Source: Mobula hypostoma
Taxonomy: Eukaryota
DNA length: 64,000 bases
Direction of reading: 5' to 3'
NCBI RefSeq assembly: GCF_963921235.1
Contig: NC_086108.1
Span: 29,328,001 to 29,392,000, forward strand
Positions 1-64,000 of this stretch are shown one piece after another. A program made the translations under genes and the position numbers. Every line of letters begins with the position of its first letter. Within the stretch, counting starts at the first letter, position 1. A model generated the notes under the pieces. The model saw only the letters and a list, made by a program, of their open reading frames with translations, made no database searches and was not told the origin of the DNA.

Positions 1-1278
1 TACCGGTGCCTAAGAAAAACAGGGTAACCTACTTCAATTACTATCATCCAATAGCACTTACATCAACTATGATGAACTGTTTTGAGAAGTTGGTGATGAA
101 ATATATCAATTCCTGCCTATGAAGTGACTTGGTTCCAATCCAATTTGCCTACTGGAGCAACAGGTCCACAACAGGTGCCATCTCATTGGCTCTTCATTCA
201 ACCCTGGAACATCTGGACAATAAAGATGCATATATCAGAATGCTCTTTATCGACTACAGCTCAGCACTTAATACCATCATCCCTTTAATACTAATCAATA
301 AGCATCAAGAGTTTGCCTCAATACCTCCTTGTGGAATTGGACCCTCAATTTTCCCATTTGCAGACCCCAGACATTTAGGATTGGCGACAACATCCCTCCA
401 CGATCTTCATCAGCACGGGTGCACCATAAGACTGTGGGCTTAGCCCCCAGCTCTACTCGGTTTACATCTATGACTGTGTAGTTAAGCACAGTCCAATGCC
501 ATATTTAGGTTTGCTGATGGCAGCACTATCGTAGCTAAAGCAAAGGTGGCAATGAATCAGCATACAGGAGGGAGAATGAAAAGCTGGCAGAGTGGCCCCA
601 TAACAAAAACCTCTTTGTCAATGTCTACAAGATCAAGGAGCTGACTATTGACTTCAGGAGGAGGAAATCAGAGGTGGATGAGCCTGTCTTCATCAGGGCA
701 TCAGAGGCGGAGAGGGCCAGCAACTTTAAATTCCTTGGCATTATTATTTCAGAGGACTTGCCCTGGGCCCAGCACCTCTACTTCCTTAGGAGTTTGTGAA
801 GATTTGGCATTACATGTAAAACTTTGACAAATGTCTATAGATGTGTAGTGAAGAATATATTGACCAACTGTGTCACAACCTGGTACAGAAACACCAATGC
901 CCTTGAATGGAAAATCCTACAAAGAGTAGTGGATACAGCCTAGTCCATCATGAGTAAAGACTTCCTCACCATCGAGCACATCTACATGAAGCATTATCAC
1001 AGGAAAGCAGCGTCCATCATCAGCGACCTCTATCACCCAGGACATGTTCTTTTCTCATTACTGCCATCAGGAAGAAGGTACAGGAGACTCAGGACTCACA
1101 GAGGCTCAGGAACTGTTATTACCCCTCAGCCATTAGGCACTTGAGTCAAAGGAAATAACCACTCAGTTTCACTTGTCCCATCATTAAAATGTTCCCACAA
1201 CCTATGGACTCACTTTCAAGGACTCTTCATCTCATGTTCTTGATATTTATTGCTTATTAATTTATTATTATTATTTCA
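1..1278 (+). mobile_element. Rex1/Babar-type non-LTR retrotransposon, degenerate 3' part (RT to 3' UTR)
   Basis: Broken frames give PVPKK..., [41 protein letters not shown] and C-terminal HPGHVLFSLLPSGRRYR; AT-rich (TTA)n-like end. Confidence 0.8.
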
Positions 1279-1499
1279 TGCCTGAAGAATGTTGGGAAAC
1301 AGGCGGTCAGTGAACTCCAGGAGCAGGAACTCATCCACCATGAAAAACCACAGTTTTGCATGCTTTTGCAGATCAGGGACCTCAATAGAACTCCAGCCAC
1401 CTTGCAAAGGGAAAAAAAGAGACATTAAAGACGGGAGTTTAAGCTGATTCCAGAGATGAGCTTGAAGAGGCAGCCACTTGCGTTATCTTAATTCCGCCT

Positions 1500-1930
1500 A
1501 TCTTAACTTCTATTTTGGATTTTCTGAGTATGCCCGCAAGAATATTAATCTCAGGGTTGTATATGGTGGCATGAATATACTTAGATAGTAAATTATCTTT
1601 GAACTTTTCAACTTTGAACCATTAAAAATTCCCTGCATCATACATCTGCAGAAATTTGCTGAACTTTGTAGACATACCAAATCTCCTCAAACTCCTAATG
1701 AAGTAGAGCTGCTGCTGTGTCTTCGTCATGATCACAGCAATGTGTTAGGCCCCGGATAGATCCTCGAGATATTGACACTCAAGAACTTGACGCTGCCTTT
1801 CTCACCATTGACCCTTCAATGAGGATTGATGTGTGTTTTCCCTGACTTCACCTTCCTAAAGTCAATACCTTGGTCTTGGTCACGTTGACTGTGAGGTTGC
1901 TGCTTCCACTCAACCAGCCAATCTATCTCA
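1500..1930 (-). mobile_element. Rex1/Babar-type LINE fragments
   Basis: Antisense similarity to the RT 3' part seen at 600-850 (gtcaagttcttgagtgtcaatatctc; lyfirslrrfg-type coding). Confidence 0.5.
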
Positions 1931-2250
1931 CCTCCTCACCTCCCATTTGTCAGTGTCCCAAAAGATATCAAAGGATTAGAATTGTTCTCTGCAGAACCAG
2001 TTCCCTCAGCACATCAAATAGAGCAGGATTTTGCACTATGGTCTTGTAGACGCATCAATATTACCTGACATCCACACTCCCCAACTCTTTTTTCTTGTTA
2101 GTAATATTAGCTAGACCGATCACTTCAAAGCAGAACTAATCTCATCATTGAGCCATAGAGGACATAAATGCATGTTCAGACTGACCATTTAAAACCTACT
2201 TATATAGATATTAGCATTAATCCCATTGTAACATCCAACCCCACCGCCCC

Positions 2251-2252
<2 letters not shown>

Positions 2253-2296
<44 letters not shown>
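2253..2296. repeat. (CA)n microsatellite, about 22 units
   Basis: Direct reading. Confidence 0.98.
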
Positions 2297-2298
<2 letters not shown>

Positions 2299-2319
2299 CT
2301 CATCAACTCCCTCTAGATT

Positions 2320-2545
2320 CTATCACTTACAAAATTACTAGAGGCAACTTACAGTGGCTATGTAATGCACCATGCAGCATGCCTTTGAACTGTGGGAAGA
2401 AGGCAGCAGGCCGAGAGGAACACGTGTGAACATGGGGAGAGTGTGTGAACACCACACAGATAGTGTACCAAGTCAGAATGGAAATCCATTCTCTGGAGCT
2501 GTGATGCAGCAGCACTAAATGCTATTCCACTGTTGCAGCCCAATC
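2320..2545 (-). mobile_element. V-domain SINE (HE1-like), degenerate
   Basis: Reverse complement has the V-core-like tgtgtggtgttcacacactctccccatgttcacacgtgttcctctcggcctgctgccttcttcccacagttcaaag. Confidence 0.65.
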
Positions 2546-2546
2546 T

Positions 2547-3122
2547 CAGTCAGAGTTGACCATGGATATTGCGTCCTGGCTGTCTAGGTACACAAGCCTG
2601 GACAGGGCAATATGGAGAGCAAGCTGTTGCCCATGTAGCAATCTCCCCTCTCCATGCATCTGATGAATCCAAAAGGAACGGCAGAGACTGATACAGTTTG
2701 ATATCAGCAGTGTCGCAGGAGTTGCCAGTCAGCATTGAATTCAATGTAGGACTGCCCTAGGGACTCCAGCTCCAGATTTTTCCCTCGGGGTTTACCCCCA
2801 AAGCCTTTCCCATGAGTGGATATAGCTGCAAGGCAGAAGAGGGTTGAGATCAGAGTTTTCTTTCTCCTAGATGAGCTGCCAACCACAGCTGACGAGCCCC
2901 ATCTGCCCGAAGCGACTGGTTTTAAGGCATCAGTAACTTGCCTTTGCCCCTTCTCCTGTAGGTAGAAATGGTTCTGCTGGACATAATAGCTAGCCACACG
3001 TGAAGGGCAGGAGCTGGACTTGATTGCCAGAGGCTATTTAAGGCACACACAATTGGGAACTTTTAATAGGTAATGGGAGCTTGTCCCCATTATCACTCCA
3101 TTTATAACAACCTTAAGGAACC
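2547..3122 (-). mobile_element. Non-autonomous RTE-derived element (about 570 bp); second copy at 31783-32356
   Basis: End-to-end similarity to the inverted copy at 31783-32356; contains ggagaaggaaaactctga-like RTE 5' UTR motif; no coding capacity. Confidence 0.6.
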
Positions 3123-3454
3123 TTCAGGAGCAGTTAAAGCTGTGAAATAAAATGACAAGAGAGCTGGAAGGTATGAGTTGTATTTGAATTGCATGACATC
3201 TACATTCAGAATTAAAGACTCTGAATGTAAATCAAATACAGGTTTACATTCAGAAACGGTACAGCAGTTCAAGCATATGACAAAAATAGAATGAACATTG
3301 ACACAAGTCTATGAACAATAAATTGGAGCCAGGCTCCCAGACAGAATAAATTAGATGCCTTTAAGAGTCACATTTCACTTTAGCCATTTATAAAAGTCAC
3401 CAGTTCACATATTGCGCTCTGATATACAAAGGTATGTGATACTGGTAGGCCATT

Positions 3455-3790
3455 ATTCAGAATCAGAATCAGGTTTAATATCACTACTACATTTTGTGAA
3501 ATACGTTGTTTTGTGGCAGCAGTACATACATAATAACAGAATATAAATGACTATAATATATATATGTACACATACAAAAATTTAATTAAGTAATGCAAAA
3601 AGAGAACATTGCCCATTCCGAAATCTGATGGTGGAGGGGAAGATGCTAACACTGAAACATTGTGTGTCTTCGGCTCCTGTACCTTCTCTTTGATGGTAGC
3701 AATGAGAAGAGGGCATGTCCTGGTTGATGGAGGTCCTTAATGACAGATGCCACCTTTTGAAGATGTCCTCAATGCTGGCGAAGCTAGTGC
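3455..3790 (-). mobile_element. LINE 3' end (Rex1/Babar-type) with (TTCTGA)n tail
   Basis: tcagaatcagaatcaggtttaat tail; antisense IFPSTIRFRNG C-terminal-like peptide. Confidence 0.6.
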
Positions 3791-3951
3791 TCAAACCAAG
3801 TTGTCAAACTGCCAAGCTATCAGCTTTCTGGGTGCTGTGCCAATCTTTTCTCAAGCCGACAACCTCTTCATGTCAGCTATTGTCATGAGAATGCACACAA
3901 AATACAGCGAATAATAGGAGACAAATTTGATTCTTTTGTCTGTTGCTCTCG

Positions 3952-3955
<4 letters not shown>

Positions 3956-4002
<47 letters not shown>
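3956..4002. repeat. Compound (CT)n(CA)n microsatellite
   Basis: Direct reading. Confidence 0.95.
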
Positions 4003-4054
4003 CATAAGCAGTGCAAAATGGAACACTTGCCCCATTACAGTTCTATATTTGTCA

Positions 4055-4450
4055 ACGTGGAGTGGGAAGCGAGTTTGTAAATCTGGCGGGAACAAAGGAT
4101 GCTGGGAATGGTGAGAGTGGTGCGCCACAGGAGGGGTGTGGGACAGGAGGCAGAGAAGGAGTGCCAGGGATGGGGCTGGCAGACATACCCAGCGCTGAGA
4201 CACCAGGCAATGTCAATTGAATCTAAACAGATGGTGCGTGTGTTGATTATTTCAGAATATCTCTCTGGTGCTTCCCGCTACCTCCCCACTCCCTTCCCCT
4301 TTTCCCAATCATGATTCCCCTCTCTCTGCTCCCTTTCCTCTCTCAGTCCACAATAGAGACCCATTTCAGAATCAGGTTTATCATCACTCACATATGATAT
4401 GAAATCTGCTTTATTTTGTGGCAGTAGTACAGTGCAATACATAAAATTAC
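4055..4450 (+). repeat. Unclassified interspersed repeat; inverted second copy at about 50805-51215
   Basis: gagtttgtaaatctggcgggaacaaaggat...caggaggggtgtgggacagg matches the reverse complement of 51090-51180; both copies translate to SEFVNLAG.KD.G.GE.GA.QEGCGTGGRE.VPG. Confidence 0.75.
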
Positions 4451-4452
4451 TA

Positions 4453-4525
4453 CAGTACTGTGCAGAAGTCCTCAGGCACCCTAGATATATAGACTGTATG
4501 TGCTTAAGACTTTTGCACAGTACTG
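4453..4525. mobile_element. Tc1/mariner-type micro-MITE (73 bp)
   Basis: TIRs cagtactgtgcagaagtc / gacttttgcacagtactg, flanked by TA on both sides. Confidence 0.75.
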
Positions 4526-4848
4526 TATGTAGAAGATAGAGAGTTATGAGAAGGATAACTTGTTCATATACAGAGTGATTGATACTCCCACGCGCCATCG
4601 GCCTCCACTTTACTGCTGGCTGACTTTAAATGAATGATGGCAGGGTTGCTACAAGCTGCCTTCACACCCTTGAGTTATGCAGAGGCAAAATGGCTTCATT
4701 TTCCCCTTATGATTGTGGTTCAGTGATTGTAAGTGATTGTTGTGGACATTGGGTGTCAAAACTGGTCTGCAAGTCAATAAAATCTCTGCCCAGGCACAAA
4801 CATACAAGTTGGACAAATGTTATTTGCTAGTCACATTAGTTTGAGCCT

Positions 4849-5030
4849 CACACATCAAAGTTGCTGGTGAACGCAGCAGGCCAGGCAGCATCTCTAGGAA
4901 GAGGTACAGTCGATGTTTCAGGCCAAGACCCGTCGTACCTCTTCCTAGAGATGCTGCCTGGCCTGCTGCATTCACCAGCAACTTTGATGTGTGTTGCTTG
5001 AATTTCCAGCATCTGCAGAATTCCTCGTGT
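4849..5030. mobile_element. Penelope-derived hairpin element (two inverted PLE termini)
   Basis: 59-bp arms 4849-4907 and 4935-4993 with 1 mismatch, matching the termini of the PLE at 59460-63074; 13-bp TSD ttagtttgagcct at 4836-4848 and 5031-5043. Confidence 0.88.
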
Positions 5031-6029
5031 TTAGTTTGAGCCTTGCATGATTCAGAAAACAAAGTAAATTGGAATGGCCTTATATCATTACCAGAGCTGA
5101 ATTTTCTACATTCACCTTCCCATGGATTTTCAATTAACTGGTTGGGATGTGGTGATCTAGCAAGTTCAGAACAAAAGACTCAGCTTTCCTCTTCAGATCC
5201 TGCTCCCACTCTGTATAGATTTCTTCTTTCTTTAGTTTCCTTTCTTTGCCTCCTTCACTGAGAACATCTAATTTTGGAGAAGCCACCACTCAGCTGTCCA
5301 CCTCATAAACTGGTTAGTGTGCTGGGAGGAAACATTAACTCAGTAACCATAGAATTATTTTAATTGTAGCACAATCAATAAGCAATTTTATCCAACTATT
5401 TTTCCAACAATTCTCTTTCTGAAGATACATTCAACTGATCCTTCCCTCCAGTACAATGGTAAGTTTTCTGATTCTTAATCTTTGTGGTCTCTTTGAATAA
5501 GACAGATATTTCTAATAGTGTCAACTAATCAGCCATTTCACATGGATTAGCATTTAAATGTATTTCTTTCCAAGCTTTGTTTAACATTAAAATATCTGTT
5601 TGGTTTAACAGTAAATTACCAGTATTGACTCATTGAGAAACCTCTAGGATTGAAATAGACATAAGACAATCAGCTGACAAAATCAAGGATACATTGCTTT
5701 TAAAGTTAGAGGATGGAAATTGAATTGTAATTTCAGCAAGAGTCCCCACAGCAATGTTCCCGCTATTTTTTTTTTACAGCTGCATGAATCAAACTTTGCT
5801 CTGAGCAGTAAGTTCTTACACAGCCTGAAAAACTACATGGCATTTAAAATGGATGTTTTTGTAATCTGCATATTACAAAGTTGGCATTCAGTAGGCCAGT
5901 GGTTTATAAACAATGAGCTACTGGCTTCCATTCTGTGTTTATTGTTACCATTTTGTAACAGTGTAACTTAAAACACTGACAATGTAAATACGTTGAAGTT
6001 CTATAATGCTTCAAAGTAAAGATTGTGGT

Positions 6030-6901
6030 ACAGAAACATAGAAAACCTGCAGCATAATACAGGCCCTTCAGCCCACAAAGCTGTGCTGAACATGTCCTTA
6101 CCTTATAAATTACTAGGGTTACCCATAGCCCTCTATTTTTCTGAGCTCCATATACCTATCCAGGAGTCTCTTAAAAGACTCTATTGTATCTGCCTCCACC
6201 ATCATCACCGGCAACCCATTCCACGCACTCACAACTCTGAGTAAAAAACTTATCCCTGACATCTCCTCTGTACCTACTTCAAAGTACCTTAATACTGTGC
6301 CCTCTCGTACTAGCCATCTCAGCCCCGGGAAAAAGCTTCTGACTATCCACACGATCAATACCTCTCATCCTCCGTCGCTCCAAGGAAAAAAGGCTGAATT
6401 CACTCAACCTCTTCTCATAAGGCATGCTCCCCAATCCAGGCAACATCCTTGTAAATCTCCTCTGCACCCTTTCTATGGTTTCCACATCCTTCCTATAGTA
6501 AGGCAACCAGAACTGAGCACAGTACTCCAAATGGGGTCTGAACAAGGTCCTATATACTGTAGCCGCAACATTACGTCTCAGCTCCTAAACTCAATCTCAT
6601 GATTAATGAAGGCCAATGCACTGTATGCTTTCTTAACCACAAAATCAGCCTGTGCAGCAGCTTTGAGTATCCTATGGACTTGGACCCCAAGATCCCTCTG
6701 ACCCTCCACAGTGCCAAGAGTCTTACCATTAATACTATATTCTGTCATCGTATTTGACCTACCAAAATGAACCACTTCACATTTATCTGGGTTGAACTCC
6801 ATCTGCCACTTCTCAGCCCAGTTTTGCATCCTATTAATGTCCCGCTGTAACCTCTGACATCCCTCCACACTATCCACAACACCCCAACCTTTGTGTTATC
6901 A
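6030..6901 (-). mobile_element. CR1-clade LINE, 5'-truncated 3' end
   Basis: WQMEFNPDKCEVVHFG, RPHLEYCAQFW, ERVQRRFTRMLPG, RVVSAWNGLP; tail agaaacatagaa. Confidence 0.92.
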
Positions 6902-8924
6902 AGTATGTTGAGTACTTAGAAAAATTACGGATTATATTCATTAGCACATAATTGATTGTAGGGCATTTCACATTATACTAACATAGATTTTAAAATTGTA
7001 TTAATATTATGTGGAAGAAAATTCCAACTGTGCAGCAACAAAGGCTATCTGTGCGGGGACATTTTAGTTACTTCGCGGCTGCACACCTGAACAGCTTTGA
7101 GGGAAATATGCTCCACAGTGAACAAATTCTTTAATCCTCAATTAGAAGATACACAGTAAGCTTCCAAACCAATGAGCCTGTAAATTATTCTCGGCAATGT
7201 CACAGTGATTCATTAATGAGCAGGTATGCCAGCCTGCTTTGGAATAATTTCGGGGCTCATTCAGAACAGGAAACGCCTCCATTGTGAGATCGTGACATAA
7301 AGGCTCCTGAATGATACACTTGTTCACTATATCAAACACTGTTTATTCATCAGAACCTGGATGCACTTTGTAGTTGTGATATGAAGTATACCAAAACTAT
7401 AATTGCTCTCCGTAGAAAATTTCCTGGCTGCCGAAAGTAATTGCCTTTCTTGGTATTTTCATCCATTCAGCAGCTTGTACCTTTTACATATCAGCATGTC
7501 CCATGTCACCATAGCAGGAACACTATTGAAGAAAATATGACACTGTGCCTCGTAAGGAGAATCAGCAAAGGTTGCCAAAACTGGTAAAGGAGATAGGTTT
7601 AAGCAGCATCATTAAAGAAGAGAATGGAGGCGGAGAGCCAGAAAGGTTAGGGAGGGATTTCCAGGATTTGGGGCCTTGGCTGCTGCCAATATCTTCCCAT
7701 GCTTTTCCTGTGGGGGAGGTTAATCATTATATATGCATCCTTCCAGCTATTATTTAAATGAATTTTTTCCACTCACTGTCCTTTGTGTTCAATCTGAAAT
7801 CCTTTTTTAACTGTATCATAGCAGTGGCTGAGTCATCATATGTAGATTATTGTCTGCCTGTGAAAGTGCATGACCTTTACTGGCTGATACTAACACATAA
7901 GCACTCAAGGACAGCTGTGTGACAGCTCTTTGTCAATGACTTGAATGACTAATTTGTTCAAACGGGGTAAGGCATACACTGAAATAGTCAAATGGAAAAA
8001 CAGGCTCCATGCGCCAACATCACACTGCATAATTCTAAAGATATTTTTATATTAAGAACACTTACGTTGAATCTTCTACAACCACTGAATTTTAAGCTTG
8101 AACTCACTTCAGCTTTGGTAAGATGGTGGGATTCTTGACCCCTTGTTGGACCAGGGACAGTGTGTGACAGAGTGGACTGCAGGGCAGGGTATGCGTTTGC
8201 TAGGTTACGGGGAGAGAGGTGCGTAAGGAGCATGTGATGAAGAATAAGTGTAGGAACAGATTGATGGGATTGCTCTAAGAGCCAGCATTGTCTCAATGGG
8301 CTGAATGGTCGTCTTCTCCATTATAAGGAAAATTGAGAACTATGAAAATATGAGGACTTTTGGTGATGATAAAAGTTCAGCGAAAACCTGGCAAAACCTG
8401 GCAAAATACCATAACCTGTTGTGTGCTTTGGGAAGAAAAAATAGTATTTTGCGGTCAGATTTATATTTTAAAATTTTCCAGACGGCATGCTAAAAAAAGA
8501 GACTGTTTAGCCCGGATCTAGACAGGATTCTACACTTGGTTGAACTGCCATTGGCTGCAGGGTTTGCTCCAGCTTTTTCCAGGACTTCCATATGAACAGC
8601 TGAATCCCTGTGTGCTCTGGGAATGCAGCCATCAGTATTTCCTTCTCTCTGCGTGACAGAGGGCTCTGCTGCAGCAAACCTTTCCACCTAGATGCCAGGC
8701 AGGGATACTGTGAACCTTACCCTGTCAGGAGAGCTACATTAAATGACAAACCAGAGGTCAGTGTAATATGGTTTCCTGTGAATAGAGCCTCAGATGGTGC
8801 TTGTTGTTTAAAGCCAGCAGCCAATAGAACCAAATGAATTTTAAATAAAAATTATGATATTATATTAACAATATAATGGAGAATCTCTTAATATTAAAAA
8901 CATCATCCAAACCAAGGTAGTTCA

Positions 8925-9055
8925 TAAATGGGCAGCACAGCTGTGCCTCCCCACAGCTACAGAGACCCTGGTTTAATCTTGACCTTGTCTGTATTCCATG
9001 TGGAGTTTGTACCTTCTCCCAGTGACCAAGTGGTTGTTCCTCAAGTGCTCTGGTT
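8925..9055 (+). mobile_element. V-SINE 5' part; continues at 11691-11834 and 14709-14740, split by two CR1 insertions
   Basis: V-core tgtggagtttgtaccttctcccc...gtgctctggttt resumes as tctcccatgtcccaaagatgtg after the first CR1. Confidence 0.7.
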
Positions 9056-11692
9056 TAGAAACATAGAAAATAGGTGCAGGAGTAGGCCATTCGGCCCTTC
9101 GATCCTGCACCGCCATTCTGTATGATGATGGCTGATCATCCAACTCAGAACCCTGTACCAGCCTTCCCTCCATACCCCCTGATCCCTTTAGCCACAAGGG
9201 CCATATCTAACTCCCTCATAAATATAGCTAATGAACTGGCCTCAACTGTTTCCTGTGGCAGAGAATTCCACAGATTCACCACTCTCTGTGTGAAGAAGGT
9301 TTTCCTCATCTCGGTCCTAAAAGGCTTCCCCTTTATCCTCAAACTGTGATCCCTCGTTCTGGACTTCCCCAACATCAGGAACAATCTTCCTGCACCGAGC
9401 CTGTCCAATCCCTTTAGGATTTTATACGTTTCAATCAGATCCCCCCTCAATCTTCTAAATTCCAACGAGTACAAGCCCAGTTCATCCAGTCTTTCTTCAT
9501 ATGAAAGTCCTGCCATCCCAGGAATCAACCTGGTGAACCTTCTTTGTACTCCCTCTATGGCAAGGAGTCTTTCCTCAGATTAGGGGACCAAAACTGCACA
9601 CAATACTCCAGGTGTGGTCTCACCAAGGCCTTGTACAACTGCAGTAGTACCTCCCTGCTCCTGTACTCGAATCCTCTTGCTATAAATGCCAGCATACCAT
9701 TCACCTTTTTCACCGCCTGCTGTACCTGCATGCCCACTTTCAATGACTGGTGTATAATGACACCCAGGTCTCGTTGCACCTCCCCTTTTCCTAATCGGCC
9801 ACCATTCAGATAATAATCTGCTTTCCTGCTTTTGCCACCAAAGTGGATAACCTCACATTTATCCACATTAAATTGCATCTGCCATGAATTTGCCCACTTA
9901 CCTAACGTATTCAAGTCACCCTGCACCCTCTTAGCATCCTCCTCACAGCTAACACTGCCGCCCAGCTTCGTGTCATCCGCAAACTTGGAGATGCTGCATT
10001 TAATTCCCTCATCCAAGTCATTAATATATATTGTAAACAACTGGGGTCCCAGCATTGAGCCTTGCGGTACCCCACTAGTCACTGCCTGCCATTCTGAAAA
10101 GGTCCCGTTTATTCCCACTCTTTGCTTCCTGTCTGCCAACCAATTCTCTATCCACATCAATACCTTACCCCCAATACCGTGTGCTTTAAGTTTGCACACT
10201 AATCTCCTGTGTGGGACCTTGTCAAAAGCCTTTTGAAAATCCAAATATACCACATCCACTGGTTCTCCTCTATCCGTTCTACTAGTTACATCCTCAAAAA
10301 ATTCTATGAGATTCGTCAGACATGATTTTCCTTTCACAAATCCATGCTGACTTTGTCCGATCATTTCACCGCTTTCCAAATGTGCTGTTATCACATCTTT
10401 GATAACTGACTCCAGCAGTTTCCCCACCACCGATGTTAGGCTAACCGGTCTGTAATTCCCTGGTTTCTCTCTCCCTCCTTTTTAAAAAGTGGGGTTACAT
10501 TAGCCACCCTCCAATCCTCAGGAACTAGTCCAGAATCTAAAGAGTTTTGAAAAATTATCACTAATGCATCCACTATTTCTTGGACTACTTCCTTAAGCAC
10601 TCTGGGATGCAGACCATCTGGCCCTGGGGATTTATCTGCCTTTAATCCTGTCAATTTACCTAACACCACGTCCCTACTAACATGTATTTCCCTCAGTTCC
10701 TCCATCTCACTGGACCCTCTGTCCCCTACTATTTCTGGAAGATTATTTATGTCCTCCTTAGTGAAGACAGAACTAAAGTAATTATTCAATTGGTCTGCCA
10801 TGTCCTTGCTCCCCATAATCAATTCACCTGTTTCTGTCTGTAGGGGACCTACATTTGTCTTAACCAATCTCTTTCTTTTCACATATCTATAAAAGCTTTT
10901 ACAGTCAGTTTTTATGTTCCCTGCCAGTTTTCTCTCATTATCTTTTTTCCCCTTCCTAATTAAGCCCTTTGTTCTCCTCTGCTGAACTCTGAATTTCTCC
11001 CAGTCCTCAGGTGAGCAACTTTTTCTGGCTAATTTGTATGCTTCTTCTTTGGAATTGATACTATCCCTAATTTCCCTTGTCAGCCATGGGTGCACTACCT
11101 TCCTTGATTTATTCTTTTGCCAAACTGGGATGAACAATTGTTGTAGTTCATCCATGTGATCTTTAAATGCTTGCCATTGCATATCTACCATCAACCCTTT
11201 AAGTGTCATTTGCCAGTCTATCTTAGCTAATTCACGTCTCATACCTTCAAAGTTACCCTTCTTTCAGTTCAGAACCTTTGTTTCTGAATTAACTATGTCA
11301 CTCTCCATCTTAATGAAGAATTCCACCATATTATGGTCACTCTTACCCAAGGGGCCTCTCACGACAAGATTGCTAATTAATCCTTCCTCATTGCTCAAAA
11401 CCCAGTCTAGAATAGCCTGCTCTCTAGTTGGTTCCTCGACATGTTGGTTCAAAAAACCATCCCGCATACATTCCAAGAAATCCTCTTCCTCAGCACCCTT
11501 TCGAATTTGGTTCACCCAATCTACATGTAGATTGAAGTCACCCATTATAACTGCTGTTCCTTTATTGCACACATTTCTAATTTCCTGTTTAATACCATCC
11601 CCAACCTCACTACTACTGTTAGGTGGCCTGTACACAACTCCCACCAGCGTTTTCTGCCCCTTAGTGTTATGCAGCTCTACCCATATCGATTC
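9056..11692 (-). mobile_element. CR1 LINE, 5'-truncated; ORF2 (APE C-part + RT) broken by frameshifts
   Basis: ORFs 11264-11698 (YRPP, MGDFN, SDHN), 10436-11242 (KSPGPDG), 9555-10430 (YLDFQKAFDKV, GVPQGS, KFADDTK), 9145-9528; tail tagaaacatagaa. Confidence 0.95.
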
Positions 11693-11834
11693 TCCCATGT
11701 CCCAAAGATGTGAGGTTTACTGGTCACGTTCCCTGAGTATGCAGTTGGAAGGGGAATATGCAGAGAATAGATTGCAGGAATATTAGTTGGGGATAGAATT
11801 GTTCTGAGGGCTGGGCTAGATTTGATGAACCAAA

Positions 11835-14708
11835 ATCAAAAATGGTACCAAATATGGTACTCAAGGTGTTGTATCTCAATACGAGGAGTATAAGAAATAA
11901 GGTGGATGATCTTGTTGCACTGTTACAGATTGCCAGATATGATGTTGTGGCCATCACTGAATCATGGCTGAAGGATTGTTGTAGCTGGGAGCTGAATGTC
12001 CAAGGTTACACGTTGTATTGGAGGTATAGGAAGGTAAGCAGAGGGGGTGATGTGGCTCTACTGGTAAAGAATGGCATCAAATCAGTAGAAAGATGCAATA
12101 TAGGATCAGAAAATGTTGAATCCTTGTGGATAGAGTTAAGAAACTGCAGGGTAAAAGGACGTTGATGGCTGGGAGATGGACCACAAATTACAACAGGAAA
12201 TAGAAAAGGCATGTCAAAAGGGCAATGTTATGATAGTCATAGGAGATTTTAACATGCAGGTCAATTGAGAAAATAAGGTTGGTAAAGCATCTGAAGGGAG
12301 TGAGTTCGTTGAATGTCTAAGAGATGACTTTTTAGAGCAGTTTGTTGTTGAGCCTACTCGATTGGGTGCCATGTAATGAACCGGAGGTGATTAGGGAGTT
12401 TAAGGTAAAAGAACCATTAGGAACTAGTAATCACAAAATGATTGAATTCAACTTGAAATTTGATAGGGAGAATATAAAGTCTGATGTAGCAGTATTTCAG
12501 TGGAGTAACGGAAAATACAGTGGTATGAGAGAGGAGTAGGCCAAGTAAATTGGAAGGAGCTGCTGGCAGGGATGTCAGCAGAGCTGCAATGGTGCGCATC
12601 TCTGGGAAAAATAAGGAAGGTACAGGACATGCGTATTCCAAAAATGAAGTAATACTCAAATGGCAAAATAGTACAACCGTGGCTGACGAGGGAAGTCAAT
12701 GCTAATGTAAAATCAAAAGAGAGGGCATACAACAAAGCAAAAAATAGTGGGAAGATGGAGGATTGGGAAGTTTTTAAAAACCTACAGAGAGCATCTAAAA
12801 GAATCATTAGAAGGGAAAAGATGAAATATGAAAGCAAGCTAGCAAATAATATCAAAGTGCACAGTGAAACCTTTTTCAAGTGTGTAAAAAATAAAAGAGA
12901 GATGAGAGTAGATATAGAACTGCTAAAAAATGAGGCAGGAGAAATAATAACGGGGGACAAGGAGATGGCAGATGGATCTCATGAGTATTTTGCATCAGTG
13001 TTTGCATTGGAAGACACTAACAGTATGCCTGATGTTGTAGTGTGGAAGGAAGAGAAGTGGGTGCAGTTACTATTACAAGGGAGAAGGTGCTCAAAAAGCT
13101 GAAAGACCTAAAAGTACATAAATCTTCTGGACCAGATGAACTGCACCCTAGGGTTCTGAAAGAGGTAGCATTAGGGATTGTGGCAGCATTAGAAATTATC
13201 TTTCAAAAATCATTGGACTCTGGCATGGTGCCAGAGGACTGGAAAATTGCAAATGTCACTCCACTCTCTAAGAAAGGAGGAAGACAGCAGAAAGAAAATT
13301 ATAGCCTGGTTAGCCTGACTTCAGTGGTTGGGAAGACCTCAGAGTCAATTGTTAAGGATGAGGTGGTGGAGTACTTGGTGATACAGGTCAAGATAGGATA
13401 AAGTCAGCATGGTTTCCTTAAGGGAAAATCCTGCCTGATGAACCAGTTGGAATTTGTTGAGGAGATTACAAGTAGGATAGATAAAGGGGATGCAGTGGAT
13501 ATTGTATAATTGGACTTTCAGAAGGCCTTTGACAAGGTGCCACACATGAGGTTGCTTACCAAGTTAAGAGCCTGTGGTATTACAGGAAAGTTACTAACTT
13601 GGTTCGAGCATTGGCTGATTGAAAGAAAGCAGCGGAGGGTGGGGGGGAAACAAAAGGATTCTTGTCTAGTTGGCTGCCAGTGACTAGTGGTGATCCGCAG
13701 GAGTCGGTGTTGGGACCGCCTCTTTTTATGCTGTATATAAATGATTTAGATGATGAAATAGATGGCTTTGTTGCCAAATTTGCAGATGATACAAAGAGTG
13801 ATGGAGGGGCAGGTAGTGTTGAGGAAACAGGTAGGATGCAGGAGGAATTAGACAGATTAGGAGAATGGGCAAGAAAGAGGCAAATAAAATATAATGTTGG
13901 AAAATGCATGGTAATGTACTTTGGTAGTAGAAATAAATGTGCGGACTATTTTCTAAATGGGGAGAAAATCCAGGAATCTGAGATGCAGAGGGACTTGGGA
14001 GTCCTTGTGCAGAACAGCCTAAAGGTTAACTTGTAGGTTGAGTCGGTGGAGAGGAAGGCAAATGCAATGTTAGCATTCATTTCAAGAGGTCTAGAATATA
14101 AGAGCAGGGATGCGATGCTGAGGCTTTATAAGGCACTAGCGAGGCCTCGCCTTGAGTATTGTGTACAGTTTGGACTCCTCATCTTAGAAGAGATATGATG
14201 GCTTTGGAGAGGGTCCAGAGGAGGTTCACAAAGATGATTCCAGGAATGAAAGGTTTATCAATACGAGGAACATTTGACGGCTCTGGGTCTGTACTTGCTG
14301 GAATGTAGAAGTATGTGGATCTCATTGAAACCTTTTGAATGTTGAAAGGCCTAGACAGAGTAGATGTGGAAAGGATGTTTCCCATGGTGGGGGAGTCTAG
14401 GACAAGAGGACGCAGCCTCAGGATAGAGGGGTGTCCATTCAAAACAGAGATGCAGAGAAATTTCTTTAGCCAGAGTGTGGTGAATTTGTGGAATTTGTTG
14501 TCACTTGCAGCTGTGGTGGCCAGGTTGTTGGGTGCATTTAAGGCAGAGATTGATAGGTTCTTGATTGGACATGGCATTAAAGGTTATGGAGAGAAGGCCG
14601 GGAAATGGGGTTGAGGAGGAGAAAAAAAAAAGGATCAGCCATGATTACGTGGTGGAGCAGACTCGATAGGCAAAATGGGCTAATTCTGCTCCTATGTCAT
14701 GGTCTTAT
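11835..14708 (+). mobile_element. CR1 LINE of a different subfamily, nearly whole ORF2, many stops and frameshifts
   Basis: LKVLYLNTRSIRNK, ITESWL, GDFN, KSSGPDELHPRVLKE, KFADDTK, VVNLWNLL; short TSD aaccaaa at 11828-11834 and 14709-14715. Confidence 0.93.
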
Positions 14709-15421
14709 AACCAAATAGCCTCCTTCTCTATTGTAATCAAAGATAGAAATAATAGTAAGAAAGGGAGAGAAGATGAAGCCTGGCTACCTATTCTGGTCAG
14801 AATTCGTACCTGAAACTAGATGAGTTTGTTTTAGCTGCTAGTCTGGATAAATAAGCTTTGGAGGTCTGCCACACAGACCCTTGGATTGCTTTCCTGACTA
14901 TGACTGGAAGAGAACCCTATGCAGACACAACACTATCATCACAGGCAGCAGCTGTCAGAGGCTGCCAGTGGTTTCAGAAGAAGTTACAGTACCTCAAAGA
15001 GAGGGAGCAGGAGATGTGAAACAGTGTTTGCTAATCAATGCCATCCTTCCCTTCTTCCTTCCCACAGCTCAGACTCACAAATGCTTTCACATTGGTCCCA
15101 TAGTGGAAACAAAGAGAGGAGGCCAGAAAATAAAGCTAGAATGGGCACAAAGTGATGAGGTTGGCATCAGCAGCCAGCACCGCTTTGCCCCAGCTGACTC
15201 ACAATGTGGCTTCTCTGCTGTGTCGGTACAATGGTGCACAGTCCGAAGCATGACCAAGGTTTCAAGCACCTAGCACCTGTCATCCATTCCAGTAGCAAGT
15301 TGTGCCCCAGAAGTTACTGAAGTTCTGTGAACTTCTCTGTACCTGGCCTGAGCCCTCATTTCTTCCTGCAAAGCTTGAGTCATCCTTCTTATATTTTATA
15401 TTATTATATATTATTATTATT

Positions 15422-17790
15422 ATATTTTATAACTCCAAACAACTAATCAAAAAAGAAACACAGGAAGCAGGAAAAGGTGTGGACTTGATTTGACTTTAGT
15501 GGCACACTCACATACTGATGTGGTGGTGTACTGATGCATGCCAGTCAGGGACTTCGTACATATAATCTGTAAAGAATTATGTAAACAAACAAAGAATGCT
15601 TAATCAAACAATATATTTACAATATTACTGAAATATTAAATACATTACATTCCTCCCTGTTTAGCTATAAACTCCAACTCAATACAGAATGAATCGCAAC
15701 TATATAAGCAGTATACTACTATACAGACATCCACAGCATAGTAAATTTTAAATTATCCCATTCAGGTGTAAAGATTTAATCACTGTGGAGGATTTCTTAC
15801 TCTTGTGGGATAGTGTCTTGACTGACCGGGGTGGAGATGGGGTGGGGGGTGGGGGTTCACTCTGCTTGGCAGGTGAGACGTGTGTCTGAAACCATCTCAG
15901 GTTCTGGGGCCACCTCCAAGGTGTCTCCAAGGTAGTCATTGACTTCGGGACGGCAGGAAGTGGTTCTGACAGCTATGGACACCTTTCTTCTCTAACAATT
16001 GACACTACTCTCCTCAACTGATAGATGTGTCATCCCCGGATTATATCAAACACAATCTCCACTGTATCAGAGAGTGGTCCAATTCTGTCCTTAATCTTTC
16101 CAAGCACCCACTCTTGATCACCTGTGTAGTCCCTTGCCAGGACTGCTTATCCAGAAGTGAAACATTGAACTTGTTTAAGGAGCCTTCAATTTTGCTCAGC
16201 TGTTTGTCTTGCATACTCTTTCTAAGGTTAGGTTTGAGGATCCAAGTGTGAATACAAAGGACAACCCAGGAACAGCATGGCTGGTGAGTTGTTGGTTGTG
16301 GAGTGTGTTGCATTGCGATATGCAAGGAGAAATTGGCAAGCTTCTGAGTCACTGTTAGAGTAGTGTGTTCTGCTGACATTGATCATGTTATGTTCTTTAG
16401 ACTCTGGGCAAACCTTCTGCCAAGCCTTTTGTAGCTGGATAGTACAGTGTAGATATATCATGTTCCATTCAAGAATGACTGAACTGTTCCACAACAAACT
16501 GTGGTCAATTGACACTGACTAAGTGTACTGGAATACCTGACCTTGAGAGGATGCTTCACAACACATTAACAGTGTGAGAGGCTGTAGTAGAGGCTATTGG
16601 AAACACATCTGGCCATTTTGTAGCTGCAGCTACTCCTACCAAGAAATGTGTGCCTATAAAAGGTTCAGCAAAATCCACATGAATCCTCTGCCAGGGCAAT
16701 GCAGATCACTCCCAGGGATGGTGAGGCACTGCTCTTGGCATCTTCTGGATGTGTTGGTATCCCGAACAGTGCTTGGCAAGCTGCTCGATCTGCTCATCTA
16801 TCCCAGGCTTCGAGCCAATGCTTTCACTTGATCACACCTAGATGATCAGCATGTAGCTCCTCTGACACTTTACCTCCCAGCTTGGATGGTACAATAACGC
16901 TCAATCCCCATGTAAGTCAACCGCCGTCAAGGGCACTTCCGTCCCGGCGCTGGTAAAAATGGGGGATCTGGAATCTCTGTTGCACACTTCAGCCATTTTG
17001 GGTGGACATGTAGACCTGAGAGACTGTGGAGTCTTTTCTAGTTTCCCTTTGGATCCTCTCTGCCATAATAGGGAAAATCTCAAGTTGAATTTGAGCTAAT
17101 ATGTCAAGAGGAGTGTACTCTCTTGTAGATTTTTCAGGTATTTCCTTTTCCAAGGATAAACAGGACCATCCATTAGCTTTTCCATGATTAGTTGCCCTTC
17201 TGAATTTCATCTTGTAACTGCGTCCTCCAAGAAGCAGAGCACATCTCTGCATTTGTGCTGCTGCTGTTAGTGGAACACCCTTTCCCTGGACTGAAAATGG
17301 ACACCAGTGGTTGATAATCAGCAATGAGGGTAAACTCTCTCCCATACAAGTACGGATTGAAATGTTTTACACCCCAAACCAGACTCAGAGCCTCTCTGTC
17401 AATCTGTGAGCAATTTTTCTCAGCCTAAGGCAAGGCGTCACAGGCAAGCTTCACAGGGTGATACGGATCATAATGTCTGAGAAAAAGTGTCTGATGTCAC
17501 CATTTCCTTTACGTTTTGGAAAGTCACCTCGCACTGCATTTCCCGTTGCCATTTCTTCTTGATCTGTAGTAATGAGTTCAAGAAGTGGAGCACAGTAGCC
17601 AGGTTTGGTGGGAACCTGTTATTGTAATTGACAAATCCTAAAAAGGACCACAACTGTGGCATGTTCTTTGGCTTCAGAGCATCCACCACTGCTTGAATCT
17701 TCTCAGTACACTTGTGTAATCCTTGTATGTCTATGTTGTGATCAAAGTAAGTGATTCTTAGATCCTTGTTACTGTGGCCAATTCACTGAC
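15422..17790 (-). mobile_element. Gypsy/Ty3 LTR retrotransposon relic (RT 3' end, RNase H, integrase, PPT, 3' LTR)
   Basis: SFLGFVNYNNRF, LTAAAQMQRCALLL, PWQRIHVDFAEPF, LLAYRNATHSTTNNSPAMLFLG; purine tract agggaggaa (15650-15658) directly before an LTR starting TG at 15649. Confidence 0.85.
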
Positions 17791-17794
17791 AACT

Positions 17795-17965
17795 CACACA
17801 TTTTTGGGATGTTGGATGGAACTGGAGCACCCAGAGGAAACCCAAGCAGTTACAGGGAAAACATGCAAGCTTCACACAGACGGTATCCGCGGCCAGGACC
17901 GAACTCTAGCAGGTCTCTAGCACTGAGAGGCCGTGGATCGACTTGCACTGCTACTGTTCTGAGGT
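17795..17965 (-). mobile_element. V-SINE fragment
   Basis: aactggagcacccagaggaaacccaagcagttacagggaaaacatgcaagcttcacacaga is the reverse complement of the V-core. Confidence 0.7.
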
Positions 17966-18099
17966 GCAACTCAAGTTTATTGGTTGAGGGCACAATTGCC
18001 CACTAAGACTATGTTCTGCTCTCCTACTTTTCTCTTGGCTATGCAGCTGGACGTTGCCCAGTTTGGGCTGAGTTTGCAGGGTCCAGCAAAGATTCAGGA

Positions 18100-19505
18100 A
18101 GTGATAGGAGGACAGTGTTAACCCAATGCTGGAATTTGATGATGACCTCTCTTGGGAACCAGGCTGAACGGCAAATCTGACCCAAAAGTGCAGCAGCCAT
18201 TCTGCAACTACTGTTTACTATAATCTGGGAATGGGGTCAAGTGTCCAAGAACAAGACAAAGGGAGTCTTTGTTAGGATCCCAAAGAAAGAAGTGCAAGGT
18301 TATTGTGACAACTGGCGTGGCACTACACTTTTGTCAGTGGCCAACAAGTTCCTTGCCAAAATCATCCTCAATGGATTACAGATGCTGTTGATGGGTGCTT
18401 GAGGAAGGAGCAAGCTGACAAATGTATGTAAATTTTGTTGGCTTATCAAAAGGGGTTCGAAAGCATACACGGGGCCAGCCTCTGGCAAATTCTCAGATCA
18501 TACGAGATCCCTTTCAAAATTGTCCAGCTTATCCTGAGTTTCTATACTAATTTCAGCTACACAGCTGGGAGCAGAAAATTGAGCTTTATAAGTCAAGACA
18601 AGAGTCAGTCAAGGCGGTGTAATGTTGGCGATATTGCATAACCTGGTGATTGACTGGGTTATGAGACAAACAACTAAAGATAAGCAGTGGGGCATTAGGT
18701 AGACTCTATTTTCTACTTTGGAAGACCTTGATTTTGCAGATGGCCTCGCGTTACTATCACATACACACCAGCACTTGCAAGAGAAAACTCAGCGCTTGTG
18801 TTGAACTGACTGAATTCAGAGTCAGCCAGAGAAAGACTGAGCTCATGACTCTCAATGTAGAGTCTCCTCCTCCCGTCAAGGCATATGGCATTGACTTACC
18901 CAGGACTGGCAGATTCACCCACCTGGGCAGCATCACTCAGCAGGATGGTGGGAACAAGCATGACGTCCAGTACAGAGTCAGCAAAGCTAGAAACATCCTC
19001 AGATCAATGAGCAACATATGGGGTCATACAGGTACAGAGTCCACACCGAGGTGAAGCTGTCCCAGAGCTGTATCTGTCCACACTCTGGTACGGGTCAGAA
19101 TGCTGGCACGTGACAGAGAACAAACTTGCCAAGCTGTCGTCATTCCACATCATAGTAGATCCTCCGTACTTTCCGGTCAAGAAAGATCTCCAACCATGCC
19201 TTACTTTTTCAGTGCCACCAAGAGGATGTGGCCACAATCATCATGAGAAAACGTTGGAGATAGATTGGGGACATGATGAGAAGACAGGCCAAATCCATCA
19301 TCAAGGCAGAACATTATTGGACCTCTGAAGGGCGGAGGAAACGGGGGAGATTAAAGTCAACTTTGCACCATACCACAGAGGCAGAAATGAGGACCCTGAA
19401 ACACACCTGGAGTACAATAGAGAAGATGGCCAAGGACAGACACAGACAGAAAACTTCATTGCTGCTCTAAACACCAGCGGTGTAATAGACAGTAACCAGT
19501 AAGTA
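18100..19505 (+). mobile_element. RTE-clade LINE, degenerate RT and C-terminus
   Basis: CDNWRGTTLLSVANKFLAKII, LDFADGLALLSH, FTHLGSIT, WTSEGRRKRGRLK...WSTIEKMAKDR; short agtaa-type tail. Confidence 0.8.
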
Positions 19506-20379
19506 CTGTACTACAGAGTAACACGCAGTCGCCAAAGGAATCTCTACCAAAATAATGAATTCTTCACCCAAGGTAATTACTGGAACTTAATTAACAGTAA
19601 CAGTTTTCAGTAATGAACTATCTCTTCAGCTGGAACGTAATTTAAAAATATGAAGCAAATATTTTGGGGACAACAAATAAATTGCCTTTACATTAACTGA
19701 AGGTAGAGTATTGGCCACAGTGACGTGCTTCTTTCAGTGTTCCTTAGACACTGATGTGAACCAATTGGTATCTCTGTAGCTGTGCCCTTTGTCCTCAGTC
19801 AGATACTCGAAGATTGCAAAGATGATGTAGTCCTGACTGATGCTTCCCAGAGCAGTAACGAGAGAGTGTAACAGAGCCACAGGTACTATCTTTCAGGTGA
19901 ACTGTTAAACTGAAGACCCCCATGATCTTGGGTAGGCATTAAAGCATTGCTCAAGGAACAGCAGAAAGGACCTCTCCAATGCCTAGATTAGCCAGCATTG
20001 ATAGGGCAGATTATCTGGTCATTTACCACATAGCTATTGGAAAGATGATGCTGTATTTCCTACATTATAACAGTAGCTACATTTCAAACATACTTTGCTG
20101 GCTGTACAGGAACTTGGAATTTTCAGAGCTGCACCATTTCATTTTGCTCCATGAAGAAATGAGAACCAAACATTCTGAGATACTTGAAACCTGAAATAGA
20201 AACAGAAAATGCCAGAAATGCTCAGCAGGTTAGGCAGCATCTGGGAGGGGGAGAGATTCAGAATTTACAGTTTGAGTCCAGGTCCCTTTGTCAGAACTTA
20301 TGAAGATCAGACGAAGGCTGCCAGACCGGAAACTTCAACTGTATCTTTTTTAATAGATGCTGCTGAATTTCTCACAAAA

Positions 20380-20850
20380 GTTCAAAGGTCAAAGTAAATT
20401 TATAATCATATAAAGTACATATATGTCACCATATACAACACTGGGATTTACTTTCTTGTGGGAGTACTCAATAAATCTATAGAAAAATAACCATAACAGA
20501 CTCAGTGCTTTCAATGAGCATGCAGAAGACAACAAACTGTGCAAATACAAAAATAATAAATAATAATAATAAATAAATAGTGATAAATATCAATAACCTG
20601 AGAGGAAGAGTCCTTGAAAGTGAGCCCATTAGTTGTGAGAACATTTCAATGATGGGGCAAGTGAAGATGAGAGAAGTCATTCCCTTTGGTTGAAAAGCCT
20701 GATGGTTGAGGGGTATTAACTGTTCCTGAACTTGGTGGTGTGAGTCCTGAAGCTCTTGTGCCTCAGCAGCTAGGAGAGAGCATGTCCTGGGTGGTGGGAA
20801 TCCCTGACGACGCATGCTGCTTTCCTGTGATTGCGTTTCATGTAGAGTGT
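20380..20850 (-). mobile_element. LINE 3' end/3' UTR (Rex1/Babar-type)
   Basis: Reverse complement resembles the 3' UTR at 1130-1270; gttcaaaggtcaaagtaaatt tail. Confidence 0.6.
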
Positions 20851-21014
20851 CACTCAGTTTTATTCGTTAACTGTGCCTCAGATTGTCACTGGATTCTAAG
20901 AAGATCGTCAAATCTGTTTTTTTGAAAAGATTAGAACACACGTTACAAATATCACTTTTGTAATTTGATAAGCATTGCCCTCTGCAAGCATTTTTAACCC
21001 ACAAGGTGGCATTA

Positions 21015-21550
21015 TGGGCAGCACAGGGATGCAGCTAGCAGAGCTTCACAATGCTGGAGACCTGGGCTCAGTCCTGAACTTGGATGTTGTTTGTGTGGAA
21101 TCTGCATGTTCTGCCTGTATCTGTCCGGGTGTTCCAGATTCCCCGTGTTGATAGCGTTGCCTCTACTGTGTAAGTAAATGGGTGAATCTGGGAGAGTTCA
21201 TGGAACTTCAGTAGAACAAAAGAATTGGGTTCATATAGGTTTAATGTAAATGAGTGCTTGGTGGACCAAATGACAGGTTCTGTGCTGATTCTCGTTGTAA
21301 CTCTATATTTATTAATTTATTTATTTTTGTTTGTTTGTTTGTTTATTGAGGCACAGCACAGAATAGACCTTCTGGACCTTCAAGCCACATCACCCAGCAA
21401 TCCCCCTAGTTAACCCAAGCCTAATCGTGGGATGATTTACAATGAACAATGACCTGCCAATCGATATGTCTTTGGACTGTGGGAGGAAACTGGGGCAACC
21501 GGAGGAAACCTATGTGGTCACAGGGAGAACGTACAAACTCCTTACAGGCA
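21015..21550. mobile_element. Two degenerate V-SINE-like fragments in opposite orientations
   Basis: tgtgtggaatctgcatgttct (plus) and tttggactgtgggaggaaactggggcaaccggaggaaacc (minus core). Confidence 0.6.
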
Positions 21551-22325
21551 ATGAGAATACGCACAATAAATGATGAGAAACTCTGGTCAAGGCAAGTGAT
21601 GGGTCTGAATCATTAAATCAATGGTACAACATAGAAATATAAGTAACAGGAGAAAGAACAGGCCACTCAGTTCAAACATCCAGTAAGGTCTTATACCTCA
21701 TTTTCACTTTCCCACACTAATCCCATGCCCCTTGCATTCTTGAGCATTTCTTAACAGCTTGCCTTGAATAGGTTGAGGAGTGAAGTTAGTCTGTAAAATG
21801 GGGAGAGCAGTCATGATTCATGGGACCACAGGCATCTATGATTGACCTCAATCATATTACACCTATAAAGCCCTGGTTTAAGTCTGATTAAAATGTTTTG
21901 CAAATGCTGAAAACTGTTCTAAAGTGCTGTGTACCAGCACACAAGAACAGTGTGAATTTCATGTATTTCCAGACTCTGTTGCGGAGGGGGACTCAGCTCA
22001 AATGGGAAAGGTTGTTGAAAGCTTGACTGCTCTTCTGAGTAGTTAATTAGGTGGTGTCACATCTACCAGCCCTCTCAGTTGAAGAGAGAAGTAAAATACC
22101 TTTAGAAGTATTCCTAAATTGTGTTAACTGGAAATAGTTTATTGCTCTAAAACATGCAGAAAAAGAGGTACGGATTTGTGCAACTCTGAGGTTTCCCATT
22201 TAAAGAAAAAAGGGCCCCTGAACTCTGGCTTGTTTGCACTGTGGCCCATCATCTCTGTCCAAGGGAGGTTTGCTAACTGTGGGCTTAAAATACTTCTGGC
22301 AAAGGACAGGGGAGAGTCTATAGAG

Positions 22326-22405
22326 CAGGGATTTCCAACCTAGGGTCCACAGACTCCATGTTTAATGGTAGGGGTCCATGGCATAAAAATGGTTGGGAAC
22401 CCCTG
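22326..22405. mobile_element. hAT (Charlie-like) MITE, 80 bp
   Basis: TIRs cagggatttccaacc / ggttgggaacccctg; 8-bp TSD ctatagag / ctgtagag (1 mismatch). Confidence 0.8.
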
Positions 22406-22669
22406 CTGTAGAGGGTTACAGGAATAATAATTGCAATGTATACTTCTACTCCTTCTAAAAAATGATGGTGTTCATGGGATTCAGTATGCCAGCATTTCAT
22501 AGGAAACTTGGGGGAAAAGTTAAGTGAAGTGCAATTGGACAGAGACATTTGAAGTTGGAGATGAAGGTGAATCCAAGGGATTTAGAGGCATTCCCAGTGT
22601 GCCAACACTGAGGCTGAAAGCTGTGGTACCAATATTGTTGAGGGAAGGAAACATGGTGCTGGTTTGACT

Positions 22670-22885
22670 TGACTGGGGCAACAAATAATCTGCTGGAGGA
22701 AGTCTGCAGGTTGAGCAGCATTGGAAGGAGGAAAGGAATTGTTGACATTACGGGTTAAAACCCTACACCAGGGTTTCAAAACCCACAAAACTTTCAACTA
22801 GAAATACCAATTATTCCTTTCTCCTGCTGAGTTCATTGTGCAGATTTTCGTTGCTTTCCAACATCTGCCGTCTCTTGAGTCTGAA
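22670..22885. mobile_element. Old PLE-derived inverted-terminus element
   Basis: ctgctggaggaagtctgcaggttgagcagcat ... ctgctgagttc...ttccaacatctgc, degenerate versions of the PLE termini. Confidence 0.5.
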
Positions 22886-23899
22886 TTGATTTTTTTTCAT
22901 TATGGTACTAACTTCTATGCTGCTTCCCTGTTATGACGACCAGCCTATTTAAACCTACACCATTTTGTTTCATAGTCATCCTCAAGGCCAAACAGGCGAA
23001 GTTGAGGACAAGTGGAGAACAGGCTGATCACTCTGCACTCCACACAGCTCCTCCCCTGGCCAGTTTTTGCAATTTGTCTCTCTGTTGTGCCAATCTGGTG
23101 AGGGCCTCTTTTCCTGCTGCCCTAATCCATACACAGGATGCTTCGAGAGGTTTCAAAAACCCCTCTGCAGTTCCCCCTCACATTGGAGGTCTGGTAACCA
23201 AGTGTCTACAAGAAGCACTGAGTTGTCTTATGGAACTGGATCACAGGAGCAATGACTATTGCTCCTTTACTTACATCAATAGGCTAAACTAGGATGTGAG
23301 AGTCTACTCCAGACCAATTTAAGTATTAAAAAAAAGTCTCAAAATTAATTTCAGATTAATCGTCCTGCAAACTCAATACATTTCATTGCTAAATTTACTC
23401 AGTAATATGAGACAGCGTATTTCATGATGTGATGGGTTTTTTTTGTGCAGCCTTGGTTTAGAAACTGGAACTGAATTGGAGGTATTCCCTTGGGAATGAC
23501 GGATGGCAACGTTCTCCCCATCAAGTGATGAAATATTGTAAATTGTGTAGCAACAGCGTCCTCTGGCGTTCAATATGAATACAACATCTATCATTCTGAA
23601 AGGAGAAGTTAGCTTGAGTACTCTGCAGTAAAATTTCCTCCAGCCTTTTCACTTTTTGTTTCTTTTCCAATCTTTTTATTGGTTCCATAATGATAAAATC
23701 CCATAGTATTGATGTAAAGTTATTGGGATTACATTGCTATGATTAACATAGTTAAATATAAATCCAGCTGACACATGGGTATTTAACCTCCCATAGCCTT
23801 TTCACTTCAATGAATTGCCCCTGTTATTTCCACTATAACAGGCATTCAAATTCTCTTTCTCATAACTCAAAGATCTGGTACCTCTGCATATTTTTCTGA

Positions 23900-24215
23900 G
23901 AACAGAGGGGAGCATTCAGCCCTTCAAGTCTACTCTTACCAGCTCACAGAGCAATCCAAATCCTGTACCTATTCCCCTGTAACCCACTCTCTCGCACAAG
24001 CCCATTGTTCCACCCTGATTCTCCTGCCCACACCACGAGAGCGATTTGTTCTACCCAGCCTGCATGCCTTTCAATTGTAGGAGGAAACCAGAGCACAATG
24101 GGAGAACCCATATGGTCATAGGGAGGACATGCAGACTCAATGCACAGAAAGCATCCAAGGTCAAAAATTAAGTCTGGGTCCCTGTAGGTGTTAATTCTAC
24201 TTGGCAAAGGCACAG
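23900..24215 (-). mobile_element. V-SINE, degenerate
   Basis: tgtaggaggaaaccagagcacaatgggagaacccatatggtcatagggaggacatgcagactc. Confidence 0.65.
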
Positions 24216-24269
24216 GGTAAAAGGAGCAACGACATAAGAGCAGAAGTGACTGTCACCATGAACACAGGG

Positions 24270-24920
24270 ATCTGTGATTAAGCTCAGTCATTTGAGAGCC
24301 TGGTTGAAAACAGTTTGATGGCCATCCAGATTGTTATAAAACATGGAAGTCATCTTTTATTGATACAATCAAAGTTCTGGATCTTACTGCTGGTAAGGAA
24401 TTGGACTCAGTAAGGCATCCTGAGACTATGTTAGACACTTCAGAGAAATCCATATTGGCAACCCAGCTGCAGGTTTAAGAGTGACCTGGGACAGTTTCAA
24501 TGACTGTTACAGTGCGCCGGAGTCAATAGAAAGTGAACTTTCCCAGAAGCTGGACGGGTTTCCAAAGATTTCAAAAAGGATAATTAAAGTGATGAGAACT
24601 TTGTGGTCTATTAATGGAGATAAAGAAGATAGTTATCTGCCTGGTTTAGTTTATCTGGACACTGCCTGGGGCATTTGTCCTATTGTTGAAAAACTGTCAC
24701 ATTCTTTGCGAGAGAAGTGGATTTCTCAAGCTTCATATTATAAAGAGGAGAATGGAGATACTTTCTTTCTTCACTGATTTTGTCTGACATTAAGGTAAAA
24801 AACAAGAACTGACTCCAGCTTTGACCTTCCCAGCCACAGCTCATCATGGAGCCTCCTCTAAAGCACACAAACATGATGACTCCAGTGTCAGTACTTAAGA
24901 CTAATGTCTCTCAAACAACA
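24270..24920 (+). mobile_element. BEL/Pao LTR retrotransposon gag fragment
   Basis: FDGHPDCYKTWKSSFIDTIKVLDL; WDSFNDCYSAPESIE...FPKIS...YLPGLVYLDTAWGICPIVEKLSHSLREKW; PVSVLKTNVS, resembling fish BEL/Pao gag. Confidence 0.7.
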
Positions 24921-25454
24921 GCTCAAAGATTCAAAGTTTCAAAGTACATCCCTTTTCAAAAGACATATAAATTATACAACCTGGAGATTTGTTTGCTCAT
25001 AGGTAGCCACAAAGCAAGAAACCCAAAAGAACCCTATTAAAGAAAACAAAATAAAAATAAAAGACCAACACTTGATACGCAAGAGGAAGCGGGAAAAAAA
25101 CATAAATCATGGAAATAATTGAAGCGAACAACTATATTCCAAACCAAAACTAAGTCCTCAGATCCGAACCCCGCAGCAGCCCACAGTAACCCTAAAGCCT
25201 CGCTTTTCAGTTCATTGTATTAGTGAGCACGGAGTACAGCAGTCAGCATAGTCTTCATAGTCTCAGAGCCATGGAGAGAGGAGCTACCATTGTGGAGAAG
25301 AGCGAAATCGACGCCCTTTCTTTTCAGTCTATCTGGGCCAGCATTTAAACCGACCAAACAAGAGACCAGCAAAAGGCTCCAGTGCCCTGGAGAGAGGAGT
25401 GAACATATTGGAGAGTGAGCAAAATCTGGTCTGGCCTCTGATCTGGGCCAATGT

Positions 25455-26991
25455 CAATCATGGCTTGGCTTCGCGAACGAAGATTTAGGAAGGGGGCCGC
25501 CCACACCGCGAAAAATCCTAGCAAGAGTACTCCTGAACAGATTGGGGCCCATCATTGCAGAAGAACACCTCCCAGAGAGCCAGTGTGGCTTCAGAGCCAA
25601 CAGGAGCACCACTGACATGGTATTTGTTCTCAGGCAGCTCCGAGAGAAATGTAGGGAACAGAACAAGGGATTGTACGTGATGTTTGTCGACCTTACCAAA
25701 GCATTCGACACCGTGAGCAGGGAAGGTCTGTGCAAATCATGGAATGACTGGGATGCCCCCAAAAGTTCCTCAGCATGGTCATCCAGCTACATGAAGATCA
25801 GAGTGGCCAAGTCAGACACAACAACGACCTCTCCGAACCCTTCCCAATAGACAATGGAGTAAAGCAAGGCTGCATCCTCGCGCCGACTCTCTTCACCCTC
25901 TTCTTCAGCATGATGCTTGAAAGGGCCACAGAAGACTTTGATGCCAAGGACGGTGTCTACATCCAACACCGCACCAATGGCAGCCTGTTCAACCTGAGGC
26001 GAATACAGTCTCACACCAAGACACTGGAGCAACTCATCCGAGAGCTGCTCTTCGCCGACCATGCTGCCCTTGTTGCCCACATGGAGACAGCCCTGCAGCG
26101 TATAATATCCTGCTTCGCAGAGGCTGCCAAGCTCTTCGGACTGGAAGTCAGCTTGAAGAAGATAGAAGTTCTCCATCAGCTCACACCTCAGGAAGATTAC
26201 CACCCTCCCCGCATCACCATCTGTGAGGTAGAGCTGAAGACAGTCCATCAGTTCAGCTACCTGGGCTGTACCATCTTGTCAGATGCCAAGATCGACAAGG
26301 AGATTGTCAACAGACTGGCAAAGGCAAATAGCGTATTCGCTGGCTGTACAAGAGAGTCTGGAACAACAAGCATTTGAAGAAAGGCACAAAGACAGTGTGT
26401 ACTGAGCCGTTGTACTGACCACCCTCCTGTACAGCTGAGTCGTGGGTCACCTACCATCACCACCTACGACTCCTTGAGCATTTCCACCAGCGCTGCCTCC
26501 ACACCATCCTCAACATCCACTGGAGTGACCTCGTCACCAACATCGACGTCCTCGAACAGGTGGAGGTCACCAGCATCGAGGCCATGCTATTGAAGATGCA
26601 GCTGCGCTGGGCAGGGCACATCTCCAGGATGGAGGATCATTGCCTGCCCAAGATTGTGCTGTATGGCGAACTCCCTGCTTGCCACCATGACAGAGGGGCA
26701 CCGAAGAAGAGGTACAAGGACTCTCTGAAGAAATCACTTGGTGCCTGTCACATTGACCATCGCCGGTGGTCTAATCTAGCCTCCGACTGCGAGGCCTGGC
26801 GACACACCATTTACCAGTCTGTCTCCTCCTTCGAGAACGCACGCAGGGCTGGCATTGAGGACAAAAGGAGAAGGAGGAAGAACCGTGACACAGCAGCACC
26901 AAACCCAGAACAGAATTTCCCTTGCAGCCGCTGTGGCCGGAACTGCCTGTCCTGTATTGGCCTCGTCAGCGACCAGCGAGTCTACAGCAGA
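25455..26991. mobile_element. RTE (BovB-like) LINE with inversion: body 25511-26991 on plus, terminal 56 bp at 25455-25510 on minus
   Basis: LPESQCGFRANRSTTDMVF, FVDLTKAFDTV, GVKQGCILAPTLF, LLFADH, QLRWAGH, terminal C2H2-like CSRCGR; 7-bp TSD ccaatgt at 25448-25454 and 26992-26998. Confidence 0.9.
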
Positions 26992-27165
26992 CCAATGTAT
27001 AAATTGGTCTAAACAGCAGATTGTACCTTGCACTAGGACCCAGCTACTGCGAAGGGCTCGGGGCCTAGACCATGCTGCCCAGTGACTTGCTCCAGGCCCA
27101 GATTTTGCCGCCTGGCTCAAAGCCGCTCTCAAGCTCTTCAAATCAGCTTGGCACCTACAGCATTT

Positions 27166-27935
27166 CAACCTTGCACTCGGGCAGTTGTATGGCCATCAAA
27201 TATCCTCTGCCCAGACCCCAATTTCTCCTCTCACCACTCAGAGCGATCCAACCTTGCACTCGGGCAGTTGTATGGCCATCAAATATCCTCTGCCCAGACC
27301 CCAATTTCTCCTCTCACCACTCAGAGCGATCCAACCTCGCACTCGGGCAGTTGTATGGCCATCAAATATCCTCTGCCCAGACCCCAATTTCTCCTCTCAC
27401 CACTCAGAGCGATCCAACCTCGCACCCGGGCAGTTGTATGGCCATCAAATATCCTCTGCCCAGACCCCAATTTCTCCTCTCACCACTCAGAGCGATCCAA
27501 CCTCGCACCCGGGCAGTTGTATGGCCATCAAATATCCTCTGCCCAGACCCCAATTTCTCCTCTCACCACTCAGAGCGATCCAACCTTGCACTCGGGCAGT
27601 TGTATGGCCATCAAATATCCTCTGCCCAGACCCCAATTTCTCCTCTCACCACTCAGAGCGATCGAACCTTGCACTCGGGCAGTTGTATGGCCATCAAATA
27701 TCCTCTGCCCAGACCCCAATTTCTCCTCTCACCACTCAGAGCGATCCAACCTCGCACCCGGGCAGTTGTATGGCCATCAAATATCCTCTGCCCAGACCCC
27801 AATTTCTCCTCTCACCACTCAGAGCGATCGAACCTTGCACTCGGGCAGTTGTATGGCCATCAAATATCCTCTGCCCAGACCCCAATTTCTCCTCTCACCA
27901 CTCAGAGCGATCCAACCTCGCACCCGGGCAGTTGT
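27166..27935. repeat. 83-bp minisatellite, 9 full units plus a partial
   Basis: Unit caaccttgcactcgggcagttgtatggccatcaaatatcctctgcccagaccccaatttctcctctcaccactcagagcgatc with period 83 (27171, 27254 ... 27918). Confidence 0.97.
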
Positions 27936-28871
27936 TCAGGCATCGGAACTCCATCTGCAACCATTTTGCAACACACCGTCTCGGCTCATCCCCCAAACTT
28001 GCCCCTTCACCGTTTGCAGTGATAATTTAACACAATTTACCTCTGAAAAGGTATTTTTGGTGATGCTTTTAGTTGGATTTCTTAACCTTTTAACTATTAG
28101 AGAGCTGTCACGCATGTTCAGTAACCAGAAACTGAATGAAGATCAGAATGACTCTGCACTTAGTGATAACCCTGCAGAACATTGCCCTCTCCGTAATAAA
28201 CTGCACCCATTGCGAAAGTGCTGTGGCTTTAGATGAAAAAACTACTGACAAACAAAAGGCTTACCTGAAAGAGCAACAGATTTGCTTCAAATGGCGCTCT
28301 TCATCAACACATCTCACATGTAGCTGCAAGGCCACATTAAAGTGTGATGAGTGAATGACAACAGTCATGTTACAGCCCTACATCCTGCTCCCCCTCATTG
28401 GGCATCCAAGATTTTAGATGGCATTTCAAAGCATGGCAGGGAGGAAGAGGAAGAAACTTTGCCACTTGTGAGCTCTTTCTGCACAGAAGTTTGTAACAGC
28501 AATTTAGACACTAAATTCTGCTTAGTTTGCTGAGAAAAAAATGTATCCAAAAGGGCAATGAGAGAATGCTTTCAAAATGTAGGCTACGTTAAGTGAGCAG
28601 AGTGACATATGCTTAGCCTAGTCAGAGTTCTTTGATCTGTTTTGCACCCATGGTGATTCACCATCCTACATTTTAAAGATCTGTGCGGGTATAATGAAGA
28701 GATCAGGTAGAAGAGTCACGCATTATCTGATTGAAGCATGGAATATTGGCATTGCTCTTACACTTCCAACACTAACTAAGTCTAGTAGATATCCCAGACA
28801 ATTGCAAAGAAGTATTCACTCATGAGGCTGGTCTATCACACCCACTTTTAGATGATGAAGCCTAAATCATT

Positions 28872-29250
28872 AACGCGAGGAAGTCTGCAGAAGGTGGAAA
28901 TCCAAAGCAACATGCTCAAAATGCTCAGGGAACTCAACAGGCCTGGCAATGTCTATGCAGATGAATAGATAGTCGACATTGCAGGCTGAGACTCTTCTTC
29001 AGGAATTTTGTTACTCTTTCCACAGACTTGCCGAGTGTTCCCATCATTTTTAAAAATATTACATCCCTGGCTTCATCTATCACCTTCTAGCTTGTCCTCT
29101 CTCCTTCTCCTACCCCACCTTTTTATTCTGGCATCCTCCCCCATCCTTTCCAGTCCTGAAGAAGGGTCTTGGCCTGAAACGTCGACTATTTATTCATTTC
29201 CATAGATGCTGCCTGATCTGCTGAGTTCCTCCAGCAGTGAGTGTGTGTTG
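28872..29250. mobile_element. PLE-derived element with inverted termini
   Basis: Minus terminus about 28872-29005 and plus terminus about 29060-29250, each carrying the hammerhead-like motif (left one degenerate). Confidence 0.75.
29152..29187 (+). ncRNA. Minimal type I hammerhead ribozyme motif
   Basis: AGUC-CUGAAGA-A-GGGUCUUGGCCU-GAAACGUC-GACU: stem I AGUC/GACU, core boxes, palindromic ACGU stem III. Confidence 0.7.
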
Positions 29251-31782
29251 ATAAGTCCCAGATCCTACTTCTGCCTGCAAGAAATATCCTCACAGCACAT
29301 TAACAGTCCTGGCAATCCACCCTTCACACAGAAGCTGGACCTAGGATGGGTCCTTGTGGGTGATAGGTGTTTGAGGAACATCCACGGGCCTACCGTTCAC
29401 AGCTTTGAGAGAAGCATTCTGGAAAGTGAGAGGCCTTCACTGTGCAGCTCTTGGTAGACTCTAGTTCACAGTCTCAACGTGGTTTCTCGCAAAGTGTCAG
29501 TATCAACAGAATATGTCAGAATAACCTGCCTCCTGATGTAGATGTGACAGACACTGCACTTAGACAGAGAGAAGAATTAGAGATCTGCAATTTCTCTAGC
29601 CAATGCCAAAAGAGAAGACTGGTGCACTGGCTCAGTTTGATTAAAATAATTATGCAAGTGTCGTCGTTATTGTTGATCACCCATTAACAGCAGAGGAGGA
29701 GCAGCTGTCTGTGTCAGCTGTCCATGAGAGCTTTATAGAAGTTATCTCAAAGAAGCACTGTCATTGCCTCGAAGAAGAATGTAGGAAGATAGAGCAAATT
29801 GTGCAGGCACCTGGGAATGGTTAGAATGAGAAGAACAGGACATCTTCTTCCAAGATTCTTCCTTGTTTTGTTAAAAAGCATGCAGATCTGAGCAGCTCAG
29901 AGAGGAACTCTTTTATTTTGCCGAGCAAGAGCAAGCACCATGTCTCCATGTTGCTCATACATCACTATCATGAACAGGTGGGACATCAAGCACGCATCTC
30001 CACAGAAGTGTTTGCAAAGTAGAACTCAAGGTGACAAAGAAGGGGCTGAGCAAGAAGTTCTTCAGGCCTGCGTCTGAGACTGTTCTCCTTTTGAAAAAAT
30101 AGGGTTGACATCAACTGTTTGTGACATCTTTATAAACACCAGAGAGGAAGTGCTCAGGCTTTTATTTTGAAATATTGTGCTGCCGACTTTTCCTGGTACT
30201 TTGCCAGTTTTAATCTTACTCAATTGTGTATGTCCCAAATAAAGCACCTGGAGTTTGGACACTATATCTTGATTCCCATGTTCAGTTGAGTGGAGTACAG
30301 CTTCATTTTTCCCAGCATTATATTTGGAGGAAACATCTGCTCCTCCAGCATTGTGGGTCAAACAAACAGGTTGAGAAATTTGAGACTGTGGTGAGATCAA
30401 AAAGTGATGCACTGAAGTTTGATTCCATTGGATTCCTCTGGGATCCATCCTTGGATAGCCCAGCATTCTACCCCTCAGAAGTAAAGCTGTACCATGAGAG
30501 AAGCAAGAGAGAGCAATTCAGAGCGAAGAAATATCTGTAAAAGTATAAGAGGAAGGTCAGGGAAAGGAGATTATCCACTCCCTCACTTGCTAAGACTTAA
30601 ATGTATAGTCATTTATTGACATGGAAGTACTCAACATTACAAATGTTGACAGCAGGTATTTCGAGTAGGTGATGGAAGCATTGAGAATCATTGTGTCATA
30701 CAGACATACAGCATGGTAGCAGACCTGTTGACCCATCAAGTCCATGCTAACCATCAAGCAACATTTACACTAATCCTTCAATATATTCTATTCTTTTTTA
30801 TTCTCCGAATATTCTTACAGTTAAAGCTGAAATACAGAGTCCTAAACTGCCCCCACCCCGCCATCCTCCTGGCTACTGCACAATCTGGAAAATAGAATTG
30901 AAGACCTCAGAGCAAGACTGCAGTGGCAGAAGGATATCATGGACTGCTGTGGACTCTGCTTTACAGAGACATGGCAAAATGGCTCATCCCTGGCATTACA
31001 GGCACAGAGCTTCGCTTGGACAAGACACTGGTGTCAGGTAAAGGTAGAAGCAGGGGTGTTTGCTTCATGATTAACTCAATGTGGTGAACCCCCTGACTTG
31101 GAACATCTGATGGTCAAGTGTCATCTATTCTATCTGCTGTGGGAGTTCTCCAATGTCTTCCTGGTTGTATTGTACATTCAATGACATGCTGGCACTGGAG
31201 TAGCTGAGCACTGTGATCAACAGTCATGAGATAGTGCACCCTGATGCCTTCCTGATCATTGAGGGGGACGTCATCCAGGTCACCATGAAGATGTCTCTGA
31301 CAAGCTACCACCAACAAACTTGATCACAGTTACCCCACCATCAAGAATGTTTACGGTGCCATCCCACTCTTGCACTTTGACAAGTCCGGTCACCAGGCTG
31401 TACTTCTGTTCCCAGCGTAGAGGGAGAGCAGGCGACTGCAGCACAAGTGAAGAGGATGGTGAAGGTAGGGTCAAGGGAGCCGGGGGAGTGCTCTCAGAAC
31501 TGAATCATTGTAGTCAACTGTATTCAGGGATTCATCTTCAAATCTGAATGAATTTGCCACAGTCGTCACTGAATTCATGAAGACCTGCCCGGATGAGTGC
31601 AAGCCTCCAAGAACGTACCAATGATACCCGAACCAGAAGCCCTGATGAACCAGGAGATTTGAAGCCTGCTGAGGGTTATATCTATGGTATTTACGATCGG
31701 CAATCTCAAGAAGTCCATGAATAATGTAAGGAAGGCGATCGTGAGAGCAAAAAGGTAATTTTGTGTTTAGTTAGAAACACAA

Positions 31783-32356
31783 GTAGTTCCTTAAGGTTGT
31801 TATAGCTGGAGATGTTACTGGGGATAAGCTCCCATTACCTATTAAATGCTACCAATGGCATGCACCTCAAATAGCCTCTGATAACCTGGCCTCCACATCT
31901 GGCTTAGCTACTGTCTGTGGAACCATTTTTACTGGCAGGAGAAGGGGCAAAGACAGGTTACTGGCACCTTAAAACCAGTCGCTTCAGGAAGATGGGGCTC
32001 GTCAGTTTGGTAGGCAGGTCATCTTGGAGAAGGAAAACTCTGATCTCAAATCTCTGCTGCCTTGCGTCTATACCCACTCATCAGGAAGGCTTAGGGAGTA
32101 AATCCAGAGGGAAAAATCTGGAGCTGGAGTCCCTAATGCAGTCCTATGTTGAGTTCCACGTTGACTGGCAACTCTTGCGACGCTGCTGGAGTCCAACTGT
32201 ATCCATCTCTGTCATTCCTTTGGGTTCATCAGATGTGTGGAGAGGAGTAGCTTGCTACATGGGCAACTGCTTGTTCGCCATATTGTGCTGCCCTGGCTTT
32301 AATATCTAAACAGCTAGGACCCAACATCATGGCTGACCCTGCCAACCAAGCTTCAG
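31783..32356 (+). mobile_element. Non-autonomous RTE-derived element
   Basis: 10-bp TSD agaaacacaa at 31773-31782 and 32357-32366; homologous to 2547-3122. Confidence 0.7.
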
Positions 32357-33117
32357 AGAAACACAATCATGGCAGGGTTTACATGCCGTTACTTCCTATG
32401 AGGCGAAACTTAACATCATAAATGGCTGTGATACTTAACTCAATCCCTTTTATGCACACTTGTAAAATAGAATTACAATAAGCTCAATCCCTTTTATGCA
32501 CACATGAAAGATAGAATTACAGACCATTGCAAACCTCCGCAGCATCCGGCAATCCAACTGCTTCAAAATGGCATCAATCATACCAGTGCTCCAGAAGCAC
32601 AGAACTTCGAGAGCTACCTCAATGACTATCGCTCATAGCTCTCATATCTACTGTCTTGAAGTGCTTGGAGAGAATGGCCATTGCTGAAGTTAAGTCTGGC
32701 CTGAGCAAGGACCTCGACCCGCTGTAATTTGCCTACAATTTACAAAATGCAGTGGATACAGTCCCACTGGGTCTCCATTTGGCTTTGGTGCACCTGGACA
32801 ACAGCAATACTTACATCCAGGGGTGCAGTGCTGCTGGAGCTCACTGGAGCACCGCTCCGGCACCTCTGTAAAAAGAAAAGTCAAAATAAACAAGCGGGGA
32901 ATTTAACAGCGGCCGCATATTAAATAGAGGGAATTTTACTGAAGCAGGGGTTGGGGAGAAGGGCTGGTGGCTGGTGGGGAAAATACCACTAATAACATTA
33001 GGATATTTGATCATTTTTGGTGAAATCCTGGAGCTGTGACTGTTTTTGACCCGTTGTTGTCCCAGCATACCCTGCTGTAGCCTCCCGCCATTTCACAGAT
33101 CCTCAGTCTCTCTCCAG

Positions 33118-33540
33118 CACTCATTGTTTGCCGAGAAAATAAAAATCTTAGATCTTTTGAAAAGTGGCACGTCGCTTGCCGAAGTGGGCCGTAAGGTTGG
33201 TGAGAACGAATTGAGCATTCGCACAATAAAGCAGAAAGAAGCTGAAATTCATGCAAGTGTTACTGCTACCCCTACAACGGCAAAAATAGTCTCTCTGGTT
33301 CGTGATAAAGTGCTTGCAAAGACTGACAAAGCATTAAGTGTGTGGCTAGAGGACATGTCACAGAAGTATATCCCTGTTGATGGCAAAATTATGCGTGAGA
33401 AAGCACTTAGTCTCTATGAGCACTACTGTGATGGGGTTAAGGAGAGCGAGAGGAAGGAGTTTAAGGCTAGTACGGAATGGCTGGCTAGCTATGTAAAGCG
33501 CTACAGTCTCAAGAACTTAAATATCACGGGAGAATCAGCA
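33118..33540 (+). pseudogene. Tigger/pogo transposase N-terminal DNA-binding region (psq-type HTH + CENP-B HTH)
   Basis: EKIKILDLLKSG.S.AEVGR...SIRTIK...KALSVWLED..QK.IPVDGKIMREKALSLY...FKAS.EWL...KRYSLKN.NITGESA. Confidence 0.85.
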
Positions 33541-35300
33541 TGGTAGATGTACCAAGTATCCTATTATGGAGCCAATCGAAGTACACGCTTGAAGTCTCTC
33601 AGAAAAAAAAATTGTTGAACACAAACTATTAAAAGCTCACACTGCTGCTCTAAGTGTTAAAAATATAGCTATCAAAGATGCTCTTGGAAAATTATGTGAC
33701 ACCACGAATGCTTCGCATCTAAAGGCAACTTGTTCAATTTTTCGTTCTGCATATTATTTAGCTCAGAATGACAGACAATACTGTGATCACGTTGGCTTAT
33801 TGGAACTTAAAAAAAATGGTATTGACATTGGAATTGGACTGCATTCCGGCACTAGTGCTACGGAGATAATCACATAGCCATTAATATGAGAAAGAAAATT
33901 TGAAAGCATATCAAGCAGATAAATGGCAAATTTTCTGTTCTCATTGATGAATCAACAAGCCTGAGCGTTAAGACTGTCCTAATAGTTTATTTGAAATGTG
34001 GAAGTGATAAGGAAGGTGATCCCCATTTTATGTTTTTAGATCTAATTGAACTGCCTGATCAGAAAGCTGCAACTATTGCTAAGCATCTATTGAACTGTCT
34101 CAATAACTATGGGTTTGATTACTCTTACTTGAAACAGAACCTTGTAGCATTTGCTAGTGATGGGGCGAGCGTAATGCTCAGTGTCAAATCTGGTGTTGCC
34201 ACAATTCTAAAGGAACATTACCCTGATGTGATAATTTGGTACTGTCTTAGTCACAGATTAGAACTTGATTCGGTGAGAGAAGTTAATGGAATAAATTATT
34301 TTCAATCATTTATGGACAAATTGTACTTGTTTACAGTAGATACCTCTAAATCAAAAGGAACTGTCTGAATGTGCCTCTCAACTAGAACAACAAATTTGCA
34401 ATATAGGTCGTGTTCTGGGCACCAGGTGGGTAGCTAGCTCGTTTCCAACAGTTCCAGCAGTCTGGCAAAATTATGAAGCACTGTGTTTTCATCTTGAAAA
34501 AGCCATGAAGGATGAAACAAGATCTGGGAGTGACAGAAAACCCTATGAAGGACTGTTGAAAAGACTCTCTTCAGAACAGTTTCTATTGGACTTAGCTGTA
34601 ATGTATGACACTTGGTTTACTGTCAGAGTGTTTACAGAAACGCACTACTACGATTCTTTATGCAGACAAACTGATCCAGCGGAGCATAAGATCACTGCAC
34701 AGACTGAAAGAGCAACCTGGTACAAAAACTCTAGAAGCTCAAGAGGCAGTTGAAAAGGGGAAGTTTGGAGAAATTACCTTAGCAAGCAATAACAAAATTG
34801 TCTCCATTAATTATCTACAGTTTCTTACTAGTCTTATAAACAATTTGCAGCACTGTATATTCATGGCAACATCCTTGAAAGGTTCTCAAACTTCTAAACC
34901 TCAAAGTATGTATAAATCCCTGCTAAATGAAATGTGTGTCCTTGATAAAGATAACTGGCCTGCTGAAATATCGCCTAATTATGGAGAAGCTGCAATATCA
35001 TCTCCCTGTAAGAGGTTTAAGCTTTCCTCTTCCTCTGTAATAAATGCCTTCAGTGGATCGTGAATGCCGCATCCCCCAAGATTTACGCCCATTACTGAGC
35101 TGTTCACAAGTTATTCCTATTAGTACTGCTGAGTGTGAGAGAGGATTCAGTCACATGAACTTTATAATAACAACAACATGCTCAAGGATTCTCATAGATC
35201 ATGTAGCAGCACTTACGTTTGTTAAACTACATGGACCTGCTTTTGCTCAGTGGAACCCTGAGCCGTATGTCACATCATGGTTCGGTACCACAGATCAGCA
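33541..35300 (+). pseudogene. hAT transposase (KIAA1586/ZNF862-like), disrupted
   Basis: SLRKKIVEH, FSVLIDEST, FASDGASVML, WYCLSHRLEL, GTRW, C-terminal dimerisation VIPISTAECERGFS; several stops and frameshifts. Confidence 0.88.
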
Positions 35301-35684
35301 GACAACACCAGGACAAGGGTTGCTGCAGACCCCCGAATACATATTACACCTGACTCTTTGTGGAAATTATTGTGAAACTTCTCATTGGTGGCATTTGGTA
35401 AGTAGGTAATTACTTTTAAATTGGTAAAATACATGATTACCGTCTTTTTCTTTACTTGCTTGATAATTATAATTTATGATAATTAGTGAGTTCAACCATG
35501 CAATACTTTATCATAATATTAAATTAAGTATTATATTTTTTATTGTACCAGTTATACACTGAAATTTAGTGATCGGCTATAATCTTGTTAATGTCTTAAC
35601 TCTCACTATGTTTCTGTGGAGCTTTGGAGTTCAGATATTTCTTTCATCTTGGTTTAGTGCTTGACATTATAAGAGGCCCTATTC

Positions 35685-35796
35685 ATATATATATGTCACA
35701 CCCTATTTGTGTACCTGCTCGTTACATGAATGGGGCAAGGAAGTTGTCCAGTACATGAAATGAGCAGGTACACAAATTGGGTGTGACATATATATA
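35685..35796. repeat. About 110-bp imperfect palindrome in a (TA)n context (MITE-like)
   Basis: atatatgtcacaccctatttgtgtacctgctc ... gagcaggtacacaaattgggtgtgacatatat. Confidence 0.85.
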
Positions 35797-36929
35797 GAGA
35801 GGATATAGGAAATGGCAAGCATTTTGTCAGTTCCGGCACCTAAAAAATTAGCACTGCACCCCTGCTTACATCAGGCTGCTGTTTACTGATTACAGCTCAG
35901 CGTTCAACACTATCATACCCTCAGTACTAATCAACAAACTTCAAAATCTGGGCCTCTGTACCTCCCTCTGCAACTGGATCCTTGACTTCACTATCAGTAG
36001 ACCACAGTAAGTGCAGATCGGGAATAACATCTCTTTGCTGACTATCACCACAGGTGCACCTCAATGGTGCATGCTTAGCCCACTGCTCTACTGTCTCTAC
36101 ACTCATGACTATGTGATTAGGCACAGCTCAAACACTATCTATAAATTTGCCACTGTCATTGGCAGAATCGCGAATGGAAATAAGGAAGCAAACAGGACTG
36201 AGATAGATTGGATTGTTGGCATTGCAACAATAGACTTGCACTCAACGTCAGCAAGACCAATGAATTGATTGTAGACTGCAGGAAGGGGAAGCCAGAAGAA
36301 CACATGCCAGTCCTAATTGAGAAGTCAGTGGTGGAAAGAATGAGCAGCTTTAAATTCCTGGGGGAAAGCATCTATACCGGGCCCAGAACATTGATGGTTT
36401 GGTGTGTCACCAAAGACCCTTGCAAATTTCTACAGATGTACAGTGGAGAGCATTCTGACTGGTTGCACCACACCTAGTATAGAAGCTCCAATGCACAGGA
36501 TAAAAGAAGCTTACAAAGGGTGTAGGCTCAGCCAGCTCCATCATGGGCACAACCTTCCCCACTATCAAAAGCATCTTCAAAAGCACGCCTCAAGAAGGTG
36601 GCCTCCATCATTAATGACCCTCATCATCTGGCACATACCATTTTCCCATCCCTACCATTGAGGGGCAGAGGGTACAGGAGCCTGAAAACCCACAATCATC
36701 ATCTTAGGAACAGTTTCTTCCCCTCCACCATCAGATTTCTGAACAGTCCATGAACCCATGAACACTACCTCACGATTTCACTTTTGTACTATTTATATTT
36801 TGTAATTTATAGTCGTTTCTATGCCTTGCAATCCACTGCTGCCACAGTAACAAACCTCACGGCATAGAAATCTGATTCAGATCAAATCCCCATAGGTTTT
36901 ATGACTGATTTCCAACAGGGGCAATATTT

Positions 36930-37770
36930 AATTTGCCATTTAACATAACAAAACGCATATCTTTGGGATGTAGGAGGAAGCCCACACAGTCACAGGCAGG
37001 ACATACAAGCTCCACACAGAGAGGATGGAAGGTCCGGATTGAACCCAGGTTTCTGGCACTGTGACGCTGCAGCTCTACTGTCTGTAGCACAGTGATGCCC
37101 CTTGCCTCAGGTTGAAGGGCTATTCGAGACCAGCTTCATAATTCAAGTTGTCATCTGACTGTACGTATATACCACCAAATGAAACAACGTTCCTCCCAAC
37201 CACTGTGCACCCACGAAACATGTATCTCACACAGCACGTAAAGCAAAAATATTGTCAGAAACAGGCTAATAAAATCTAATTCAAAATGCATGTGAAGTGT
37301 GTAACAAAGGTAAACAGTGCAGTAAGCAGCTTGCTTCCCTAGTAACAAGACTTTGGTGATGACAGGGTATTCATTAGTCTCACAGCTTGGGGGAAGCTAT
37401 CACCCAGTCTAGCAGTCCAAGTTCTGATGCTCCTGCACCTCCTTCCTGATGGTAGTGAGTCAAAGAGATTGTGGGTTAGGTGTTTGGGATCCTCAACAAT
37501 GCTTCAGGCCCTTCATATACACTTCTGGCAAATGTCACAAGTATGGGGTAGGGAAATCACTGTAGGGTCTAGCAGTCTGATGCCTTGTAGCTCCCACTCC
37601 ATACAATGATGTAGTCATTCAGGCCACTGTTGATGGTGCTTCTGAAGAAAGCTGTGAGATTTGGTGTAGGGCACCTCAAACTCCTCAGAAAGTGTAGACG
37701 CTGCTGTGCCTTCTTGACTAATCAGGTGTTATGGTTCCAGGTTAGATCATGTTATGTGCACACCATGGCC
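36930..37770 (-). mobile_element. V-SINE fragment (36930-37100) and LINE 3' fragment (37140-37770)
   Basis: ctttgggatgtaggaggaagcccacacagtcacagg core; antisense QQRLHFLRSL and LLPSGRRCR-like motifs. Confidence 0.6.
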
Positions 37771-37964
37771 ATCAGAGTGGACAAATAACCCATACACAAA
37801 TACAGAAGAGAATAGTAACAACAGGTAAAATAAATAAATATTGAAAACACGAAATGAAGAGACCTTGAAAGAGAGTCCATAGATTGTGGGAGCAGTTCAG
37901 TGACAAGGCAAGTGAAATTGAGTGGTTATCCCCTTTGGTTCAAGAGCCTGATGGTTGATGGTTG

Positions 37965-38590
37965 CCACCAGAGAAAGCAGGATCTTCCAGTGGCCACACA
38001 TTTTAATTCCATGTCCCATTCCCATTCTGATATGTCTATCCACGGCCTCCTCTAATGTAAAAATGAAGCCACACTCAGGTTGGAGGAACAACACCTTATA
38101 TTCCGTCTGGGTAGCCTCCAACCTGATGGCATGAACATTGCCTTCTCAAACTTCTGCTAATGCCCACCTCCCCTTCATACACCATCCGTTATTTATTTAT
38201 ACACACACATTCTTTTTTCTCTCTCCCCTTTTTCTCCCCCGTCCCTCTCACTTTACCCCTTACCCATCCTCTGGGTTCCCCCCTCCCCCTTTTCTTTCTC
38301 CCTGGCCTCCTGTCCCATGATCCTCTCATAATCCTTTTGCCAATCACCTGTCCAGCTCTTGGCTCCATCCCTCCCCCTCCTGTCTTCTCCTATCATTTCG
38401 GATCTCCCCCTCCCCCTCCCACTTTCAAATCTCTTACTAGCTCTTCTTTCAGTTAGTCCTGACGAAGGGTCTTGGCCCGAAACAGCGACTGTACCTCTTC
38501 CTAGAGATGCTGCTTGGCCTGCTGCGTTCAACAGCAACTTTTATGTGTCTGGCTTGAAATTCCAGCATCTGCAGATTTCCTTGTGTTTGG
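37965..38590 (+). mobile_element. Penelope-like element 3' fragment (GIY-YIG C-terminus, pyrimidine-rich 3' UTR, terminus with mutated hammerhead)
   Basis: RKQDLPVATHFNS...LRLEEQHLIFRLGSLQPDGMNI; motif at 38455-38490 has GAAACAGC in place of GAAACGUC. Confidence 0.88.
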
Positions 38591-40499
38591 GCTAGGCATT
38601 TGTTCAGCATGGATCATTTGGGTCGAGGGGCCTGTTTCGTTGCTGTATGACTATAATAGCACTGTACTTTCCTTTGTTAGAAGAACTGCAATGAAGACAG
38701 AAACACACCACAACTTCTTAAAGACAATCAGGGAAGGGTAACAAGTTCTATCTTTGCTTGTGATACCAAAATTCCAAAAAAAAAGAATTTTTAAAAAAAA
38801 AAACTTATTATTAACAGTATTCTTGTTTCAGTTGGGAATTTTCCAAAATTCACTTAGATCAGTAGAGTCATGGAGAAAAATTACAGAAACAGATCGTACA
38901 GCCCAGAGTCAACACTGGCCATCTTCACATACACTAATCCTTCTCTATGCCTCTAACTCTCTTCCTGTTCCCATTAACTATCCCCAGACTCCACCACTTG
39001 TCTACTCTCATAGGGCAATGGACAATGGCCAATTCACCCACCAACGCATATTGTTTTGGGACGTTGAGGAAAACAACGTTTCTTGGGGAACCCCTTGTGG
39101 TCACAGAGAGAATGTGCAAACTCCTCATAGACAACGCCAGAGATCAGAATCAAACCTGAGTCACTGGAGCAGAGAAGCAGCAGCTCTACCAATTGCATCA
39201 CAGGACTTATATTCGTCAGCAGTCTGGGTACCCTGAATCTCCTATGTCAGGAGTGGATGAAAATAGATTACACTCACTAGTTCAAACCTACTCTAGAATT
39301 AAGTTTATTAGATGAAATCTTGCAAGAAAAACTTGCCACTTAGGTCAAACAATCACCATGCCCTAACCTAACCATGATAATTCTTCCAAAAGACCCTCAG
39401 CATGGCTAGTAGCCACGCTTTCCTCACTGCACCTTGTAATCCTCACCAATCACAAACCCTTGCAATAGATAGACATTACACTCTATCAACAGGTCTGCAT
39501 ATGGGTATCAATTGATCCATTTTGAATGATACTAGACTTTTCAGACAGTTTATCGGTGTTAGATCCTCAGGGCAGCTGATCACTTTATGTATCCTTGTGG
39601 GTAGCTTATTGATGTTGTTGGTGCAGAATCTAAATTACTTTCTCCATTGTCTATGCAGAATCAATTATCATCATTGACCTATATGACGTGAATTTTGCTT
39701 TGTAGCAGTACAGTGCAAAAATATATTACTATAAATTACAAAAATAAAAAGTGCAAAATAAAGAAATAACAGTGTTTGTGGACTGTTCAGAAATCTGATA
39801 GCAGAGGGCAAGCTGTTCCTGAATCACTGAGTGTGGGTCTTAAGGCTCCTCCAACTGCTCATGAAGAGAGTACATCCTCCCCAAACCAGTAAACTGTGCC
39901 ACATTTAAGTACAGAAAGAACAGCTTCAAGAAAAGACCTTCCAAGACTCTATTCACACTGGTGATCTTGAACTTCCAGTTGTGTCACATTAACTCTCTGC
40001 CCCTTTCCACACCACTGTCTGACCTTGGCCTTCTCTATTGTTGTAGAGAGGTTAAATGCAAATCTTATGCTATTCAGTTTGGTTATCTTACAACCTAATG
40101 GTATGAACACTGAATTTTCCAACTTCAGGTAACCCATACCAAGTGTTCTCGCACACACTCACTTGTCCACCTAGTTCTCTTCTTCCTCAGGATGGACACA
40201 CTAAAGAAGGAGTTAGAAGAATTCATTGATCCCTTCGGAAATCACCCACATTAAACTTATAATATGCAAGGAAGCCACCAAGTTTCTTGGGAAACAGGTT
40301 ATCTAAATTGGTTCAGGTCACCAACAATCACAGTTCAGTAACAAAGCTGCTTTTCACAAGCACACATGCTGACTCATGTGCACAAAGTCATCATTCAATA
40401 CACCCTTCTGTGAGCTAGTGCTTTTCCACTGTCAGTAAATTTGTGGAATTTGTACAGTAAACCTTTTCAAAGCTCTGAGGTTGGGCGTATGGCTTGCTA

Positions 40500-40600
40500 A
40501 AGCTTTTGGCCCGAAACGTCAACTGTAGACTTTTCCATAGATGCTGCCTGACCTGTTGAGTTCCTCCAGCATTTCGTGTGTGTTGCTTGGATCTCCAGCA
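40500..40600 (+). mobile_element. PLE terminus fragment
   Basis: ggcccgaaacgtcaactgtagacttttccatagatgctgcctgacctgttgagttcctccagcatt. Confidence 0.7.
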
Positions 40601-43061
40601 TCTCTTGCTTGTTTCTTCTTTGTTCACCTTTCCCATCTCCTTCCCCTCCCCTCACTCCATGGCTTCATTTGCCCACCATCCCAGCCCTCACCATCAGTCC
40701 CACCACTCTCTGACTGCCTGTTTTATATCAGCAATTTTTCTTCTTCTCTCTCAGTGCAAGGTCTTGACCCAAAACATCAGCTACCACCTCGTGTTTCCAC
40801 AGGAGCTGCTTGAACTGCCCAGTACTTCCAGTGTTCTGTCTTGTTCAGCAAAACAGTAACTGCTTTCAGTCACTTCTTAAAAGTGCTATTTAAAATCTTG
40901 CTGATATCAAATGGCGTGCTAGTTTAGGTCAGATTCTGTAATTGGTTATATTCCAGCTCACTGCTCTTATCACAGTTGAGAAATTAACATACATACACAC
41001 CCAGTCTCAGTGCTTTGTAAGGGTTTATAGAACAAATAAAATCCACAAATCTCCTAACGGTGGAAAAGCATTAACTCACAGAAAGATATACTGAATGATG
41101 ACTTTGTGTACGTGAGTCAGCCTGCATGCTTGTGAAAAGCAGCTTTGTATCTGAACTGTGATTATTGGTGATCTGAACCAATTTAGATAATCTGTTTTTT
41201 AAGAACCTTGCTGGCTTCCTTGCACATTATAACTTTAATGTAGAAGTGATTTCTGAAGGGATTAATGAATTCTTCTAACTCCATCCCGAGTGTGTCCAAA
41301 TTCTCCACAAGTAATTAAAATATTTCTAGAAACACTTCAGGATTCACAGATGCTTTATAAAATGACATGCCCTTCTGGGTTAGCATGCTAATTCATTTGC
41401 TCCATTCGTAAACACATAAAAGGATCACAGGGACAAGACTCTAGCACAGCACACAAATTCATTGACTTTCTTCAATTCCACAACCCCAGAGATCAAAGCT
41501 TTAGTACTAATGTGAATTCACAGCACCTCAAACACAGAGTAATTGCAGTTATCAAATCTATTTTTGTCAACATGAAGGTTTTGAAATAACCCATGTTAAG
41601 GCTTCAATTTTAGTCCGTAAATAGATTATGGAAGATTTACTCACTCTACAGTGGTATCCAGGTTACCATCATTTATTACCAACCCATTAACTGTAGAGAA
41701 TGGAAACCTCATTTGAAACTTGATTCTATTTGGGTTAATATTTTGTAAATAAACTTACAAGGAAGAATTTCATCTTTCTATAAAAACAATTTTAATGTAA
41801 TCGACCCGGTTACAACGCACCATAGATTACTGCCATCATACTGTCAGTAACAAGATGTGATACATTATTTCTATAAAAATTTAGTGAACGTATTCATAAC
41901 ACAACATAATGAGAACAACTTCTCATGAAGCATATCAGAAATGACAAGTCCAGTTTAGTTATTACAGGTCACTAAATTCCCATTAAAAGCTTATGATCAC
42001 ACCAACCCCATTTAAACAATGGTATGGTTTAGAGAGTATTAAGCATAAGCATGTGACTTTTAGCTTGGACTTCCCACTGTTAAATTATTTTATTTTTTAT
42101 TCTTTATTGTAACAAAACCATTTCATGCCTCACTTGTCCCGTATGCAGATACCTGACAGAGGACAGCATCTTTCCGTAGAAACAAACCCAATCACAAAGA
42201 TGTACAACTTAATTATTTTTCTTTGGAAGTTTAAACATTACAACCATGTTACTACGAAATCCAGCATTTCCTAATGGTGGTCATAATTTACTCATGAATC
42301 TTTCCTAGAGTGGTGTTTGTAAAGCTGTTAATATTTATTTACATTTACACCTTGCTCTTCAAATAGGTTTGTAGATGTCTGACTCAAAGATGTAGGGTGG
42401 ACATTAGATCATAAAATCAACATTCATGCATGTAGGCAGGATGCACATACTTATCTAATTTGGTTTTGCCCATCAAAAACAACATAACTGCAGCAAATGT
42501 GAAATGAAAACAGGAAATACTGAAGATATTATTCAAGTCAAGCAGTAATTGTGGAGAGGTAAACAAAAGGTCCACAGAACCAATCTGATCTCTACAATCT
42601 TTCCAGCAAGGCTTTTATTTTTGTTTTAACCTATGAAGCAGCTGGTTTATGTCATGTACACAAATCATGTTCTAACCCCACTTCAGTCAAAACGGTGCCA
42701 GGGATCAGCATGGCTTCCCATCTCTGATGGACAGAAAGGAAAATAGTAGCCACAACAAAAACATAATATTTTAGAAAAAGAAAAAATTATAAATTGTTCC
42801 AGTGTTTATAAAGTCAATGCAGCCCTAAAAAGGTAAAATAATGTTATTTTATGTTAAGTGGTTGTTTAGGACTGAAACCAATGAATAAAGCCAATGATTA
42901 AAATGAAATGTAACATGGGTTCAGTTTCACTGGACCAAAAAGATAATGACATGAAAGTGGGGGAAATGGCTATTTCCTTATGGAATATCAATAAATAGCA
43001 CATACTTAGCATGCATTTTGGAAAAAGTCATCAGAATGGGATGTAACAAAATGAATAATGG

Positions 43062-43245
43062 TCATCTCTGAAACTTCTTCCGTTTCTTTCTGCACTGTTT
43101 GCTATCTTCGATAACATCTGGTGGGTCTGGTATAACAAACCCATTAGTCAGCTGATAATACACCACAGTCGAGTCGGAGTCTACAGCGGCCAGAGTTATC
43201 TCCTGTTCATTCTCATTACAGATACAATCCATGATTCTTCTAATC
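43062..43245 (-). CDS. TSEN15: tRNA-splicing endonuclease subunit Sen15, last coding exon
   Basis: Acceptor ttcatttttgtttag| at 43246/43245, phase 2; (R)[42 protein letters not shown]...* matches the TSEN15 C-terminus as I recall it (RIREIL...[25 protein letters not shown]); intact to TGA. Confidence 0.9.
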
Positions 43246-43899
43246 CTAAACAAAAATGAACAACATGTCAATATATGCTTTGCCTAAACCATGAAAACTT
43301 CAAGTTACAATATTTAAGTAAAAGATATACACAAGGCGCCTTAGCAGGCTTTCATATCACTTCAATTTGCTTATTAAATTTCAAAATAATGTGATGCCTC
43401 CCTTATTGAGCCCACAATTATAGAACGCAAATTTCTTTTGTAGCTAGGGCAGATGGCAGAAGCTAAGGCAGAAATACTCACAACACAGGTAGCTTGTTTC
43501 TCACAAGTATAATCATCGGCATTTATACATTTTTCAAAAACTTATAAGTTATTGATAACCTGAACTACAAAAAAGAGAAAACTGGAATGGAGTTTTGAAT
43601 GAAATTACAAGTCTCAAATACTCCAGTGTATTGGAAGGCAAAGTGAAAGGTGAATTGAATCAGATGAAAAGTTCCCCTGCACTGAGCTTTTCTTTAATTA
43701 TTACCAGTGATGAAGATCTGCAAAAGGCATTTGCATGAGATAATCATATGACTGGCTGATGTGAGAAACTGCATCCTGCACTGGAACAGACCACTTGCAC
43801 GACCAGGATTGGTGGCCCTAGTGGTAAATACAAAAGGAGCATTGAAAGAGCTCTTGTATAGACACAGTGTGTAGGAAATGAAATCCTTGCAATCCTTTG

Positions 43900-44390
43900 T
43901 AGGGACTTGTGTCCAGGTGCCTTACAGGAATTGCAAAGCATCTGTTCGCAAGTACCTACAAAGGATTGTGAGGACTGCTATCATCAGGGTCGCTCTTCCA
44001 CCCATCCGAGATATTTATCAGGGGCACCGCATAAGTACGGCTCTTAACATTGTCAATGATCCCTCCCATACGTCCAAGAATCTCTTCAAGCTCCTACCAT
44101 CAGGCAAGTGGTACCATAGCATGAACTGTTAGGATGGAAAACTGAGTTTCCTGCCACCACCCAGGTCTCATCACATACGAAGCACCAGTAGCATTATACT
44201 GTTTACTTTTTAGCTAGTGTTGTAAATGCATCTTATTATTTAGTGGTAGTAATTTATTTCTAGTAATATTACTTTATGTGAAGTATGTGAGAGTTATACC
44301 TACTGTGTTGTGGACCTTAGTCCAAAGGAACGTTGTTTTGTTTGGCAGTATACATGTGTACAGTTGAATAACAATAAATTGAACTTGAAG
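43900..44390 (+). mobile_element. LINE 3' end (Rex1/Babar-type)
   Basis: RKYLQRIVRTA...LPPIRDIY...IVNDPSH...LFKLLPSGKWY; tail aataaattgaacttgaa. Confidence 0.75.
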
Positions 44391-46309
44391 GAGACAGGAT
44401 TAGTTTAGTTGAGCATTTGATTACTAATATAATTAGTTTGACACAAGGCCGTAGCATAAAGGGCCTGTTCCTGTGTTGTACTGTTCTGTGTTCTATGTTC
44501 TATATCTGAATTTAAACAGTTTGATGCTGTAATTCCTGGTTTACTTTTACCAAGACACATTGATGCAACTAGTTAAGAGATTCTCCAGTGAGCATCGATA
44601 GAAGTTGGTCAAAGTTTTTGGTGACATGCCGAATTTATGCAAACTTCTAAGAAAATAGAGGTGCTATTGTGCCTTCTTTGTGATGACATGCATTGTGACC
44701 TTGTGCATTAAAGAGATTGCTGAACACTAAGATGACACTCACTGCAAGGTAGTGCTTCATTTTATATAAATAATTATTGACATACCCTAAGTCACAAAGT
44801 CAAAATTAACTGGACTTCCCCTAAAATAATCTCAGATATTCTGACTGCACCAGATTTTTAAAAAACTAACAAAAATTATACCTTTACGCAGACAGAAAAA
44901 GAGCAAAAGAAAAAAAATTGATCAACTAGAAAAGCAGCATAACTGCTGAAAATCTGAATACAAACAGAAAGTGCTGTAAATAGACAGACTGGCAGAACCC
45001 AGGGAGCGAAAGCGTTTAATGTTTCAGATTAATGAGCTTTCATCTCAAAAGTAATCACTATATCAAATTGTCAAACTTATTGTGAATGAAAAAGGATCCC
45101 CTTAGAATGAAAGCCATGGAAAACATTATTCAGTTCTCCTAACATCAAATCTCCCACACACATGAATGGGTGCCTTTAATTAAAAGCATTCTACCATTAA
45201 AACTGCAGATCTATCCAGACTGTGCTGCATTATGTGCACAGTATTGAATTGATGACATTTCAGGTGACTGATTATCTGGTATCCTATCAAATTTGTCCTA
45301 TGCAATATCAGAAATAGCATGCTTTCTTTGAGAGTTAATACAGACTAACTTCATAACAACAGTAATAATTAAACTCCATTCCTGGACCAAGTCAAAAATC
45401 TTTAAACATAGAATGGCAAGCCATACTGCAATCACACTGTCCAGCAGTCTGGGCTTGATCCCAGCTTCTGCACTGCCTGTGTGAATCCTCAGACCCGCAT
45501 TGAAAGCACATCGGTTCCCCCCGAATGGTTCAGCTTCCTCCCACTTCTCAAAGGTGAACTGATAGGCAAATTGACCTTAAATTGTTCTTAATATAGGTAA
45601 AGGTGGTTTATGGTTGATGAATGCAAGAGGGAAATTAAGTCAGGGAAATACAATTAAGATGAAATGGAAATCAAGAAATTTCAGATACTAGAATTTGGAG
45701 TAAAGAACTAACAGTTGGAGGAACTCAGGGCTGGGTAGCACCTGTGGAAGCAGCAAGATCATCAACCTTTCAAGTCAAGACCCTGCTTAGAGGACAGAGT
45801 GTAGAGTTAGAGTAATATACCCTGCATAGAGTATAGATGAAACAGCCAGTTTTTTTAGATGGGAGGGAGAGGGGTGAAGCAGGTTATCCCTTTATATAGG
45901 CAGGTCTGTGACCAAGGTTCTGATACAGCTTTTGCTTCTGAGAAATTCAGACTTCTGAGAAATTTAGTATATAATTTTTCTCTGTCATACCACAAAATAA
46001 AGCTGCTATGGATAATGAAAAATCATGATAATATGTAATTTATTCTCTGTAAAGCATGTCATTACATTCTGAATTCTGAATTATGGGAAACAAAGACAAC
46101 GATATTAATGCAGCTTTTCTTTATCTCGTTTACAAATTCTCAAAACATTTGAGAGCCGAATTCACTTCAGCTGTTTCACTCATTTTTAAATGATCGAGCC
46201 TATTAGCATTTAAATCAACTGAAAAATGCTGAGGAAACATGCAAAAAAACATGATCAACCAAAACAAATTTAGTTACATGGTACATAAAATAATTTAATA
46301 ACAGGTCTT

Positions 46310-47750
46310 TACTTTATACTTTATTGTCGCCAAACAATTGATACTAGAGCGTACAATCATCACAGCAATATTTGATTCTGCGCTTCGTGCTTCCTGGAGT
46401 ACAAATCGATAGTAAATATTAAAAATTTAAATTATAAATCATAAATTAAAAATAGAAAAGGGAAAGTAAGGTAGTGCAAAAAAACCGAGAGGCAGGTCCG
46501 GATATTTGGAAGGTACGACTCAGATCTGGGTCAGGATCCATTCAGCAGTCTTATCACAGTTGGAAAGAAGCTGTTCACAAATCTGGCCATATGAGTATTC
46601 AAGCTCCTGAGCCTTCTCCCGGAGGAAAGAGGGACGAAAAGTGTGTTGGCTGGGTGGGTCATGTCCTTGATTATACTGGCAGCACTGCTGCAACAGCGTG
46701 CAGTGTAAAGTGAGTCCAAGGACGGAAGATTGGTTTGTGTGATGTGCTGGGCTGTGTTCATGATGTTCTGCAGCTTCTTCCGGTCTTGGACAGGACAACT
46801 TCCATATCAGGTTGTGATGCACCCTAGAAGAATGCTTTCTACTGTGCATCTATAAAAATTAGTGAGGGTTTTAGGGGACAGGCCAAGTTTCTTTAGCTTT
46901 CTCAGGAAGTAAAGGCGCTGGTGGGCCTTCTTGATAGTGGACTCTGCTTGGTTGGACCAAGTCAGGTCATTTGTGATATTGACCCCGAGGAACTTGAAGC
47001 TTTTGACCTGGTCCACTTGCGCACCACCGATATAAATGGGGTTGTGCGGTCCGCTACTCCTTCTGAAGTCAACAACCAATTCCTTCATCTTGCTGACGTT
47101 GAGGGATAGGTTATTGTCTTCGCACCATGCCACCAGGTTCTTAATTTCCTCTCTGTACTCAAACTCATTATTATCCGAGATATGGCTTACAACTGTGGTG
47201 TCATCAGCAAACTTATATATTGAGTTCAATGGAAACTTGGCTACACAATCAGTAAACAGCCTTGTGGGGCACCGGTGCTCAGAGTGATTGCAGAGGAGAG
47301 CCTGTCCCCTATTTTTACAGGCTGGGTCCTGTCTGTGAGGAAGTTGAAGATCCAGCTCCAGATTTGAGCGCTAAGGCCCACGTTCCAGAGCTTAGGAATC
47401 AGTTTATTTGGAATAATGGTATTAAAGGCAGAGCTGTAGTCAATGAAAAGAGCCTCACATATATGTCTTTATTCTCCAGGTGTTCTATGGAGGAATGCAG
47501 GGCCAGAGAGATGGCATCTGCCATTGACCTGTTGCTCTGGTAGGCGAATTGCAAAGCGTCGAGGTTGACTGGTAGGCTGTGGTTGATGTGTGCCATTACC
47601 AATCGCTTGAAGTACTTCATAGCAATTGATGTCAGGGCCACAGGTCGATAGTCATTCAGACATGCCACCTTGCTCTTCTTCGGCACTGGGATTATCGTTG
47701 CCTCCTTAAAACACGAGGGGATCTTAAGACTGAAGCAAGCAGCAGTTTAA
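46310..47750 (-). mobile_element. Rex1/Babar LINE, RT and 3' end
   Basis: [75 protein letters not shown]. Confidence 0.92.
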
Positions 47751-50700
47751 TAGCTCAGGAAAGAATTCTCCATTTGAAGAAAAATATAAATCAAAGAATA
47801 CATTGGTCTACTGACGAGAAAACTACATATCAATAATATGCTTCACTTGATATCAATGAATATGTAAATAGATTAAATCACTGTTTGAAAAATCAAAAAA
47901 TAATTATACCAAAAGGTTTTTAATAGAATGCAGTAACTACCAATTAATTGGATTATTTATGCAAAAAACTGTATCAATTAGGCTATTAGGAAAAAAACCT
48001 AAATTATCTTTGTTACAGTAAACATTATTTCAAAATTCAAAGATACTCGTGTTTCAGTAGTTAAATTCTTGAGTTTACAAACCAAGACATAAATATGAAA
48101 AGATTTGCATCCAACTTTAATCAATGAGCAAGATGTCTCGGGAGGCCAGTAAATCAGGTTGGACATTAAAGCAGACACAAGATCAGGAATAGGTTAGATA
48201 AAGGCTTCCCTTTTGCTCCTCCAGTGTCTTTGCTACAGCAAAAGAAAACTGGTTGTTGGGAATCTGAAATAATGGAACATTTTGGAAATGCTCAGCAGAT
48301 CTGGCAGTATCTGTAGAGGCTTGAAGATTCAGGCAGATGACCTTTCATCTGGATGCCACCTGATGTGCTGTGTAATTCCATTATTTCCTATATTGTTTTC
48401 ACAATTTCAGAACAACAGCTTGTAACTGATGTGACATGGTTTATTCATGACTCAATTTTCCAACTATCAATGTACGCTACATTTTAAAATCACTAGATCT
48501 TACAAATTTATTTCCATTTCGTACTCCACCTCCCTTCACCCAATTGTCAACTGGTCTATCTATCCTTCTCCTTTGCTTGGTATTTGAGTACAAGCTTTTC
48601 ATCCCTGGCATCCGACACACCTCATGAAGAACATTTATGCTGCACAGATATTGCTAAACTTCTGAGAGTCTATAGTGCTCAATTTTTAAATTCAGTTCCA
48701 GCATTTTGCTTTTGTGCTATGATTAGACAAGTTTTATCCATGGATTCAAGTTTTTCAATATTAGACCAAGAGTGTTCAAAGCCAAATTTCTTAGTTTTGT
48801 AGCATATAGAAAGAAACTTGCATTCCAGTAGTATGATTGGAACTCAGATCTTGCACAGCCCCATACCGCACTGGAGCCAGCATGTCTAAAAAAGCATAAA
48901 GAGGAAGGAAGCAATGTATTTAAAGAAAAAAATGATTGAACTCCATTACATTTAGTCTCTTGCATTCAAAATTAGAGCAATAAGAGATGTCCCATGCAAG
49001 GTTTGTGCAACCACCGATTCAAATCAAGAATTAAGCAATGATTAAATTTTCTCCTCATATCAAGTACAAGAAATGTGTCCCTTGAACATTCACCAACAGG
49101 AAAAGATCAACTACCCTATCATACCTTCCCCATATGATGCTATTTAGACCATTGGAGCTGCTCAGCTGTACTTCCTCCTTCGCCCCAGGCATTACTACAG
49201 CCTATTTGTCCGGAAAAGGAAAGGGTGGTGTTTATAAGGGAAAAAAGCGAAACTCTGCCCTCTTCTACCCTTAATCAACTAAGACCACTCCAGGTCATAT
49301 GGACTAAGTCACCAAAAAAGCCACTCTTTCCTGTCCTCTCAATGCCAAAAGGGGAAAAAATTGTGAATGCCTGTCTATGCACACATCATTTATTTCCTAT
49401 CCACTTGAATTGTGTTCACTTGCATTCTTCAGGTCTGCTGTGAGACATTCACCACATCAAGGACACCACTGTTGACTTTAGCGTAGTTTACCCCCAATGA
49501 ATACATTATGTAGATGCCTCAGCAGGACAAGGTTTTAGCCAGATTACTATCAAAACAAATCTGACAATGTGGCCTTAATAGCTGAACTTCCTCCTCTGTG
49601 CAGATGGCCTAGTTACTGACATTGGCAGAGAATAAAATAATGGACTTGTTGGTTTGAGGCAGTGTACGCATTTTTTCTTGTTTCCTCGCATATCACAAGG
49701 GACACTACTGTAATGATTATAAAACTAAATGAAGAGTGTCCTTCTTTCAAGCATTGAATTTTTATGATTCGATTGGCCAGGTAGCTTGAATTATATGTAT
49801 TTTTGAAGTGGACCATTCAGCCCATTATATTTATGCCTGCTCTCAACTGACTCATTCCCCTTTTCTTAAAATGACCTTTTGTTTAGCCAGATGCATTCAC
49901 TTCTGATAACCCTATCAAAAATAATGAAACTAATGGTAATTAACAACTTCAGACTTTAAGGGAGATGGACTGTTAAGCTCAGCCATCCAGTCATTATACA
50001 TGTTATTCACTTCGCAATTCGCTTTATGGAAGTAGCATCCCACAGTATAGATCATATTTTAAAGGTATGAGATGATACCATTTAACGAAACACACCCCAT
50101 AAAGTGAGTTTGTTACCACACACCCAGTCCAAGAAGGTAATAAACTTCTGTTACTGACAAACAACCTCTCCAGCACTGAAAATTGACTATTAAATGTGAA
50201 ACTCTATTCCTTCAGGTTTGAATTTAACAATTTCAAAGTGGAGATTATTCTTTTTCTCCTCAGTGCAGGTTGTCCTTGTTTTTTCGTATCCAACTTGCAC
50301 CAAATTCACCTGATGAATTTACACAATCTTTGTATTTCTTGTGTTGCTAATTTTGCTATCTCCAATGGCATTACCACAGAGCAAAAAAAACCCCTCTCTT
50401 CCTAATTGCATCATTAGCAGCTTACCCCAAGTGTGTATTTTCACACAAAATACTGAACATTAATAGAAGACTGATTTAGTTACTTTGCTACAAAAATCGT
50501 TGATGTATGATACACCTTGTAGCTTATAAAAGGATTCACATGTAGAATGGCAGCCAATTATGATTCAATGCCCTTCCTGAATTCTGCCCAGTTTCAATGA
50601 ACTTAAACCTTTTAGATAATGATATTAAGCAAAGCATCATCAAATAAGCAATGGAGAGCAAAAAATACAGTTGTAATATTACTACAAGCAGCACTGATAC

Positions 50701-50804
50701 TGGAGATCTCCTGTCCAGATGGGTAGAATGTGGATTTACATTTCTTATCTCCCACTCCTGATCTCTAACTGCTTCAATCTTTGACATGCACCATCCTTCT
50801 CATA

Positions 50805-51215
50805 CATAACTTTATGTATTGCACTGTACTGCTGCCACAAAAAAAATTTCATGACTTATGTGAGTAATTATAAACCCGATTCTGATAGTGGTCACTATTG
50901 TGGATGGACAGTGGGAAGAGGAATCATGGTTAGGAAAAAGGGAAGGGAGGAGGGAGGGAGCAGGAAGCACCAGACAGACATTCTGTAATGATCAATAAAC
51001 CAATTGTTTGGAATTAAATTACCTTGCCTGGCATGTCACAGGGCAGGGTGTGCATCACCCTCACCAACCCCACCCCTGGCACTTCTTCTCTGCCACCTGT
51101 CCCACACCCCTCCTGCAGCGCTCCACCCTCGCCACTTCCAATATCCTTTGCTCCTGCCAAATTTACAAACTCACTCTCCATTCTACAAGTGCCCAAGATC
51201 TTTGCACAGTATTTT
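50805..51215 (-). repeat. Second copy of the 4055-4450 repeat, ending in a Tc1-like TIR
   Basis: Reverse-complement similarity to 4055-4450; gtgcccaagatctttgcacagta at about 51190-51212. Confidence 0.7.
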
Positions 51216-51825
51216 ATAATCTATAGATCATGTATGAATGACAATTTTCCCTATAAATTTTGATCTTGACTTAACTAAAAAAAGAGCACAAAACTAATTA
51301 TACATAGCAGCGATAAAGCTAACTGGAAGTGTAATACTGTATAATGTTTGTTGTTCCACTAACTTTTTCCTGAATATTGAATAATTTTCTGTATGTTGGT
51401 CAAAATTTTAAAAAATGGGACTAAATAAAACTCAATAAAGTAGCATGCATGCAGAACTGTAACTTGTACAAATTTCTTAACACTTAATCTGCATAATTGA
51501 TAAGGAAAGAGAATACATTATTTCATCCATGCACAAGGATATATTAGCAGTTATATACATTTAAGAAACAAAGGAGGAGACAATGGATGTTTTTTAACAT
51601 CATAGATACCAGAACATAAAATCTAAAGGCAAATACTCAGCCAGTCAGGCAGTATGGGTGGGGAGAAAAAGAAAGTTAGCATTTCAAGTCAATAACCTGC
51701 ATTAATCAGAAACAATGGGCTGAATCATATACACCTCTCAGTTCTCTTTCCGTGTTAGCTAGTCCCTGACCTTAGCACTTGTCATTGAAACACTGAAGTC
51801 AGAGCAAACTGGCAGTCGTGTACTC

Positions 51826-52043
51826 AGCAACACACATCAAAGTTGCTGGTGAACGCAGCAGGCCAGGCAGCATCTCTAGGAAGAGGTACAGTCGACGTTT
51901 CGGGCCGAGACCCTTCGTCAGGACTAACTGAAAGAAGAGATAGTAAGAGATTTGAAAGTGGGAGGGGAAGGGGAAGATCCAAAATGATAGGAGAAGACAA
52001 GAGGGGGAGGGATGGAGCCAAGAGCTGGATAGTTGATTGGCAA
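51826..52043 (-). mobile_element. Young PLE terminus
   Basis: Near-identical to the reverse complement of 38340-38550 and close to 59495-59710. Confidence 0.88.
51890..51925 (-). ncRNA. Minimal type I hammerhead ribozyme motif
   Basis: Minus strand AGUC-CUGACGA-A-GGGUCUCGGCCC-GAAACGUC-GACU. Confidence 0.75.
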
Positions 52044-53284
52044 ACTGTTAACTAATCTGTAAATTCTCCTTTTGATTACATTAGATTCAACTTTATTGTC
52101 ATCATGCCGAGTACAGATACAAAGCCAATGAAATTCATTTAGCATCTGACCAGAAATGCAAAGAAGTGTTACTTACAAAATAACTGCAAATAAAAAGTGC
52201 TACAGCACACAAATATAAAAGTACTTAGACAGTACAATATGGGTGCAATACTGCTTAGCACTGTGATGTGAGGTTCAGCAGTGTCACAGCCTCAGGGAAG
52301 AAGCTCTTCCTGTGCCTGCTGGTGCGGGAGCGGAGGCTCCTGTAGCGCCTACCAGATGGGAGTAGAGTAAAAAATCCAAGGTTAGGGTGAGATGCATTCC
52401 TGATAATGCTTTTTTTATTGACTCAGGTTCAATTGTTATATTAGTAACAAACAGAAGTAAATTAAAATCAGAAGCTTTATACATATTCATGTTGTTGATA
52501 AATAATCTTGAAGTGCATTTCTTCCCCTCAACCATTGCTTGCTCCATGTGCTCACTCTAAAAAAAAATGTAGGACTTACTCCTTTCAAGCAAATTGAAAA
52601 GTTCACAGTAATTGCCATACAACAAGCCTTAAAATATTTAATGCTAAAAGCATGACAACATTGCAGTAGAAATTCCAGGTAGTTTGCTCACAGATTTATA
52701 ATCTAAGCATGGTGTTTTTCACTTTAAGTTATACCAGTATCAGGTTTTATTTGGAAACCAAGGTAGCCTCTTCACAACGTATTCACAATTGAACAGAATT
52801 TCTCAGAACACAGTCTGGTTTTATGTTCAGAGTGACCCATTTCCAGTTTGGGTTACAGAATCTGTGTTTTAAAGTTATTTAGTGACATTGAATATGGCCA
52901 TATCAGTAAAATGGTTCAAAGCCACACATTCCTTAATTTTAATGAATCTTCTCTAATAATTGTTTGCGAATCACATTTAGCACAAGTTTGTGTTTTGAAG
53001 CTCTTGAAATACACGATATCAGTTATTTTGAGAACAACGTTATTAAATGCACTTGTACATGCAGCACTGTCCGAGCATTTTTAAATTATAGATTATCTTA
53101 ATGATAATCCATGGCTACAAAGCTCTCTGCGGAATTTCACCGACTCATAATAAGCAAGTCATTCTACTATGTAAGATTACGCACACAATGCAAATACAAA
53201 TTAGCCAATGGAAATTTTGATAAGCTGTATGTATTATACTGTCACAACACAAAATAACAGTCTTTCCAGCAACACACACAAAAA

Positions 53285-54560
53285 ATTCCAGGTGAGGCAA
53301 CACTTTACCTGCAAATCTGTTGGGGTCATCTACTTAGCTGGTGCTCCCTATGCAGCCTCCTCTACACTGGTGAGACCCAACGTAGATTGGGGGACCGCTT
53401 TATCAAGCTCCATCAGCAAAAGACAGGATTTCTCAGTGGCCAACTAGTTTAATTCCTCTCCCATTCCCATTCTGACATATCGGTCCATAGCCTCCTCTGT
53501 AGTTAAGAAGTTGAGTAGTTCCAAGTTCCTTGGTATACACATCACCGAGGATCTCACAGCAGTGCCTCTTTCACCTCAGATGGCTGAATAGGTTTGGCAT
53601 GAGTCCCAAAATTCTCAGGGCTTTCTACAGGGACACCATCGAGAGCATCCTGACTGGCTGTGTTACTGCCTGAAACCCTCAATTGCAGAGCACTACAGAG
53701 AGTGGTGCGGATAGCCCAGCGCATCTATTCAGGACATTTACAGCAGCAGGTGCATAAAAAGGGTCTGGAGGATCATCAGGGACTCCAGCCACAGCAACCA
53801 CAAAGTGATACAGCTGCTTCCGTCTGGCAAACTGTACCACAGCATTAAGGCCAGGACAGCTTCTTTCACCAGGCTATCAGATTTTCAATACACATTGATC
53901 TAACTGCATACCTGACTGTACACACATGTATACAAAACAATTCCATACATAATCTTAGTGATTGGGCAATATCTTCCCACATTTCCCCTCTTTATTGTTT
54001 ATACATAGCGACGGCAATGAAACATAAAGATTTGTATCTAAGAAATAAAATTCTAAATCTATATCTACTGCCATGATGAAGCCTCTCTCAGGTTGGAGGA
54101 GAAACACCTCATATTCCATCCTGATGGCATGAACACAGATTTCTCCAACCTCCAGTCATTTCCCCCCTCCCTCTTTTTCTCTTCCCTTTTTCTATCCCTT
54201 ACTCTGGCTTCTTACTTCTTCTCCTCACCTACCTATCACCTCCCCTAGTGCTCCTCCTCCTTCCCTTTCACCCATGGTCCACTCTCCTCTCCTATCAGAT
54301 TCCTTCTTCTCCAGTCCTTCACTTTTCCACCCATCACCTCCCAGCTTGTTACTTCACTCCCCCCCTCACCTAACCCAACAGGCTTTACCTATCATTTTCT
54401 AGCTTGTCAAGCTTACCCTCTCCCCACCACCTTTTGCTGGCATCTTCCCCCTTCCTTTCCAGTCCTGAAGGGTCTCAGCTCGAAATGTTGGCTGCTCTTT
54501 CATTAGTGTAGATGTTGCCTGACCTACTGAGTTCCTCCAGTTTTTTGTGTGTGTTGCACA
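53285..54560 (+). mobile_element. PLE 3' fragment split by a Rex-type LINE insertion (about 53500-54064)
   Basis: FQVRQHFTCKSVGVIY; PLE sequence ...gcctcctct resumes as tctactgccatgatgaag; insert encodes FYRDTIESILTGC and LLPSGK. Confidence 0.8.
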
Positions 54561-55396
54561 AAATAACTTGAATTTTCATGTGCAAGGAAGATGCCAGCGT
54601 TGGAGCTACATCACAGAACAAACATATCTAACCTTCCAGAGTGGGACAGAAAAATTAATGATGAATCATGATCCCAATCAGAGAGGTTTCCTATTTGCCC
54701 AAGAGGTGCAGCTTCGAAAAGGGCAAAGTCAGCACCATCAATAACCACGACTGTGAGTGTTTAATATCTATAGAACTCCTCAAAAAACTGAAAAGTCCAA
54801 AGGGAACTTTGAAAGTTCAGAAATCCTGTTGCAAATTACATTCTTTTTGCCCAGGCATAGTTTTGGGAGAAGCTGGGAGAGGGGTCTCTGGTGGTATCAC
54901 AGTTTCACCACATAAGATTAAAGATAGTAAGGATTTTCAAGGAGCGATGAGAGGGTGTATGAAGGAAGATGCCAGGAAAGCAGGGGAAGAGATTCTTACA
55001 TATGATGGCAGTTAGGCCAATGGCACAAGCACTGTGACTGGGGATGACATATTGTTGATAGCCCAGCCAGAGAGAACAAAAAAAAACTACTTTGCTAATT
55101 AAATTTATGTTGCATTGAAACATTTTTGAGCAATTAATGGGAATGCTGGAAAACAAAATATGAAACCAAGTCACATCAGGAGAAATTATAGCAGTTGCCC
55201 AAAAGTTTAATCAAGGTAGCAGATTTTAAGGAATTCCTTAAAGGAGGTAATAGAAGTATAAGGCAATAAATCAAGTCTGATCTCGAGATCAAACATTGAG
55301 TCTCTTACATAGAGCTAAAGGTATAACCAGAAAAGCACTGCAAAAGAGGCTTTTCTACATTTTTCACCACCTCATTAATTAAACTTCTTATGAAAT

Positions 55397-58300
55397 ATAG
55401 AAACATAGAAAATAGGTGCAGGAGTAGGCCATTCGGCCCTTCGAGCCTGCACCGGCATTTATTATGATCATGGCTGATCATCCAACTCAGAACCCTGCAC
55501 CATACCCTCTGATCCCCATAGCCACAAGGGCCATATCTAACTCCCTCTTAAATATAGCCAATGAACTGGCCTCAACTGTTTCCTGTGACAGAGAATTCCA
55601 CAGATTCACCACTCTCTGTGTGAAGAAGTTTTTCCTAATCTCAGTCCTAAAGGGCTTCCCCTTTATCCTCAAACTGTGACCCCTCGTTCTGGACTTCCCC
55701 AACATCGGGAACAATCTTCCTGCATCTAGCCTGTCCAATCCCTTTAGGATTTTATACGTTTCAATCAGATCCCCCCTCAATCTTCTAAATTCCAACGAGT
55801 ACAAGCCTAGTTCATCCAGTCTTTCTTCGTATGAAAGTCTGGTGAACCTTCTTTGTACTCCCTCTATGGCAAGGATGTCTTTCCTCAGATTAGGGGACCA
55901 AAACTGCACACAATACTCCAGGTGTGGTCTCACCAAGGCCTTGTACAACTGCAGTAATACCTCCCTTCTCCTGTACTCGAATCCTCTCGCTATAAATGCC
56001 AGCATACCATTCGCCTTTTTCACCGCCTGCTGTACCTGCATGCCCACTTTCAATGACTGGTGTATAATGACACCCAGGTCTCGTTGCACCTCCCCTTTTC
56101 CTAATCGGCCACCATTCAGATAATAATGTTTTCCTATTTTTGCCACCAAAGTGGATAACTTCACAGTTATCCACATTAAATTGCATCTGCCATGAATTTG
56201 CCCAGCCACCCAACCTATCCAAGTCACCCTGTATCCTCTTAGCATCCTCCTCACAGCTAACACTGCCGCCCAGCTTCGTGTCATCCGCAAACTTGGAGAT
56301 GCTGCATTTAATTCCCTCATCCAAGTCATTAATATATATTATAAACAACTGGGGTCCCAGCACTGAGCCTTACGGTACCCCACTAGTCACTGCCTGCCAT
56401 TCTGAAAAGGTCCCGTTTATTCCCACTCTTTGCTTCCTGTCTGCTAACCAATTCTCTATGAACATCAATACCTTAGCCCCAATACCGTGTGCTTTAAGTT
56501 TGCACACTAATCTCCTGTGTGGGACCTTGTCAAAAGCCTTTTGAAAATCCAAATATACCACATCCACTGGTTCTCCCCTATCCACTCTACTAGTTACATC
56601 CTCAAAAAATTCTATGAGATTCATCAGACATGATTTTCCTTTCACAAATCCATGCTGACTTTGTCCGATGATTTCACCACTTTCCAAATGTGCTGTTATC
56701 ACATCTTTGATAACTGACTCGAGCAGTTTCCCCACCACCGACATTAGGCTAACCGGTCTATAACTCCCCGGTTTCTCTCTCCCTCCTTTTTTAAAAAGTG
56801 GGGTTACATTAGCCACCCTCCAATCCTCAGGAACTAGTCCAGAATCTAATGAGTTTTGAAAAATTATCACTAATGCATCCAATATTTCTTGGACTACTTC
56901 CTTAAGCACTCTGGGATGCAGACCATCTGGCCCTGGGGATTTATCTGCCTTCAATCCCTTCAATTTACCTAACACCACTTCCCTACTAACACGTATTTCG
57001 CTCAGTTCCTCCATCTCACTGGACCCTCTGTCCCCTACTATTTCTGGAAGATTATTTATGTCCTCCTTAGTGAAAACAGAACCAAAGTAATTATTCAATT
57101 GGTCTGCCATGTCCTTGCTCCCCATAATCAATTCACCTGTTTCTGTCTGTAGGGGACCTACAGTTGTCTTTACCAGTCTTTTCCTTTTTACATATCTATA
57201 AAAACTTTTACAGTCAGTTTTTATGTTCCCTGCCAGTTTTCTCTCATAATCTTTTTTCCCCTTCCTAATTAGGCCCTTTGTCCTCCTCTGCTGAACTCTG
57301 ACTTTCTCCCAGTCCTCAGGTGAGCCACTTTTTCTGGCTAATTTGTATGCTTCTTCTTTGGAATTGATACTATCCCTAATTTCTCTTGTCAGCCACGGTT
57401 GCACTACCTTCCTTGATTTATTCTTTTGCCAAACTGGGATGAACAATTGTTGTAGTTCATCCATGCAATCTTTAAATGCTTGCCATTGCATATCCACCGT
57501 CAATCCTTTAAGTGTCATTTGCCAGTCTATCTTAGCTAATTCACATCTCATACCTTCAAAGTTACCCCTCTTTAAGTTCAGAACCTTTGTTTCTGAATTA
57601 ACTATGTCACTCTCCATCTTAATGAAGAATTCCACCATATTATGGTCACTCTTACCCAAGGGGCCTCTCACGACAAGATTGCTAATTAACCCTTCCTCAT
57701 TGCTCAAAACCCAGTCTAGAATAGCCTGCTCTCTAGTTGGTTCCTTGACGTGTTGGTTCAAAAAACCATCCCGCATACATTCCAGGAAATCCTCTTCCTC
57801 AGCACCTTTACCAATTTGGTTCATCCAGTCTACATGTAGATTGAAGTCACCCATTATAACTGCTGTTCCTTTATTGCACACATTTCTAATTTCCTGTTTA
57901 ATACCATCTCCGACCACACTACTACTGTTAGGTGGCCTGTACACAACTCCCACCAGCGTTTTCTGCCCCTTAGTGTTATGCAGCTCTACCCATATCAATT
58001 CCACATCTTCCCGGCTTATGTCCTTCCTTTCTATTGCGTTAATCTCATCTTTAACCAGCAACGCCACCCCACCTCCTTTTCTTTCATGTCTATCCCTCCT
58101 GAATATTGAATATCCCTGAACGTTGAGCTCCCATCCTTGGTCATCCTGGAGCCATGTCTCTGTGATCCCAACTATATCATAATCATTAATAGCAACTGCA
58201 CTTTCAATTCATCCACCTTACGAATGCTCCTTGCATTGACACACAAAGCCTTCAGGCGCTCTTTTACAACTCTCTTAGCCCTTATACAATTATGTTGAAA

Positions 58301-58853
58301 AGTGGCCCTTTTTGATGCTTGCCCTGGATTTGTCGGCCTGCCACTTTCACTTTTCTCCTTACTACTTTTTGCTTCTACCCTCACTTTACACCCCTCTGTC
58401 TCTCTGCACTGGTTCCCACCCCCCTGTTGTGAACTAACCTCCTCTCGCCTAGCCTCTTTAATTTGATTCCCACCCCCCAACCATTCTAGTTTAAAGTCAC
58501 CTCAGTAGCCCTCGCTAATCTCCCTGCCAGGATATTGGTCCCCCTAGGATTCAAGTGTAACCCGTCCTTTTTGTACAGATCACGCCTGTGCCAAAAGAGG
58601 TCCCAATGATGCAAAAACTTGAATCCCTGCCTCCTGCTCCAATCCCTCAGTCACGCATTTATCCTCCACCTCATCGCATTCCTACTCTCACTGTCGCGTG
58701 GCACAGGCAGTAATCCCGAGATTACTACCTTTGCAGTCCTTTTTCTCAACTCCCTTCCTAGCTCCCTATATTCTCCTTTCAGGACCTCTTCCCTTTTCCT
58801 ACCTATGTCATTGGTACCTATATGTACCACGACCTCTGGCTCCTCATCCTCCC
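55397..58853 (-). mobile_element. CR1 LINE: ORF1 C-terminus (SGNH esterase-like) plus nearly complete ORF2
   Basis: ORF1 VVVHIGTNDIGR...VVISGLLPVPR; 565-aa ORF 56370-58067 (APE + RT N-part); KFADDTK downstream; same subfamily as 9056-11692. Confidence 0.95.
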
Positions 58854-59557
58854 AATATGACCTTAGGAGGAGAGCAAGTGATAAAAATATTGTTGTTACA
58901 GGTTTATTTTTAGTTTTTATTTTGTGTTTACTGGAGATTAGAGACAAAAAGCACCAGCAACACCTGGTGTGAGTACATGGCGATCAACACCAGCAATATT
59001 GTCAATATAGCTCATTTATATCATGTGAGAATGTCCATGAACAGAAATGGAATGGGAATCATCACTATTATTGAAACAAAAAAATATGAAATAAAACAAG
59101 ATTATGAACATATTTGAACCTACTTTTACTGGAATAGTTTACTTTCCTTTCAGTTTTTGACTCTCTGCTACTGCTCTCTAAGGAATACCCTACTGGGTGA
59201 AGCATCCATTTGCAAATAGGTTTTCTGCCTTCTCCACTTGCATTACTCGTTTCCTTGTGTGTAATAATCAATCATTTCCTGGAAGTTGCTGTCAGAAGCT
59301 CACCTCCTTCCTCAGTTCAGCACTAGACATTAGATAGATAGATATACTTTATTGATCCCGAGGGAAATTGGGTTTTGTTACAGCTACACCAAACAAGAAT
59401 AGAGCATAAATATCGCAATACAAAACCCACAAACAAACAAACAACAATATGCAAACTATAAACAACAGGAATTCTGCAGATGCTGAAAATTCAAGCAACA
59501 CACATCAAAGTTGCTGGTGAATGCAGCAGGCCAGGCAGCATCTCGAGGAAGAGGTAC

Positions 59558-59593
59558 AGTCGACGTTTCAGGCCGAGACCCTTCGTCAGGACT
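59558..59593 (-). ncRNA. Minimal type I hammerhead ribozyme motif
   Basis: Minus strand AGUC-CUGACGA-A-GGGUCUCGGCCU-GAAACGUC-GACU. Confidence 0.75.
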
Positions 59594-59890
59594 AACTGAA
59601 GGAAGAGTGAGTAAGGGATTTGAAAGTTGGAGGGGGAGGGAGAGATCCAAAATGATAGGAGAAGACAGGAGGAGGAGGGATAGAGCCAAGAGCTGGACAA
59701 GTGATAGGCAAAAGGGGATACGAGAGGATCATGGGACAGGAGGTCCGGGAAGAAAGACAAGGTGGGGAGGGGGAACCAGAGGATGGGCAAGAGGTATATT
59801 CAGAGGGACAGAGGGAGAAAAAGGAGAGTGAGAGAAAGAATGTGTGCATAAAAATGAGTAACAGATGGGGTACGAGGGGAAGGTGGGGCC

Positions 59891-60975
59891 TTAGCGGAAG
59901 TTAGAGAAGTCGATGTTCATGCCATCAGGTTGGAGGCTAACCAGACGGAATATAAGGTGTTGTTCCTCCAACCCGAGTGTGGCTTCATCTTTACAGTAGA
60001 GGAGGCCGTGGATAGACATGTCAGAATGGGAATGGGATGTGGAATTAAAATGTGTGGCCACTGGGAGATCCTGCTTTCTCTGGCGGACAGAGCGTAGATG
60101 TTCAGCAAAGCGGTCTCCCAGTCTGCGTCGGGTCCCGCCAATATATAAAAGGCCACATCGGGAGCACCGGACGCAGTATATCACCCCGGTCGACTCACAG
60201 GTGAAGTGTTGCCTCACCTGGAAGGACTGTTTGGGGCCCTGAATGGTGGTAAGGGAGGAAGTGTAAGGGCATGTGTAGCACTTGTTCCGCTTACACGGAT
60301 AAGTGCCAGGAGGGAGATCAGTGGGGAGGGATGGGGGGGACGAATGGACAAGGGAGTTGTGTAGGGAGCGATCCCTGCGGAATGCAGAGAGACGGGGGGA
60401 GGGAAAGATGTGCTTAGTGGTGGGATCCCGTTGGAGGTGGCGGAAGTTACGGAGAATAATATGTTGGACCCGGAGGCTGGTGGGGTGGTAGGTGAGGACC
60501 AGGGGAACCCTATTCCTAGTGGGGTGGCGGGAGGATGGAGTGAGAGCAGATGTACGTGAAATGGGGGAGATGCGTTTAAGGGCAGAGTTGATAGTGGAGG
60601 AAGGGAAGCCCCTTTCTTTAAAAAAGGAAGACATCTCCCTCGTCCTAGAATGAAAAGCCTCATCCTGAGAGCAGATGCGGCGGAGACAGAGGAATTGTGA
60701 GAAGGGGATGGCGTTTCTGCAAGAGACAGGCTGAGAAGAGGAATAGTCCAGATAGCTGTGAGAGTCAGTAGGCTTATAGTAGACATCAGTGGATAAGCTG
60801 TCTCCAGAGACAGAGACAGAAAGATCTAGAAAGGGGAGGGAGGTGTCGGAAATGGACCAGGTAAACTTGAGGGCAGGGTGAAAGTTGGAGGCAAAGTTAA
60901 TAAAGTCAACGAGTTCTGCATGCGTGCAGGAAGCAGCGCCAATGCAGTCGTCGATGTAGCGAAGGAAAAGTGGGG
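59891..60975 (-). pseudogene. PLE ORF fragment (RT YIDD through complete GIY-YIG endonuclease)
   Basis: LRYIDD; CKRNKCYTC; GVIYCVRCSRCGLLYIGGTRRRLGDRFAEH...EQHLIFRL.SLQPDGMN. Confidence 0.9.
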
Positions 60976-62689
60976 TACCTCCTCTTATTTACCCCTCGAT
61001 CGTGACCCCACTAAGGAGCACCAGGCCATTGTCTCCCACACCATCACCGACTTTATCCGCTCAGGGGATCTCCCACCCACTGCTACCAACCTTATAGTTC
61101 CCACACCCCGCACTTCCCGTTTCTACCTCCTACCCAAGATCCACAAACCTGCCTGTCCTGGCCGACCTATTGTCTCAGCTTGCTCCTGCCCCACCGAACT
61201 CATTTCTGCATACCTCGACACTGTTTTATCACCCCTTGTTCAATCCCTTCCGACCTATGTTCGTGACACTTCTCACGCTCTTAAACTTTTCGATGATTTT
61301 AAGTTCCCTGGCCCCCACCGCTTTATTTTCACCATGGATGTCCAGTCCTTATATACTTACATCCCCCATCAGGAAGGTCTCAAAGCTCTACGCTTCTTTT
61401 TGGATTCCAGACCTAATCAGTTCCCCTCTACCACCACTCTGCTCCGTCTAGCGGAATTAGTCCTTACTCTTAATAATTTCTCCTTTGGCTCCTCCCACTT
61501 CCTCCAGACTAAAGGTGTAGCTATGGGCACCCGTATGGGTCCTAGCTATGCCTGCCTTTTTGTTGGGTTTGTGGAACAATCTATGTTCCGTGCCTATTCT
61601 GGTATCTGTCCCCCACTTTTCCTTCGCTACATCGACGACTGCATTGGCGCTGCTTCCTGCACGCATGCAGAACTCGTTGACTTTATTAACTTTGCCTCCA
61701 ACTTTCACCCTGCCCTCAAGTTTACCTGGTCCATTTCTGACACCTCCCTCCCCTTTCTAGATCTTTCTGTCTCTGTCTCTGGAGACAGCTTATCCACTGA
61801 TGTCTACTATAAGCCTGCTGACTCTCACAGCTATCTGGACTATTCCTCTTCTCAGCCTGTCTCTTGCAAAAATGCCATCCCCTTCTCACAATTCCTCCGT
61901 CTCTGCGGCATCTGCTCTCAGGATGAGGCTTTTAGGACGAGGGAGATGTCTTCCTTTTTTAAAGAAAGGGGCTTCCCTTCCTCCACTATCAACTCTGCCC
62001 ATAAACGCATCTCCCCCATTTCATGTACATCTGCTCTCACTCCATCCTCCCGCCACCCCACTAGGAATAGGGTTCCCCTGGTCCTCACCTACCACCCCAC
62101 CAGCCTCCGGGTCCAACATATTATTCTCCGTAACTTCCGCCACCTCCAACGGGATCCCACCACTAAGTACATCTTTCCCTCCCCCCCTCTCTCTGCATTC
62201 CGCAAGGATCGCTCCCTACACAACTCCCTTGTCCATTCGTCCCCCCCATCCCTCCCCACTGATCTCCCTCCTGGCACTTATCCGTGTAAGCGGAACAAGT
62301 GCTACACATGCCCTTACACTTCCTCCCTTACCACCATTCAGGGCCCCAAACAGTCCTTCCAGGTGAGGCAACACTTCACCTGTGAGTCGACCGGGGTGAT
62401 ATACTGCGTCCGGTGCTCCCAATGTGGCCTTTTATATATTGGCGAGACCTGATGCAGACTGGGAGACTGCTTTGCTGAACACATACGCTCTGTCCGCCAG
62501 AGAAAGCAGGATCTCCCAGTGGCCACACATTTTAATTCCACATCCCATTCCCATTCTGACATGTCTATCCACGGCCTCCTCTACTGTAAAGATGAAGCCA
62601 CACTCAGGTTGGAGGAACAACACCTTATATTCCGTCTGGGTAGCCTCCAACCTGATGGCATGAACATCGACTTCTCTAACTTCCGCTAA
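60976..62689 (+). pseudogene. PLE RT + GIY-YIG ORF, 5'-truncated, one premature stop at 62450-62452
   Basis: FYLLPKIHK, GRPIVS, MDVQSLYT, GVAMGTRMGPSYA, RYIDD, FLDL, VIYC..C..C...YIGET; TGA where the other arm has CGA. Confidence 0.93.
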
Positions 62690-62986
62690 GGCCCCACCTT
62701 CCCCTCGTACCCCATCTGTTACTCATTTTTAGGCACACATTCTTTCTCTCACTCTCCTTTTTCTCCCTCTGTCCCTCTGAATATACCTCTTGCCCATCCT
62801 CTGGTCCCCCCCCCCCACCTTGTCTTTCTTCCCGGACCTCCTGTCCCATGATCCTCTCGTATCCCCTTTTGCCTATCACTTGTCCAGCTCTTGGCTCTAT
62901 CCCTCCCCCTCTTCTCTTCTCCTATCATTTTGCACCTCCCCCTCCCCCTCCAACTTTCAAATCCCTTACTCACTCTTCCTTCAGTT

Positions 62987-63022
62987 AGTCCTGACGAAGG
63001 GTCTCGGCCTGAAACGTCGACT
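62987..63022 (+). ncRNA. Minimal type I hammerhead ribozyme motif
   Basis: AGUC-CUGACGA-A-GGGUCUCGGCCU-GAAACGUC-GACU; predicted cleavage after C63018. Confidence 0.75.
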
Positions 63023-64000
63023 GCACCTCTTCCTACAGATACTGCTTGGCCTGCTGCGTCCACCAGCAACTTTGATATGCAAACTATGCCAGGTGGAAAT
63101 AAGTCCAGGACCAGCCTATTGGCTCAGGGTGTCTGACCCTCCACGGGAGAAGCTGCAAAGTTCGATGGCCACAGGCAAGGACAACCTCCCATGACGCCCA
63201 GTGTTGTATCTCAGTGGAATATGGCCAGAGTCCAACAGCAAAAAGTTCAATATCCAGTCTAGAAACACATTCCTCGATCGTAATATGACCAGGATTGCAC
63301 CATCCGTTGTTAACCAGAACACCAAGTCCCCAACTCCTTTACGCTTACCGCTCTCAGTGCACTTCCGGTCAGCCCGAACGGACTGGAAGGCCTCCATGGA
63401 AAAGTTTTGGTCGGGTATGTCCTCGTGCAGCCCCGTCTCAGTAAAACACATAACACTCTACTCCCGAAATGTTCTCTGACTCCTGGCTAGGGCCGTCAAC
63501 TCGTCCATTTTATTACCCACCAAACTCCTCTTCTCCCTAAGTTTCTGTTGTCTCGACCTGGTCCTCTTTCCTCAGCTCTGTGATCCCCCTCTGAATCCTC
63601 TGTGTGTTTTCCTCCAGATTTCAGCAGGAATGTCCGCCACTCTGTTCGCTAAACTGGCCGGCATAAGCGCAATCAACTGGATCCTGGAATAAACAATGCA
63701 ACCATACTGCTGCCCCGCTAATGAAACATGTCCAAATGTAACTATTTCCAGCGCTAAAAACCCAAATCAAACTCTCTCCACCAGCATGTTAGAGAGGGTG
63801 CAGCTTTAACGTGTTACCATGAAAAGAAAATACAACAAATAACGTAAGTTAAAAAAGTAAGAAGACTAGTCGGAACGGCTGTAACAGGCTGCATGCACGT
63901 CTGGTGCATGCGCACTATTTTGGTAAATTCAGTTTCTCTATTAATCCAGCCAGTTCCATCCAACTCTACTAAATATTTCATGTTCAGAATCTAGAATAAT

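Follow-up and report, generated by a model that had tools for sequence, protein, structure and literature searches.

Within a 64-kb stretch of the Mobula hypostoma genome (64,000 nucleotides, referred to here as the window), a DNA transposon with the ends of a hAT element carries the double helix-turn-helix (HTH) of a Tigger transposase in frame with the remains of a hAT transposase. Does this arrangement record an exchange of domains between two transposase superfamilies, or an accident in one copy? The join appears to be a repair accident rather than a clean domain swap or a working hybrid enzyme, because it halves the CCHH zinc finger of the hAT protein, has no upstream ATG and is accompanied by two stops and six frameshifts, and because chance would account for a Tigger piece free of stops. 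We tentatively favor, at a probability of about 45%, an internal deletion of the hAT element that was filled with a copied Tigger fragment by gap-filling repair, in frame by chance.

A hAT element within a LINE

The 3,047-bp element (32818-35864) is inserted within a LINE, whose left part ends at 32817 and whose reverse-transcriptase frame resumes beyond the insertion (Table 1), the resumed piece being 68% like another LINE piece at 231-491 of the window. The hallmarks of the hAT superfamily, short terminal inverted repeats (TIRs) and an 8-bp target site duplication (TSD), are both present, and the perfect 15-bp TIRs and 8-bp TSD described in an earlier, sequence-only reading hold up: the TIRs are complementary at 15 of 15 positions and CTTACATC stands at both ends. 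When the whole window was scanned for 12-bp inverted repeats with a flanking 8-bp direct repeat, four hits were returned, one of which was this element, while the other three were palindromic 8-mers of a single large inverted repeat.

Between its ends, the element has CCGGCACC at 32857, in the left subterminal segment, and again at 35833. A hairpin near the right end, with 53-nt arms that are 87% complementary, is either a small insertion or a part of that end. The left subterminal segment does not match the N-terminus of hAT or Tigger proteins convincingly; matches across 32818-33140 were just short, weak and scattered among frames, and were rejected as N-terminal remnants of either protein. 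ATG is likewise absent from 32818-33140 on the + strand. The acceptor-like site that had been pointed out as ending at 33117 does exist, 10-13 bases upstream of the Tigger fragment and in phase with it, yet this strand of the window has such sites at a background of 2.4 per kb.

Table 1. Coordinates of the element, its parts and the adjoining LINE (positions within the window)
Feature	Position	Strand	Remark
Left TSD copy, 8-bp, CTTACATC	32810..32817	.	
Left terminal inverted repeat, 15 bp	32818..32832	+	
Left subterminal segment, presumed hAT 5' non-coding DNA	32833..33126	+	Origin presumed for the inner part too
Putative acceptor-like pyrimidine tract with CAG end	33104..33117	+	In phase with the Tigger piece
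Internal Tigger transposase gene fragment, residues about 25-162	33127..33540	+	CENP-B_N and HTH_Tnp_Tc5
Decayed KIAA1586-like hAT transposase, Trp119 to C-terminus	33541..35375	+	
111-bp hairpin	35686..35796	.	TA-rich context
Right terminal inverted repeat, 15 bp	35850..35864	-	
Right TSD copy, 8-bp, CTTACATC	35865..35872	.	
LINE reverse-transcriptase frame, continued beyond the insertion that interrupts it	35867..36007	+	Weak RVT_1 match, E 0.2

The Tigger fragment and the hAT transposase

The Tigger piece consists of 138 codons of a CENP-B-type double HTH ahead of the hAT part, with similarity from 33127 or 33133 to 33540 (Tigger residues 25 or 27 to 162) and 82-85% identity to Tigger proteins across 136-137 residues. 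The earlier identification of a stop-free Tigger-type HTH running in the same frame into the hAT part was correct: the frame is open over 33121-33543 and reads ...ITGESA-W*MYQVSYYGANRSTRLKSLRKK. Of the three Pfam domains named in that reading, all were matched, HTH_Tnp_Tc5 with an E value of 3e-10, and CENP-B_N (E 0.007, first eight profile positions missing) and Dimer_Tnp_hAT (E 0.003) both under their curated cut-offs. The bipartite HTH typical of Tigger and pogo is therefore present in the fragment, and CENP-B_N and HTH_Tnp_Tc5 are what the element has in common with the Tigger (pogo group) family P0240/P0046 and its ray gene-model derivatives P0044 and P0045. In contrast to P0240/P0046, the element has residues about 25-162 only, without DDE_1 and without recognizable Tigger ends. 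The Tigger DDE domain, said before to be missing, was indeed not found in the window, where P0046 matches only across residues 27-162, and neither a second Tigger HTH nor a donor Tigger copy was found in the 64 kb. No inverted-repeat pair lies at the edges of the fragment, in a search for paired ends that a lone remnant end could escape. The fragment has no start codon; the first in-frame ATG is Tigger residue 101, within the second HTH.

The absence of stops from the Tigger piece is unremarkable, because eight lesions in 1,832 bp predict a probability of 0.16 for none in 420 bp (about 0.16-0.20). Private changes fall at conserved HTH columns at about chance level (4 of 15, versus 5.4 expected), and they include a 96%-conserved glycine, Tigger residue 141. 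The fragment shares A26, D33, V48 and E132 with ray Tigger copies fused to GTF2I and lacks their S42 and I113, diagnostic residues that rule out the ray GTF2I-Tigger gene as its source. Judged by these residues, the fragment would come from the same Tigger subfamily as the GTF2I-fused copies and not from that gene; the tree leaves its relation to them unsettled.

Similarity to hAT begins at 33541, which corresponds to W118 or W119 of full-length relatives. The proposed KIAA1586-type identity is borne out, as the nearest database protein is 92% identical; 464 of 504 residues are identical to P0208 (unnamed), 478 of 593 to P0212 (unnamed) and 427 of 594 to Latimeria XP_064412783.1 (P0215). These hATs, for which 'KIAA1586-like' is the database name and which may belong to the Tip100 group, also include Mobula hypostoma XP_062926722.1 (P0008). 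The element shares their DDE, CxxH and C-terminal motifs, and its catalytic D, D and E and its CxxH are intact (LIDES, SDGAS, CLSH and ECERGFS). The WIAY segment earlier ascribed to these relatives was mistaken, since they actually read ...NEWQTYQVSYYG. Unlike them, the element has its first 118 residues replaced by Tigger sequence, carries eight disabling lesions and lacks a start, and no intact hAT transposase frame is present. The stop at 33544, which aligns with Gln in the nearest full-length relative, and the frameshift near 33610 had both been recognized; to that incomplete list, we add a second stop at 33901 and five more frame changes, near 33868, 34330, 34611, 35050 and 35283.

The hAT zinc finger is interrupted by the join: of its ligands, C96 and C99 are lost and H145 and H151 are kept; the complete N-terminal CCHH/CCHC finger that is a feature of the hAT superfamily is absent from the element. 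All four ligands are invariant in the 25 of 25 relatives covering each column, and every one of the 42 close relatives that show a recognizable version of this region keeps the native finger. The relative P0212, whose fold resembles that of Hermes (Foldseek E 3e-10 to 4d1q), has an AlphaFold model in which residues 65-151 form a single, confidently predicted unit with W119 at its center. In the ESM Atlas, the clusters nearest to the native finger (0.93) are of the C17orf113-type finger or DUF4371, which is a lead only.

The two parts do not differ significantly in decay, either in private residues (10.9% versus 8.4-9.4%, P 0.4-0.6) or in end branches (0.12 for Tigger and 0.075 for hAT, from trees with almost no supported branches); relative dating of the parts was rejected.

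How the fragment may have entered the element

According to the reading that we favor, a KIAA1586-like hAT inserted into the LINE via cut-and-paste, as its TIRs and TSD show, and at some point the repair of a break within it would have used a Tigger copy at another genomic site as the template for about 410 bp. This sequence took the place of the start codon and the initial 118 codons of the hAT, presumably through template switching during repair; the in-frame join would be due to chance, a working enzyme was most likely never produced because there is no start codon and half a zinc finger, and the patched copy would then have decayed neutrally. We prefer a single event because at least 354 bp of hAT coding sequence were lost and about 414 bp of Tigger sequence were gained, while neither a Tigger end nor a DDE domain is recognizable. 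Most captures in animals are reported to have arisen by gap filling with short microhomology, with 57% of the reported donors lying within 15 kb, and gap-filling repair is also the origin proposed for Pack-TIRs (Tan et al. 2021, PMC8277862). Like the element, Pack-TIRs have both TIRs around a foreign copied piece of 100-5,000 bp; as described in that survey, however, they need a non-TE insert with one identifiable parent, whereas the insert here is Tigger coding sequence in frame, and no parent sequence lies in the window. At this join, Tigger A162-S163 and hAT E118-W119, as judged from the residues, are compatible with a 2-bp overlap under just some of the codon choices. Base rates suggest that the patch is most likely confined to this locus. 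Counting against a copied-in patch are the missing donor, the in-phase acceptor-like site and the extent of the fragment, which takes in both HTH units, sense-oriented and in frame, at the place of the native DNA-binding region (0.0024 in a crude random model, before allowing for selection of the most striking case). The equal decay of both parts would suit a chimera of the same age as the insertion equally well.

It is also possible, though less probable, that the same accidental join had a single origin in a different copy and was then propagated as a non-autonomous subfamily, mobilized in trans by an intact hAT transposase. The equally decayed parts agree with this, as do the perfect ends, where end sequence of about 300 bp on the left and 490 bp on the right has survived, compared with the roughly 220 bp per end that Hermes is reported to require (PMC10368747), and a randomly picked copy is likelier to come from a large family. 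MER6, a mariner-derived MITE with a SINE piece that was amplified in mammals, provides a precedent as a non-autonomous DNA transposon bearing a piece of an unrelated mobile element; unlike the element, known from one locus and carrying a transposase domain, it is described as multicopy and non-coding (PMC6887750). Multicopy captures, however, made up only 4 of 281 in one survey and 3 of 23 in frog (PMC8277862), and no second junction was found, though only in collections unlikely to contain ray DNA: a degenerate junction pattern gave no match in metagenome contigs, and a peptide pattern gave none in viral contigs, 139 matching stretches in metagenome contigs and 37 in prokaryote genomes, none of them confirmed. 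One match to the TIR pattern in viral contigs had no hAT or Tigger coding similarity and was taken as chance. Some portion of the element is present in 20 of the 23 sequencing-run entries listed, which do not distinguish the portion and so give no evidence on the junction; 14 of the entries listed, from eight organisms, hold shares of 0.21-0.46 and none holds half or more, again with the portion not distinguished. None of the entries listed was an RNA run.

A nested Tigger insertion followed by deletion had been proposed earlier; it would take the insertion of a whole Tigger into the resident hAT and two deletions that removed the Tigger ends, the DDE domain and the hAT N-terminus and left the two frames joined by chance, which is a rather improbable course. 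Nested insertions abound in this repeat-dense window, where the hAT itself sits in a LINE, and both parts are similar in age; however, one copy-in repair event is simpler than an insertion with two deletions, no trace of either Tigger end is evident, and a Tigger nested in a host element should be the younger of the two, whereas the Tigger part is slightly, though not significantly, more decayed.

The cross-superfamily swap suggested in the sequence-only reading is weakened by the split finger, by the lack of an ATG and by the 281 proteins compared, gathered through searches of limited sensitivity, none of which has the HTH joined to a KIAA1586-like hAT. We consider it very doubtful that a once-working chimeric transposase, in which the Tigger double HTH replaced the hAT finger and which was expressed either by splicing to the acceptor at 33117 or from a start codon since lost, spread by itself. 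The neat span of both HTH units, the phase of the acceptor-like site and the kept catalytic motifs would suit such an enzyme; the stop at 33544 may be a later lesion, and ray and skink gene models show the same Tigger HTH joined to further proteins, among them another hAT. Against this, half of the native zinc finger is still attached, and the N-terminal finger of Hermes, which binds subterminal repeats, is reported to be indispensable to transposition (PMC10368747). A Tigger HTH would be expected to bind Tigger ends and not those of this element, the element contains no ATG-bearing exon, and the close relatives keep their native finger. An assembly error joining two abundant repeats is highly improbable even though both parts are repeats, as unrelated sequences would have to be falsely joined twice, 414 bp apart, with the matched TIRs and TSD preserved, in a window without N.

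Implications and related fusions

Ricksha, which the Repbase review lists, may be another composite element, a precedent on which we do not rely. Searches of open-access text found no description of a hAT-Tigger hybrid transposase. If a ray hAT lineage did exchange its zinc-finger region for the Tigger double HTH and kept transposing autonomously, which we regard as a long shot, this natural working swap would mean that recombination in nature can pair the end-recognition module of one eukaryotic transposase superfamily with the catalytic core of another. It would run against the Hermes-based view of an indispensable hAT zinc finger and would bear on the origin of transposase architectures and on the engineering of end specificity. 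On present evidence, the locus contains a decayed element that was patched internally, a neat illustration of repair shuffling transposase domains, and of modest interest unless the junction is multicopy.

Transposase DNA-binding domains have also been joined to other sequences in host-transposase fusion genes, often via transposon splice acceptors; as reported, those are spliced, selected host genes, whereas the element is a DNA-level join of two transposases in a decayed copy (Cosby et al., bioRxiv 10.1101/2020.05.07.082677). In rays, a gene has been annotated that joins the same Tigger domain to GTF2I and another hAT (XP_062887396.1, XP_072909805.1 and XP_059829023.1).

The hAT insertion and its replaced N-terminal region

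The element entered its present site by hAT transposition. Its 15-bp terminal inverted repeats show full complementarity and the 8-bp duplication CTTACATC flanks it on either side, just as the sequence-only reading had described. When 12-bp inverted repeats bordered by an 8-bp direct repeat were sought across the whole window, four hits came up, of which only this unit lies outside a large inverted repeat. The insertion breaks a LINE reverse-transcriptase frame, the left part stopping at ...DNSNTYI and the short right part (a weak Pfam match, E 0.2) resuming after the element.

Within the element, the Tigger fragment encodes transposase residues about 25-162 and is identical to the full-length Tigger protein P0240 at 115 of 136 positions and to the ray gene model P0044 at 117 of 137. 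The Tigger-type HTH first recognized by eye is borne out (HTH_Tnp_Tc5, E 3e-10; the CENP-B_N match is sub-threshold). No Tigger end or DDE domain was detected at the fragment, a full Tigger protein matched the window nowhere else, and 160 other HTH relatives revealed no further Tigger HTH there. From 33541, the same frame runs on as a KIAA1586-like hAT transposase, so the anatomy originally proposed holds. The hAT part begins exactly at W119 of P0212, the nearest full-length relative (W118 of coelacanth proteins), and is identical to it at 478/593 positions and to the unnamed relative P0208 at 464/504. The hAT part retains the D, D, CxxH and E motifs and carries two stops and six frame changes, and the element as a whole is decayed. 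The hAT coding sequence has lost at least 354 bp, and about 414 bp of Tigger stands in their place, the N-terminal region having been replaced. The named proteins closest to the element come from rays (Mobula, Hemitrygon).

The element is not a Tigger and behaves as a defective hAT that has captured an insert, agreeing with hAT elements in its ends, duplication and catalytic motifs but falling short in its zinc finger and open frame. It comes close to Pack-TIRs, but its insert is transposon DNA in its own right, which their definition does not cover.

Positions of the element, its parts and other repeats in the window
Feature	Position	Detail
hAT element	32818-35864	
CCGGCACC motif	32857; 35833	single occurrence near each end, same orientation
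Acceptor-like site	33117	in phase with Tigger fragment
Tigger fragment	33127-33540	
Stops in hAT part	33544; 33901	
Lobster-like hAT segment	33871-34326	155 residues, 85% identical
Hairpin	35686-35796	111 bp, 53-nt arms, TA-rich context, folding z-score -14
2.6-kb repeat, two copies	9056-11692; 55398-58001	94.6% identity
Inverted relative of 2.6-kb repeat	13109-14695	66%
Tandem array	27166-27935	83-bp period, about 98% identity
Inverted duplication	59501-60978; 61608-63079	1.48 kb, 97% identical, 630-bp spacer

Origin of the Tigger segment

One template switch while repairing a break would account for both the hAT loss and the Tigger gain. We infer that the patch arose by such repair, that its frame matched by chance, and that it is confined to a single locus. 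In an animal-genome survey (PMC8277862), captures inside TIR elements are mostly single-copy gap-filling products whose median microhomology is 2 bp. The same survey places 57% of donors within 15 kb; no Tigger donor copy was found within the window, which counts against the gap-filling route.

A serious rival, which we nevertheless hold to be unlikely, is that this copy belongs to an amplified non-autonomous subfamily. Its two ends are perfect and, judged by the roughly 220 bp that Hermes needs (PMC10368747), of sufficient length, and MER6 (PMC6887750) shows that a non-autonomous element can be composite; however, multicopy captures are few in the survey (4/281; 3/23 in frog). Nesting of a whole Tigger in the hAT, followed by trimming, requires two further deletions and predicts a Tigger part younger than its host, whereas that part is slightly, though not significantly, more decayed (end branches 0.12 versus 0.075; residues changed in this copy alone, 15/137 versus 49-55/583, P 0.4-0.6).

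The join as a putative transposase fusion

The sequence-only reading had also raised a cross-superfamily domain swap that spread as a unit. The fragment takes in the two HTH units, lies in sense and in frame, and replaces the native DNA-binding region; spanning both units in sense and in frame has a probability of 0.0024 under a crude random model, which ignores that the scan picked the most striking of many rearrangements. The stop just past the join corresponds to Gln in P0212 and can therefore be a later lesion, and the same HTH is fused to other proteins in ray and skink gene models.

Against a working fusion, the join falls within a domain. In the P0212 model, which matches Hermes structures (E 3e-10), W119 lies in the middle of a single unit formed by residues about 65-151, and C96, C99, H145 and H151 are each invariant in 25/25 aligned relatives covering the column (28 rows); the element has lost the equivalents of both cysteines and kept both histidines. 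The Hermes N-terminal finger is described in PMC10368747 as indispensable for transposition and as binding subterminal repeats.

The absence of a start codon also counts against such a fusion: the + strand lacks any ATG between 32818 and 33140, and in the Tigger frame none comes before residue 101, within the second HTH. The acceptor-like site noted earlier is present and in phase, but the background density of such sites here is 2.4 per kb, and no ATG-bearing exon precedes it within the element. The open HTH gives no sign of selection, since a lesion-free 420 bp has P 0.16-0.20 at the density of lesions seen in the hAT portion and private changes hit conserved HTH columns 4 times in 15 (5.4 expected at random).

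Nor did any protein join the two parts: among 281, the HTH occurred in 184, this hAT core in 93 and both in none, and a junction-spanning query returned 11 proteins out of 1,001 candidates, none of which matched more than 85% of the query (the HTH only), in searches of limited sensitivity in which decayed elements are poorly represented. Among the 55 proteins reaching the junction region, the native half of the finger is seen in 42; the remaining 13 are too short or too divergent for it to be recognized. Sequencing runs from eight organisms shared 21-46% of the element's words, which is uninformative on the junction; nothing turned up in viral, metagenome or prokaryote collections, where ray DNA is not to be expected. 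Our searches of open-access text brought up no description of a hybrid transposase of hAT and Tigger. With the split finger, the missing start, the lack of a selection signal in the open HTH and the lack of a fused protein against it, a working swap is very improbable.

Related gene models and minor features

Three ray gene models of 1,150-1,181 aa, P0044 (Mobula hypostoma XP_062887396.1), P0045 (Hemitrygon akajei XP_072909805.1) and P0235 (Hypanus sabinus XP_059829023.1), do carry a Tigger HTH together with a hAT domain on a single chain, combining the same double HTH with a GTF2I repeat and with a hAT domain of another kind, one with a Spin-doc finger. They comprise many isoforms in three genera, with HTH branches of 0.005-0.06 (0.12 in the window copy). 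Judged from sequence, they look like a host-transposase fusion, paralleling mammalian GTF2IRD2, and may merit more attention than the element itself. Derivation of the fragment from this gene was rejected, as S42 and I113 are common to all three of its aligned copies, and at both positions the fragment has the residues of free Tiggers. The skink gene model P0049 (Tiliqua scincoides), with P0047, has a SCAN domain fused to this Tigger HTH and terminates just past it.

The hAT core is 72-74% identical to coelacanth copies (P0215, Latimeria), and one segment resembles a lobster gene model (P0001, Homarus americanus KAG7171321.1). It is a candidate for horizontal transfer, with the lobster model itself chimeric and contamination possible. 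The CCGGCACC motif may be bound by the native finger as a subterminal site, and the hairpin is possibly a small TIR element inserted into the hAT right end.

Follow-up and report, generated by a model that had tools for sequence, protein, structure and literature searches.

Introduction

In 2014, Cervera and De la Pena (PMC4209133) described minimal hammerhead ribozymes (min-HHRs) associated with Penelope-like elements (PLEs) of metazoans. The group is covered in a review (PMC6765202) and, as cited there, was also treated by Lunse, Weinberg and Breaker in RNA Biol. According to the 2014 description, these motifs are of type I and have no helix III of their own. They carry an extra nucleotide lying after position 9 and before 10.1, a G10.1-C11.1 pair, a palindrome at positions 15.2-16.2, and a helix I of 4-5 bp, and they belong to the end repeats of elements encoding a reverse transcriptase (RT) and a GIY-YIG endonuclease. 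They reach massive copy numbers, with many single motifs or opposite-strand pairs 100-700 bp apart, and their cleavage in vitro is poor, also when they are dimers (PMC4209133).

The insertions left by PLEs have been described by Craig et al. 2021 (PMC8557442) as heavily 5'-truncated, often in partial tandems (pseudo-LTRs, or pLTRs), with a further copy, itself 5'-truncated, inverted at the 5' end, and with an extension of 30-40 bp that is confined to one end. The same account gives a cysteine linker (CX2-5CxxC) as a trait of the Neptune and Nematis clades, and reports that PLE clades without hammerheads thrive at huge copy numbers.

Two other systems are close enough to invite comparison. Non-LTR retrozymes (Cervera and De la Pena 2020, PMC7229834; Li, Clavereau and Pollet 2026) have type I hammerheads related to PLE end repeats, and their copies, where these exceed one unit, point to a possible circular or multimeric template; they are organised as short tandem-array units. 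The dimer hammerheads of newt satellites and viroids (Forster et al. 1988; via PMC4209133 and PMC6765202) have a short helix III with a loop, and are found in tandem satellites or circular RNAs.

Here, we examine a 36-nt motif that recurs in a 64,000-nucleotide stretch of the Mobula hypostoma genome, referred to below as the window. Judged by its letters and its setting, the motif is the minimal type I hammerhead of PLEs described in 2014, and the kind is therefore already described (PMC4209133; PMC6765202). It agrees with the published min-HHRs in type, in lacking its own helix III, in the palindrome, in the extra nucleotide between A9 and 10.1, in the 4-bp helix I, in its place in the end repeat of an RT and GIY-YIG element, and in its massive copy number with many single or opposite-strand paired copies. 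It differs from them in three ways. Helix II has 4 bp, while 6-8 bp are reported for Drosophila virilis and Schistosoma; a G.U pair marks the dominant young form where G10.1-C11.1 is called 'highly conserved'; and the stems are identical across families, whereas many covariations are reported for the published families (PMC4209133). Like retrozymes, the elements studied here leave copies of more than one unit. In contrast to retrozymes, they form almost no short head-to-tail junctions (12 in the genome), and unlike the newt and viroid motifs, this one has no looped helix III and lies in a retrotransposon tail.

The motif as a minimal hammerhead

Sequence comparison across the 64-kb window places exact copies of the 36-nt motif AGTCCTGACGAAGGGTCTCGGCCTGAAACGTCGACT at 62987-63022(+) and 59558-59593(-). 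One mismatch separates it from the copy at 51890-51925(-), and two from that at 29152-29187(+), so that all four places for which a first-pass annotation had claimed an intact motif hold it with zero to two differences. Read by eye, the motif is laid out as AGUC, CUGACGA, A, GGGU-CUCG-GCCU, GAA, ACGU, C, and GACU. In hammerhead numbering, the 5' strand of helix I (AGUC) is followed by C3-U4-G5-A6-C7-G8-A9 and an extra A. Next come G10.1-G-G-U, the loop CUCG, and G-C-C-(C/U)11.1, and then G12-A13-A14, A15.1-C-G-U16.1, and C17, after which GACU supplies the 3' strand of helix I. Helix I consequently has 4 bp (AGUC/GACU). Helix II, which the first-pass annotation had left loosely defined, is a clean 4-bp stem (GGGU/GCCY, including a U.G pair) with the tetraloop CUCG.

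The conserved core (C3 U4 G5 A6 N7 G8 A9, G12 A13 A14, A15.1, U16.1, and H17) is complete in the four intact copies when read directly. The hammerhead boxes, GUC triplet, 4-bp stem I, and short stem II of the first-pass annotation are all borne out. Helices I and II are present in a single motif, while helix III is absent and the ACGU palindrome stands in its place. As ACGU is self-complementary, a 4-bp helix III could form, but only between two copies. The predicted cleavage site of the copy at 62987 lies after C63018.

The extra A between A9 and 10.1, the palindromic C15.2-G16.2 within ACGU, and the 4-bp helix I are all traits of PLE min-HHRs. The extra A had been likened to a viroid hammerhead, and one with an extra core nucleotide is indeed known (De la Pena and Flores 2001; via PMC4209133 and PMC6765202). 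The nucleotide is present as claimed, but it is better seen as a hallmark of the PLE min-HHRs themselves (PMC4209133). The C/U alternative at the last position of helix II falls at 11.1, the partner of G10.1. The U form stems from a CpG-to-TpG change and gives a G.U wobble that closes helix II; it is found at 62987, 59558, and 29152, while the copy at 51890 has C and a G-C pair.

A descriptor of the form CTGANGA-N10-16-GAAACGTC gave four matches in the window and none in 100 shuffles. The Rfam hammerhead models, which had been suggested as a check, gave no match at the gathering score or at E <= 10 over the whole window, nor at E <= 10 on the 91 nt of 62960-63050. This is because the models need helix III, and is not a sign that the motif is absent. 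Free-energy folding of a lone 36-mer yields a rod made of AGUC/GACU, GACG/CGUC, and helix II, and folding of two copies yields a long duplex; a nested model cannot represent a shared helix III. The competing, inactive rod, in which core GACG pairs with CGUC, is possible only if N7 is C.

The host element and its copies in the window

The copies at 59558 and 62987 lie in a single PLE insertion (59460-63074), which consists of two head-to-head, 5'-truncated copies bordered by a 13-bp target-site duplication, ATATGCAAACTAT, at 59447-59459 and 63075-63087. The minus arm (59460-60978) runs from unit position 3646 back to 2134 and carries the 'extension' considered below, and the plus arm (60973-63074) runs from unit position 1499 to 3600. 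Both arms are 96.25% identical to a young full copy. On the plus arm, an open frame at 60830-62452(+) encodes a reverse transcriptase with a YIDD motif and is frameshifted before the endonuclease; its RVT_1 match (E 5.3e-05) is below the Pfam cut-off. The minus-arm open frame, 59891-60988(-), holds the C-terminal part of the RT, a CX4CX2C linker, and GIY-YIG, and ends in PDGMNIDFSNFR before its stop codon; the GIY-YIG match (E 0.0037) is again below the Pfam cut-off. After the motif on the plus arm, a conserved 3' tail that starts GATGCTGCYTGGCCTGCTG extends to the end of the copy (63023-63074, +).

At E <= 1e-10, 72 relatives longer than the minus-arm protein itself were found. One of these, P0008 (806 aa), is 50% identical over 96% of the minus-arm query and matches Pfam RVT_1 with 29.4 bits and GIY-YIG with 25 bits, the latter above its cut-off of 22.6. 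An RT followed by a C-terminal GIY-YIG, as predicted from these matches, is the architecture of endonuclease-positive PLEs. The traits of that group are all present: the RT with C-terminal GIY-YIG, the pseudo-LTR partial tandems, the inverted 5'-truncated partner, and the extension at one end. Together with the CX4CX2C-type linker, this resembles the Neptune/Nematis-type elements of Craig et al. (PMC8557442), a likeness drawn from architecture.

The motif sits about 291-295 nt past the stop of the RT and GIY-YIG open reading frame (ORF) and about 60 nt short of the 3' end of the element. The C-terminus of this ORF is found about 300-375 nt upstream of four window copies, including those at 38455, 40505 (about 375 nt), and 54462. 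Four copies, from at least two families, therefore keep the motif in the same place, after the stop and before the end. The adjoining ORF and this fixed place agree with the earlier reading of a minimal type I hammerhead, its helix III reduced to ACGU, near PLE 3' ends.

The other copies are shorter or older. The motif at 51890 lies within a copy of about 220 nt that is truncated at its 5' end (unit 3394 to 3612). That at 29152 belongs to a second PLE family, B1, with N7 = A, the loop CUUG, and U11.1; its head-to-head partner at 28971-29004(-) is decayed and has GCAA for GAAA. The dead motif at 38455-38490(+) reads GAAACAGC, with positions 16.2 and 16.1 mutated, in an older truncated copy that is 87.6% identical to the young unit and still has the ORF C-terminus at 38117. 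Only the 3' half of the motif, GGCCCGAAACGTCAACT, is left at 40500-40524(+), about 375 nt after an ORF C-terminus at 40089-40131. At 54461-54493(+), about 305 nt after an ORF C-terminus at 54115, the motif has CpG decay and a 3-nt deletion in CUGANGA-A, giving GAAATGTT. Lastly, a partial motif at 4908-4934(-) is cut inside CUGANGA (unit positions about 8 to 36). It forms the centre of a small head-to-head insertion, 4848-5032, with a target-site duplication, AGTTTGAGCC, at 4838-4847 and 5033-5042. This insertion is a single event in which two tails flank one partial hammerhead. Relatives of the motif are thus found at all five places listed earlier as mutated or partial, with the limits at 4908 and 54462 as given here.

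We infer that the window's own motif copies, truncated and decayed as they are, are dead. Because the copies at 59558 and 62987 form an inverted pair, a read-through RNA would be likely to bury both motifs in a 1.5-kb hairpin.

The window also holds other repeats. Two LINE copies, 9056-11263(-) and 55398-58208(-), lie 46.3 kb apart and are 93-98% identical over the repeat blocks found; one matches an AP-type endonuclease and a reverse transcriptase, and the other, partly scanned, matches a reverse transcriptase. A tandem array of about 11 copies of an 83-bp unit, 94-97% alike, occupies 27069-28032, with chance open frames across it. At 46807-47370(-), a reverse-transcriptase fragment is followed by a Pfam match to the ALKBH8 N-terminal domain (E 4.3e-13).

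Abundance and the full-length unit

Within the 3.48-Gb genome, the 36-mer occurs in 32,886 exact copies with U11.1 and in 4,891 with C11.1, and its 5' half, AGTCCTGANGAAGGGT, in 123,735. A 28-nt tail anchor of family A has 57,718 exact copies, and a 31-nt tail anchor common to further families has 11,056. The 36-mer written backwards, used as a control, has none. The dispersed set is hence as large as had been supposed. The G.U form is dominant in the youngest copies as well as in total number.

A 173-residue N-terminal piece of a shark relative (P0043), used as a query, gave 13,958 first-look candidates in the genome. Scoring of 150 of these showed about 73% identity throughout and, in many of them, an open frame of 1,043 codons, which indicates that the family is young. 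Ten full-length copies (from loci L093-L104, e.g. C40:574500-589000) define a unit of 3,512 nt, measured between the starts of successive motifs. It comprises the motif (1-36), the tail (to about 101), a short leader, the ORF (first Met near 171), and a pyrimidine-rich 3' UTR of 291 nt. U11.1 is found in every motif of these young copies, in upstream and downstream repeats alike.

All ten full-length copies exceed one unit, and one locus, which also has an inverted partner, amounts to 2.25 tandem units. In eight of the ten, an upstream motif in the same sense precedes the downstream one by 3,512-3,519 nt. Eight begin 200-1,070 nt before the upstream motif and two inside the upstream tail. Copies of more than one unit fit a prediction of the circle model of 2014 (PMC4209133), but transcripts of tandem copies would yield the same.

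Insertion structure

The structure of insertions was studied in the first 80 tail-anchored copies on contig 1 (L001-L080). An inverted partner abuts the 5' end in 36 of these 80, and about 29% are short stubs of motif plus tail; such stubs, about 95-135 nt long, bear target-site duplications. Neighbouring motif pairs in 500 kb comprise 25 in head-to-head, 2 in tail-to-tail, and 16 in direct order, with a few pairs entering the count twice where some loci overlap. The direct pairs are mostly about 3.5 kb apart, and no same-strand pair closer than 300 nt was found in the 500 kb. Short head-to-tail junctions, with a unit start and a motif within 40 nt, number only 12 in the genome.

All of the copies examined align collinearly with the 3.5-kb autonomous unit. 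The short copies are accordingly 5'-truncated ends of an autonomous PLE, often arranged head-to-head, and the view in the first-pass annotation that many lie on non-autonomous elements is not supported. The anatomy of insertions matches the PLE description in PMC8557442, and one feature can be specified beyond that description: the extension, a stretch of about 35 nt that follows the tail in roughly four of ten copies, and on one arm only of a pair, is the start of the next unit. Copies accordingly have alternative 3' ends, TGTTGCTTG or, about 35 nt further on, TGTTGTTTG, and the two sites are near-identical.

Several copies without the extension (L007, L008, L011, L025, and L054) carry 4-10 nt of the extension end, as its reverse complement, at their 5' end, e.g. 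AACAACAGGA. These junctions look as if both nicked target strands had been primed on the same RNA 3' end. In addition, 8 nt at the start of the tail, AGATGCTG (window 63033-63040), are complementary to CAGCATCT, about 70 nt downstream in the leader of the next unit. The complementarity is kept in families A and B1; in family C, a G replaces the A, and a G.U pair would result. A long-range helix that closes the tail is one possible outcome of such pairing.

The 5' ends of copies are not spread evenly. The motif is reached by 71 sampled copies, of which 23 end at hammerhead positions -4 to +13 (binomial P 3.7e-11), which corresponds to 62983-62999 in reference coordinates. End density at the 5' edge of the motif is 1.35 per nt, against 0.05-0.10 upstream and 0.25-0.31 downstream. 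Clean target-site duplications indicate that these are true copy ends, and inspection by eye shows the same end position in families B1 and C. In contrast, 5' ends at the predicted cleavage site were found in 2 of 80 sampled copies and in none of 51 long copies.

Copies that reach the second, upstream motif pass through it in 13 of 13 cases (9 from the full-length set and 4 from a further 40; P 0.006 at an equal stop rate). The stop is therefore not a simple sequence block, and belongs to the 3'-terminal module. Transcription start at the 5' edge of the motif, where TCAGTT is initiator-like, is disfavoured, as no long copy begins at this point and 13 continue past it. The count of only 12 short head-to-tail junctions rules out a mini-circle of about 135 nt, whether spliced or rolling. 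Our preferred guess is that the pile-up marks an early abortive stop at the edge of a motif-plus-tail module to which the RT would be bound. None of the published models considered here explains why one-third of copies end at the 5' edge of the motif.

Families, constraint, and core mutants

Four PLE families of the genome carry the motif (A, B1, C, and D), the last three recovered with the second tail anchor. Family B1 has CUGAAGA and the loop CUYG, family C the loop UCCG, and family D CUGCCGA, which is an A6-to-C change in the core. Pairwise comparison of A, B1, and C gives mean identities of 0.75-0.86 for the motif and 0.75-0.90 for the tail, whereas the 72 nt upstream reach 0.59-0.67 and the spacer after the motif 0.59-0.68. 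As the earlier prediction would have it, the core boxes are kept better than their flanks (0.75-0.86 vs 0.59-0.68).

The commonest base differs among these three families only at N7, at two positions of loop 2, at 11.1 (C/U), and at sites of CpG decay in the older families, while all 11 fixed core letters are unchanged. CpG-decay sites aside, the differences between families sit where hammerheads tolerate change, a pattern that fits a hammerhead. Families A, B1, and C show no covariation in the stems, which are identical, and the comparison consequently brings no independent proof of the structure. A pattern that excludes G at 10.2 finds 2,798 genomic copies, mostly with single uncompensated changes, i.e. 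decay. The motif is fully intact in 24 of 58 sampled family-A copies that hold its 5' end, and dead copies decay freely.

The A6C subfamily (loci L113, L114, and L118) has 2,755 exact 16-mers in the genome, against 456 for an A6T control and 123,735 for CUGANGA. A lineage with a damaged core has therefore made thousands of copies, and has spread without a strict need for an intact core. Taken together, the dominant G.U form, the spread of A6C, the poor cleavage in vitro, and the thriving hammerhead-free clades weaken the case that cleavage is strictly needed.

Possible roles of the motif

The reading we favour, at a probability of roughly 0.6, is that PLE terminal repeats carry a minimal type I hammerhead, predicted to cut after GUC only when two copies pair through ACGU into a shared helix III. 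The transcript of a copy longer than one unit would hold two same-sense motifs 3,512 nt apart, which could pair and cleave. Cleavage would release an RNA of unit length, which, following the 2014 proposal, might be circularised and copied for more than one round. If instead many copies were separate, non-autonomous elements of the retrozyme kind, spread through small circular RNAs, the stubs that make up about 29% of the sample and the existence of copies of more than one unit would be accounted for, and a 2026 preprint does derive animal retrozymes from PLE end repeats (10.64898/2026.07.22.740005). We regard this as highly improbable, given that short head-to-tail junctions number 12 in the genome, that same-strand pairs under 300 nt number none in 500 kb, and that all copies are collinear with the autonomous unit.

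The pile-up of 5' ends bears on a different proposal, namely that the motif owes its retention mainly to being the 5' part of a 3' module, about 95 nt long, that the RT binds or uses for its start, with self-cleavage weak or vestigial. The 23 of 71 copies that stop at the motif's 5' border and leave stubs with target-site duplications, the 13 of 13 that pass the upstream motif, and a tail as well conserved between families as the motif itself would all follow from it. The G.U form that dominates young copies, the spread of the A6C subfamily, and the low in vitro activity of PLE min-HHRs (PMC4209133) point the same way. Yet protein binding would not require that family variation be confined to catalytically tolerated positions with 11 core letters fixed, and an early abortive stop could have other causes. 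We therefore hold this proposal to be unlikely, though not negligible, and grade in the same way its more specific form, in which the hammerhead and the 60-nt tail would make up the 3' module where Penelope RT starts, and the motif would be kept at least as much for that start as for cutting. Less probable again is that the PLE tail passes the motif on as a passenger, of no use to element or host. That idea is raised in PMC8557442 ('if HHRs simply parasitize PLEs') alongside the hammerhead-free, high-copy clades, and the A6C subfamily and the G.U form would fit it. Against it stand the better preservation of the motif relative to its flanks in three families with 3' UTRs that hardly align, and the small size of the core-mutant subfamily (2,755 vs 123,735).

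Significance for PLE hammerheads

The main value of this finding lies in a large natural data set: more than 120,000 copies, in several PLE families, within one genome, where one of these families is young and has numerous open frames of 1,043 codons. For the question of what PLE hammerheads do, it offers ready-made variants, namely G-C and G.U at 10.1/11.1, the A6C subfamily, and the dead copy at 38455. The anatomy of the copies bears on the same question, as all ten full-length copies exceed the unit, ends do not single out the predicted cleavage site, and a third of them fall at the 5' edge of the motif. One insertion in three is just the hammerhead-plus-tail module, and, if that module is where the RT starts, the motif would owe its retention to the start of reverse transcription no less than to cutting.
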